Positions 1 through 64,000 of a DNA stretch of 64,000 nucleotides are shown here, piece by piece (the first letter of the stretch is position 1; each line of letters opens with the position of its first letter). The notes below the pieces were generated by a model. It made no database searches, was not told the origin of the DNA, and was given only the letters and a program-made list of their open reading frames with translations. Location: NCBI GenBank assembly GCA_964035545.1, contig OZ037766.1, forward strand, positions 6,624,722 through 6,688,721. The letters are read 5' to 3'. Both the position numbers and the translations under genes were made by a program. Source of the stretch: Bugula neritina. Lineage: Eukaryota; Animalia; Bryozoa.

Positions 1-2
1 AT

Positions 3-353
3 AAAGATGTTGCTGATAAAGACAGCAATGATATCAAACCCCGTAATAAAGGTGCTAAAGTGACTAAAACCGCCTCACATAATGCTTTAACTAGTCAAAT
101 TAGTGAAGAGCCATTTGAGCCAGACTATGATATAGAACTCGGCGAGTCTAATCGCTCTGCCGAAAATAGTGATCATCACGTAAGCACTCAGTCTGACGAG
201 GAGGATTGTGCGAGCAACAGCGAATCCGAAGATGATTCGGAAGTGAAAAAGAGTAAAAAACACAAACGGAGATCGTCCAGTAGCAAACACAAAAAACATA
301 AGAAGCACAGCAAAAAGAGCAAGCATAAAAAGCATAAAAGTGATCGCAAGTAA
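3..353 (+). CDS. RBBP6: C-terminal exon of an RBBP6-like protein (gene starts before the window)
   Basis: Frame is open from base 3 to TAA at 351-353. EEPFEPDY followed by an acidic/Ser stretch and a KKHKKHKKH tail resembles the vertebrate RBBP6 C-terminus (FEPDY...KKHKKHKKH). AATAAA at 831. Confidence 0.55.
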   Translation, partial: KDVADKDSNDIKPRNKGAKVTKTASHNALTSQISEEPFEPDYDIELGESNRSAENSDHHVSTQSDEEDCASNSESEDDSEVKKSKKHKRRSSSSKHKKHKKHSKKSKHKKHKSDRK

Positions 354-1662
354 CAAAAGCTGTCATTTCAACTAATATGCTTTGGTGACTTGGTAAAATT
401 AGTGTGGCAATGTGCAGCCACCAGTATATTCCGTACCTGTGCTAGTACAAGTGGCCATGCAACTGTAAATCTTCCTGGAATTATTCATTTTGTCTTCTGT
501 GATGAGCTCATGTTTTTTACATTGAGCATAATGATGCATTTAATTGCTTTAACTCAATCTTGCTACAGTCAAGCCAGTTACTCTGAACTATCTACTTTAC
601 TTATAATATAATTAAAATCTATTTTTACGAATATGTGTAATGAAATTGGTAGCTATCACTTTTTTGAGTATACCAAAGTGAATGTTTTATAAAATGTCTT
701 GATGTATTATTTTGAAATTCAGGCCATTTTGTACATAATAATTAAAGTAAGTGTATGGAAAGGATACTAGTTACAACCATTAAATTCCAGGGTCTTTTGT
801 GTATTATTGATATTTTAATGAGGCAGATGCAATAAAAAATAAATATAAATACTGTGCTCATCCTTTTTTGTGTGCATCGCAATATTTGGTTGGCCTACTA
901 GGGAAACTGTGGAAGGCCCCTCTCCCCCAGCAAAATATGCAACACTCACCAGAATTTCAGACTAGCAACTTGATCTTCTGTTTGCAAAGACAACGTGAGT
1001 GAAGCTATTGGATTTCCCTTCACATGCTGGTGAGAAATGAGCTACTGCCCAATTTGGGTAGATTTTAGACATATACATCATTACTGCTCATTGAACTTGA
1101 AAAATTTATACCTTGTAGCTCAGCTTGATATAAAGCAAGATACTGGCACAAGGCCAGGATGTTTTATTTTATCAACTGTTGGTAATGGCCTACCTGAAGA
1201 CTAACATTTGCACCAGCTATTTTCAAAACAAAGTTTATTTTTTGTTTTAATAGTTGCTTCCCCTTTATTGACTTCAGCCAGTAATTAGACATTATTTTAC
1301 ACAAATAAATTGATAATAGGAGATTATTACACTTTAAAACCAATTTCCAATAAAACAAAAACCATCTGAAACAATCATCTTGAAATGAGTTCTAATATGC
1401 AACGCTAGATATAACCTAATACACTTTCCATAAGGAGTATCTGAAAATATATAAATACTTGTAAAACATTACAATATATTATAATGCATTGTAGTTAATT
1501 TGCCTATATTCTGAGTCAAAATAGTTTAATGTAAATTTCCTAAGTGATCCAAGGATCATGTAGCAATGGTTAGGGAGCAACAACAAATATAACAAACAGT
1601 ATTTATATTCTTGAGAAAACACTAATGTCTATTCAATTTGCTTTGCACCATTGTTCTTGTCT

Positions 1663-2435
1663 TTACTTTTTACAAGCTTCCTCAAGGTAAGCTATCAAAT
1701 CGGCTCTCTCATTTTCCTTTTTCAAACCAGCAAACACCATTTTTGTTCCAGGAATATATTTCTTAGGATTCTCCAAATAAACCCACAGAGTTTCTCTAGA
1801 CCATGTGATTCCTTTATAACAAAACACAATATCATCAAAACAGATTCACAATTGTAACTTCACAGTGAAATTCTGGGGAAATCTCATGGCTATTGCAAAC
1901 ATGAAAAAAAATCAAGTAGCCATTAAAAGAATAAATGAATACTTAACAAGGTTTGATAGAGAAATTATTTATATATTTTATTTCTCTAACATGAGAGTAT
2001 ACTAGCATTTTCAAATACTACATCATTTCATGTTTTTCTAAAGTTACCACACATACTTTTTATAACAAGGGACAGAGCTGTACCTTATAATTTTATATGT
2101 ATTGCGATAATATACTTTATACAATACTTATTATTCTAATATTTTCAGCATTTTTGGGCAATCAAGTGAATAAACCTGGTACTAATTTTCTTTGCAAAAG
2201 AACATAGTAAAAAAATGAAGCCATTATATAAACTATCAAGTTGTTGCTAGTTACCTTTATTCACATTTGCTGCAGTATAAGAGAATCCTGGAGCTTGACC
2301 TGTTTTTCTACCAATCAAACCATATAAATTAGGTCCAGTCTTGTGTTTGCCACCTTTCTCTATAGTATGACATTGGGTACACTTTTTTGTAAACAGTTTC
2401 TTTCCTTTTGCTGGATCTCCGGGAGTATCAGCCAT
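1663..2435 (-). CDS. CYCS: Cytochrome c, 109 aa; coding exons 2435-2255 and 1811-1663; probable 5'UTR exon ending at ~3200
   Basis: [10 protein letters not shown], heme motif CTQCH, HKTGPNL, GITW...[19 protein letters not shown]. The phase-1 intron joins in frame; TAA at 1665-1663. Confidence 0.97.
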
Positions 2436-2629
2436 TCTAAAAATAGAATTGAAAAACACATTGGTAACTCTGCTGACAAATAGTACTTGATGCCTGTTAT
2501 TTGTTTTTAAAAAACCAGGTGTGTTTAAAGCTGCCATGAGAGGAAAAGTTATTTTTAAGTACGCTTAGGTTTGTGAATGCTGTGGTATAAGAGCAAATGT
2601 GACCGGATGCGTTTTATGACCTATGGGTA

Positions 2630-3190
2630 AGTACAGTAGTGGTACTAGTAGTAGTACACACTCACACTGACACTGGACTGCGGCTGATCCATTTTTTATT
2701 GATATTACAAGTCACTTCGATCCATTTTATATGTTTATGATGATGATTATGATGATGATCATCATAATGATGATTAAATTTAATGAGTGTCAATATGAAT
2801 AAATATGAACTGGAATATCACTTTAATTTAACTTTTTTTTCAAACTTGAGATTTTCACTTTTCGACTATAAAACTAAAAGTAAGTGATACACTTACTCTT
2901 AGACTTAGTCTTACACTTACAGATTGAGATATTGAATTTGATATTGATAATATTCTGACACTATAACATCAACTATAAGTATAATAATAATAATATCAAA
3001 TTCAATTACAATATGAATATATATAATTTAAATTAATATTATATTTATAATCCAACTCATATTGATATTGTAATTGAATTTGATTTAAAATTAATTTCAT
3101 GCACAACATCACTCGAAGTTAGTCACTAAATCAGTATTATTTTAAATCGATATTGTTATTTTGTACAAATAACTACTTTAAACTTCAAGT
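2630..3190. repeat. 3-bp-periodic mosaic low-complexity tract in cytochrome c intron 1
   Basis: Examples: gtagtggtactagtagtagtac, atgatgatgattatgatgatgatcatcataatg, aacatcaactataagtataataataat. Confidence 0.7.
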
Positions 3191-3519
3191 TTTCATTACC
3201 TTTGGGGAAATTGTCTCAAGTAGAATCTACGCACAAATTTGGTTTCACTTCGAACCTTCTGTTACGAAATAAGGCCGGTTACTGTATTATATATTCTTGG
3301 ATGATGAAGGCGTGATGTAAAATTATTTTCTGTTTAGGGGTGTCTCAAATAGTTTGCCAAATGTTATTTACATTTTGTTTATTTTATATTACATTTTTAA
3401 AAACAAATAAAAATATATAATAAAGAATATTAAAAATATATAACAAACGTAATTTTAATTATATTATATAATTAGCTTTATTTTTCTCAAAAATATTTTA
3501 CCCCTACCTTTTCTGAGAT

Positions 3520-3615
3520 TGAACATGCCGGCAATTACGATACCGGTGTGAAACACGTGCATATTGACGTACAACGCAGGACGTGGTGGAAAAAACTCCG
3601 TAATCCGTTACCCAA
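3520..3615. promoter_or_regulatory. CpG-containing patch upstream of cytochrome c with an E-box (CACGTG 3554-3559) and a CRE-like TGACGT (3565-3570)
   Basis: Local cluster of CpGs in otherwise AT-rich DNA, ~300 bp upstream of the inferred 5'UTR exon. Confidence 0.35.
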
Positions 3616-4408
3616 TTTACAAATTGAATAATGAAACAGTAGTTATTGAAGGTTCAAAATCCCAACTAAAATAAAATATATTGCACGAATTAAAACTTTG
3701 CAACGACATAAAATTTAAGAACGTATGCCATTATTTTTACCAACAAGTTAAGCTACCTAGCCTAATAATAGACCATGCTTTTTTTATTTGCCACTTGTTT
3801 TTTTGAGAAAGTTTTTAGTCGTATATGATACACTATAAAGTGAATAAACCCTCTCCTAACATGACAATTTGCTAATATATGTAGTAAAGCAAATTTGCCA
3901 ACTGCATCAATAGACCATTCTTTGCAATAGCTTGTTGTAGTTTAGGAATTCGAAAAAAATCATAGAATAGATTTTATAGAAAATTTTATTGTATTCACAC
4001 ATTCACATGCACCTTCGCAAACACAACCATTAAATAACAAAATATTCAAAGACTATGATATATATGAAAGACGGTGGCAGATATATCACAATATAACATA
4101 GTCTTTGGCTCTCATAAAAAACTTTCTAGAAAATAGAAGATGATGAAATCACATTTCAAAACAACTCATTATGCAAACAAAATATGAATAGATCACATTA
4201 AAACGAACAAAAAACATACTAAAACAATATAAAAATAATAAATGGCATAACATAATAATTAAATTCATTAATTCACTTACTATAAAAATTCCACTGCATG
4301 AAAATATTAACAGGATAAAAGTTGAGAAAGTGTTCCCAGAAGAAATTTAAGCCAATTAGTGGACAGGACACTCAACTCCTCATGTCTAACTAACAAATTG
4401 TATTAAAA

Positions 4409-7400
4409 TTAATCTTTCTTAAGACCCTGCAGTTCAACGGAGGTGCTTGATCTAGCCTTATAAGTTTTTCTATAGAAGTTCAAGAAAAGAGCTTTCTGAG
4501 TGAACATGTAGACGAAGAGCAGCCATGCGTAACCTCTTGGATATCCACAGTCAATATATAACATACAGCAAGTGTGAAATGTTACAATCCAAAACTGAAT
4601 CTACAAAAAGAATATGAAAATGCAATATATAACATACATTCATACATAATGACGATATGACCCAATGCAATACTATCAGTTAAAAACCACAGTGCGGAAT
4701 GCGTAAAATTATTTTTATAGCTTTACAATGTATGAGCCACCACATCGACTTAATAATTCTTTATTCCTTAAAACTTTTTTATTCAAAGCGAGTCTTTGTT
4801 TGGCAGAAAATGTCTTGCAAATACTTATTCTTTTACATTATAAGTATAAGTTCTCAAGCTTAGCACAAACCGTGGGACAGACAACTACCAACTTATAAAT
4901 TTTTAATATTTCATTCACTGGTGAGTAAGTAGGCTTTTGGTGAAAGTAGAAAACACATGCTTTTTAGTGTTGAGGGATATTTAGTGTTGTTAATGAATAA
5001 CCAACATCGTTGATAAATATCTAATTCTATCTATTTCCATGCTACTATATCAATATCAGGCTACAAGATATACTACATTTCAGAGGAGGAAGACAACCCC
5101 AAATTATGATGCTATCAGATGGTGGTTTAGATTTTATTAGAAGACAACTCCAACATTATGTAAATTGGATAAGATATTTGTAGGGTGTCTGTTTGGAACA
5201 ACTATAGTATGATAAAGTAGAAATGAAAATTAAATCAAATCAAATTAAAAATTCTCAAAATTTGAAAAAAAAACTTACCAGTTGCAGGCGAGTCAAATAC
5301 TTTTTCCACCATAAATAAGGACGAACAGAATCTCCTAGAGCCGAGAGCATGTAGTATGTATACATAATCACGTGAACAAAAGAGTTCATCATTGTAGAGA
5401 AATATGCTAAAAAATGAAACCAGGAATATTTTTCAATATCAATTGTATCACAGTGAATATTCCTTCTACAACTATTTATAGATATCTATTATATAAAATT
5501 AGAAAAAAAATTAACATCTTATTGCCTGTATTGCACAAGTATTTACCAAAACTTTACTAGTTAGACATGCCAGTGTTCAAAGATAATTCAATAGGAAGAC
5601 CGACTTTCTAATAGAAGATATAACTTAGTCTTTAAAATAAATTACATAATTTAAATAAATTTAATAAACCAGCAACAACTTCATCACTAGTGGATAGTTT
5701 CAGGGATAAAACAAAATGATCAATAAAAGAAATCTTTTTAGTAATTTTCAACAATTTAAAATTGTGGCTAAATATTTTGTTGTTTCAAGTTGAAAGTTAT
5801 TTTGAGTAAATAAATAATGCACTGAAAATATTCATAAATTTTATTAAAATGAAGAATCAATTTACCTGAGCCACCTCCACAGTGCTTAACAGTTGCCCAC
5901 CACAAGAAGAACATAGTCGAGTGATGATAAACATGTAGGAAGGAAATCTGAGAATTCTTCTTACGGAGGACGAATACAAACTAAAATAGAGTAACACAGT
6001 CTTCATTACAGAAACACGAACCAATAAGAAAATTAGCAAAAAGAAGATTTCCTGTGCCTGTAATTATTATTAACTATTTTGAACTTACAGTTTCAATAAA
6101 CTCAGCACCTTTTGATATGTAGTATATCCATAACACTGACAGCAACTGTAAATACATAAATACCCCTTATACGTGTACAATTCATATAAACAATGTATAC
6201 ACACAATGTACCCATGTAATGTACACACACAATGTACACACACAATGTATACGCGCAATGTACTAATCAATACACAATGTATTCCTGTATTCCTTGCCGT
6301 ACCTACACATACATACTATACATACAGGTAAATTTACACTTACCCTAAGTGAATAGGGATCATCAGAATAGTCTACTGGAGCACAGGCTAAGCTTGAAAA
6401 AGTAGGGTTAAGTACAGAGACACTAAACATCTACAATAGAAGAAATAAGTTGTTAGCAGATGAGCTGATTACACTGCTCTCTGCTATATTACATGACGCA
6501 ATGTTTATAAACCTAAAAGCCAATAACTATGAGACGGAGACAAAAAATATGAGATCGCAACTCTAGCAGCTGTAACTGTGACGTGTACAAAGCTAGTTTC
6601 TTTAAGGAGTGTATACTGGCTTATTGATTTCTCAGTAATAACTAACTTACATTACAATTAGTGAGACATAAAATTTAATAGACAAGTATGAGTAGACAAA
6701 CTGCTTCAAGTAACTGTAACATGATAAGGAAATCTCCAAGAAAACCTATTCAACCTCTGTTCTCTATAACCAGTATATCAGGATAGTTGGTGAAACAATA
6801 AATAGCAAACAGTAACAATACAAAATATTACACTAAAGTAGAGGCCACTTTATCTCTGAACACTGTTTAACTCTTTAGCCACTATCCCTGTGAGAAACCC
6901 TGATGAAAAGGTTGTTTTTTATAAATCTGGCTAAGGGCTTATTCAGATGAGGCACAGCAGCAAGTATGACTGGATGCTCTTCCTAACATCATCAATAGTC
7001 GTTACTGGGTTTCAAACCCATGATTCCGTGTTTACTAAACCAATGCTCTAACCCCTAGACCAAAGCTATTTAACTAACACACACAAAATCAGAAAACGTC
7101 CTTTAATGCAGAAGGTAATAAAATCTCACCTCTATAGTCATATATAAAGAAACTAGCACCATACAGAAGTTATAAACTATAATGAAGTATTTTAAGTTCC
7201 AGGGTTTCCTGGTCTCCATAAACTTTGGTCCAATGCAACATACAGCTAGATAAATAGATATTAAGGTGATGGTCGGCCATATTGATGACATAAGAAAAGT
7301 TCCCTTTAATCTAGCATCTACAAGTACAAAAATATACTATAACACCAAGTTGAGAAGAGTCATACAAAACAAAAAATAAAAATAAAAAATTGCACATATA

Positions 7401-7608
7401 TTTCACCATACTTATAGTAAACAAAATCTTATAATTTACCCCAAAAAATCTAACTAAATACAATGAATAAATAGGTAAACAAATAAATGCCTATGTTCTC
7501 CATTTACATTCAGGTTATGGTTGCATAGCTACCTTCAGTTGGTGTTCCAAGTTGCTGAAATATCCATGCAGCAGGTTCTAATGTAGAGTTTGGTAAAAGT
7601 TCAACCAT
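4409..7608 (-). CDS. ELOVL-family fatty acyl elongase (ELOVL4/8-like paralogue), 280 aa; exons 7608-7533, 7317-7130, 6430-6344, 6145-6089, 5980-5866, 5406-5279, 4600-4409
   Basis: [24 protein letters not shown] (His box), [31 protein letters not shown]. All GT-AG junctions are phase-compatible. Confidence 0.93.
6870..7068 (-). mobile_element. tRNA-derived SINE (degenerate) in an ELOVL intron
   Basis: Minus strand shows A-box-like TGGTCTAGGGGTTAG and B-box-like GGTTTGAAACC, followed by AGGAAGAGCATCCAGTC, which resembles a conserved SINE central motif. Confidence 0.55.
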
Positions 7609-8669
7609 CTTCACTACAACTATATTAAAATAATGAACTAAATCAGCTGCATAGTTAAATTGCATGATGTTAGTTCTGTAACTATATCCACTGACAATAA
7701 GCAGAGTCTATTTGATAAGACCAAAATAGATTTACTGCATGCTACAATGATTTATAACACTCAAGAGATACTTTAGCCTGACAAATGACAATTTTAAGAT
7801 AAAAATCGCAAATGTCCAATAATTGAAATAACTCAGTATAACGCACAAAGTTTAGTAACACAATCACACAAACACTTACACAGTTATACATACTAAACAA
7901 GTCAGCCTATCTATATACTTGTCAACATAAAATTTGTTTAGCATCCAACTATAATATGTTTATTAATAGCGAAATACATTACAATGCTACTACCATACAT
8001 TTTTTTGCAAATTATGTTCTAAAAATAAATGTTGTGCAATTGCTATATACAAAATCTGACAGGGTCAATACCATAACATGTAGCTTGTGGCTAAGAGCTT
8101 ACACTTCTTAGCAATATGATGTGAGCCTTCAGCCACTACACTACGAGGACAAAAAGGGAAAGGCTATTAGGCCAAAGTATCCTTGAAGAGGGCTAAGTGA
8201 GCTCCTAGTAAGCTGCACCTGAACGGTAAGCATTGGTGCTTCATCTGCATGACTTACCAGGCACTATGAGCATAAGGAGAGGGTAAACATAAGAGCGAGA
8301 GTCAACATTGAAGAGAGAGGAAACTACAGCACTGACCTCAACATCATCAAATCTATGGCTAACCTCAAGACAAAAAGGAAAACAAGGGAAACTCATCACA
8401 CAGACACCATATGTAAGTCATATAAAGTTAGAGGAAGTGTGGCTGTGCAATAGATGAAGGCTGGTAGAGTGAAAGCCAATGAGATATTATGCAATGCATT
8501 AAAGAAGCACCTGGGCACTGTTGGAAGAGACATCAAGACTAGTTTGACAAAAACAATCACAATGCATAACTTCTGGAACTCACAAAGACAAATACTACTA
8601 AAAGTAAATGGCATTAAACATTCAAAAAACATGTCTACACATTTTATTGCACAATTGCTTGATGATTTC

Positions 8670-9100
8670 AAAAGTATAACTGTATACAGTTTTAGATATA
8701 CTTATGGTATAACTATAGGTATTATATTTAGTTATAATACTATAAGTATAACTATTAGTTTTAGTATTAGTAATTACTCTAATTACTATTAGCTTTTAAA
8801 TATATTTAATTCTAAATTTATTATAAACTAATAATTATAAAGATTTATAATAGATATTCATAATTCAAACCAGTTGATTTTACTATTACAATTAGTATTA
8901 CAAGTTCAAGTTGCAGTTAAAATTTATTATTATCATTATGATTATATTTAAATCAAGTCAAATTATTATATTTATTATCAAGATTTATATTAGATTATCA
9001 TTATGAAGTACTATTAAATTTAATATAAAATTAAACGTTAGAGTTTGGATCAAATAATATATTTGAATGATTAGTAGTACTAGTTCTCCAAACATTTAGC
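8670..9100. repeat. 3-bp-periodic mosaic tract in the first intron of the minus-strand ELOVL
   Basis: Examples: actattagttttagtattagtaattactctaattactatt, caagttcaagttgcagtt, attattatcattatgatt. Confidence 0.7.
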
Positions 9101-9500
9101 TATAACCTTAGGCTTAGAGTTAAAATGGTAATGGTCTCTACAAAATCTCTTCTAACAATGCATCCATATGCGACCATTGAAGTATAATATTTCACATTTC
9201 TGAAACTCAGGCTTCTTAAAGCATGATCCGATTCATTGAAATGTATATCATAATTATATGTAGCTACATGAGGAGTTCTAATACATTGATATGATTAGCC
9301 AAGAGAGAAACCGCCTGATTGTGTTTATTCAATAATAATAAAGCTTGTAAATGCTTGACCGTTGATTGGTCATGTAATTGTTTTCTTGTAGCTACGCAAT
9401 TTGTTTTGAAAGAAGAAAAAATATGAACCGCGGTTTACAATTATTTTTATGAATTCTTTCAATAAAATGGTTCAGTCTATGTTTCTTAAGCTATCTCTCG
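9100..9500. promoter_or_regulatory. Probable bidirectional promoter of the divergent ELOVL pair
   Basis: Non-periodic, CpG-containing core between two divergent genes. ATTGG (reverse CCAAT) at ~9365; minus-strand donor AAG|GTTATA at 9107/9106. Confidence 0.5.
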
Positions 9501-9734
9501 TAAAATGAAGTAGGAGTAGTAAATATAATAAGTGTAATTGTAATACTATATTCTTATAGAATAGTATAACTATATACTTATAATTATAATTGTAATACTA
9601 ATAGTAATATTAGTACTAGTAGTAGTAGTAGTAGTAATTCTACGACTACTCACTAGTAGTAGTACTAGTAGCCTACTACTACTCTAGTACTACTAGTTCT
9701 AGTACTAATACTAATAGTACTACTGCTGCTGCTG

Positions 9735-9815
<81 letters not shown>

Positions 9816-10750
9816 GTACTACTAGTGAACTACTAGTAGTAGTAGTAGTACTACTACTACTAGAGTACTACTACTAGAGTACTACTACTAGAGTACTACT
9901 ACTAGCGCTAAAACTAACATTAACTTTAAGAAGTAAACTGTAAATGTAATTTACTCATACTGATACTAAATATAATACTAATAGTAATAGCAGTAGACAT
10001 AGTAATACTAATAATAGTGTTATATATGCATCATTATGATATAAAATTTAATATGTAATATATGCTAATACAGTTATACTAAAACTAAAAGTTAATCTTA
10101 TGACTGAAACAATAATAATAATGTTCATTTTGAATGTGGTCTTACTTTCATAACCATAAAACTTGGTTTTAAAAAGTTTTATTAAGTATTTTGTAGACAT
10201 TATTAAAAAAACTGTTCTCAATTAACATTATACCTAGTCTTATACTTATAAGTTCTTATACTTATAAGTTATAGCCTATGGTTTATAACTTATACTTATA
10301 GCACACTGGTGCAGTGATGCTGATACTTCAAGTAATAGATTATATTAAAAAATACTTCCCCTAATTACTAAATACTAATAGTAAATTTACTAGGCAATTA
10401 TTTTAAATTAATAAGTATATTATGAGCAACATCATAATATAATATGAAGAATAATATTGATAAGAATGTTAAAAATAGTAGAAAAGCTTGGAAATGAAAA
10501 TGCTGAAAAATAGGCACATTTCTCAATGCTGTTGCAAAGTTGCAATGCTTGTTTTTTTTAAATTAAAATTAACAGTGCTAAGTGAGTGTGACTAAGTTTT
10601 AACTAATACCAAATAATAATTGAAAATCGCTATAAATGATAATGAATTATCACAATGATATTAATTACTAAGCTGTAACTTGTATTGCTTTTACTATATA
10701 CTTGCAGTATTGTTGTTAAATACTTTGTTAACTAAACTGTGCCAAACCCC
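9500..10750. repeat. 3-bp-periodic mosaic tract including a (CTA)n/(TAG)n microsatellite (~9600-9910) in ELOVL4 intron 1
   Basis: Long (CTA)n run at ~9735-9815 with adjacent (TAG)n, grading into aat/act/agt/att mosaics and tatacttataagttatag words. Confidence 0.85.
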
Positions 10751-12423
10751 AAACTTGACTTAAAAAGGAAAAAATTTGTGGCTCTATATTTATCTTGCTT
10801 GTAAATTTTGTGGTAAATGTTTTACTGTTAATAGATTCAACTAGTAAATAACTTCTAAATTGAACTCTTTAAAAATGAGCAAAAGTGACTATAGCTGAGT
10901 TTAAGTAATGTTTAATCAAGTATTCTCTGTATGTTTTTGGAAGTTCCATATCTCAAGTTAACTGGATGACATCAATGACCTGATTTTAGTCTACATCAAG
11001 ATTTTGTTCAACTTGTCTGAGTCTTTAACACTTACTAATTACACTGGCAATTTATTAACACCGGCCAAGTACTTGCAGAAATGTAACAGTACTCTCTGAG
11101 ACATCTGATTTACTGGGTGTTGTGCTGTGGTTGGTAGTTATTTTACTAATAACTATTAATTATAGGTGTTGTGTTCTTGAACAAGACCAAGAAATGTTTA
11201 TTCACACATGTTTAAAAGTATGTCTATTTTAAATAAACAAGTTAGCTAATTTAGCACTGTTTATTTGAAAAGTGTTTAGCACCAATCATACAAATCAGTA
11301 ATTAGTTATATATGCATTTAAATGGTTGCTCTCACTAGAACTGATCGCTTCTTCTGTCCATTCCATGGAGCAAACAAATTTTTGTAATCTTAATGTTATT
11401 TAAATTCCGACAGCTACATGACTAGGCCTATATAAATGCATACAACATATGAATTTGGAGCAAGAATTCAATTAAGGCCTAAAATGCTGCAGTGGTTGCT
11501 AATTATATGGAATTTTTCTATGGTTTAGAAGTAGTAAACTAAAGAATTTTTACTTTAAATTGTCACATCAATCAGTTTTCTAAATGTATAAAGCATTAAT
11601 ATATACATTTCTATGGATACTAATTAATAACAGTTATTAGAAGATAAGTTTTATCTTTATTACTTTTATATTAGTCCTTGAATTGTGGACAAAAGTTATT
11701 TGCTGAAAGATTATGAAATACTTAGCTGATATGTGGCTTACAGAAATTTTGGATTGCATTCCTTTTACTTGGTATCTTTGAGTCTTGTGATTTGAGTTTA
11801 GACTGTGCATGCTGCAAACTTGCGGTAAAGAGTGTTATTTAGCAACTTTAAGGGTTTAAAATCGCTACCCTATAAGTATGTAGAAATCAAATTTTAAATC
11901 TTCCATTAAATTGAATCTCTTATATTTCATCTGCTGTTAGCATAGATGCTGCTGCATAACTTGAACTAAGATGTTGGTTATTGCCAACAATTACAATGTA
12001 TATTAATTTTGTTTCCTACACAAACTGTAACTTGAAAACATAAACAATCAAGCCTAATTTACACCCATAAATAGAATTTTTTGCTTAAAAAAATTTATCA
12101 CATCAATATAGAAAAAAGTAATTGAATACTCACAATTATTATGGCAATAAGTTTGAAAGTTATGTGCATAATCATCATACAGAATAAAATTTTAAGTAAC
12201 GTGAATACAGTTCCCTTTTCTCCTTCTTGAACTGTGCTGGTTCATACAATAGTAATTATAGCCAACAACAAACAAAAAAGCTTTAGCTAAAAGCTCTTGT
12301 TACATACATTACTTGGCTAATTGAATACTATAGAAAGTTGGGCTTTTCTAGAAATGTTTTTATATGTTTATAAAATAATATTTATAGGTACATAGCAATA
12401 TACTTCTGGCATAATTACAAGCA

Positions 12424-15412
12424 ATGGTTGTTATGGATGACCTAGAAATGGCTTACAACAACTGGACAGAATTCTGGGATCATTCTATTATTAATTCAGG
12501 TAATAAATATAACCTGATAAAGTGTCTAATTATCTTGAATATTCTTTTTATATATTGGCTGTGAAAATAATTAGTTGTTGTTCTGAGTTTTGTAGTAAAA
12601 AAACTTGCCAATCACACATCTCAATGTTTTTTTTTTCTATATATTATTATATCTTTACATGAGTAAAAATATGATATTTTATGCCATCAAGTCGTGTTTC
12701 AGATCCCCGTACAGCTGATTGGCTACTCATGCACTCACCATGGCCCACTTTGCAGCTCACAGCTCTTTACCTGCTAGTAGTCTATTCTGGACCAAAAATA
12801 ATGAAGAACAAACCAGCAATTGAAGCCAGGACAGCCTTGGCTCTTTACAATATAGCACTTGTAGCTTTAAATCTGTATATTTTCAGTGAAGTAAGTGAGT
12901 TTGTAGTCAACTCTGCTATGAACACAGTCTATGTTATCTTGGCAGGTTATATTGACATTCATTAATATTGTTTAATATTGTTAGTATATAACTAGTATTA
13001 ATGTAAATGAATATGAATATAATGCTCAATTCCAGAATTATTACACGTGCAGAATGTTTAGTGCCCAATTCTGTTGCAGCTACTTATCGGGACTACGAAG
13101 GCTGGATACAGTTACTCTTGTCAGCCTGTAGTCTACTCTACAGACGAGAATGAGATGAGGGTCAGTTTACTCGTAATTCTTATAGCTAGCTCAAAAGGAT
13201 TCTAATACTAGTTAATAATCATAACTTCTGAAATTAAAGTAGTTTTAAAAATAAAGGTTGTTTGCCCTTTAAATAGAGTCTCTGATGTAGAAAAAATACT
13301 GACAAAATTTGATTGATATTGTACTAGTGGCAAGTAAGTTTTGCTAATCAATATCATGTAGATGTGTTCAAACAGGCTTTCTTATACTTGAAACTAGCAG
13401 AGAATTAAAAGACTAAAAATTATGTAATTTTACAGGTCAATATTGATGAAATAACTGAAAATGTGTTTTGTCTCATGATTCGGTCGAATTTCCTACACGT
13501 TTAACCAAGAAAACCAACAACAATAACTTTATTTCCAAATGATTGCATTGTAAGCTTGTAACTTATGTTGCTGTTGTACTGTAGATAGCAAAGGCTTTGT
13601 GGTGGTACTACTTCTCCAAGTTCATAGAGTTCCTGGATACGATATTCTTCATTCTTCGTAAAAAGAATAATCAGATTAGTTTCCTCCATGTTTACCATCA
13701 CGCAAGCATGTTCTGTATCTGGTGGATTGGAATAAAGTGGGTAGCTGGTGGACAATGTAAGTCTTCAACTCCGCCACTAGGCTGACTAGCTCTAGTATAG
13801 GCAATGAGTGTATTATGTAATACTGATAGTCACTATGAGTATACTGATAGTCAGCCTAGCTCTACTATGCACTCTGTACTCACTAGGCTTATGTTACATA
13901 AAGGAAAGTACCTGTTTTCAAGTGATTAGGATTTTACCATTGGTTGTCTTGATTTATGGACACCTGCTTGTTCTAGTCACATTTATGTTTCACAGTTCAT
14001 CAGCAAAATTCCTTGCTTTGTAGCTAGCATAGGCAGAAATAGGTTTCAGCTTTCAATCCTCTTATCAACACCTGAAAAACTCATTATTTTTGCTTATGAT
14101 TAGTTTTTATGGTATTTTTTGGCATAAAGTATGAAGTTGCAATCATTCTACTATTTTTTCCTTGTCTGTGGTCATGTGACTCGGTTTCTGGTGTCAAATT
14201 TTGTAGCATTCTTTGGAGCACAGCTAAACAGCTTTATACACATTCTTATGTACAGCTACTACGGATTGTCAGCCTTGGGTCCAGCAGTGCAGAAGTATTT
14301 ATGGTGGAAACGTTACCTCACCAAACTGCAACTTGTATGTATAACTATTTACTACAGCATCTGTTAAGCTGATACATTTCTGCCTTGGAGTTGTATTTTC
14401 ATAGTTTATATTCATATCTGGCACCTTTTATCTTTTGTTTCCGTAATTGCAAGTCTTAGCTGTTGTGAGAAAAAATTTATGGACTCAAGAGAAAATTTCT
14501 AACTACTGTAGGTCAGCTCTCTTACTTCTAGTAGTTTGCACCACTTGACCAATAAAATAGTAGCTTTCTTATTAGTTGACCAATAAAACGATGGCTTCTT
14601 TACAAACTGACCCTTAAGTTACTTTGTCTATCACACATAGCTCTCTATTTCTCTAGAGAAGTGCTGTGGGATAGAAAACTGACACCTTTCACAGGTACTT
14701 GCTGTGTAGTGAAATATATCACATCTTCACTGTGCATAGAGTAAGCAAAGCATGTGTTATGTTGCAGGTTCAGTTTGTCATAGGATTTGCCCACTCTCTC
14801 CATTCACTGTACATCGAATGCGATTTCCCTAGATGGATGCAGTGGGCATTAGTATTCTACGCCATGTCAATTTTCTCTCTCTTCATGAACTTCTACTACC
14901 AGGCTTATATCAATTCAGCTAAGAAGAAGGTATGCAAACCAGTTGTTTTATAAAATGTGTTGATTGGAAAGCAGCTGTGACCATTTAGAATAGGGGACAA
15001 CTCCCATGCCCTTGTATAATATGCATAATAATAATTATAAAGGTGTTGCAGGGTTGAAACTCAAAGTGGTTATTAGTGTTAAATATAGTATTTAGTTGTA
15101 ACTTCTACAGTTTTATATGGTCTTGACTATGTGCATAATTTTATGTTATCTGTTTTTAAACATCACCTTTACTTTCCCAAACAAGTAAGGATATGTTGTG
15201 TACAAGTGTAAATAACACATGTTTTAGTACATACTACACATGTGATTACATGTAAATGGCGCATGTTTGAATACATACTACACATGTGTGGGTATCGCTA
15301 ATGAGATCACTAATAGAAGGTCAAAGTTGTATATTTTTTTCTGTTTGTTTAGAAAGCCAATAAGAATGTTTCCAATGGAACTGGCCATCATACCAAAGAA
15401 CATAAAGAATAA
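12424..15412 (+). CDS. ELOVL4: Elongation of very long chain fatty acids protein 4-like, 288 aa; exons 12424-12499, 12703-12890, 13080-13160, 13585-13756, 14207-14334, 14768-14929, 15353-15412
   Basis: [66 protein letters not shown]. Internal exon sizes 188/81/172/128 match the ELOVL4 pattern as recalled. Confidence 0.93.
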
Positions 15413-16656
15413 AAATTTCTGGTTTGTAACCTAGAGTCCCACTCAAACACAATCCATTTTATGTTTTCTCTGTGATTTTCTACTGTCTTATTTAAGGAGT
15501 CTTTGTAATTGAGTTTTTTATTAGATTTGTAAATAATATTATACATGCTCTGAACTTAGAATGCTATCTTGTGTTAGGATCATATCGAGATGGAAAATAC
15601 TTACAGTTTGAACCCAATTCATGAAATCTTTGTAAGAATTGGTGTGAATTACATAAAAAAGCGATCTTTTTTATTTTTTCACTTCTGATTAGTTGCAATC
15701 TTTTCTTCATACTAGTTTACTTCTACAGTTATATTCTGCACATTTTTATTGCTCTGTTTATTTTTCACAATATCTGTTTTGAGACTTTATATTGCTCACA
15801 TTCATACATCATGACTGTTGTTGGTTTCACTTTTTAATTTTATTGTTAATTATTTTGTCAAACTTTTGTGTGTGTTCATTGCTTTTTAACAATCACTTGC
15901 TTTCTGTGATGATAAAATAAACCTCACTATACTCAGCTAGCTGACACAGCCTTTCTACAATGTAAACTTATACCTACCGGGAAGCATTCAACAATAAAAA
16001 AGCCATTACTAATCATAATTTTTAATCAAAAATTTGTCAATGTTGAATATAAAAAAATGATTATGTGCGAAAACGTATAAGGTCTAATTGGATATATATA
16101 ATATTTACTATCACATGGGGTAAAAAGATTGTATATAATAAATAAATCATAAGCAAATGAATATCAAAACATACCAGGCTGTCAGAAATACAAAAATATA
16201 TATTCAGATTAGCGCTCTGTATTCTAATTGATGCATATATGGAAAAGCATAGAGATATGTAACTGCGGCTCAAGAGACATTTATGTAACAGCAACTAAGA
16301 TATATTAAAAGCAATTTAATATAACTATAGCCATACGACATAAAAACTTGGCAATTTTACTAAAGATATACTATAGGCTATAAATAAAATTTTAAACAAG
16401 ATCATCAAGTTATCAATAGTTATGTTTGTAATGATGTTAATATTTTGTATACAGAATTTGAGTCAAATTTAATATTCAACAGCATAATTTCTGTAAAATA
16501 TAATCAATGGGTTCAGTTACACATTCCAGAAATTCCCTTTTGTTTTGAAAAGTGTATAGCATCAAAAGTTTATTCATTAGAATATAAATTTACTAAAGCT
16601 GTTCATGCTATAACGTATTATTGAGCAAGATATTAAGATAGTCATCTGTTCTTTCA

Positions 16657-23530
<6,874 letters not shown>

Positions 23531-26053
23531 TGTTTGATTGGTTTCTAAAATTTTGCTTGTTCAAGATAAGGAACCCTATGAGTAGGCGTTTCGCTAACAA
23601 CTAAGTTAAGCAGGTGATAGATTAAATAAAATGTTTGCTTTTTCAAGCAGGTATAAGTATTCTAAATGGCTGTCTTTAGTACGTATCTGCTACAGGTGTT
23701 AGCTACCCTGAAGTTCACTCTAACACGACTGGCTGCTCAATGATCACAAAACTGTGAACCAAGCTTTTTAAACATTCCATAGTTTTCCAATACGAGTTCA
23801 TAAAACTTCTTTACTTCATCAATATTTATACATATTTATAAGAACAGGCGAGGCGAAGCAAGACATCAAGAAATTGAGTTATTTGAATATTATTTGTTGT
23901 GCTTGACAGATTTCACTCTTTCATTTTAGGCATGTTTTTAGTGCATGAATAATTATCAAACATGATTCACCTATGATAATTGTGGAATAATATACAAAGT
24001 AGAATGATCCACATAAAAGTTTTGAAATTCAATCGATTTATGTAATTATTAATTGGCCATCAGATAAGATATTCAGTAAAACCACCTTTATGAAAAATGA
24101 GTTAAATTCTGCAAAGCATGTTATGGTATTTTCTTTGTGTTAATAGAAACTGTAAATTATTATGGATCAGAATGTAACATAATCTTACAGGTTTATGTTG
24201 TAAATTACTTGGAAACTTTGCAGCTGCTATCTGTATAACAACAGAAAAGCATTAATTAAGGAGTTTTTGATGAAGAAAAGCTAACATGTAACATTAGTTA
24301 ATATAGTATTGGCAAACAGATTATAATCATAAGGAAAACACTGCTGTTAATATCTCATTTTCCTTTGCCATGACCAGCAATAATGAATGTTCTTTAAAAC
24401 ATGGGAAATAACTCCTAAATGTTGTTGGTCTTGTTATAGAACCGCTGCACGTGTACAGTTCACAAAATTAATGTAGATGTAAGGCGCCATTCTTTTAGCT
24501 AACTTAAATAAAAAATGGTTTATTAAGCCTTGGGCTGATGTAAATAGGTATTGAACTAGCTCATCAATTATATTTTGCAATAACCTTTAACACTACATAT
24601 TTATTGCTCATATGAGTTAAGTAGCTTATTTTTTATAAGCCAGTACTAATAACATAATCCAAGTGAACAAAAAAATTCTCTGCTGCTTTGAAGTTGTCAC
24701 CTTCATTTTTCTCATGTGATCAGTAATTTTGAATGCTTGTTTGATTTTTTTATTTGGTTCAACAGTGATAAAGTATAATTGTATAAACAGAGATAGAAAC
24801 CCCATAAAAACAACTGAGTTCATTAGTTAGAGCTAAAACAGACTCTTGCAACTGCAGCAAGTTTCAAGTGTTATAACTCAATTACACTTTGACTGGTTCC
24901 GATATATTCTCAGAATAGAAAAACTTTTTATAAATGATGATAGTTTGGGCTTCTGTTTTTAGTGAAGGTTTAGTGTATAATGTAGCTGAGTGTTTCTGAT
25001 TCTTTTGGCATTGATGAAAGAAATGTTGATAATGTAGACGAATGTTTATTAGATTTCCTGAATGCAGATACAAGTTCTCTCATATGAAAAGCCATCCTTG
25101 TGACATCAGTTTCTTCTTAACACCATAGAAGTGGCAAAATACCCAAATTTAACACTAATTCTCATATAATATTTGACCTACTCAGTCAAGAACAGCTACT
25201 ATACTGATAATGACTGATCCAAAAACATTCGATAACATTGATCACAAGCTTAAGATATATTATAGCAGTTTTCAAAAAAATTACAAATATATCAAATTCT
25301 ATTTATTATCTAGAAAGTGTGCTTTTTCACTAACTTCTGAAGAATCAACATAATAACACCTGGCTATTACTTTTCGTATTAAATTGACATATAATGGCGA
25401 TAACAATATTTTTTATTCAACAAAAACAGCGGAAAAAGATTTAAAATGCTGATAAATTTTGTTAAACTATAACATGGGAGATAACTCCCAAAGGTGTCTA
25501 TTTTGTTTTGAAAGTGTTGTATGTATACAATTCACTGAAATAGAAATGCAAAGCTAGCGTTCTCTAAGCTAACACACACGCATATGTAATAATAAATGTG
25601 CAAAATTAAAAAAACTTCAATAGGTTCTTTAATTCTTTTTATTCACGAAAAGTATTACTTGTACAAACTCAATACATAAAAATATTATATAGTATAGCAA
25701 GTTCACAAAATACCAGGAAGTTATAAAATTAGTTATTTTATCCAGTAACCTTAATTTTTATTCAAAACTGGGCAAAAAACTAAAATAACATTTGATAAGC
25801 AAACCTATAGGGTATTCATTGAACAGTTGATACAAAACTGCATATCTACCAACTGTATATTACATCAAATAATACACAAAGCCAAATAAGATTTAAATGC
25901 ATAACTGCTCTATGAAATATTAGCACCTGGTTGTTTACATGCTATTCAAAATGCTACTGACAAGCACGTACTAATACAATAATATAGAGAGAGTATAAAA
26001 ATATATATTACAGAGAGTATGATACAAATATTACAGAAAATATACAGCATGAC

Positions 26054-29000
26054 TCAGAAGTCTATGCTAACCCCAGAGCTAGTCTGGCCACAGGATTTAG
26101 CTTTCACAGGATCTTCCTGAGACCGACTGACAGTTTCCGAGAGGTCAGGTGGCAAATGCATCTTCTACACATAAGAAGTATATAATACTATAATGTAATA
26201 ATAATAATAATAATAATAATAATAGAACATTCAGCATTACAATGTATAAGTTACTGCATGTGTTGGTTATAGTAATTTACATGTTAGCAATGAAGAAAAC
26301 AATACTACACAGTGTAGATGTAAGTAATGTGCTACAGGGTCTAGAATGTCGGTAACAATTATAAAAAAATACATAACTTTAATTTTAAAAACGTGCAAAG
26401 ACAATATAATTTATTACCAGAATATAAAGGGAATACAATAGTATGCACCATAGATCAAGTTTTTTTTCCAATTTTGTTCATGCCTACTTATTATAGCGAG
26501 TATTTACACTGAATTCCCCAGCGTGTTTTCATGTCTGTGATATGCAATAAATAAATCAATCAATCAATAAATCAATAACCTCCATATAAAGCACATACAC
26601 TTTAATAGTACACATGTACATTGTAAGTCATACTATTACGTACTTACCTCAATAGTAAGCTTCTTTCTTTTCAATTTGAACACCCAATCCATGGTGTCAG
26701 GTAGGTGACACACTAGGCTGTTGATACATGGTAACTTCTTGATGTTTACTAATCCTACAGATAGGTTACTCATGTATACAGATAGGTTACTCGTGTATAC
26801 AGATAGGTTACTCATGTATACATATAGGTTACTCATGTATGCAGATAGGTTACTCATGTATACAGATAGGTTACTCATGTATACAGATAGGTTACTCATG
26901 TATACAGATAGGTTACTCGTGTATACAGATAGGTTACTGGTGTATACAGATAGGTTACTCATGTATACAGATAGGTTACTCATGTATACAGATAGGTTAC
27001 TCATGTATACAGATAAGTTACTCATGTATACAGATAGGTTACTCATATATACAGATAGGTTACTCATGTATACAGATAGGTTACTCATGTATACAGATAG
27101 GTTATTCATGTATACAGATAGGTTATTCATGTATACAGATAGGTTATTCGTGTATACAGATAGGTTACTCGTGTATACAGATAGGTTACTCATATATACA
27201 GATAGGTTACTCATGTATGCAGATAGGTTACTCATGTATACAGATAGGTTACTCATGTATACAGATAGGTTACTCATGTATACAGATAGGTTACTCATGT
27301 ATACAGATAGGCTATTCGTGTATACACTGAGCATTGACTAAACATACTTTCCAAAAACAAAACTAGAAATGCAGATTTTTTTATATAACAGACTTAAAAC
27401 TCAACAGCATAAAAGAGTTAAATCAATTTCATAGCAAAAAATCAGATTTTTCTGCCAGTTTTTGTGTTAAAGATATAATATCAATGACTAAAAACGTTTA
27501 GAAGTTTTTGATGAAGAAGATTTTGACATCTAAAGTTGTTTTGACTTTCTGTGTCGATTAACCAATCACAGCATTGTAGGCCTACTAACTTTTGAACTTG
27601 CAGCAGAGTGATTTGCCTTGCTGTTTCTAACACTTATGATTACAAATTATACAATACATTATTCTAGCATACAAATATCATTGTCAAGCAAATAATCTAT
27701 CAGTAAAATCTATCACAATTGCATGTTTATAGGCATACAACCTGATAATTTTTTAGGCAATTTTACTAAAACACCATTAGTAACTCCCATGAGTGGAAAT
27801 GCTACATTTTTATTCTCACCGTGAAATTCCTTGAAAGCTGGATTTTTAGAATATTTTTCTGTGTTATCAGCGAATGAAATCAGCTGTATTGCACTGTCTG
27901 AGCAACGCACCAGAGGCCCAATATCCTGTAACAATAGCGGGCCAGTTCAGCCAGGATATATACAGACATTAGAAAGTCTTCACAGGATGAGACAGAACAC
28001 AGTCTTGTCTTTAGCTTAGCTAGATGCATCCAACATTTTCTCCTTTTAATATAGTCATAATTAATTACCAAATATTACGATACTTCTGCCTGACTTCCAA
28101 CCAGGAAAGAAGCTAATTATTCCACAAAAAGACAAAGGGGAAGCAGGCTATAAACATGGGATGCATACAGCTGGGCAGAGGCTACAAAATGGTCAGTATG
28201 AATAGATATTATGTCAGCTGGACAACAGATGTAATTAAATGCACATGCACTTCCATTTTAATCAACCCAATTATTACATAACATACATGATAACAAATGA
28301 GCTACTTTCCAGTCTAATTAATATGCTAATAAAAATCTTCAATCAACTCAACGAGATTAACATAATTGCTAACAGAGGAAAGAGGAATCCCTACCAGTGT
28401 TTCCTCCTTCCAGAAACACCACCCAAAATAGTACCAGAACATTATTGTTCCTTGACTTTGTGGGTGAAAAAACAGGATTTGATGAAATTAACAAGTATGA
28501 GTAACAAAAGAGAAAAAGCAATTTTTTTCAATTGCAACACGAATGCTAATTTAGAGTTTGATATCTGCTTTTTGAAATTTATTAGAGGGTTGATTATTTG
28601 AGGTTGAACCTAAAACATGTAAAAAATTCTAAAGCAAGAGCAACATGGTGAGAATATCAGAAAAGCTTTAAAAACACAACAGAGATTTATTATTGTCGTA
28701 TTTTTTGTTCAATCTTTTCCCAGAAGTCATTTACTTTTGAATTCAGTGAAATTAACACAGCCAATAGAGGGGTTTCAGACATCCCTCCAGAGGAATTTGT
28801 ATTTTAAAGTTGTCTCCCCCTACAGGTATTAGGGGCAGTCTCAATGATATATAGAAGGCCCATAAAATAAGTAGAGATGTATGGTTTGAGTGAAGACTAC
28901 TACTAGTATAAGTTTCATTTTTTCTGAGATTAATATTTTGGCATAGGTACACATATGAGCAGTTTCAGAAATTTTTTAAAAAATTTTGTTAATGATAAAT

Positions 29001-32000
29001 GGCACAAAAAGAAAACTTCAAAGCATATTTGTGGTTTTGGTTATTGAGCAAATCTGAAGCTGGCAGCTGTCATTATTATTTGCTTTGCTGACTGTAACCA
29101 GTCTGGCTAGAGCTGCTAACCTTTCAACTCTTAGAACAATAATAACATGCTCGTACACTATATAGCTGCACTAGTGGGCTCTGTCTTACTGAACTCCAAA
29201 TGCTCCAAATTATGGGTTGGAACACATGCCTGTACGTTTATGAAGGCACTGGCTCATTTGTATTAACATGTTCACGTACTTACACACCTATACTATGAAA
29301 ATAACTAAGCCACCCTACTATCTAATATTTCTATATATCAAAAAAACTATTATAAATATAAAGATATGTATTAAAATAGATAGATTAAGTTTGTTATTTT
29401 AAACAACATCTTATCTAAAAATGCCAAACACTGTATAACTATATATATTTTTTAAAAGCATTTGTTTACATGGCATGCCTGCAAGTCAATGAAAATATTT
29501 AAAGAACAGTAAAAAGAAGCATATAAATTTCAGAATAGTTTCTTCTTTTCTGAGATAAATATTTTGGAAATGTTCCACAATTCAACATTTAAATTAAGTC
29601 TGTAAAAGAATTTTTCACAGTGTATTTTCAATGAATAATTATTCTTGCAAGCTGGTTTGTGTTTGTTCTGGCATGCCATTTTACAGTGGTCTAGTTAACT
29701 AGGTCAAAGTTCATTGAGGTGGAATTGTTTTATTAACCTCCTTGTGTTGATAAAATACTATCATTGGATTTAGAGCTTCTCTAAGCAACTTCGCAGTCTG
29801 ATTAAATATCTGCGATACCTGCCTATTAGACAATCCAAACCTAAAAAATAATATACTAAATCTTTGTATTACATGTATGGATGAAAAATAATGCAACAAA
29901 TTGGCTAAAGCATGTTCAAGTAATGTGAAAAACTCGAAATATAAATGAGTCAAACTAGAGCTAGTCAAGTGTGTGGTGTTTTTGGCCGATTTATATGTGT
30001 TGTTTAATCAGCTTATTATGTAGTGATGTAATCCTATATAATGTAATTTAAGTTAGACAGCTAAAGTTGGACAGTTCTCATCGTGCACTTTCTTGAATAA
30101 GCAGTTATGTAATATAGAGAGACAGCTACTCAACAGAGAGCTTCAAGCAAACAAAATTCTTGCGCAAGGTTGATTGAATACAAAACAGCTGCTGTTATTC
30201 TTATAGCAGCATGCATTGTATAAGAGATAGCCTGATGGTTCACATAGTTTACATACAGTGACATACCACTGAAAATTATTAGAAACCACAGAAAAGATAG
30301 AAAGGAGAGAATGCTGGCACAAAGGAAGTATAGCAATGCGGTCAAATATATGGCTGAAAACTGACCTAGAGATAAGTAAGTACAAAATGTACATAATATA
30401 GCTAAATCAGTAAAGCCAAATGATTTGATATAAAAAGTATTATCTGGGAATTTAGTGAAACTTAGTAGCATTATTTAGAACTCCACCTTTGAGCAAGATC
30501 CGTATGGAGTAAAGCCAATCTTAATTTCATTAGTGTCATAAGAATGCAGTCATTATGACATAGTTCGTTCTTTCTATACTTTACAGCTGGTACTAAATGT
30601 ACATTTCAACTTTTTTTTGAAAACAAAATAAGTTGCTTTGGCTGAAAAGTGCTTTTTTTGATGATTTTTTTCTGCAATGCAGCAGTATACAATTTACAAT
30701 GCTCCAAAAACATTTCTTAGTTAGGAATGTTGGTATACAAACAGCTTGCAAGAATAGTTATTTATTGAAAATACACTGTGAAATTTTTTTTTTACAGACT
30801 TAATTTAAATGTTGAATGGTGGGACATTTCCAAAATATTTATCTCAGAAAAGAAGAAACTATTCTGAAATTTATATGCTTCTTTTTACTGTTCTCTAAAT
30901 ATTTTCATTGACTTGCAGGCATGCCATGTAAACAAATGCTTTTAAAAAATATATATAGTTATACAGTGTTTGGCATTTTTAGATAAGATGTTGTTTGAAA
31001 TTACAAACTTAATCTATCTATTTTAATACATATCTTTATATTTATAATAGTTTTTTTGATATATAGAAATATTAGATAGTAGGGTGGCTTAGTTATTTTC
31101 ATAGTATAGGTGTGTAAGTACGTGAACATGTTAATACAAATGAGCCAGTGCCTTCATAAACGTACAGGCATGTGTTCCAACCCATAATTTGAAGCATTTG
31201 GAGTTCAGTAAGACAGAGCCCACTAGTGCAGCTATATAGTGTACGAGCATGTTATTATTGTTCTAAGAGTTGAAAGGTTAGCAGCTCTAGCCAGACTGGT
31301 TACAGTCAGCAAATCAAATAATAATGACAGCTGCCAGCTTCAGATTTGCTCAATAACCAAAACCACAAATATGCTTTGAAGTTTTCTTTTTGTGCCATTT
31401 ATCATTAACAAAATTTTTTAAAAAATTTCTGAAACTGCTCATATGTGTACCTATGCCAAAATATTAATCTCAGAAAAAATGAAACTTATACTAGTAGTAG
31501 TAGTCTTCACTCAAACCATACATCTCTACTTATTTTATGGGCCTTCTATATATTATGGAGACTGCCTCTAATACCTGTAGGGGGAGACAACTTTAAAATA
31601 CAAATTCCTCTGGAGGGATGTCTGAAACCCCTCTATTGTACTCAGATGATTGATTACCATTGTCTGGGAGAATAAATTTAGACCATTAGCTAAATTCCTG
31701 CAGTCCTAGATAATACAGGTGCATTTTTTGTCGCCTAAATATTTGAATTTTAATTTCCTTAACCAATCATTTCCCCCCATGTGTATAGACTTGAATTCAG
31801 AGCTTCTACACGTTGTACCAATAATATACCTGCACTATTAAACTACACTCTAGATAAGAATGGAATACGACTGTATAAATTATAGAAGTACTGCTGAATG
31901 AAGGTGTAATAAAATAACACTCACATCTAGTAAATGTCCAGGTACTGTTACTAGGCAGGTGGCATAAGACCTCCGCAACAATGCTCTTAAAGCGAACAGG

Positions 32001-35000
32001 AACTTAGGCAATGCCCTAGAATCATCCGACCAACAGGGGGAACCGAGTGATGAAATAGCTGGAAAAAATTTCCAAGTACACCACTGAGGAGTATAGTATA
32101 ATCAGTGCTTAGCTCTATTCTGTTCCGTAAATGCATAAACTTTAATTCAAAGTGCTTATTAGGTGTTTCCTTGCCTGGTGACAAAGTATCTTTCCAACAA
32201 GACATTAGCCAACTAAAAACATTTGCAGCTGAAAACTAAGTCTAATTAAATGACATTTACAGCACACCATTTTGATACTTAGCCTGCTTAAAAAACTATT
32301 CCATCAAGGGTTCTCACAGAAATAGTGACTATAAACTATAAACGTAAGTTTTTTACTGCAAAACTCCATATTCAAAGTCTCAGCTGACTGACTCACCTAC
32401 TCTGAGGATGTTAGTGGGTGCAGCCGGACCAGACGTACACAGTTGCTGCTCCTCCAGGGTCTGTGTAATCGTATTCAACAGTTGGGTAAAAGGCTGCTGT
32501 GGATTGCTACTGCTGGGGTCAAACAAAGTCACATTTGCTGCAGATATCATCTCTTTACTCATCACCTTCGTGATGTCATAGTAATGACCGAATGAGGATT
32601 GTGCCTGTAAACAGATATACTGACAAAGTTTATTTACTATTACTTTTTTAAAATGTCCTGTTAGTCAAAAGGTGTAATAATTACTTTTTAAAGAATTTTT
32701 AGAGATATATGCAAAGCTCATCAGTCTATCACTTGAAAAGAAACAGTAGATGTTACAATTTAGAATGTAGATTATATTTTCTTCCAAGTGGAGTAAGCAT
32801 GCTATACAGCATACCTTATTGGAAATTAATTGAGAAGATAACTCTAAATGTGTACATAATGATGAGTAATGATCATTGTGTACTGATGAAAAAAAGTTCA
32901 ACAATGGTATGTAAGTTGTTGCAATATTGTCAAAAATAATGTAATACAATATAAAAAAAGGTTATAAAAATTATGACTTTTTACGCAACAATGTACATTA
33001 CATAAAGAAAAGTAATGCTTCAGTCAAACATAACGAATTGTTAACAATTATTATCAAACAGGATTACTGATATCAAGTAGTAGTATTATAACAGTTTTAC
33101 TGTTATGGATAGTCACGAAAAGATGCAACAATTTAAAATTGATACGCCGAGACAAAAAGTTCTGGTCAACAACTGCCAAGGAATGCCTCCAGCAAGCGCA
33201 TTACTTCACAGGTTTGACCCAATAAGACAGGCAATGTCACTGGTTTCAACAGTTACAGCAAACTCTGTGGATGACAAAACAGGTGAACAAATATTGGTGT
33301 TTATCAAATATGACAACACAACTGCAACTTAAATGCATCGCATGTTCATATAACCTTATAGCAGGTGACAATTTGCAAATGATAAAAACTAAAAGTAAAT
33401 ATCGACACCTAACTTTAGAGCATAAAAAGTGTTCTGAGACTGAATAGATTAAAGAGCAATATTCAACAACTCATTGAAGTCATTAATTTTAAAGTTGTCT
33501 CCCCAGTGGCGGCTGGTTGAAATGACCAACTATTGCTTTGCATCTATTCATTGCGAAAAGATAATCAAATATTGGCCAGTTTGTAAGTTAATACATTATT
33601 ATTGTGAGTTTAGAAAGTAGTGAAAAGTCAAAGAAATCGGATGTTAAGAATAACAACTCAAAACAAGTTCACAAGATAGTTTGGCCTGCAGACCAAAGTG
33701 AGATGAAGTATACTATGGAAGGCTTACGAAACATAATTTCAGATTTAGAAAGTCAGATTGAAGGTGAAAGAATATGTATATGTTGAGTCATCAAAAAATT
33801 AAAACTATGATTTTTAAGAACACTATTTTCCAGCAAACTAAAAATACCAGTTTGGAGAGGCTTTTGTTGCTAGATAAATAAGAAAATTTAGCAAAAGCTG
33901 CTGTCAGAAATTTAATTATGTTTTGCTGCAGTATACATGAAATGTTTTGAAAAATCATTTTGATTGCATAGAAAAGAGAAATATTCTGGTTTATAAAACA
34001 TGAACACCTTATAAAGAACATTAGTGATTGGTTTCCCCAAGTTTCAATAAATTTTGAAATTTTAAACATAGCTTCAATTATGCTCGTGAGAATTTGCAGC
34101 GTAAATTTACCACTTCTTTTATTATGTTTGCAGTGTTTACTTGAATAACTCAATATTTGCTAAAACTTGAACTTAGAACAAACCTTTTATTTGAAGGAAA
34201 GAAAAGAAATTGGGAGTCATTTCACGAAAGCTTGCTGACTGAGATGAAGCAGAAGTTAAGGAACATACAGTACGCCAATAATGAAATGAACTGGGTGCGG
34301 AGAGACTGTGAAAGACTGGAAAGGAACTTCTCAGGTCTCAGCTCGGATATGAAAGTCAAAGAGGAAGAAGTAAAGAAGTTGACGAAAGAAATAGACCTTC
34401 CCCTAGGAGAGGTGAGGGCGGCTAACAACTCCATTTTATAAATAAAACAAAATGCTGCTGAAAATCTGAACAGTAAAGCATCAAAAACCTAATATTAATT
34501 AGCACAATATACATATAAGAGCACATAATTGAATAGAATATTATATGTGAAGAATGTTGGAGAAAGTTTTAGGGTTTCAGCTGTAGGAATAAAAATTAAG
34601 CACAATCTTATAAAATCAACAGTAGACATTTTACTGCTACAGGTAAAGAGCTTATTACCCAACATGTGGTCAAGGTACTTGCGGCTGTCTACGGCTCAGT
34701 CAACAGACGTGATGTTGCTAGAAATCACAAACATAAGGAAAAAGTTGCAAAAGTTTGAGCAGCTTGTCAAGAGCAAACAAGAACGACTTAAGAAAAAGGA
34801 GCTAAAGTCTGAGGTTATGAAAAACATGCAAAGAATAACAAAAGTTGCAGGCTCTTCAGCCAGCAGCCACAATATCACAGTAAGACAACTCCTAATACAC
34901 ACAATAGTATGACATTTTCATGGTAAAACCCTTCAGTATAAAGAACTGTAGACATAAATTAGAACTATTGAAAATAGTGAGTATGTTTTTCCTAAACTTG

Positions 35001-37294
35001 ATATGAAAAATCCAATCAGAGACAGCAAATTGCAAAACTATTTCAACATACATTTCTGTTATAGCAATTTCATCTTTTACTTGCGAGTGAGGTGAAGCCG
35101 CACTGAATAAAAAAATGAGACAACTCCTCAAACTGTTGACATACTACATAATTAACTGCCTGCAAGCAAAACATTTATCCATGGCAGACTATATGCAGGT
35201 TTTCTTTGTGCCATCAATGAATGCATTTTCAACTCTAAAACTCTAACATAGGGAGAAGTTAGAAGGCAAACGGATGATACAAACACAAGAGATATAAGAG
35301 ATTTCACAAATAGACTTAGTACTATATTCAGTTCGCTGTTGAATAATACAACACCATCCAGCACTAGCAGCAATGCTGGAACAGAAGCTAATCATAGAAA
35401 CACACCGGACACTCCTGGTTGCAGGTGAGTTTAAACTGAAAAACACAAAATTTCTATTCAACAAATTGAAATTTATAAATTAAACGAACACACATGCCAA
35501 TTAATGAAAAAACACTCACTTTTGAAAAAAAAGTCTAAAACAAAATTATAATATTTAGGAATGCAGAGCCGAGTGGTTCACAAATACCACCACCAACGAT
35601 GTTTACTGACCACGGAGAAGCCATGGATGAGACTGAGGAGATACCAAACGAGAATGAGACTTTATTTGATATAGAAGATGGAGAAAATCTAATGGGACTT
35701 ATTGGAACTTATCTGTAGATATCAAAACTTTAGAAATAGGAATACAGTGAAGTAGATAATATGGCTTATACTTCACTTCTGCCCAATAAAAACCGAGAAT
35801 TTGCAAAGCAACAAATCCTCATGGTGTTTGCACAAATCTTCTTATTTATAACCAACCAACAAGGCAGCGGTGACAAATAAATGGAAGAATTTGTAGACTA
35901 GACCATGTAACTAATAAACTTCATAATGAAAATACCAAAATTTCAAACTAAATGGATTTATTTGCTTTTTTCTTCTAGAAAAAGAGGTCAGATCTGTTGG
36001 CTGTAAATTCAATAAAGTAGCACAGTTTTCAGGATTTTAATTTAACTTGTGTCAAAAAAATTGTTATTGAAAACTTATGAGTATTTCTCATAGATTGTCA
36101 GTAGAATAACATATTGAACGTCTGTGAACACGTCTATTCAGTAGTAAAGAGATGTTATACATCACACCTGATCGGCCATAGCTACGTTCTTGTACCTCCA
36201 GGCTATAGACAAGTCATCTCCTTCAGCACCTGGAGCCTTAGGTAATGGATCAGACGGCATGTGAGTTATGGGCTGTGGGAGATCCTACAGTAAGCATTTA
36301 TATTGAGCCTTTATAAATACAACTATTAGGAATTGTACAATATACGAGTATGCACACACGAAAGCACGGACACACGAACACATATATAATATAATAATAT
36401 AATATAATAATAAAACATAATATAAGATAATATATATATAAGAACAGCAGAATAGATCCATTTGTTTGTTTTACTTCAAGTTGCTGGCTAAATTGATGCA
36501 ACATTGTGAGCCTTCATTCATCCATAATTTTATTAATTATTAGTAATATCTTGACACCAAAAATAAATATTATATTATACCTATTTTTTACTTTATAAAT
36601 ACACTTAATCCTGTAACATAACTATAACTTGATACTGTAACATACGTGTAACTAAATATAAGGGGCACCTGCAGAATGAGTGAAGGTCGCTTGTCAGCAG
36701 ATGCGAGAAGAATTTTGTGTTTACTAGTGACTGCCTCGGCAAGGTAATACTTGAGGAAAAGGCTGGCATATGTGTTGTATTTATCTTCATCTATTAGCAA
36801 GCAAGACCCAACGGCAATACCCCCACCTAGTACCAAAACAGAACAAACACTGGATTATCAATTTCAGCTCAAAACATTACAATTACATATCTTATTAATG
36901 TCGTAAACATGGACTAGGGTAAACTATCACTGGCTAAATTATTCTTTGACATATGATTGGAAAAACAACTCCTTCTTTTATGAGTCAATAAACAAAAAGA
37001 ATAAACCAAAATGTAAACTTACTCAGCACTACCAACTTCAGTAGGCGAGGTGACAATTTGAAGTCAATTTGATTGACTACTGATTCAATAGGCTAGGTGA
37101 CAATTTGATTAATTGACGTAAATATGAAACTATACCGTCTGAAAATTCAAACCTATTAAAGCATCAAGAGATGGTATTCCACTGGAAACTAGAAGTGTAT
37201 GATTCTGTATAGATGGTTTTGTTCCAGGTATGGAGAACACTTTAGCACCTTTCTTATGAAACCCTTTACTTCTGGCAGCATGTTGATGTGCCAT
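26054..37294 (-). CDS. ELP4: Elongator complex protein 4, 360 aa; exons 37294-37153, 36826-36669, 36284-36168, 32604-32397, 32058-31925, 27925-27820, 26754-26648, 26164-26054; probable 5'UTR exon ending at 38119
   Basis: [82 protein letters not shown], terminal IDF. All junctions are in phase. Confidence 0.95.
26757..27326. repeat. 21-bp minisatellite (~27 copies, unit TACAGATAGGTTACTCATGTA) abutting an ELP4 splice acceptor
   Basis: Near-perfect tandem array; it produces the repetitive ORFs in the ORF track. Confidence 0.97.
28766..31634. mobile_element. Decayed ISL2EU/PIF-Harbinger-related DNA transposon with ~0.9-kb inverted arms (28766-~29660 and ~30736-31634) and an AT target-site duplication
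   Basis: Ends AGAGGGGTTTCAGACATCCC / GGGATGTCTGAAACCCCTCT, flanked by AT at 28764-65 and 31635-36 (empty site caATtg). Internal minus-strand remnant RFGLSNRQVSQIF...LREALNPMIVF..EVNKTIPPQ resembles the HTH preceding DDE_Tnp_4 domains. Confidence 0.8.
33105..35718 (+). pseudogene. Nested antisense multi-exon coiled-coil gene or pseudogene within ELP4 intron 32605-36167
   Basis: Exon-like blocks with GT/AG borders at 33105-33282, 33365-33394, 33614-33763, 34197-34411, 34643-34813, 35065-35198, 35252-35424 and 35559-35718. Peptides are K/E/L-rich heptad-like with an acidic C-terminus. TAG then AATAAA at 35785. Some blocks have in-frame stops. Confidence 0.55.
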
Positions 37295-37379
37295 TGCGGA
37301 TGTGACCTGTACATAAGAGGAAGAGCAATTCAAATGTCCACATTCTTTAGCCAAATGCAAATAACGTCATAATTATTAG

Positions 37380-38100
37380 AATAATGCTAATGACTTTTTT
37401 TTAATAACTATAATAATATTGAACTATGTACCTCTTTTAGTATAAGTAGTAAGTAATATTTTTAATTTATAATAAATACTTACAATTATTTATATTATCA
37501 TTATGATTATCATTATGTCAAACTTAAACTTGAAGTTAAACTTAATGATAGTTCAAATTTTTTGCTTTAATATCTGTTGGGTGATAGTGTCTGTAGTCAC
37601 AATGATACTAATACTTGAAGTTGATTCTGTTAGTAAGCATTCAAACTCAAAGTGAGTATGAGTATTGCCTATTGGCATCATCATCAGATCATCATGACTA
37701 TGATTATACCATTACGAGTATGAGTATAACTATAAGCAACACTAACTAACTTTAATTGCAAAGTCAAAGTGTAGTGATTACATTAATGATGCAAAGTGAA
37801 AGTGAAACTTTGACTTTCAGTTTCAACCTAAAACAAACTTTGAACTTCAAGTTGAAGTTGAACAACTGACAAGAGCTCTGAAATTAAAATCTGAACTCTT
37901 CCCATCATAATTTAATAAATAAGTACTCTCAGTTTTACATTACTGAAATATTAGTATATATAGTACAATGATCTATAATATCAATATGAATACCAAACTT
38001 GATAATAATATGAAATTGAATACAACGTCAACAGTGAGCAACATGAACATAATATGCTCATTAATCATTATAGTTATTATTAATAATTATTATCTGGGAT
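37380..38100. repeat. 3-bp-periodic mosaic tract in ELP4 intron 1
   Basis: Examples: attatcattatgattatcattatg, aacttaaacttgaagttaaactt, gagtatgagtattgcc, aacttcaagttgaagttgaac. Confidence 0.75.
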
Positions 38101-38109
38101 GCACAGTTA

Positions 38110-38500
38110 TCTAAGTACCTATAAAAGCAGCACCGAGTTGAGAGTGACTGAGCACAGTATTTGTATAGAAATTCCCAACCCGAGAGCCCCAAACTAATGG
38201 CAATGCACTTAGTGACAACCAACTTGGTGCTGTTTCAAGCAATTTTGCACGCAATTTATCAAAACATGCCTAAATAGTTTTATTGCAATGAACTACAACT
38301 TCCTTAGTTATAGTTCAATCCTTAAATATCTATTTTTGAACATTGTGTGGACTCCCACTTTGTTTATTCTGGGAAAGGTGAAGACATACATAAGCTAAAA
38401 CTAGCGTGCCCAGTTCATTCACGTTTGAAAAATTTCTTTCAAAATAATATTATTATTGTTATCTAGATAAGTTGCATCACATGACCCACCAGCTTGATGT
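38110..38500. promoter_or_regulatory. Probable bidirectional promoter of ELP4 and MAN2B1
   Basis: Non-periodic, CpG-containing core between divergent genes. Minus-strand donor TAG|GTACTT at 38119/38118; TCACATGA (E-box/CLEAR-like) at ~38477. Confidence 0.5.
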
Positions 38501-39320
38501 ACTATTACAATAATACTTTAGTTGACTATCACTCAGTATCAGTAGCTACATTTGCTGCAACTAGTATTAGCATAATTTTTACTTTGCTATCACCAAAATT
38601 ACAATGCTACAGAAGCTAATTGTTTTAAAATGAATGTAAATTATATTATTATTACTAATAGTAATACTAATACTAAGTCTAATAGTAAGTCTATTACTAT
38701 TAGTAATACTAATACTTATATTTATATTGACTAATAAACTTATACTATTGCTATTACTATTACTATTAGTATTAGTTGTAGTTATAGTAATACTAATATT
38801 AATAGTAATGCCTGTAATGGTAATACAGTAATCAGTAATGAGTAATCAGTAATGGTAATACTTATACTAATCCAATCGTAATACTATTGCTATTACTAAT
38901 ACTAATAGTAATAGTAATTGAAATCTAATTGTTATAGTCGATAGTCTAAGAATTATTATTTAAACTTTACTATGATTATAGGTATATCAAGTATCAACTT
39001 CAAGTATATCGAATTCAATATGAACATCACCGACATTATGAGTGTGACTATCAGTAGCTATCACCATGACTATGTTTTAGTTTTAAATGTATATTTATGT
39101 TAGTGTTTCACATTTATATTATGGTTATGGTTATCATTATGATTATCATTACGATTATCATTATCATATTCATCGACACCATGATTTAGATCATGATTAG
39201 CATGAAAACGAAAAGTCATTGCTATCATTGTGATCAAACAATATCAAATTTATCATAGTGATGATTATAAACTCATCATCATGTTGGATTTTTTAATTTT
39301 GATCTTTGTAAAAGTAGAGT
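38500..39320. repeat. 3-bp-periodic mosaic tract in MAN2B1 intron 1
   Basis: Parses as att act aat agt aat act aat act..., then att atg gtt atc att atg att atc... Confidence 0.8.
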
Positions 39321-39756
39321 ACTCAATTTTATTATCAAATATGCAGTAGTGGTTTGGACATGATTTTGAAAAAAACAAAAGAAAATTTAAAGCACTAAAA
39401 GTAAAAGGTTAGCAGTAATACCAACAATTTAAATTTTTATAATTTAACATGAAACTTCAATAAAGTTTTAAGCTTTAATAAAACTCAAGACTTCTGATAG
39501 ACTTTGACAATAGGTAAATGGATTGACAAAGTTTAAAAGCACAAAAAAATTGAAGCAATGCAACACTTTTAACTCAAGTTTGTAAATGTCAAGCTTTCAG
39601 TTTGTGGTAATTGCACTATAATTATAATGCATTGTTTGTACATGTTTGATGAAATAAACAGAGTAAATCTTAAATCAGTCAATATCATTATTTGAAATGA
39701 AGACCTATGTTTAATTACTTGCACAGGTTGCATGTTTCTTACAGTTTACAGTCCAA

Positions 39757-42700
39757 ATGAAGTTGAATAGATGCCTGCTGGTCTGTAGTGTTTTCATATC
39801 TCTTGTGGACTATGTCATCAGCACTTGTGGCTATGAGGTAAGCTGGTATATTGAACTGTTTAGCAGCAGTATTTTTAACAACCGTATTATACTTCTGTCA
39901 TTGTCTTGTACAATAAATATGATGTAAACATAATATTAAGACATATAAATTTTTATTGTTTGTGTTGGAGTGCAAATGCAGACATTTAAGTTTTAAAATA
40001 CATGTGCTGTAATGAGATTGAAACTGGTTTATATATATATATATATAACTTTATGTTCTTAGGCCTGCGATCTTGGCAAAGAAGGGATGATTAACGTTCA
40101 TTTGGTTCCACACACTCATGACGATGTTGGCTGGATCAAAACTGTTGATCAGTACTATGTAGATGGTTAGCGAGACTTCTGCTTATTTATTTAGATGTTT
40201 CATAACTTTCATATAATATCTGTAGGTACATAATATGAACTTGGAAGTTAACATATTATAGTAGTGCAGATTTATAATAGAAAACGTGTTTTAGATCACC
40301 AATTTATGAAATCGTAATTGAACTCTTGCCACTATAATTGTGAATTTTATGTAAGTGACAAGCTAAAACTTAGCACTCATGTTTTTTGTTGGTTTTTTAC
40401 TGTTGATCTTAGATCTTAGCTCATTGATTATGCTTCCAACTCCTGTGAAAATTTATAATATCAAGGCACCAAAAATATTTTCAATAGCGAGGGGGGAGTG
40501 TATTGCTCTTTGTCCATATGGGTTGCTGTATTGTAGAGGTGCAATACATTCTGGACAGTGTGGTCTTAGCCTTAGAGGCAAACCCAAAGAGAAAGTTTAG
40601 CTACGTTGAGACAGCATTCTTCTATAGGTGGTGGAATCAGCAAGATGATGCTGTAAAACTCAAAGTCAAACAACTGGTTAACAATGGTTAGTCATTTGGA
40701 AACTGATGTTCAATACAATACACACTGCTTAGACTGCATTATCATGTTGAGAACTCAAAGCATCTTTATTCTAGCATCAAGTCAAGTACTTTGTAAAAGT
40801 AGAGTATAAAATGTGTTATTTATAGGAATTACATAAATAATTATTTAGACATGTTTGCTCTGCTGTCTAATAAGATATTGTGACTGGCCTCCAAGTCAAT
40901 TGCCAATTTGTACTAAAACATTTATGCCTCATTCGCTCAACCACAAATGTCTATCAAGTGGGTTAACTTGTATATGGTCACATGATCTAATCACATGATT
41001 TAATTGATTCTAAGTTATACCAATATCATAGCTTGAAATTTGTTGATAAGTATAATGTTTTGGTGTTCAGCTTCTAGTAGAATAGCTGTTAGAGCCTATA
41101 TATAAAACTTTATTACTGGTACAACTGTTACATACTAAATATGAAACTGTAACTTATATAAAATACATAAGTAACTGAGTTTTAGCTAGAGGTTATGTAA
41201 GCAAGTTGTAAAGCTATAATTTTTGTTAAGATTTAAATTTCAAATCTTTTCAAAATTTTGCAGGGAAAATAATGTAATAATAATAATAATATAATAGAAT
41301 ATAGTCAATTGAGTGGTTATGGCTGTGTAGACTCTCTTACTGTTGTCATGACCTTCCATGGCGGTATATTATTAACACTTCAATTGCATGATAACAGGTC
41401 AGCTGAGCTTCATCCTTGGTGGCTGGTGTATGAATGACGAAGCAGCAACTCACTATAACGCTATAATAGACCAGCACACGATTGGAGTGAAATGGCTCAA
41501 AGAGAACTTTGGAGAATGTGGCAGACCTCTGGTTGCTTGGCAGATTGACCCATTTGGTCACTCCAAGGAACAAGCTAGTCTCTTTGCACAGGTTATTTTC
41601 TTTTACTTTACGATGGACTAAATTACGAAGGCTTGTTTCATACAATTTTTTACCTCTAAATTTGTGCTTTGAATTTATGATGCCATAATATCTGCATGTA
41701 TACAGTTTCTTTACAATAGTAAGTTTTGTAGATATATGCAGTGTTGCGCGCTGCACCTTTAAACAACAGGCAGCTTAGATTTGCATGTCCCAGTTTTGAG
41801 TCAACATAATTTGATATTAAAGAATGGGTTTCCAAAACTAGATGATATACATGTGTTTGGGTTACAGATGGGGTATGATGCTGTGTACTTTGCTCGAATT
41901 GACTACCAGGACTATGCAAGGCGCAAGAAAGATAAGGAGTTGGAGATGATTTGGAGAGCTAGCCCTGACCTCAATACGGAGCTGTTTGCTGGCGCCCTCT
42001 ATGGCCAGCACTACGGCCCTCCACCAGGAATGAACTTTGACATATACGCTCAAAATAACATACAAGTGAGTTCCTTGTTTACTACTAAAACTTTAACATA
42101 ATTAGGGCTGTTTGCAAATAATTTGTTATTGGTATCAATAGATATTTGAGAAGCCTGCTTTTTCATGCCATGTTATGTACTTGATGTGCTTTGCTGAATA
42201 TACAATCCTAATCCTACTATTGTATGCTGAGCAACAGATTTATTTATATATAGGTTAGTGGGGGGAGGAAGAAATGTTTCTTGAAGGTTACAGTAAGGTG
42301 TATGAACAATGTGAATGCGTTTAGCTAGGCTAATGTTCAACAGATAATATCACCGAAAAGAATCTTCTGCTTTTCACCTTAATACACTTTCTTGAGAATT
42401 ATATTTTGGTGCAGCCCTGAACAAGCTATCAACTCTTAAGTCTTTTGTCTGGCATATATTTTTATATCAATTATAGAAAAGGATGCTGCATTGGGTGTTC
42501 CAAAGTTCACATTTGTTGTTACAAGTTGGTTACTGGCTACAATCCCTACCATCAACATCTCTCATGTGATCTAAAATGACATCTGCCAATGACAGTTGTT
42601 TTTTACTTGTTGACATGTAGCAATAATATAGACTTCACAATGTAAACATGGCAATGACATAGAAATTGTGATGGGAGACTGATAATGTTGTAAATTTTTC

Positions 42701-45700
42701 AGTTTTATGATTAAATAATCTATGTTGGTATGTTAATTCATGACTTTACATTGATAAAAGCCATTTCACTTTGCACATACTTTCTCTAAGACTTTTATAT
42801 GACATGTATTTCAAGGTTGAGGGTGTTTGTTACATTTAAGTGCAGTAATAGAAAAATTTCATTAGCTCAAGTTCTTTTATTGTCTTTTTGGAAGTTGGTT
42901 TGAGGTGCAACTAGAAGTTCGAGAGAGAGAAAACATGATATATTTTGCTACATTTCTTATCTAGAACACACGCTATTCCAACTTTCTCCATTACTGCACC
43001 TACCTTGTTTATTACCTGCCTGATATGATAAACATAGGTTACATTGCGGGTGTATTTTACAGGACGACCCAAGACTACATGATTTTAATGTTGATGCTGT
43101 AGTGGCACAGGCCCTGAAAGATGCAACAGAGCAGGTTATTTATTCTCCTACCCTAATATACAATACAGGTTGAGATTCTGGGCTAAGTATTCCTTCTAAG
43201 GCTATATGTTATATTCTGTGTTTTTGTTAGATGAATATCTCTATCATTCACCTCTTATCTCTCAAGTACCCAGATTTTAGTTGATTTAGTGTTGTAATTG
43301 GATGATATGGAGATTAGGTAGATCTAACTTACCTCTAGTCTGCAGAATATATAGTTAGTATATCTATGCTTCAGTATATCTAGTTACACTGCAACCAATA
43401 CTTGAAGCTTTGCAAAGTCAATCGAGTTAAGCAGCTAACTGAGGAAAAAATGCAGCAATGTCATTGGTTGTTTTTACCAGGATGACTAATCCTATATTTA
43501 CTCAAGTGTCTAATATACCAGACTATTTTGTGTGTAAATGCAGATTACTTTGTGTGTAGATGCAAAAAACTTTGTGTGTAAATGCAGATTACTTTGTGTG
43601 TAGATGCAGAAAACTTTGTGTGTAGATGCAGATTACTTTGTGTGTAGATGCAGAAATCTTTGTGTGTCAATACAGAAAGCTTTTTATGTAGATGCAGAAA
43701 GCTTCGCAAAAATTTGGAAGACTTTGTGTATGAATACAAACTACTTTTTCTATAACTAAAAATTACTTTTGGATTTTTCCTGCCATATTTGTTGCTTAGG
43801 ATACTGACTTTAAACTACATTATCTTATGCAGAATGCGGCATACAAAGGCAATCACATCATGTGGACAATGGGGGACGACTTCACTTATCAAAATGCCAA
43901 CACCTGGTATAAGTCCATGGACATGTTGATACCAGCTGTAAATGCTAGGGTAAGCAAACTGATGCTATATGTTGTCACAATACTTTACTGGTCTATTGTA
44001 GAATGCTGCCTATCGGGGAGGCCATATTATGTGGACAGAAGGCATGGACTTCAACTATCAAAATGCCCAAACATGGTTTAAAAACTTGGACAAACTTATT
44101 CCTTACACTAACCAGAGAGTACGTGACGTTTAAATGCTGCTCCTATCACAGGATATTAATTCCGTTAGCTACAGGCTGATTACACTTCATACTCACAGCA
44201 AAAATTCTTCTGCTTTTTAATTTATTTTAAAGCGCTGTCAATCTTCTTCCATTAGATTTTAATTTTATTGGTTGATATGATTTCTTTCAACATAAAATTA
44301 TGCCTGCAAATCTATATGACTTATCACCTTGTCTGATCTTGTAACATAAAAATATGTAAAACTTACAAGTGTTTACCACACTGTACAAATTTTATATTTA
44401 AATTGATTGGATTCCATCAGCTACAATGTGTTGTTACAGCAAGCTAATGGCAGTAAAGTGAACCTCCTTTACTCTACACCTGCCTGCTACACGTATGCTA
44501 AGAATAAACAGAACGTTACATGGAGCACCAAGTCGGATGATTTCTTCCCATATGCTGACAGAGTACACGGCTACTGGACTGGGTATTTCACCAGCAGGGC
44601 CGCTCTCAAAGGAATGGTTCGAGATACCAACAACTTTCTACAGGCAAGATGTGGTTGTTTATTCTAAGTCAATATTGCTACACAGCAATTCTTCCTGTTG
44701 ATGCTTACTTGTAATTTCTCTGCATATGGAGATTGTATCATGTTTGCTAAGAAGTTGCAAGGTAATAAAGAGGAAATTCCACCCATATGCTGGTTGACAG
44801 TGTGATATGTATAGAGGGGAAAACTCCAGATTGTTTTGTTTGTTCTGTATAATTTATCTTGTAATGTACTCTTTACACAGGTTGCTAAGCAACTCGATGT
44901 CTTAGCCAATCGAGGAGCTGATCGCAGTAGTGACTCTGCCCTAGATGTACTTAGTAAGTACTTTATTTTTTAGAAAATGTGATAAAAATATGTAACTCTA
45001 AATTTTCTCAGCTCTTGATATGTAAAGACACGTATTTTCAATGAATTGCACCAAGTTTTATAATAAAAGCTATTCGATTAAATACGTTGACAGAGCGAGC
45101 AATGGGTGTGGCACAGCACCATGATGCAGTGAGTGGCACTGCTAAGCAGGTTGTTACGTATGACTATGAGGAGAGGCTAGCTGATGGTGTCAATCAATGT
45201 ATGGAGTTGGTGAATCATGCCTACCAAAAGCTGACAAATTCCGTCACCACCAGCTTTACACTGCCTACTCAGGAGTTATGTCCCTTGGCTAATATCAGCA
45301 TGTGTAAAGCTGTGGAAGCAAGCTCCTCCGTAAGTTGTGTAAAGAGAGTATATTTTGTTTGCTTATACCTGTTTTATGGCATTTTAATTGAGTTATATAT
45401 AACTGAATGTTGCTTAATTTTCAAGCTTTCTTGAAGTTCATAGAATGCACATATAGTGGTGTTTAGTAAAAGTGATGTGCAAAGGAAGGAGGTTGTTAAA
45501 ACTTAGTAAGAGCAGCAAATATTCATGCTTGCTCACAGTTTAATATTTAATTTGCTGAACAGTTTGGGATAATCGTATACAACCCACGGGGACAGAGTAC
45601 CCGCACGATGGTCAAACTTCCAGTTAGTAGTGATAAACTCAATGTCACTGATGCTCAGGGAAACCCTTTACAAGTCCAGGTATATTGTTCTTCTGCTACA

Positions 45701-48700
45701 CATAACTGTGCTTCACATAGGGTTTTTGAATGCTCATTATTCTATTATGGTCAATTTTTAAAGTCTTTGTTTTGAAAAATGTGTTACTTTTGTTATAAAT
45801 TTGTTGCGAAATTTATCTAAAAGTAGAACAGTTTCTATTTAGCCAATTTTAGTTTAGGTTTTTAGAAATGTTTGCTTTGCTCACATAATTTTCTATTTTG
45901 TTAGTAATTTTTGTGTGCTGCCATGTTTTAACAATTGAACTAAAGTTGATTGTCACCATTTAATTTTATATTCTCTTTCCTCACAAATATTAAACTTTCC
46001 ACTTCCCAGTTTACTGAGGTGAGTGCCAGAACTAAGAAGATTCCGGAGAGAAATGGCAGCGTTGCGACTCATGACATGTGGTTCACTGCTCAGTTGCCTC
46101 CTCTTGGCTTCTCCACCTACTTTGTTAGTGCCGCATCACGGTCCTCTCTCACTAACAAACTTGTGAAGGTCAAACCTGCATCTGATGTCGTCATATCTAA
46201 TGATGTGAGTTGTGTTCTCTATTTATTGTATAAAATCGATGCTCTAGATTCCCTCTGCTATAATTTATTGTTGCAATATCAGTGAATAATGTTATACACT
46301 GGTTTACCAAAGATTTGAATACATATCGTTCCCAATTTTATTAAATTATTTTAAATTGTTGATAATATTTACGCTAAAAACTTATGATTTGTTGTATAAA
46401 TCTGTTTTTACGACAATTTCAATTGAACCTCTATTTAAAGTTTCAATAGGGTTACATATACACTGAATATAATGCTTCGGTTGTGGGATGGCTTACGAGG
46501 GTCTCCTTATAAAATGATCATCAAGTCTCATTGACACTTTCAGTTGCTGGAGGTAATATTTGATGGCACAACTGGACTACTCAAGCAGATCAGTAATCTG
46601 AAGAGTGCCGTGAAGATGAAGGTTAAACAAGAGCTCATGTTCTATGTTGGCTGGGATAAATATTCGGGGGCCTACAAGTTCCGACCCAAATCACAGAGTC
46701 CAACCCAACTCAGCCAGACAGCTAAAGTACAAGTATTCAAGGTAGGTCCAAGTTGTCAAGCTGGTTTATGTATGTTTTAGATACTTGCTAATCCTAGTTT
46801 CTAGCATTTTCTAACAACTTGCAATGTTTTCAATGTTTCTCTCACTCACACACATTTGTTTAAAATATTCATCTCTGTGAAAACCCCCTATGCATATATG
46901 TTGTTACATGCCGAGTAACCGTTCACTATGCAGTAGCAGCATTTGAAACAATCCTAGAACTATTAAAAATGTGTAAAAGAAAACTCCAGCCACAACTTAC
47001 ATAGACTCATAACATGTTAAATGCTTGCCAAGAGAATTAAACTGTGTTGTGTATATGTTAAATTGGCACTTTTTGCTCCTTTACTTGTTGTTCCTTTTGT
47101 TTCTTTTTATTGTTGGTGTACTTTCTTGTGTATAGTTTTGCCTTACATATTATATATTTTGTATGTGGCTACAGTGCCTTGTTTCCAAATTATGGTATTG
47201 TATTATATTATATTATTATATTATAGGGCTCGCTGTTTACTGAGGTTAGGCAGACATTCACCAACTGGGGAACTCAAGTGTTCAGACTTGGTCGAACAGC
47301 CAATCACATTGAGCTAGAGTGGACTGTAGGCCCGATACCTTTCAAGTAAGAGTACAAGCTCTTGCGTGTTCATATGTCGTCCTTGTTTTTACTGCAGCAA
47401 AAGACACTTGGCAATATATAAATATGTGTATGTAATTTATAGAGTAAAAACTCAAAAGCATTTGTTATCTAGTACTAAAAAGTTTTATGTTTGCTAAATA
47501 TATTATACAAAGGCGTGAACATCAGAACAATAAGGCCTTTGTGTTTTGTAAACGTATCATGCAAGGTTGGAAAACTATTTGACTGATATTTAGATGCAGT
47601 AGTGGAGAAATTGAGATAGCCTAAGTTCTTTAAATTACTTTATAGATTTTTGTTTGGGGCATAGGTTGAAATTTTTTGCGAGAACATAACTTCTTTTGCT
47701 ACATTTTAATCTAGAACACAGGCTTTTCTCAATTTCTCCATTACTTCACCTACTGACTGAGCAATCTTCTTTTACATTGTAAAGTATATTTCACAAAACT
47801 TCGTGATTGTTAGAAACAGGAGTTCTCGAGCTTTTTAATGGTGCAGCAGTGTTGAACAGCTGAAGAGCTATAATATTTTGTCACATCTATAGACCAAAAT
47901 AGTCACAAGCTGTACATGTACAAGTCCACCGGGCTATTTTTGTGAACCCTATATATTCTATTCTTTCAATCTTTATGAGCATTAGTGATTATATTATGAG
48001 TATGGCCTGCTTCCACTAGTTATTAGTTGTAGCCAATAAATATCACACACAGTGTAAAAGGATCGCAGTAAATAGTATAGTATAGTATAGTATATCGTCT
48101 CCTTTCGTGCAGCTGAATAAAGTGCATTTCTCTCTCTGCTGCAGTGGAACTATAGGTAGAGAGGTGATCAGCCGATTCACAACCGATCTCATGTCTCAGG
48201 GCGCCTTCTACACAGACTCTAATGGCAGACAGATTCTACAACGCCAGAAGAATTTCAGACCTACTTGGACCTTAGACGTAAATGAACCGGTCTCTGGAAA
48301 TTACTACCCTGTCAACAGCCGAATTTACATCCAGGTAATCATTTGTGAATATGCATTGCTGATGTTTTCCTGTATGATATTTAGTCAACTCAAATTACAC
48401 ACCACAAAACCTGGCTTATAGTGCTCTGAGGGGTTTCTTGAGGGCACTCTTGCCAAATGTATTAAAAGAAACAGAATTTGTTTTGGGGAGGACATCTCTG
48501 ATGAGCTTTTTCTAATTTCACGTATTGAGCATGCCTAGCATGGGCTGGTCTTGGCTTTGGATTTCATAAAAATCCTTGGCATCTGATATACATAATACTA
48601 CTTATTTTTTACATCAATAAGATTCATGCAAACTACACTCTACCATGGCTCACTAATTATATCATATCATATAAGCTATGTATTTTGCTATGTATTGGAA

Positions 48701-51242
48701 AACATATTCTTTACTGAAATATTTTGCCAATGAATTCAATTTTTTTTTATTTTTCAAGTTACGCTGAAGTTTTTTCACCTTGGTTAGCTTTAGTCTTATG
48801 TGGATGTTAACTAGCTGGAATAGTCTTAAGTTGTTAATTACAATCGATATTAATGGACACAATCAAATCTTTGCATAGTGGTGATAAATTTTGCCTGAGA
48901 GAAACAATTTTAGTTTCTACTTAATTATTTATGGCTAATGTGGCTAAACTTTCTTGATGTGCAAATTGTGTGTTATGTATGTTTTGTTTTTAAATCTAAT
49001 CATAATGAATATTGTAACACTGTTCATATCTCTTCCAGGACTTGAAGAGATCTTGCCAGTTTACTATTCTAACAGACCGGTCTCAGGGTGGCACCAGTGT
49101 TGCTAACGGATCTCTGGAACTCATGGTTTGTTCACTGCTATGAACTATAATACTGTGGAACATCAGCATGCTGTTGTATTTCGTTATTGTGATGTTTTAA
49201 ATGAGTTTTTCAGGTATTTATAAATAATAATGTCTCAGTATCACCATTTGATGTTTAATTTATCTTATCATAGATTCACTTTTGTAGCAAAAATCGTAGA
49301 GACAAATGTGTATAATCGGAGCTTCTTTATTGGACTTGTCCAATACACTTTATTGTACAATCAATAATATTTTAATTCAGCTTCACCGAATGACAACATC
49401 GGATGATTCGCTGGGAGTTGGTGAAGCCCTGCAGGAGAAGGGTTCTGATGGAAAGCCTTTGATAGTGAGAGGTTCGTGTGCAGCTAAAATGTCATGGCTT
49501 TCAGTATTCAGCTTTATATGAAAGTCATTCATTGATATTGACAAAATTTTTATACCCAACTGTTTTTTATTTTGTTTTGATTTTCAGTTGAGGTGAATAG
49601 TTTAATTGCTTATATTTCAAGGCATAGTAAATTAGACAGCTTGTATCTTGGTAAGAATAAAGTTGAAGGTATGTGACTGTAGGTAAGCACTACTTGGTGG
49701 TTGATACAATCGCTGCCTCTGCTGCCGTACACAGAGAACTGGCTCAGCGGTTGTTTATGGCTCCAGTTGTCACAGTTTCTAAGACTACTCCGGCTGTTAT
49801 AGACAAATGGAAGAAGTACCTCACACTTCGGGTATGTGTTCTATACTCTTCAGGTTCTACACGGTGATTTTACTCTACATAATCTACACATCCTACACTT
49901 TCTACATTACATTCTACACACAATGCACACTACAGATGCAATAACCACTCTACATACTATAATCACATCAGGCTATATGCCTGCAGTGTGTTTTGTGGAC
50001 AGACTTCATATTTGCGGGACTGTCTTATTTCTGACTTCTATTAAACTGATATCATATTCTATGGAAATAAGTATAACAATTGTGTTGGCTCTAATTTTAT
50101 AGCCAAATAAAAAAACTTCTTGTAAATAGAAAGAAACTGCAAAAAGTTGTAGGTTTAAAAAGACTTATAAACTCAATTAATGAACGTATAAATATGTAGT
50201 TAGTTGTTAAATCAGTTTTCTAATTCGTTAACTTAACAGTATGCTTGCAAGTTGCAAAATCTTGCAAATATATAGTATAATAAGTTTTTTAGGGTACACT
50301 CGGCGCAAGGGTATATATATCTCTGATACTTAGACTTGCGTATATAGACTATTTATTAGATCTACTATATGGTATATTTATGTACGTCTTGTAGCAATCA
50401 TACATTAGAACTGCACTACCAGATAATGTTCACCTTCTGACCCTGGAATCCCTTGGAAACAACCAATTGCTTCTGAGACTGGAACACTTCTACTCTCTGA
50501 ACGAAGACAGCTCTCTGTCTAAGAATGTCACCGTCTCACTACAAGTAGGTGGCTGAGCTATGGCTAGGTCAAGGTTATGTGAGTTTGGAAGTGGGCGTAC
50601 TGATAGATCTTCAGCTGTTATATTGGGCTTGTTTGTTGTGATGATCACGTTGATGGTAAAGTATAATGATTGCATTTCTTGCAGGACTTGTTTAGTACCC
50701 TGACTATAAAATCTGTGAAGGAATTAACTCTGGAAGCTAATCAATATCTAGAAAATGCACAGCGACTCAAATGGAACAAGAAGTCTTCTAAACGAGGTAA
50801 TATTCAGGCTAAGTCACTGATTGTATAAATCTTTCTTCTAGTATAATATTCCAGTGTAATATTCTGAAATTGAAAAAAAATTAAGATTTTAAAAATTTCC
50901 TTTCTGGCAAAGTCATATACATTAAATTTTGTTTCAGTCTTTATCTAACATCATTAGTGTTTGCTGATAAAAAATATGTTATATTTTTAACTATATTTTA
51001 GTCTCAAAATATCTTAGTCATTGGTGATGAATTTATAATCATTGCTCTAACTAGATAAATCATTGGTGTAAGAGATTTACAAAGTTTGAAGCCATGTTGT
51101 TGTAGTTATTGAATTGCATGTACTTGACTTTTAAACTAATCTACAATGATGAAATTTTGTAGATTATCGTCCAATAGGAGATGACTTTGCTATTGAACTT
51201 AGTCCCATGATGATTCGTACTCTGGAGGTTACATTCCAGTGA
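39757..51242 (+). CDS. MAN2B1: Lysosomal-type alpha-mannosidase (GH38), 971 aa with one version of exon 7; exons 39757-39837, 40063-40165, 40537-40686, 41398-41591, 41868-42065, 43063-43134, [43833-43949 or 44002-44118], 44440-44643, 44881-44953, 45094-45329, 45563-45679, 46010-46204, 46544-46741, 47227-47345, 48145-48334, 49039-49125, 49381-49471, 49683-49831, 50395-50544, 50685-50796, 51163-51242
   Basis: Signal peptide, PHTHDDVGW (Zn ligands), [22 protein letters not shown] (nucleophile), [43 protein letters not shown]. Confidence 0.96.
42837..43002. mobile_element. ~165-bp MITE, copy 1 (TIR ~GGTGCAGTAATGGAGAAA, TA-flanked)
   Basis: taagtgcagtaatagaaaaa ... tttctccattactgcaccta; internal sequence similar to the copy at 47591-47752. 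Confidence 0.7.
43528..43703. repeat. 22-bp minisatellite (~8 copies, TTTGTGTGTAGATGCAGATTAC-like)
   Basis: Tandem array ending ~130 nt upstream of MAN2B1 exon 7a. Confidence 0.9.
43833..43949 (+). CDS. MAN2B1: MAN2B1 alternative exon 7a ([39 protein letters not shown])
   Basis: CAG acceptor, GTAAGC donor, 117 nt, phase 0/0. Confidence 0.9.
44002..44118 (+). CDS. MAN2B1: MAN2B1 alternative exon 7b ([39 protein letters not shown])
   Basis: TAG acceptor, GTACGT donor, 117 nt, phase 0/0; homologous to 7a and not shown in this frame in the ORF track. Confidence 0.9.
47591..47752. mobile_element. ~160-bp MITE, copy 2
   Basis: tagatgcagtagtggagaaattgagatagcctaagttct ... agaacacaggcttttctcaatttctccattacttcaccta, an imperfect ~38-bp TIR pair. 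Confidence 0.7.
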
Positions 51243-52039
51243 TGGAATGTACACATTGCTTTGCTCTTTCGATATGCTCTTATGAATGACAATTTTTGTT
51301 GGCATTTAAACAATCTACAATAGAAAAAGAATTCAGGCCTTATATCATCTAATAGGACTACTACTACAAAATTTATTTGCCCTACCCATTTACCCATTTT
51401 ACTGCTATCTATTATACAGCTGATTATACAATAATTTTACAAGACTAATGGTTTTTATTTTTCCATTTTAATGTTTTAAATATTTAGCAATACTTTATTA
51501 ATAAAATTCACTGATGTTATGTTCTACTAGTGAATACTAAATAAATATTAAATATCATCCAAACATCTAAAAGTAATTATTACTTTAGTGATGTTTCAAT
51601 AGATAACTTATAAGTTATTATGCCAATTCACATGTTCTAGTGTTCTAGCGCAGATACTACTATCTCATAATGCTATATGACGCTGATGGTGTATTTTAAC
51701 TGTTTTGCTCCAATATAAATTTTGATGTTAGAAGCGTTGACCGCAGCAAGCAATAACCACAGAGTTATCTTTTTAAAGAGAACCGTCGTGTTAGTAATAC
51801 TTGGAGTTGTGATTTCTTTTAGGTATACACGCGCATTATGAAAAGAGTAAATCTTAGCGAGACCAACAGGACTGTTTTTATACGTTTCCGATTACTGAAA
51901 TAAAAATGAGGTAGATAGAGATGCTCATGATATATTGATTATGATGATCAAATCGGTGTAAATTGACATTCTGTAAGTGTATGGCTTTAATGTGTACAAT
52001 AACATTGTAGACTCATTTTTCGAAAACAAAGCAGTTTAC

Positions 52040-52700
52040 TGCTAGTTCATACTTAATCTCATATGTATATGCTACTTAAACTGCGTCTGTCCAAGTTCAA
52101 GTTGAACTAAACTGAAACTCAAACTGAAACTTGAACTTATCACCAACTTCTACTCTAGTCTAACTAGTAACTAACTAATAGTATTAGTTTCAGCTTGTCA
52201 ATATGAGTTTAATAGTGTATGAGCATTAGTATGGGTATCAACTAACAACTCCACAAGTAGTAAACTAAAACAAGTGACAAACAACTACAAGCTCAAAATA
52301 CTTATACTAACTTTAAAATTAATTCCAAAAGTAAAACTAAATATCATTTTGATTGTCACTATCATTGTGATTGTCGATAAAGCGTGGGTTTTATAAATGC
52401 AAGTCATTAAGTGTTGTTATGAAATTGTTTATTAGATTTAGTCTGTTACTATGTAACACTAACTGTTAAACTTAGTCTTACTCTAACTCTTGGAGTTAGT
52501 ATACGTGCTCAATCTTAGAGCTAGTATACATATAACAATAATAAAATGATAAACTTGAAGCAATTACAATACTTATACCTATAGTTATACTTATAACCAC
52601 TATGACTATAATTATTGCAATTGCTTTATTACCAGCTACAAGCATAAGACTGAGAGTTTAAAATCCGTCTGTCTCATTATTATGATTTTCACATTGAAGT
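52040..52700. repeat. 3-bp-periodic mosaic tract in cereblon intron 1
   Basis: Examples: caagttcaagttgaactaaactgaaactcaaactgaaacttgaactt, acttatacctatagttatacttataaccactatgactata. Confidence 0.75.
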
Positions 52701-53890
52701 TGACTGTTGCTCCCGGTATTAGTAAAATGTTATAAAAATAAGTACTGACTTTATCATGCCCCCCCCCCCCCCCATTGCTAATTTAAGGCTATTAATGTCA
52801 TTGTAGTAAGGTACAATTTAAATTTTAGCTCTTTGCTGTATTTTAGTTTTGCTGTTATTGTTAGGGTGATGCAGCTTTCAAAGTTTATAAAACTGTTGAT
52901 GGAAAATTTATCTACAGCATTATCATTATAAGTTATTTCCTAATTTATTCACTTATTATATAAAAAACAAACCAGTTGAAAAAACAGTATTTTTATGCCG
53001 CTTTCAAGTGCAACATTTGATAAATAATTCAAGAAGCAACCTTATGTTGTAACACTAAAATATGTAGAAGCTTTAAAATGAGCTGGTGCAATAAGAATGC
53101 ACTTTAAAATATCTTTTAAAAACGTTGCATCAACATTATCATGTAAAAATAGAATTTTACTTATTTGGTAATATAGAAAGTTGTTTTTCATACAAGTACA
53201 CCCAATATAAAATATAATTATAGCATCTTAAAATACTAACAAACATTATTTATTGCAGAAAACATGTTGGATATGTCAGCATATAATAAAGTGATATGTG
53301 CTGCAGTCATCTTTATAGGCTTGCAAGTTTTTACTTATAACAAATAGTTTTACATGGTATGCTGCTAAAAGTTGCTACCAACATTTATAAGTAGGACTTA
53401 TCACGTTTCTTCCTGGTAAACAGTATCATTGTTTTAGAATTCAGTTACTACTTTTACATTTTTTTCATAAAAATCTTGACTTTCAACCACCTAGTTAAAT
53501 TTTAAACATTTGAAAGTGATATCAATGAATTTAGCAAATGTGCATTAATAGTTAATACAAATCTGCTAAGTAACTTTCTGCCCAAAATTTCCTGAAAGTT
53601 TTATATTTCTTTGAAAGTTTTTAGCAAATTTTCATTTCTTTTGTTTGGAGCAAAACATAGTTTTAAATTTTTCATCAAGACATTTTTTGTAGGAATTGTT
53701 GAAGTTTTTCTGCCACCTAAAATTTTTACATGCCATTCAAAGAGTTTGAGACCTGTTGATTCTAACTAAAGTTGTTATGAATGCATTCCATACAGGCTAG
53801 TCTAACATGTTTTACCGTGGCTTTTAGTAGTATAATAAAATGATCTTTTGTAATAATTGTATATGCATTTAGTTTTATTTGTAGGTGAAA

Positions 53891-56800
53891 ATGGACAGTT
53901 CGGAAGAAGATAATTATAGTGAAGAAGTTGTTATTATAAATGACCCTGTGACTGAGACCTCTCACCCTAACAACCCGATTGAGTCTGGCAACGAGTCCAA
54001 TTTGTCAGATGATGAGTTGAGTCTCGTATCTAGTGATTATGATGTGAACGAGATAGCTATATCTACACCGCCTGACATGGTAGTGGATGGAGTTGAGGCT
54101 CCCGGAGAACAAGAGAGGGGCATCGCTCAGGTCGGTAGCATATTAGTTGTTCAGATTTGTTCTGTCAATTATGGAAATTACTTTAAATTTGTCTGTTTGA
54201 CAATTGATGACTAAAATGTGTTCTCTTGTTATGATTTTAGCTGCTCTTTGACTACTTTAATGATGTGGACGTTCCTATAAGTGGTAAGTTTATGCCTGAA
54301 GTCTGCTTTTTGAATCTCAGCTTTAGATAGAGTTTATATACATGGTTTTGATAAAATAGAATGTCCACTGTTGATAGAATAAAGTTTGAAGTGTATCATT
54401 TTTAGGGTCTTATAATATTTATTTACTTATTTTTAAGTTTAATTGATTTTTAGCAAATGTTTCAAGCACTTGTTCGTATTTTGCAGTCTAATTCAGTTAT
54501 GCAGTACTGTGTCTATAACACTTCCCTTGAACTCATGCTGTGTCTAAATTTGGCAACATCAAATAAAGATAATAAAAAATGTTATTCTTAAATTCAACTG
54601 CTGCTTCATATATTTTCCCTCTATACAGGAAAAATAGATTATATTTCTGGCAACAAAATGTAGTATGACCATCTGTAAGCAGATTAGCACAAAGGATGTT
54701 TGATTTCATAATATGATATTATCACTTATCACTGTTATAGTAAACTAAGCTATGCAGCAGATACTAAATATGATGTTGCAGAAGCCAGTAAATTTTATTT
54801 CTAAATTTTGGTTTTTGTCCCATCTACATACATTAGATATGTGGGTACACACCATATATATATAGTATTATATATATACACATATAGAGTGAATATACAA
54901 TATATACATATGTATATATTCACACATATATGTATATGTATAATTATAACACACCAGTACATTCATGTGTAGATGACTCCTCGTCTAGTGATGATGATGG
55001 AGAACCTTCATCCAGGATCATCACGTTTGACCAAAGCACTCCTTCTGCTCATATGGTTTGTTTTACACAAGAATATTTAAATCAGCTATATAAATAACAA
55101 ATATTTTATGTAATTAGTACTTTTGTTTGAAATTCATGTTTAATAATGAAAGAAATACATTTTATTTTTCTGTGAAGCTGAAATTTATAGAAGTAGATCT
55201 GAACAAATGACCTGATTTCTGTCTAAATTATGACTGATAAAAGCTGTTTTTATTTTGAAACTTTTCTTTGGCTTTTATTAATTATCAAGTTTGCCATGAC
55301 AACTGCCAAGTGTTTAGTTTTGTATGTAAATATTAAAATTTTTGTGTGATCTAGAGCAGCAATCACTTTGCATCCATCACAACTAGCAGCTAAGATTTGT
55401 TTTACCCAAGTCAAAGAGGTTAAAGGTTAAATGTCACCTACATGATCCTTCTATTAAAAATATTATTGATACTGCAATTTTATTCTGAGAAGTTTACCAT
55501 TGTATGTCGGTAACTGCTGAAATTGCCATGCTCTATGTTTGGGCTCTAAACCAAGAGACATAACTCCAATGTAAGAACTGAAGCAATATCACATAATTCT
55601 AAACAATGCACAAATTTCCCCGGTTTTCTTGTTGTGCTCTCTGTAACTGAAGGTAACTTTAGAATGGTCTACCTTTTCTAGTACCTTGGAAATAGCATGG
55701 AAGACGTGCAGGGAAGGACACTGTTTGACGAGGAGACTGTCCAGGTGTTACCTGCCTACATGAAGGCTGGAGTTGTCCTCATGCCTGGACAGACCCTGCC
55801 TCTGGTTTTACACGATCAGTCTGAAATAGACATGATGAAAACAGCTCTTGACGAGGAGAAAACTCTTGCAATATTACACCATGAGTACGTCTTGTTTACA
55901 TATATATATTCAGTAGATGGTTTACATGATACTGTAGGAGTTGGTATTTGAGGTTTATTTTTAATTTTCTTCAATCTTGAATGTACGAAAAAATTATACA
56001 TCAATTTAATTTCGTCCATATTTTTGTTGGTAATTTGAAGGGGTTACTCCTTTGTAAGAATTTATATACTCTTGCTCTACTCTAACACCAGCACTTCAAT
56101 TCTAAGCAACATGTTTATTGGTTGCAGGCCGCGTCGCAGGTCCTCTTCCAGCGACAGTTTCCATAGAAGTCAAGTAGCCGATATTGGCACCACAGCGCAG
56201 GTTCTCTCTATGTCCTCCGACAGGACTGAGTCTGGTTCCAGGGCTAAAGTCATTACTAAGGGTCGGCAGAGGTTTACTGTAATCAACGTCATGCATAACC
56301 AAAGGTAAGCAGCATGATGGTGGAGCAGTTTTGTGTGACCTTTCACCTATCGTTACACTTGTAAACTAGTTTAGTTGCCATAAAGTTATTTCAGGTTTTA
56401 TCAAACTGAAAGGTCAGCTATCAACCCATGATGATATGAAAATATCTATTCACAGTCATTATTTCCTCATTGGCTAAAGTTGTAATTGCACTCATCTTAA
56501 TGTAGAAATTCTATCAATTAAGTCAAGTTTTTTTCCTGTTGCCTTCATACAAATCATGTAAAGATATTTTATAGAGTGTTGACTGCTAGAGTCAAGATAT
56601 TACCAGAAAGAACTTTTGGGGAACCTTTGCAAAATGTTATTCCTTTCTCACACTATAAGCCTAGAGCCAAGCATAATTCCGCTTCTAAGTTTGACAATCT
56701 GGGCATATGTACCAACGAGCACCTTCCAAAGAAACCGGTACGTAACTGCCAACTGGTTATGTGTAAGTCGTCAGTTCATATCGGTATACTTTGTGTGAAC

Positions 56801-58823
56801 AGTTGCAAACTGTTGTGATTTAAAGCTGTTCTTATTGGCTTACTCTGTAAAATGTGATTATTCTTTGTTATATAGATTTTGTTTAGCATTGAGGTTTCTA
56901 ATCTTTTGAGAAAGTTTAACTATTTCGTAAAGTTTTTTTTAGACTTTTTTTTTAAAATTTATTCTCAATACTGCACCAACAGAAGGTGAAAACACCTAAT
57001 GTGCCACTATAATATTACGTTGGTTAGCTCGGATTGTATTCATGAAGAAATACTCCTGCCTCATATGTGAAGAACCTTGTTGGCAATTTTTCATTGCTGA
57101 GAATAATTTGGAGCTATTATTCCTTTTTTTGGATGAATGAATAACTTCGAGTTGATATTTTAACATGAACACAAAATGTTGTAATAATAATTCATTAACA
57201 GCCTTTGGTAATAGCCACACCTCTAGCACACATATATCCTGTATGTACAGTTTTTTTACTTACGCTCACTTAACTTGTGGGTGCTTGTAATAATAGTAGT
57301 AATACAATTTTTGTTTCAGGTCAGGAAACACAATCAATGTGCAAATTTTACAGCTTGGCCTGATTGGGTTTACAGTCAATATTCTCCTGTAAGTCAATTA
57401 TCAGCAATCTACATGCGCATGTAGTAAATACTTTTGTGAACACATTACTTTTTTCCAAGTTTTCCATTAATTTTTTAACAACCAAGCTTTAATTATTTTC
57501 TTGTTTGTCTAATACATAACTACTGAGCATTAATAATATGGAGTGTAAGTAACTGCTTTGATTATATTGTGTAACCACTAATATGTTCTCTCCATTGCCA
57601 TACATTTGAATCCTTAGGAGGGGTTGATGTGCAAACTCCGCCAGGAGATAAGAAAGTGGGGTGACCGAACTTATAGCGTGATCAACAAGATCAACTGCCC
57701 GGATCACATGGCCTACTGGCTGGCCGACAACATACCCATTACAGACGTTCACAAGCTGCAGATCTTATCTCTGCATTCCAGTATTCAGCGACTCAGACTT
57801 GAACTTCATCTCATTCAAAACGTAAGCAAGTCATTGTCAAACTTGCATGTTTTAGTCGGTAGTCGTCTTTCTTCTGCGTTTCACCATCTGATTACCCACC
57901 TACCATGTCAACCCTTTATGCTGACCTAGTTGTTACCAGCAGTGGTAGTTGACTAAAGACATACTGGGATAATTTAACACACAGAATAATATGAAAATAT
58001 ATTTTATTTTCTACGTCACGTCATTGTGTCTTATCAAATAGTGAATTAAGTGTGTAACTCTGCATGCTAGATGGTCACTGGGCTATGACTACTCTTCTCT
58101 CTCCTAGTGACTGTTGTGATATAAAATGCTGTGTTATAAAACCTGTTCTACTTATTTTAGTACAAAAGTCTCACGTGCCGAAACTGCAATACACTGATAG
58201 CCAAAAGATCTGATATATTTAGCCTGTCATTCGAGGGTCCTATGGGGACGTTTGTGAACCCTCATGGCTGTGTTCATGAAACCCTCACTCTTCGAAAGGC
58301 CAAACATTTGTCTTTGCGCGGTCGTACCCAAACAGAGTTCAGTTGGTATCCAGGGCAAGTATTTCTATTTCATATTGAACGTTGAACTCACAACTATTTA
58401 CATAGCTAATTTATTATTTGACTAATTCGATGACTTGGCTGGTGGTATTCATCTTATTTGATGTCTAACTTTTCTGTAGTGAAAACTGTCTAACTTGCTT
58501 TTTGTACAAAACTCTGAGAAAAATGAAATGTAAAATTTTGTAAGCATGCATTAAAAATTACCAACAGTGTGGGCTAATTTTAGTAACAATCTTATGACAA
58601 CTGATACAAAAATTCTAGTGTGTAACAAAGTCTGCCTTCTTTGTTTAGATATGCGTGGACAGTTGTCAACTGTGTGGAGTGCGGCTCACATAAGGGATGG
58701 AGATTCACTTCTAACGAGCTGCATCCACCCATGTTTTATGGACTTACTCGTAATGGTCTCAACTTTGTTATTCGACGAGATCCCAGCTTATCAGAAGTTT
58801 CGCCGGAAACATTTGTGTTTTAA
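53891..58823 (+). CDS. CRBN: Cereblon, 516 aa; exons 53891-54130, 54241-54283, 54973-55055, 55682-55884, 56128-56304, 56575-56737, 57320-57388, 57618-57821, 58161-58354, 58649-58823
   Basis: TFDQSTPSAHMYLG..MEDVQGRT, LON-N motif VLMPGQTLPL, KGRQRF, WPDWVYSQY, CRNC...VNPHG.VHETLT, SWYPGYAWT..CVEC.SH.GWRF (tri-Trp pocket and Zn cysteines). Confidence 0.95.
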
Positions 58824-60310
58824 GTCATACTGGTTTTAAGAGGAGTTCAGCTGAGCACCTTCAAAATTTATTATTTACAAGCCACTCATCAACTGGTCTT
58901 ATTCTGCAATCTCATATCAATAACTTTGGTGTAAGATATGGGAACTAGCTCTTAGTATTACTATTATATAGCATGCCAGTCAATACTCATTATTAAGAGT
59001 TATCCTAACACTGCTTAACAGGGAAAACTTCTATGTAATGTAACAATCTGAAGCAGTACCTGCCATGCTATTGACAATCTCTACTATATTTATGGTCATT
59101 TGATGTGCGCATTTGAGTTTATGATTTATATACCTGTGCAGCCATGATGTCTTGTAAACTGTTTTTGCTCATAGATATTTAGTATATTTTTTAATACGGA
59201 TTATTATGCTAACATATAGATTTGTCAATATGCATTCTTTTGAAACATGCATACACTTACTTAGCTGTAAGTCTAAGACGTTTACCTTTACTTCACAGAT
59301 TGGGCTTACAATGCATTGCAACATTGATAGAAGCACAAGACTATCACTGTGTTGTAATCATGTACACACTTGGCATATATTGTATTATATTGGTCAACTT
59401 TATTTACCTGAAATATTGAGTGGCAGCTAAATTGTTGAAAGTTTTTCTGCCACTTGGCACTTTTTATATATTATATTATATTTAAATTTGGTCACCTTTC
59501 CTTTTGGTCACCTTTCACTGCTGTGCTCCTGCGCGGGTGGCGGGATATTATATCAAATTTATCGGACATAAAAATATGTGCCCAGAAAGACAGGCTTGCA
59601 GAAATGCTGAGGTGTCATTTGAATGTATTATATAAAGTTATATTATTGTTTTTTCTTATGCTGTAAAAATGTTTACAGTATTAAGGACATATAGTGATTA
59701 GAACTGATAAGTCGCAACTTCCAACATCAAAATTGCTAGATAACAGAAACTCTGAGAAAAATTATACTATCAAGAATTATTTAAATCATTGGTTGGCATT
59801 ACATTATATGTTTGCTAGAGAAGTAAGAGCTATTCTTCAGCGTGACTGGAGTATATATCATTGCAATCGTAGCATTAAACAAGATGTTCCCTGTTCCGCA
59901 GTTGATATATTCAGCAGTTTCATGTTTATTAAATGACGGAAAAACTCTAATATTGTTACAGTATTTAGTACATATCAAATAGTAAAGTAAAAGGATAATT
60001 AGGCTGTTCAATTAAACTTTATTTCCAGGCTTTGTCCAAATGAGCAGAAAAAAATACCCATTAATAATGTTCAAAACCATGCATATAGTGAGTTACACTA
60101 TTGTAAACATGTGATGGTAGATTTTGTTAACCACAAATTCTCACAACACAACAATCATAAAAACAATTCTATAGATAATCATGGTAGAATTTTCTCATTA
60201 AAATGCTATAAAAGGAATGATCACTAAGTCTTGATGTACACACAAAAAATGCGTACGAATTAAAGATGGTAGGTCATATTGTTCCCTCCGGTTGTAGCAA
60301 TTTTAAGCCG

Positions 60311-63300
60311 TTAGACAGATATGCTACCTTCTCTAAAATTAGTTTTACCAATCAGACAATTTAAAAGAATGCTTGTACCATTACGGCTGTCAGCAAATGC
60401 TTTCTTGAAAATCTCTCTCATCTCTGATTGGTTACTTCTGTCTATCTTCAAACCATCTCCTCCGTATCCCTTGGCAACCAACTCATAGGATGAATACTAA
60501 AATATCATGAGATACATTTACTGGTAAAACAAAACCCATGAACATATATGCAGCCTTTAAAATAAATGTACACTATGAAAAATATAATCATAATTCACAG
60601 GTAACACTATTACTAAATGGCCTATTTTTAGTCCTCAGTCTACTCTATGACTCACCTCTAGTCCACAGGCTACATTGCTACCAAACATCGGGACTTGTTC
60701 TCTCGATATCTGTGTCCACCCAGCATCGTTTCCAACCACTGCAACAACTGGAGTCTAAAAATATCAACAAAACAAATTATATTCATTAAAAACAAGTTTA
60801 AGTGAGAATTGACAGAATTTTGATTTTATAACAGAATATATAAAAACATTCAACAGGTATGCATTTAACAGGTATGTTCTGCATAAATTATCTTTCTGAT
60901 CACACCGACTTAGTATAAGATACAATATATTAGCATGTTTCACACTGCATGAAATGGTTATAAATAGGTTTGATTTATAACAGTTGATGTAAACAAACCA
61001 ACAACAATAAATCACAGCATGAAGCTGTTGCATAGCATAAATTATTAACCAACTTCCTAAAAATAACTAAGTATCCAACACTCTGCATAGAAACACTCAA
61101 TATAATAGACTATAGACTACCTTATGGCGTGTAAATGTATCAAACTCAGCCACGCTGTAACCTAATGATCCGTCTCCATATATAATAACAACATCACAGT
61201 CTGGTCGGCAAAGTTTAGCACCTAAAGCAAACCCACCGCCAACTCCAAGTGTTCCGAAAGCACCTGGATCCAGCCAGAGTAGAGGTCCACGTGGTCTGAT
61301 AACACAGTACAACAGCTATGATCACATGCATGTAGCTATTAGTATTCCCAGTCTATACTTTCTAGAACTAGCAATGATGTAGGATAGGAATATAGGAACA
61401 ATCTAATAAATTTTAAATATTTCTCTACTTCAGCCCCAAATCTTACTTTAAAAAAAGAACACATAACCAGATAAAACCCCAAACCAAAGCAATAATGTTG
61501 TGTAACCAAGTAAATGCTAATAATTCATTTCAAACAAACACAACGCTTAGTAAAAATCAGAGATAGTAACAAAGACTATTAAATTTTTTTTAATTTGTTC
61601 AGTTGGCTGTTTAAAATAAGAGGAAACAACTCCTATAATATGCAGTGAGAATCATATTTATATTTATTCAGATGCATCATAAATAACAACATACTGCTCG
61701 AGGGTTTACTACCTGAGAATATATGCTGCCGTCCCAACAAAGTCCCCTCCGTCAGCCACCATCAGCGTATTATCTGAGGCCTCCTCTTCCAGAGTCTGTA
61801 AAACCTTCAGAGGGTTCAAATGTTTGTCAGTTTCCTCCTCACTCTTTTTCCTGAACACCGAATTGCATGATTGAATATAGCATAACATACTAATATAAAT
61901 GAGCAATTGAATATATTATAATATCATACTAGCATATATATGAGTAACTGAATATGTTATATCATACTCACATATATATGAGTAATTTACTTGCTAAAGA
62001 AACTATAGCAATATAAAGCAATGGTTTGCACACATAATCGACATTGTGCCAATATAAAAAACAAGTTATGCTATGGTATATAACAGATAGTATTTTAATA
62101 GAAATAATCTTATTTTACGTCATGCTGGATATAGCATTTAATGCAGCGTAAACTTTAGCTAGCGACAAAGAGAAGACTACCACTTTACCTGTTGGCGACC
62201 TCCTTTTCCACATCCCTCTGTTTCAGTTTGTTCACCCAGTCTGCATCCACATGCAGTTTACCCAGTCTCTTCTGTAAGTCAACTATGAATGTTCCAGCAT
62301 CTGCCTGCACAGCTACCGTTGGTTTCCAGAACATGTCTGAGTTCCTCCATAGCTGACCTTTGTCTCTGTTCACGGCAATAATCTTTGCTTTTCTGTTTAA
62401 TGATCTGCCATAGCTCAGGCGGAAATCACAAACAGAACCTAAAGCAGTGCATGAAATATACTAGCTACTATTTTAGTTTCCGTCATGCAAGTGTTGCTTT
62501 ATTTCTTATACTTAATTCATGTTTCCTGTGTGAATGCCAATTTTGAAAACTACAAATGAATATTACATCTCAGGCTTTTTTCAAAAACGTCAAACCTGTT
62601 TATATCTCAGTCCTTGTTTTACTTTTAAAACCTACTCACATATACCAACTATATCCACAATTTATTGTAATACCTTAGTTGTAGCTATAATTTACCCACA
62701 CTGTTATCTTACTGCTAGAAACACAAGTGTAAATACCAACATAAACTGGAAAGAGCAGCCATAAACACAACCAGGAGTTCAGAGTTACACACCAATCAAG
62801 GTAATGAACAGCATACCTAAGAGAATAATAGTGTCGGCTTCCTTCAGGCATTCTCCTCTCTTCTGACGACATTGAATATCAGAGTTCTTACCGAGTAGAC
62901 CGCGAGACATGCCACCCAAGTAACAAGGCACACCCAACGCCTGTAACACACATCAACTAACAACCTGTAGAAGTAAAACTAAGCACATGTATTTATTATG
63001 CGATGTCTATGAAGTTTATTTAATGATGGTTATTGAAAGTATAAATGCAACCCACACCTCTAAACTCTGTCTAATCTGGTCGGCTGGAGTTGGAGGCAGC
63101 AATGTTTGGCTGCCGATGACTATAACTGGAGTCTTGGCTTTAGAGAGAATAGCAGCTGCTGTGTTAACTACAAATAAAAAAAGTTACTATTTCAAGTAGT
63201 TGTATAACAGGAGAGTGGTGGTTTCACAGAAACACTCGACATTGAATAGTAAATATAACAGAAATATATGAGTGGATATTTCATTATGCTGAAAAAACAG

Positions 63301-63792
63301 AACAAATTTATTAGAGTAATTATTCAGCTAATTCTCCTTGAAAGCTGATTCACATTTTTGTCCTTCCTAAAGTTATTAATTTGTTAGGTGATGGCTGGCT
63401 GGTCTACCATTTCATCAAAGGTTCAAACCCATCTATTCTATATTTTAGAAAAAGTAAAAAGTGATTAAATGCATTAGTAATTTATCCTAGACAGATGCTA
63501 CCTTGCATGGAATTTTATGTAGCTATTTGGAACAGGACAGAGCGAATAGGTGAGAATTTTTAACTGCATTAGTACAAAACATCTTCTAATCACTAAACAT
63601 TTATACATATATAATTAACTATTTGAATAGTTCAACTTATACATTTTCTGTACTTTATATTTGAATGTACTGGGTAAACTATAAAACCAACCTTGTTCCA
63701 AAGAAGGCGTGGGTATATCAACAGGCAGAGGAGTCGTGTCCCTTGATTCCCAGGCACCGCTGAATATATTGTTCACATAATTTTGAAGATAA
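60311..63792 (-). CDS. ILVBL: ILVBL / 2-hydroxyacyl-CoA lyase 2 (ThDP-dependent), 3' part; exons 63792-63692, 63167-63058, 62940-62817, 62438-62189, 61850-61713, 61295-61121, 60754-60656, 60496-60311; continues beyond the window
   Basis: [60 protein letters not shown], ThDP motif GDGS...GNDAGW, C-terminal [12 protein letters not shown]. Confidence 0.96.
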
Positions 63793-64000
63793 CTACAATT
63801 TAGAGAAGAAAATTAAAAATCATGCTGCAAATGAATTTAGTACAAAATCAATAAATATACAAACAAGTCACGAAATAAAAAAAAAGTTGAAAATAAATTC
63901 TACAAGAGCTGAATAACTGACAAGATAAACTTTATGTTTTTTCTGTTCTGGGTTGCAGACTAGATATTTGTTAAAAAAACTAACTTACGCATTGACAATC

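What the first reader, a model, noticed from the sequence alone, without database searches (positions are those of the whole stretch)
43833..44118. Mutually exclusive tandem exons swap the catalytic acid/base loop of a lysosomal alpha-mannosidase
Seen: two homologous 117-nt phase-0 exons, both stop-free with good splice sites, many synonymous differences and a conserved core (NAAY.G.HIMWT.G.DF.YQNA.TW.K..D.LIP..N.R). They are 52 nt apart, whereas the shortest other introns in the conserved genes here are ~108-117 nt. Known: the Asp of GxDF is the GH38 acid/base residue (TMGSDF in human MAN2B1, PLGDDF in fly Golgi mannosidase II). The two exons differ at the neighbouring residues: TMGDDFT (GMII-like DD) versus TEGMDFN. 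Inference: steric mutually exclusive splicing makes two enzymes with different linkage specificity or pH optimum from one gene, and including both exons would duplicate a barrel strand and helix. I am not aware of this being described for GH38.
Basis: partly seen in the sequence, partly recalled or inferred. Interest (0 to 1): 0.85.

Follow-up and report, generated by a model that had tools for sequence, protein, structure and literature searches.

The report
Swappable catalytic loop in lysosomal mannosidase
A moss animal's gene for the lysosomal enzyme that trims mannose from sugar chains uses one of two alternative exons for its catalytic loop, and spiders, prawns, insects and clams show similar exon swaps at or beside the same sugar-binding pocket, so these animals probably make differently tuned enzymes from one gene.

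Summary
Observation confirmed. Exons A (43833-43949) and B (44002-44118) are open 117-nt phase-0 duplicates, 52 nt apart, in a 971-aa MAN2B1-type GH38 gene, probably of a bryozoan. Contigs from four RNA studies (run type guessed by the tool) join each exon directly to the flanking exons at similar depth; no A+B or skip-both joint is listed. Both keep the acid/base Asp (jack bean Asp268, human Asp319). They differ at the human Met316, Ser318 and Gln321 positions; published structural comparisons place the last two in a non-conserved leaving-group pocket. Two other putative bryozoans keep both exons (spacers 45 and 32 nt) with the same MGDDF versus TEGMDF split; B is the more constrained. Corrections: 'DD' is not Golgi-specific (jack bean has it), and fly LManII is already listed as a gene with tandem-exon substitution. 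New here: the loop is also duplicated in a spider and in pancrustaceans, and molluscs swap the neighbouring loop of the same pocket. Different substrate or pH preference is inferred, not tested. The scan had not noted this gene elsewhere.

The parts
39757..51242 (+). MAN2B1-type (lysosomal) GH38 alpha-mannosidase gene; 21 coding exons per isoform, 971 aa
   Evidence: Open local model with either exon; 54.6% identical to Lingula lysosomal alpha-mannosidase over the full length; several internal joints seen in RNA contigs. First exons and 3' exons are predicted only.
41547..41549 (+). Codon of the predicted nucleophile Asp162 (IDPFGH motif), in a constitutive exon shared by both isoforms
   Evidence: Motif position in the model; role from established GH38 knowledge
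43063..43134 (+). Upstream constitutive exon (72 nt), spliced to A or to B
   Evidence: Loose ends of A and B contigs match its 3' end
43833..43949 (+). Mutually exclusive exon A (motif TMGDDFT); acid/base Asp codon 43878-43880; same borders as human MAN2B1 exon 7 and the single Lingula exon
43950..44001 (+). 52-nt GT-AG spacer, probably too short to be spliced; 45 and 32 nt in two related species
   Evidence: no A->B joint; 52 nt also in a sister lineage
44002..44118 (+). Mutually exclusive exon B (motif TEGMDFN); acid/base Asp codon 44047-44049; Glu at the human Met316 position and Met at the human Ser318 position
44440..44643 (+). Downstream constitutive exon (204 nt), joined from A or from B
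   Evidence: Joints and loose ends

Best explanation
The single MAN2B1-type gene carries a bryozoan-lineage tandem duplicate of the ancestral 117-nt exon that encodes the acid/base strand-loop-helix. Each mRNA takes A or B (shown by RNA contigs), most likely because the 32-52 nt spacer is too short for the spliceosome to join A to B (inferred). Both 971-aa products keep the shared nucleophile and the acid/base Asp, so both should be retaining alpha-mannosidases (inferred). They differ beside the acid/base residue: Met/Glu at -3, Asp/Met at -1, Thr/Asn at +2. Positions -1 and +2 correspond to Asp340 and Arg343 of Golgi mannosidase II and Ser318 and Gln321 of the lysosomal enzyme, which line the non-conserved leaving-group pocket. 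The most likely result is two co-expressed enzymes with different preference for the sugar beyond the cleaved mannose (linkage or branch) and/or a shifted pH profile, widening what one gene can digest (inferred, untested).
For: RNA bubble in four studies, with A:B contig depths 93:102, 45:38, 107:58 and joint depths 1374:1128 (depth is a rough measure). Both exons are kept in two other species with the class-specific motifs intact; pN 0.05-0.10 for B and 0.17-0.24 for A against pS 0.7-0.9. All A and B differences in a sister lineage are synonymous. Residue roles from PMC13204073. Human S318L folds but has 32% activity and lies 9.3 A from the zinc (PMC11931667), so position -1 affects catalysis. 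Glu at -3 occurs in none of 285 non-bryozoan homologue segments, where Met is 275. Parallel swaps: Macrobrachium and Palaemon MGMDFH/MGEDFN, Uloborus MGEDFH/MGNDFN, Iphiclides three copies; Mya and Haliotis swap the preceding loop that carries the other pocket residue.
Against: No enzyme data for either isoform. Position -1 varies freely among single-exon homologues (Ser, Asp, Glu, Thr, Met, Gly, Asn), so a difference there need not mean a new specificity. The isoforms also differ in the following helix, which could matter more for stability. A:B ratios are near 1:1 in bulk samples and no tissue switch is shown. No coordinates were available to place the side chains.
Confidence: 0.6

Rival explanations
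1. Both exons are used either-or, but the two enzymes are catalytically near-equivalent. The pair persists through subfunctionalisation or small differences in stability, metal binding or proteolytic processing, and the short spacer merely prevents harmful double inclusion.
For: Position -1 is variable across homologues. Near-equal use in bulk RNA. Earlier scan notes report many such pairs in this genome (unchecked), so retention may be easy here.
Against: The TEGMDF motif of B and the MGDDF motif of A are each invariant across three species whose synonymous sites are near saturation, and B is more constrained than A. The same pocket is the target in several phyla.
Confidence: 0.22
2. The swap mainly changes sensitivity to natural inhibitors (dietary or microbial iminosugars and similar compounds) or serves a secreted gut versus lysosomal role, with unchanged linkage specificity.
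For: The Asp270-Asp340 versus Asn262-Ser318 pocket is the one used to make inhibitors selective between GH38 enzymes (PMC13204073). Lysosomal alpha-mannosidase is found in spider digestive fluid (PMC5013568).
Against: No inhibitor or tissue data for this animal; both isoforms share the N-terminus and every other exon in the model.
Confidence: 0.1
3. Isoform B is a low-activity or binding-biased form: the bulky Met beside the acid/base residue and the new Glu slow turnover, so that it acts on a narrow substrate or modulates the dimer.
For: The human hydrophobic change S318L is a disease allele with 32% activity. Glu at -3 is unique to B among the fetched homologues.
Against: B keeps the acid/base Asp. 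Met at -1 occurs in 9 of 285 other homologue segments, including a prawn isoform.
Confidence: 0.07
4. Not true alternative splicing: an assembly artefact, allelic bubble or two paralogous genes.
For: The RNA evidence is from assembled contigs of a related lineage, not raw reads, and the tool only guesses that the runs are RNA.
Against: The tandem layout is in independent DNA contigs of a sister lineage and of two other species. The contigs skip introns at GT..AG borders. No second MAN2B1-type copy was found in the assembly.
Confidence: 0.01

Closest known systems
[quoted passage not shown]
   Same: Lysosomal GH38 alpha-mannosidase gene with homologous alternative exons. Other pancrustacean loci fetched here duplicate the exon holding the same GxDF loop.
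   Different: The papers give only the gene name, with no exon, residue or function, and I could not view the fly gene, so that it is the same loop is inferred. Pancrustacean copies are 134 nt with other borders and shift frame if both are included; the bryozoan copies are 117 nt, in frame, and carry TEGMDF, not seen elsewhere.
Human MAN2B1 / bovine LAMAN (PDB 1O7D) and jack bean alpha-mannosidase (PDB 6B9O)
   Same: Same family and catalytic motifs; exon A matches jack bean [10 protein letters not shown] exactly; the exon has the length and register of human exon 7.
   Different: No MAN2B1 hit in the human tandem-exon paper's supplement; vertebrate hits are almost uniformly TMGSDFQ.
Active-site mutually exclusive exons of enzymes: OGDH 4a/4b (PMC7969005), coq-2 (PMC7434440, title and abstract only), PKM (from memory)
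   Same: Duplicated exons used either-or to retune an enzyme; OGDH exclusion is enforced by a 5'ss-to-branch-point distance under about 50 nt.
   Different: Here the whole spacer is only 32-52 nt, the swapped segment holds a catalytic residue of a glycosidase, and the functional difference is not yet measured.
Golgi alpha-mannosidase II (Drosophila; Asp340, Asp341, Arg343)
   Same: Exon A shares Asp at -1.
   Different: Exon A has Thr, not Arg, at the Arg343 holding-site position; the exon's only PDB hits are jack bean and bovine lysosomal enzymes. Other GH38 genes lie elsewhere in the assembly.

Membership tests
Mutually exclusive tandem duplicated exons | Adjacent homologous exons of equal length and phase with intact splice sites | tested here: met
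   117 nt each, phase 0, AG/GT, 26/39 aa identical
Mutually exclusive tandem duplicated exons | Each exon spliced to both flanking exons in RNA | tested here: met
   162-nt contig pairs in three runs and joints in a fourth
Mutually exclusive tandem duplicated exons | No joint between the two exons and no skipping of both | tested here: met
   None listed in four runs; contigs drop rare forms, so low-level leakage is not excluded
Mutually exclusive tandem duplicated exons | Both exons under purifying selection across species | tested here: met
   pN 0.05-0.24 versus pS 0.7-0.9 in three species
Steric-hindrance class of mutually exclusive exons | 5' splice site to branch point distance below about 50 nt | tested here: inconclusive
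   Whole spacer is 52, 45 and 32 nt, so the distance must be below 50 nt, but no branch point was mapped and the threshold comes from other animals
RNA-pairing (docking/selector) class of mutually exclusive exons | Conserved competing intronic base pairs | tested here: not met
   No shared inverted repeat or conserved intron block in three species; flanks only partly covered
Lysosomal alpha-mannosidase MAN2B1 subfamily (GH38) | GH38 N-terminal domain with zinc-ligand, nucleophile and acid/base motifs | tested here: met
   PF01074 hits on the window's exons; HTHDD, IDPFGH, GxDF and QHHDA motifs present
Lysosomal alpha-mannosidase MAN2B1 subfamily (GH38) | Best full-length matches are lysosomal alpha-mannosidases | tested here: met
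   51-55% identity to Lingula and Haliotis lysosomal alpha-mannosidases; exon PDB hits 6B9O and 1O7D. The comparison set was seeded with lysosomal-type queries.
Lysosomal alpha-mannosidase MAN2B1 subfamily (GH38) | Acid pH optimum, lysosomal location, alpha-1,2/1,3/1,6 exo-activity | not testable with these tools
   Needs expression and assay
Golgi alpha-mannosidase II | Arg343 in the holding site next to Asp340-Asp341 | tested here: not met
   Thr (A) or Asn (B) at that position

The most novel reading that the evidence does not exclude
The leaving-group pocket of lysosomal alpha-mannosidase is a repeated target of exon duplication in invertebrates: the acid/base loop in bryozoans, a spider and pancrustaceans, and the partner loop in molluscs, arising separately at least three times. 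Each event gives linkage- or pH-distinct enzymes from one gene, with Met beside the acid/base Asp (a position where Leu causes human alpha-mannosidosis) reached twice. The isoform pairs would be natural one-loop experiments on GH38 specificity.
Probability: 0.4. Interest if true: 0.68.

Novelty: new variant of a known kind. Interest (0 to 1): 0.52.

Why it matters
What sets linkage preference, pH optimum and inhibitor selectivity among GH38 mannosidases is an active question, for example in making Golgi-selective inhibitors that spare the lysosomal enzyme. Isoform pairs that are identical except for the loop lining the selectivity pocket test this directly. Their recurrence in several phyla suggests that animals gain from having more than one version of this pocket, by splicing rather than by gene duplication. 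The mechanism class itself (mutually exclusive active-site exons) is well known, which limits the surprise.

Tried and rejected
1) A possible 32-nt exon at 40466-40497 with a 41-nt intron, which would have weakened the steric argument: rejected, because the sister lineage breaks its frame and a direct 40165->40537 join is in frame. 2) A CTGAT branch point 13 nt into the spacer: not conserved (CTGGT in the sister lineage), so not claimed. 3) Conserved RNA pairing around the exons: none found. 4) An ancient lophotrochozoan pair: Lingula has one exon with the same borders; Mya has one complete copy plus degenerate partial repeats. 5) Formal proof of independent origin: the six bryozoan exons form one starred clade (98/95), but AU tests on 31 columns did not reject shared origin with arthropod exons (p 0.12 and 0.07). 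6) Paper searches for mannosidase with mutually exclusive exons, for LManII splicing and for bryozoan splicing found no functional study; Hatje and Kollmar 2013 and Nemcovicova 2013 are not held. 7) A Pfam scan of typed exon ranges failed on a coordinate slip and was replaced. 8) Following the operators' note, the joined spliced protein was not sent to any search or folding tool; exons were searched singly by reference, and the joined model was used only inside local scripts for frame checks and local BLAST. No structure was predicted.

Full report
What is there. The window holds a GH38 alpha-mannosidase gene on the + strand, CDS 39757-51242. A local model of 21 exons gives 971 aa without stops with either exon A (43833-43949) or exon B (44002-44118). 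It is 54.6% identical to the Lingula lysosomal enzyme along its length. The assembly is 216 Mb in 321 contigs. The closest related locus comes from a sample labelled BRYA and earlier scan notes call the animal a bryozoan; from memory the size fits Bugula neritina. The identity is therefore an inference. Other GH38 genes lie on other contigs, but only two copies of this exon were found and no second close copy of two flanking exons.

The observation. A and B are both 117 nt, phase 0, open, bounded by AG and GT, and 52 nt apart. They share 71/117 nt and 26/39 aa; third positions match at 15/39, so the duplication is old. The other introns of the model are 140 nt or longer. I first suspected a 41-nt intron near 40498, which would have made 52 nt look spliceable. 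A sister lineage breaks that candidate exon and a direct join is in frame, so I dropped it.

Splicing. I laid contigs from four runs of four studies on 41300-46300. The tool only guesses that they are RNA, but they skip introns at GT..AG borders. They come from a lineage mostly 95-99% identical in exons. Three runs each contain two 162-nt contigs, one with exon A and one with exon B, whose loose ends match the end of the upstream exon and the start of the downstream exon (all four ends are listed for two runs; the list is cut for the third). The fourth run shows A->44440 and B->44440 joints. Depths A:B are 93:102, 45:38, 107:58 and 1374:1128, so both forms appear major in bulk samples, with the caveat that contig depth is a poor measure of level. 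No A->B joint and no skip-both joint is listed. Since A+B and skip-both would stay in frame, nonsense-mediated decay cannot be what removes them. The spacer is 52 nt here, 45 nt in L003 and 32 nt in L006, so any branch point lies under the roughly 50-nt steric threshold cited in PMC7969005. I found no conserved RNA pairing. Steric exclusion is the best reading; it is inferred, not shown.

What is swapped. Exon codon 16 aligns with jack bean Asp268, the acid/base residue equivalent to Drosophila Golgi mannosidase II Asp341 (PMC13204073). Human exon 7 runs c.910-1026, also 117 nt, with Ser318 at codon 15 and Asp319 at codon 16 (PMC4465300; PMC11931667). Both exons keep this Asp. They differ at codon 13 (Met/Glu), 15 (Asp/Met) and 18 (Thr/Asn), and in the following helix. 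Codon 15 is one half of the Asp270-Asp340 versus Asn262-Ser318 pocket that separates Golgi from lysosomal enzymes, and codon 18 is the Arg343/Gln321 holding-site position. The human change S318L leaves a folded enzyme with 32% activity. In 285 non-bryozoan homologue segments codon 13 is Met in 275 and never Glu; codon 15 is Ser 190, Asp 27, Glu 25, Thr 21, Met 9. B is the unusual form; relative to A it moves the acidic side chain from -1 to -3 and puts Met next to the catalyst.

Conservation. Two other loci, most likely other bryozoans (L003, L006), have the same two exons in the same order with MGDDF in A and TEGMDF in B. Between species B has pN 0.05-0.10 and A 0.17-0.24, with pS 0.7-0.9. 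In a sister lineage all exon differences are synonymous. Lingula has a single exon with the same borders, so the pair probably arose within bryozoans; the six bryozoan exons form one starred clade.

Parallel cases. The search with exon B returned many proteins read through two or three copies. Genomic loci show tandem copies in the butterfly Iphiclides (three; MGEDF, MGDDF, MGGDF), the prawn Macrobrachium (MGEDF, MGMDF), an unnamed insect-like contig (19-nt spacer) and the spider Uloborus (MGEDF, MGNDF). RefSeq lists equal-length isoform pairs that differ only in this stretch for two Macrobrachium species, Palaemon and Uloborus. The pancrustacean copies are 134 nt with other borders (read directly in L005; from the donor sites printed for the others), which argues for a separate event. 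The spider copies have the ancestral 117-nt borders, and AU tests on 31 columns did not reject a shared origin, so independence from the spider pair is likely but not proven. In Mya and four Haliotis species the isoforms instead swap the preceding loop, which carries the human Asn262 position, the other half of the pocket; Mya has four tandem copies of that exon.

What is known. Drosophila LManII (FBgn0027611) appears in the fly lists of Lam 2021 (PMC7954323) and Martinez-Gomez 2022 (PMC9741552). Those entries name the gene only. I could not view the fly exons, and found no paper that ties such exons to the catalytic loop or tests the isoforms; two relevant papers are not held. Mutually exclusive exons near enzyme functional sites are a known class (PMC7954323).

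Verdict. The exon pair is real, expressed either-or and conserved. It most likely yields two active lysosomal-type mannosidases with different leaving-group pockets (confidence 0.6); near-equivalence (0.22), inhibitor or compartment tuning (0.10) and a weak B form (0.07) remain open. It is a new variant of a known kind. The added value is the B motif and the recurrence at one pocket across phyla, which gives ready isoform pairs for testing GH38 specificity.

Noticed in passing
window 40165-40537: The simplest join removes 8 residues of the loop that other lysosomal mannosidases have between YY and VQYILD (gap against Lingula). Either this enzyme has a short loop or a micro-exon is hidden; a 24-nt candidate at 40262-40285 has the right length but a weak donor and little similarity.
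   Followed up: partly
L011:5239-8611 (Mya arenaria); Haliotis isoforms P0203, P0285-P0293: Molluscan lysosomal mannosidase genes carry two to four alternative copies of the exon before the acid/base exon (Y-G/Q/S-PP loop); RefSeq isoforms swap it.
   Followed up: partly
L011:10409-11561: Six partial, degenerate tandem repeats of the 5' part of the acid/base exon upstream of the intact copy in Mya.
   Followed up: no
L007:5974-6448: An unidentified eukaryote from a metagenome has a tandem pair of a longer exon (about 190 nt) that includes the acid/base loop, both MGSDF, separated by a 94-nt CT-repeat intron; possibly a further independent duplication.
   Followed up: partly
L005:727-1013: Insect-like contig in which the two 134-nt copies are only 19 nt apart.
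   Followed up: partly
window 43527-43704: A 22/44-nt minisatellite in the intron before exon A; a contig of run X1 lacks 122 nt of it, so its length varies between lineages.
   Followed up: no
window 44644: The exon after the pair appears to end at a GC donor (CAG/GCAAGA); the model stays in frame and RNA contigs show a joint across this intron.
   Followed up: partly
G000:C196:7290-8093: A GH38-like match with many stop codons on a separate contig, probably a broken copy or another lineage's sequence.
   Followed up: no
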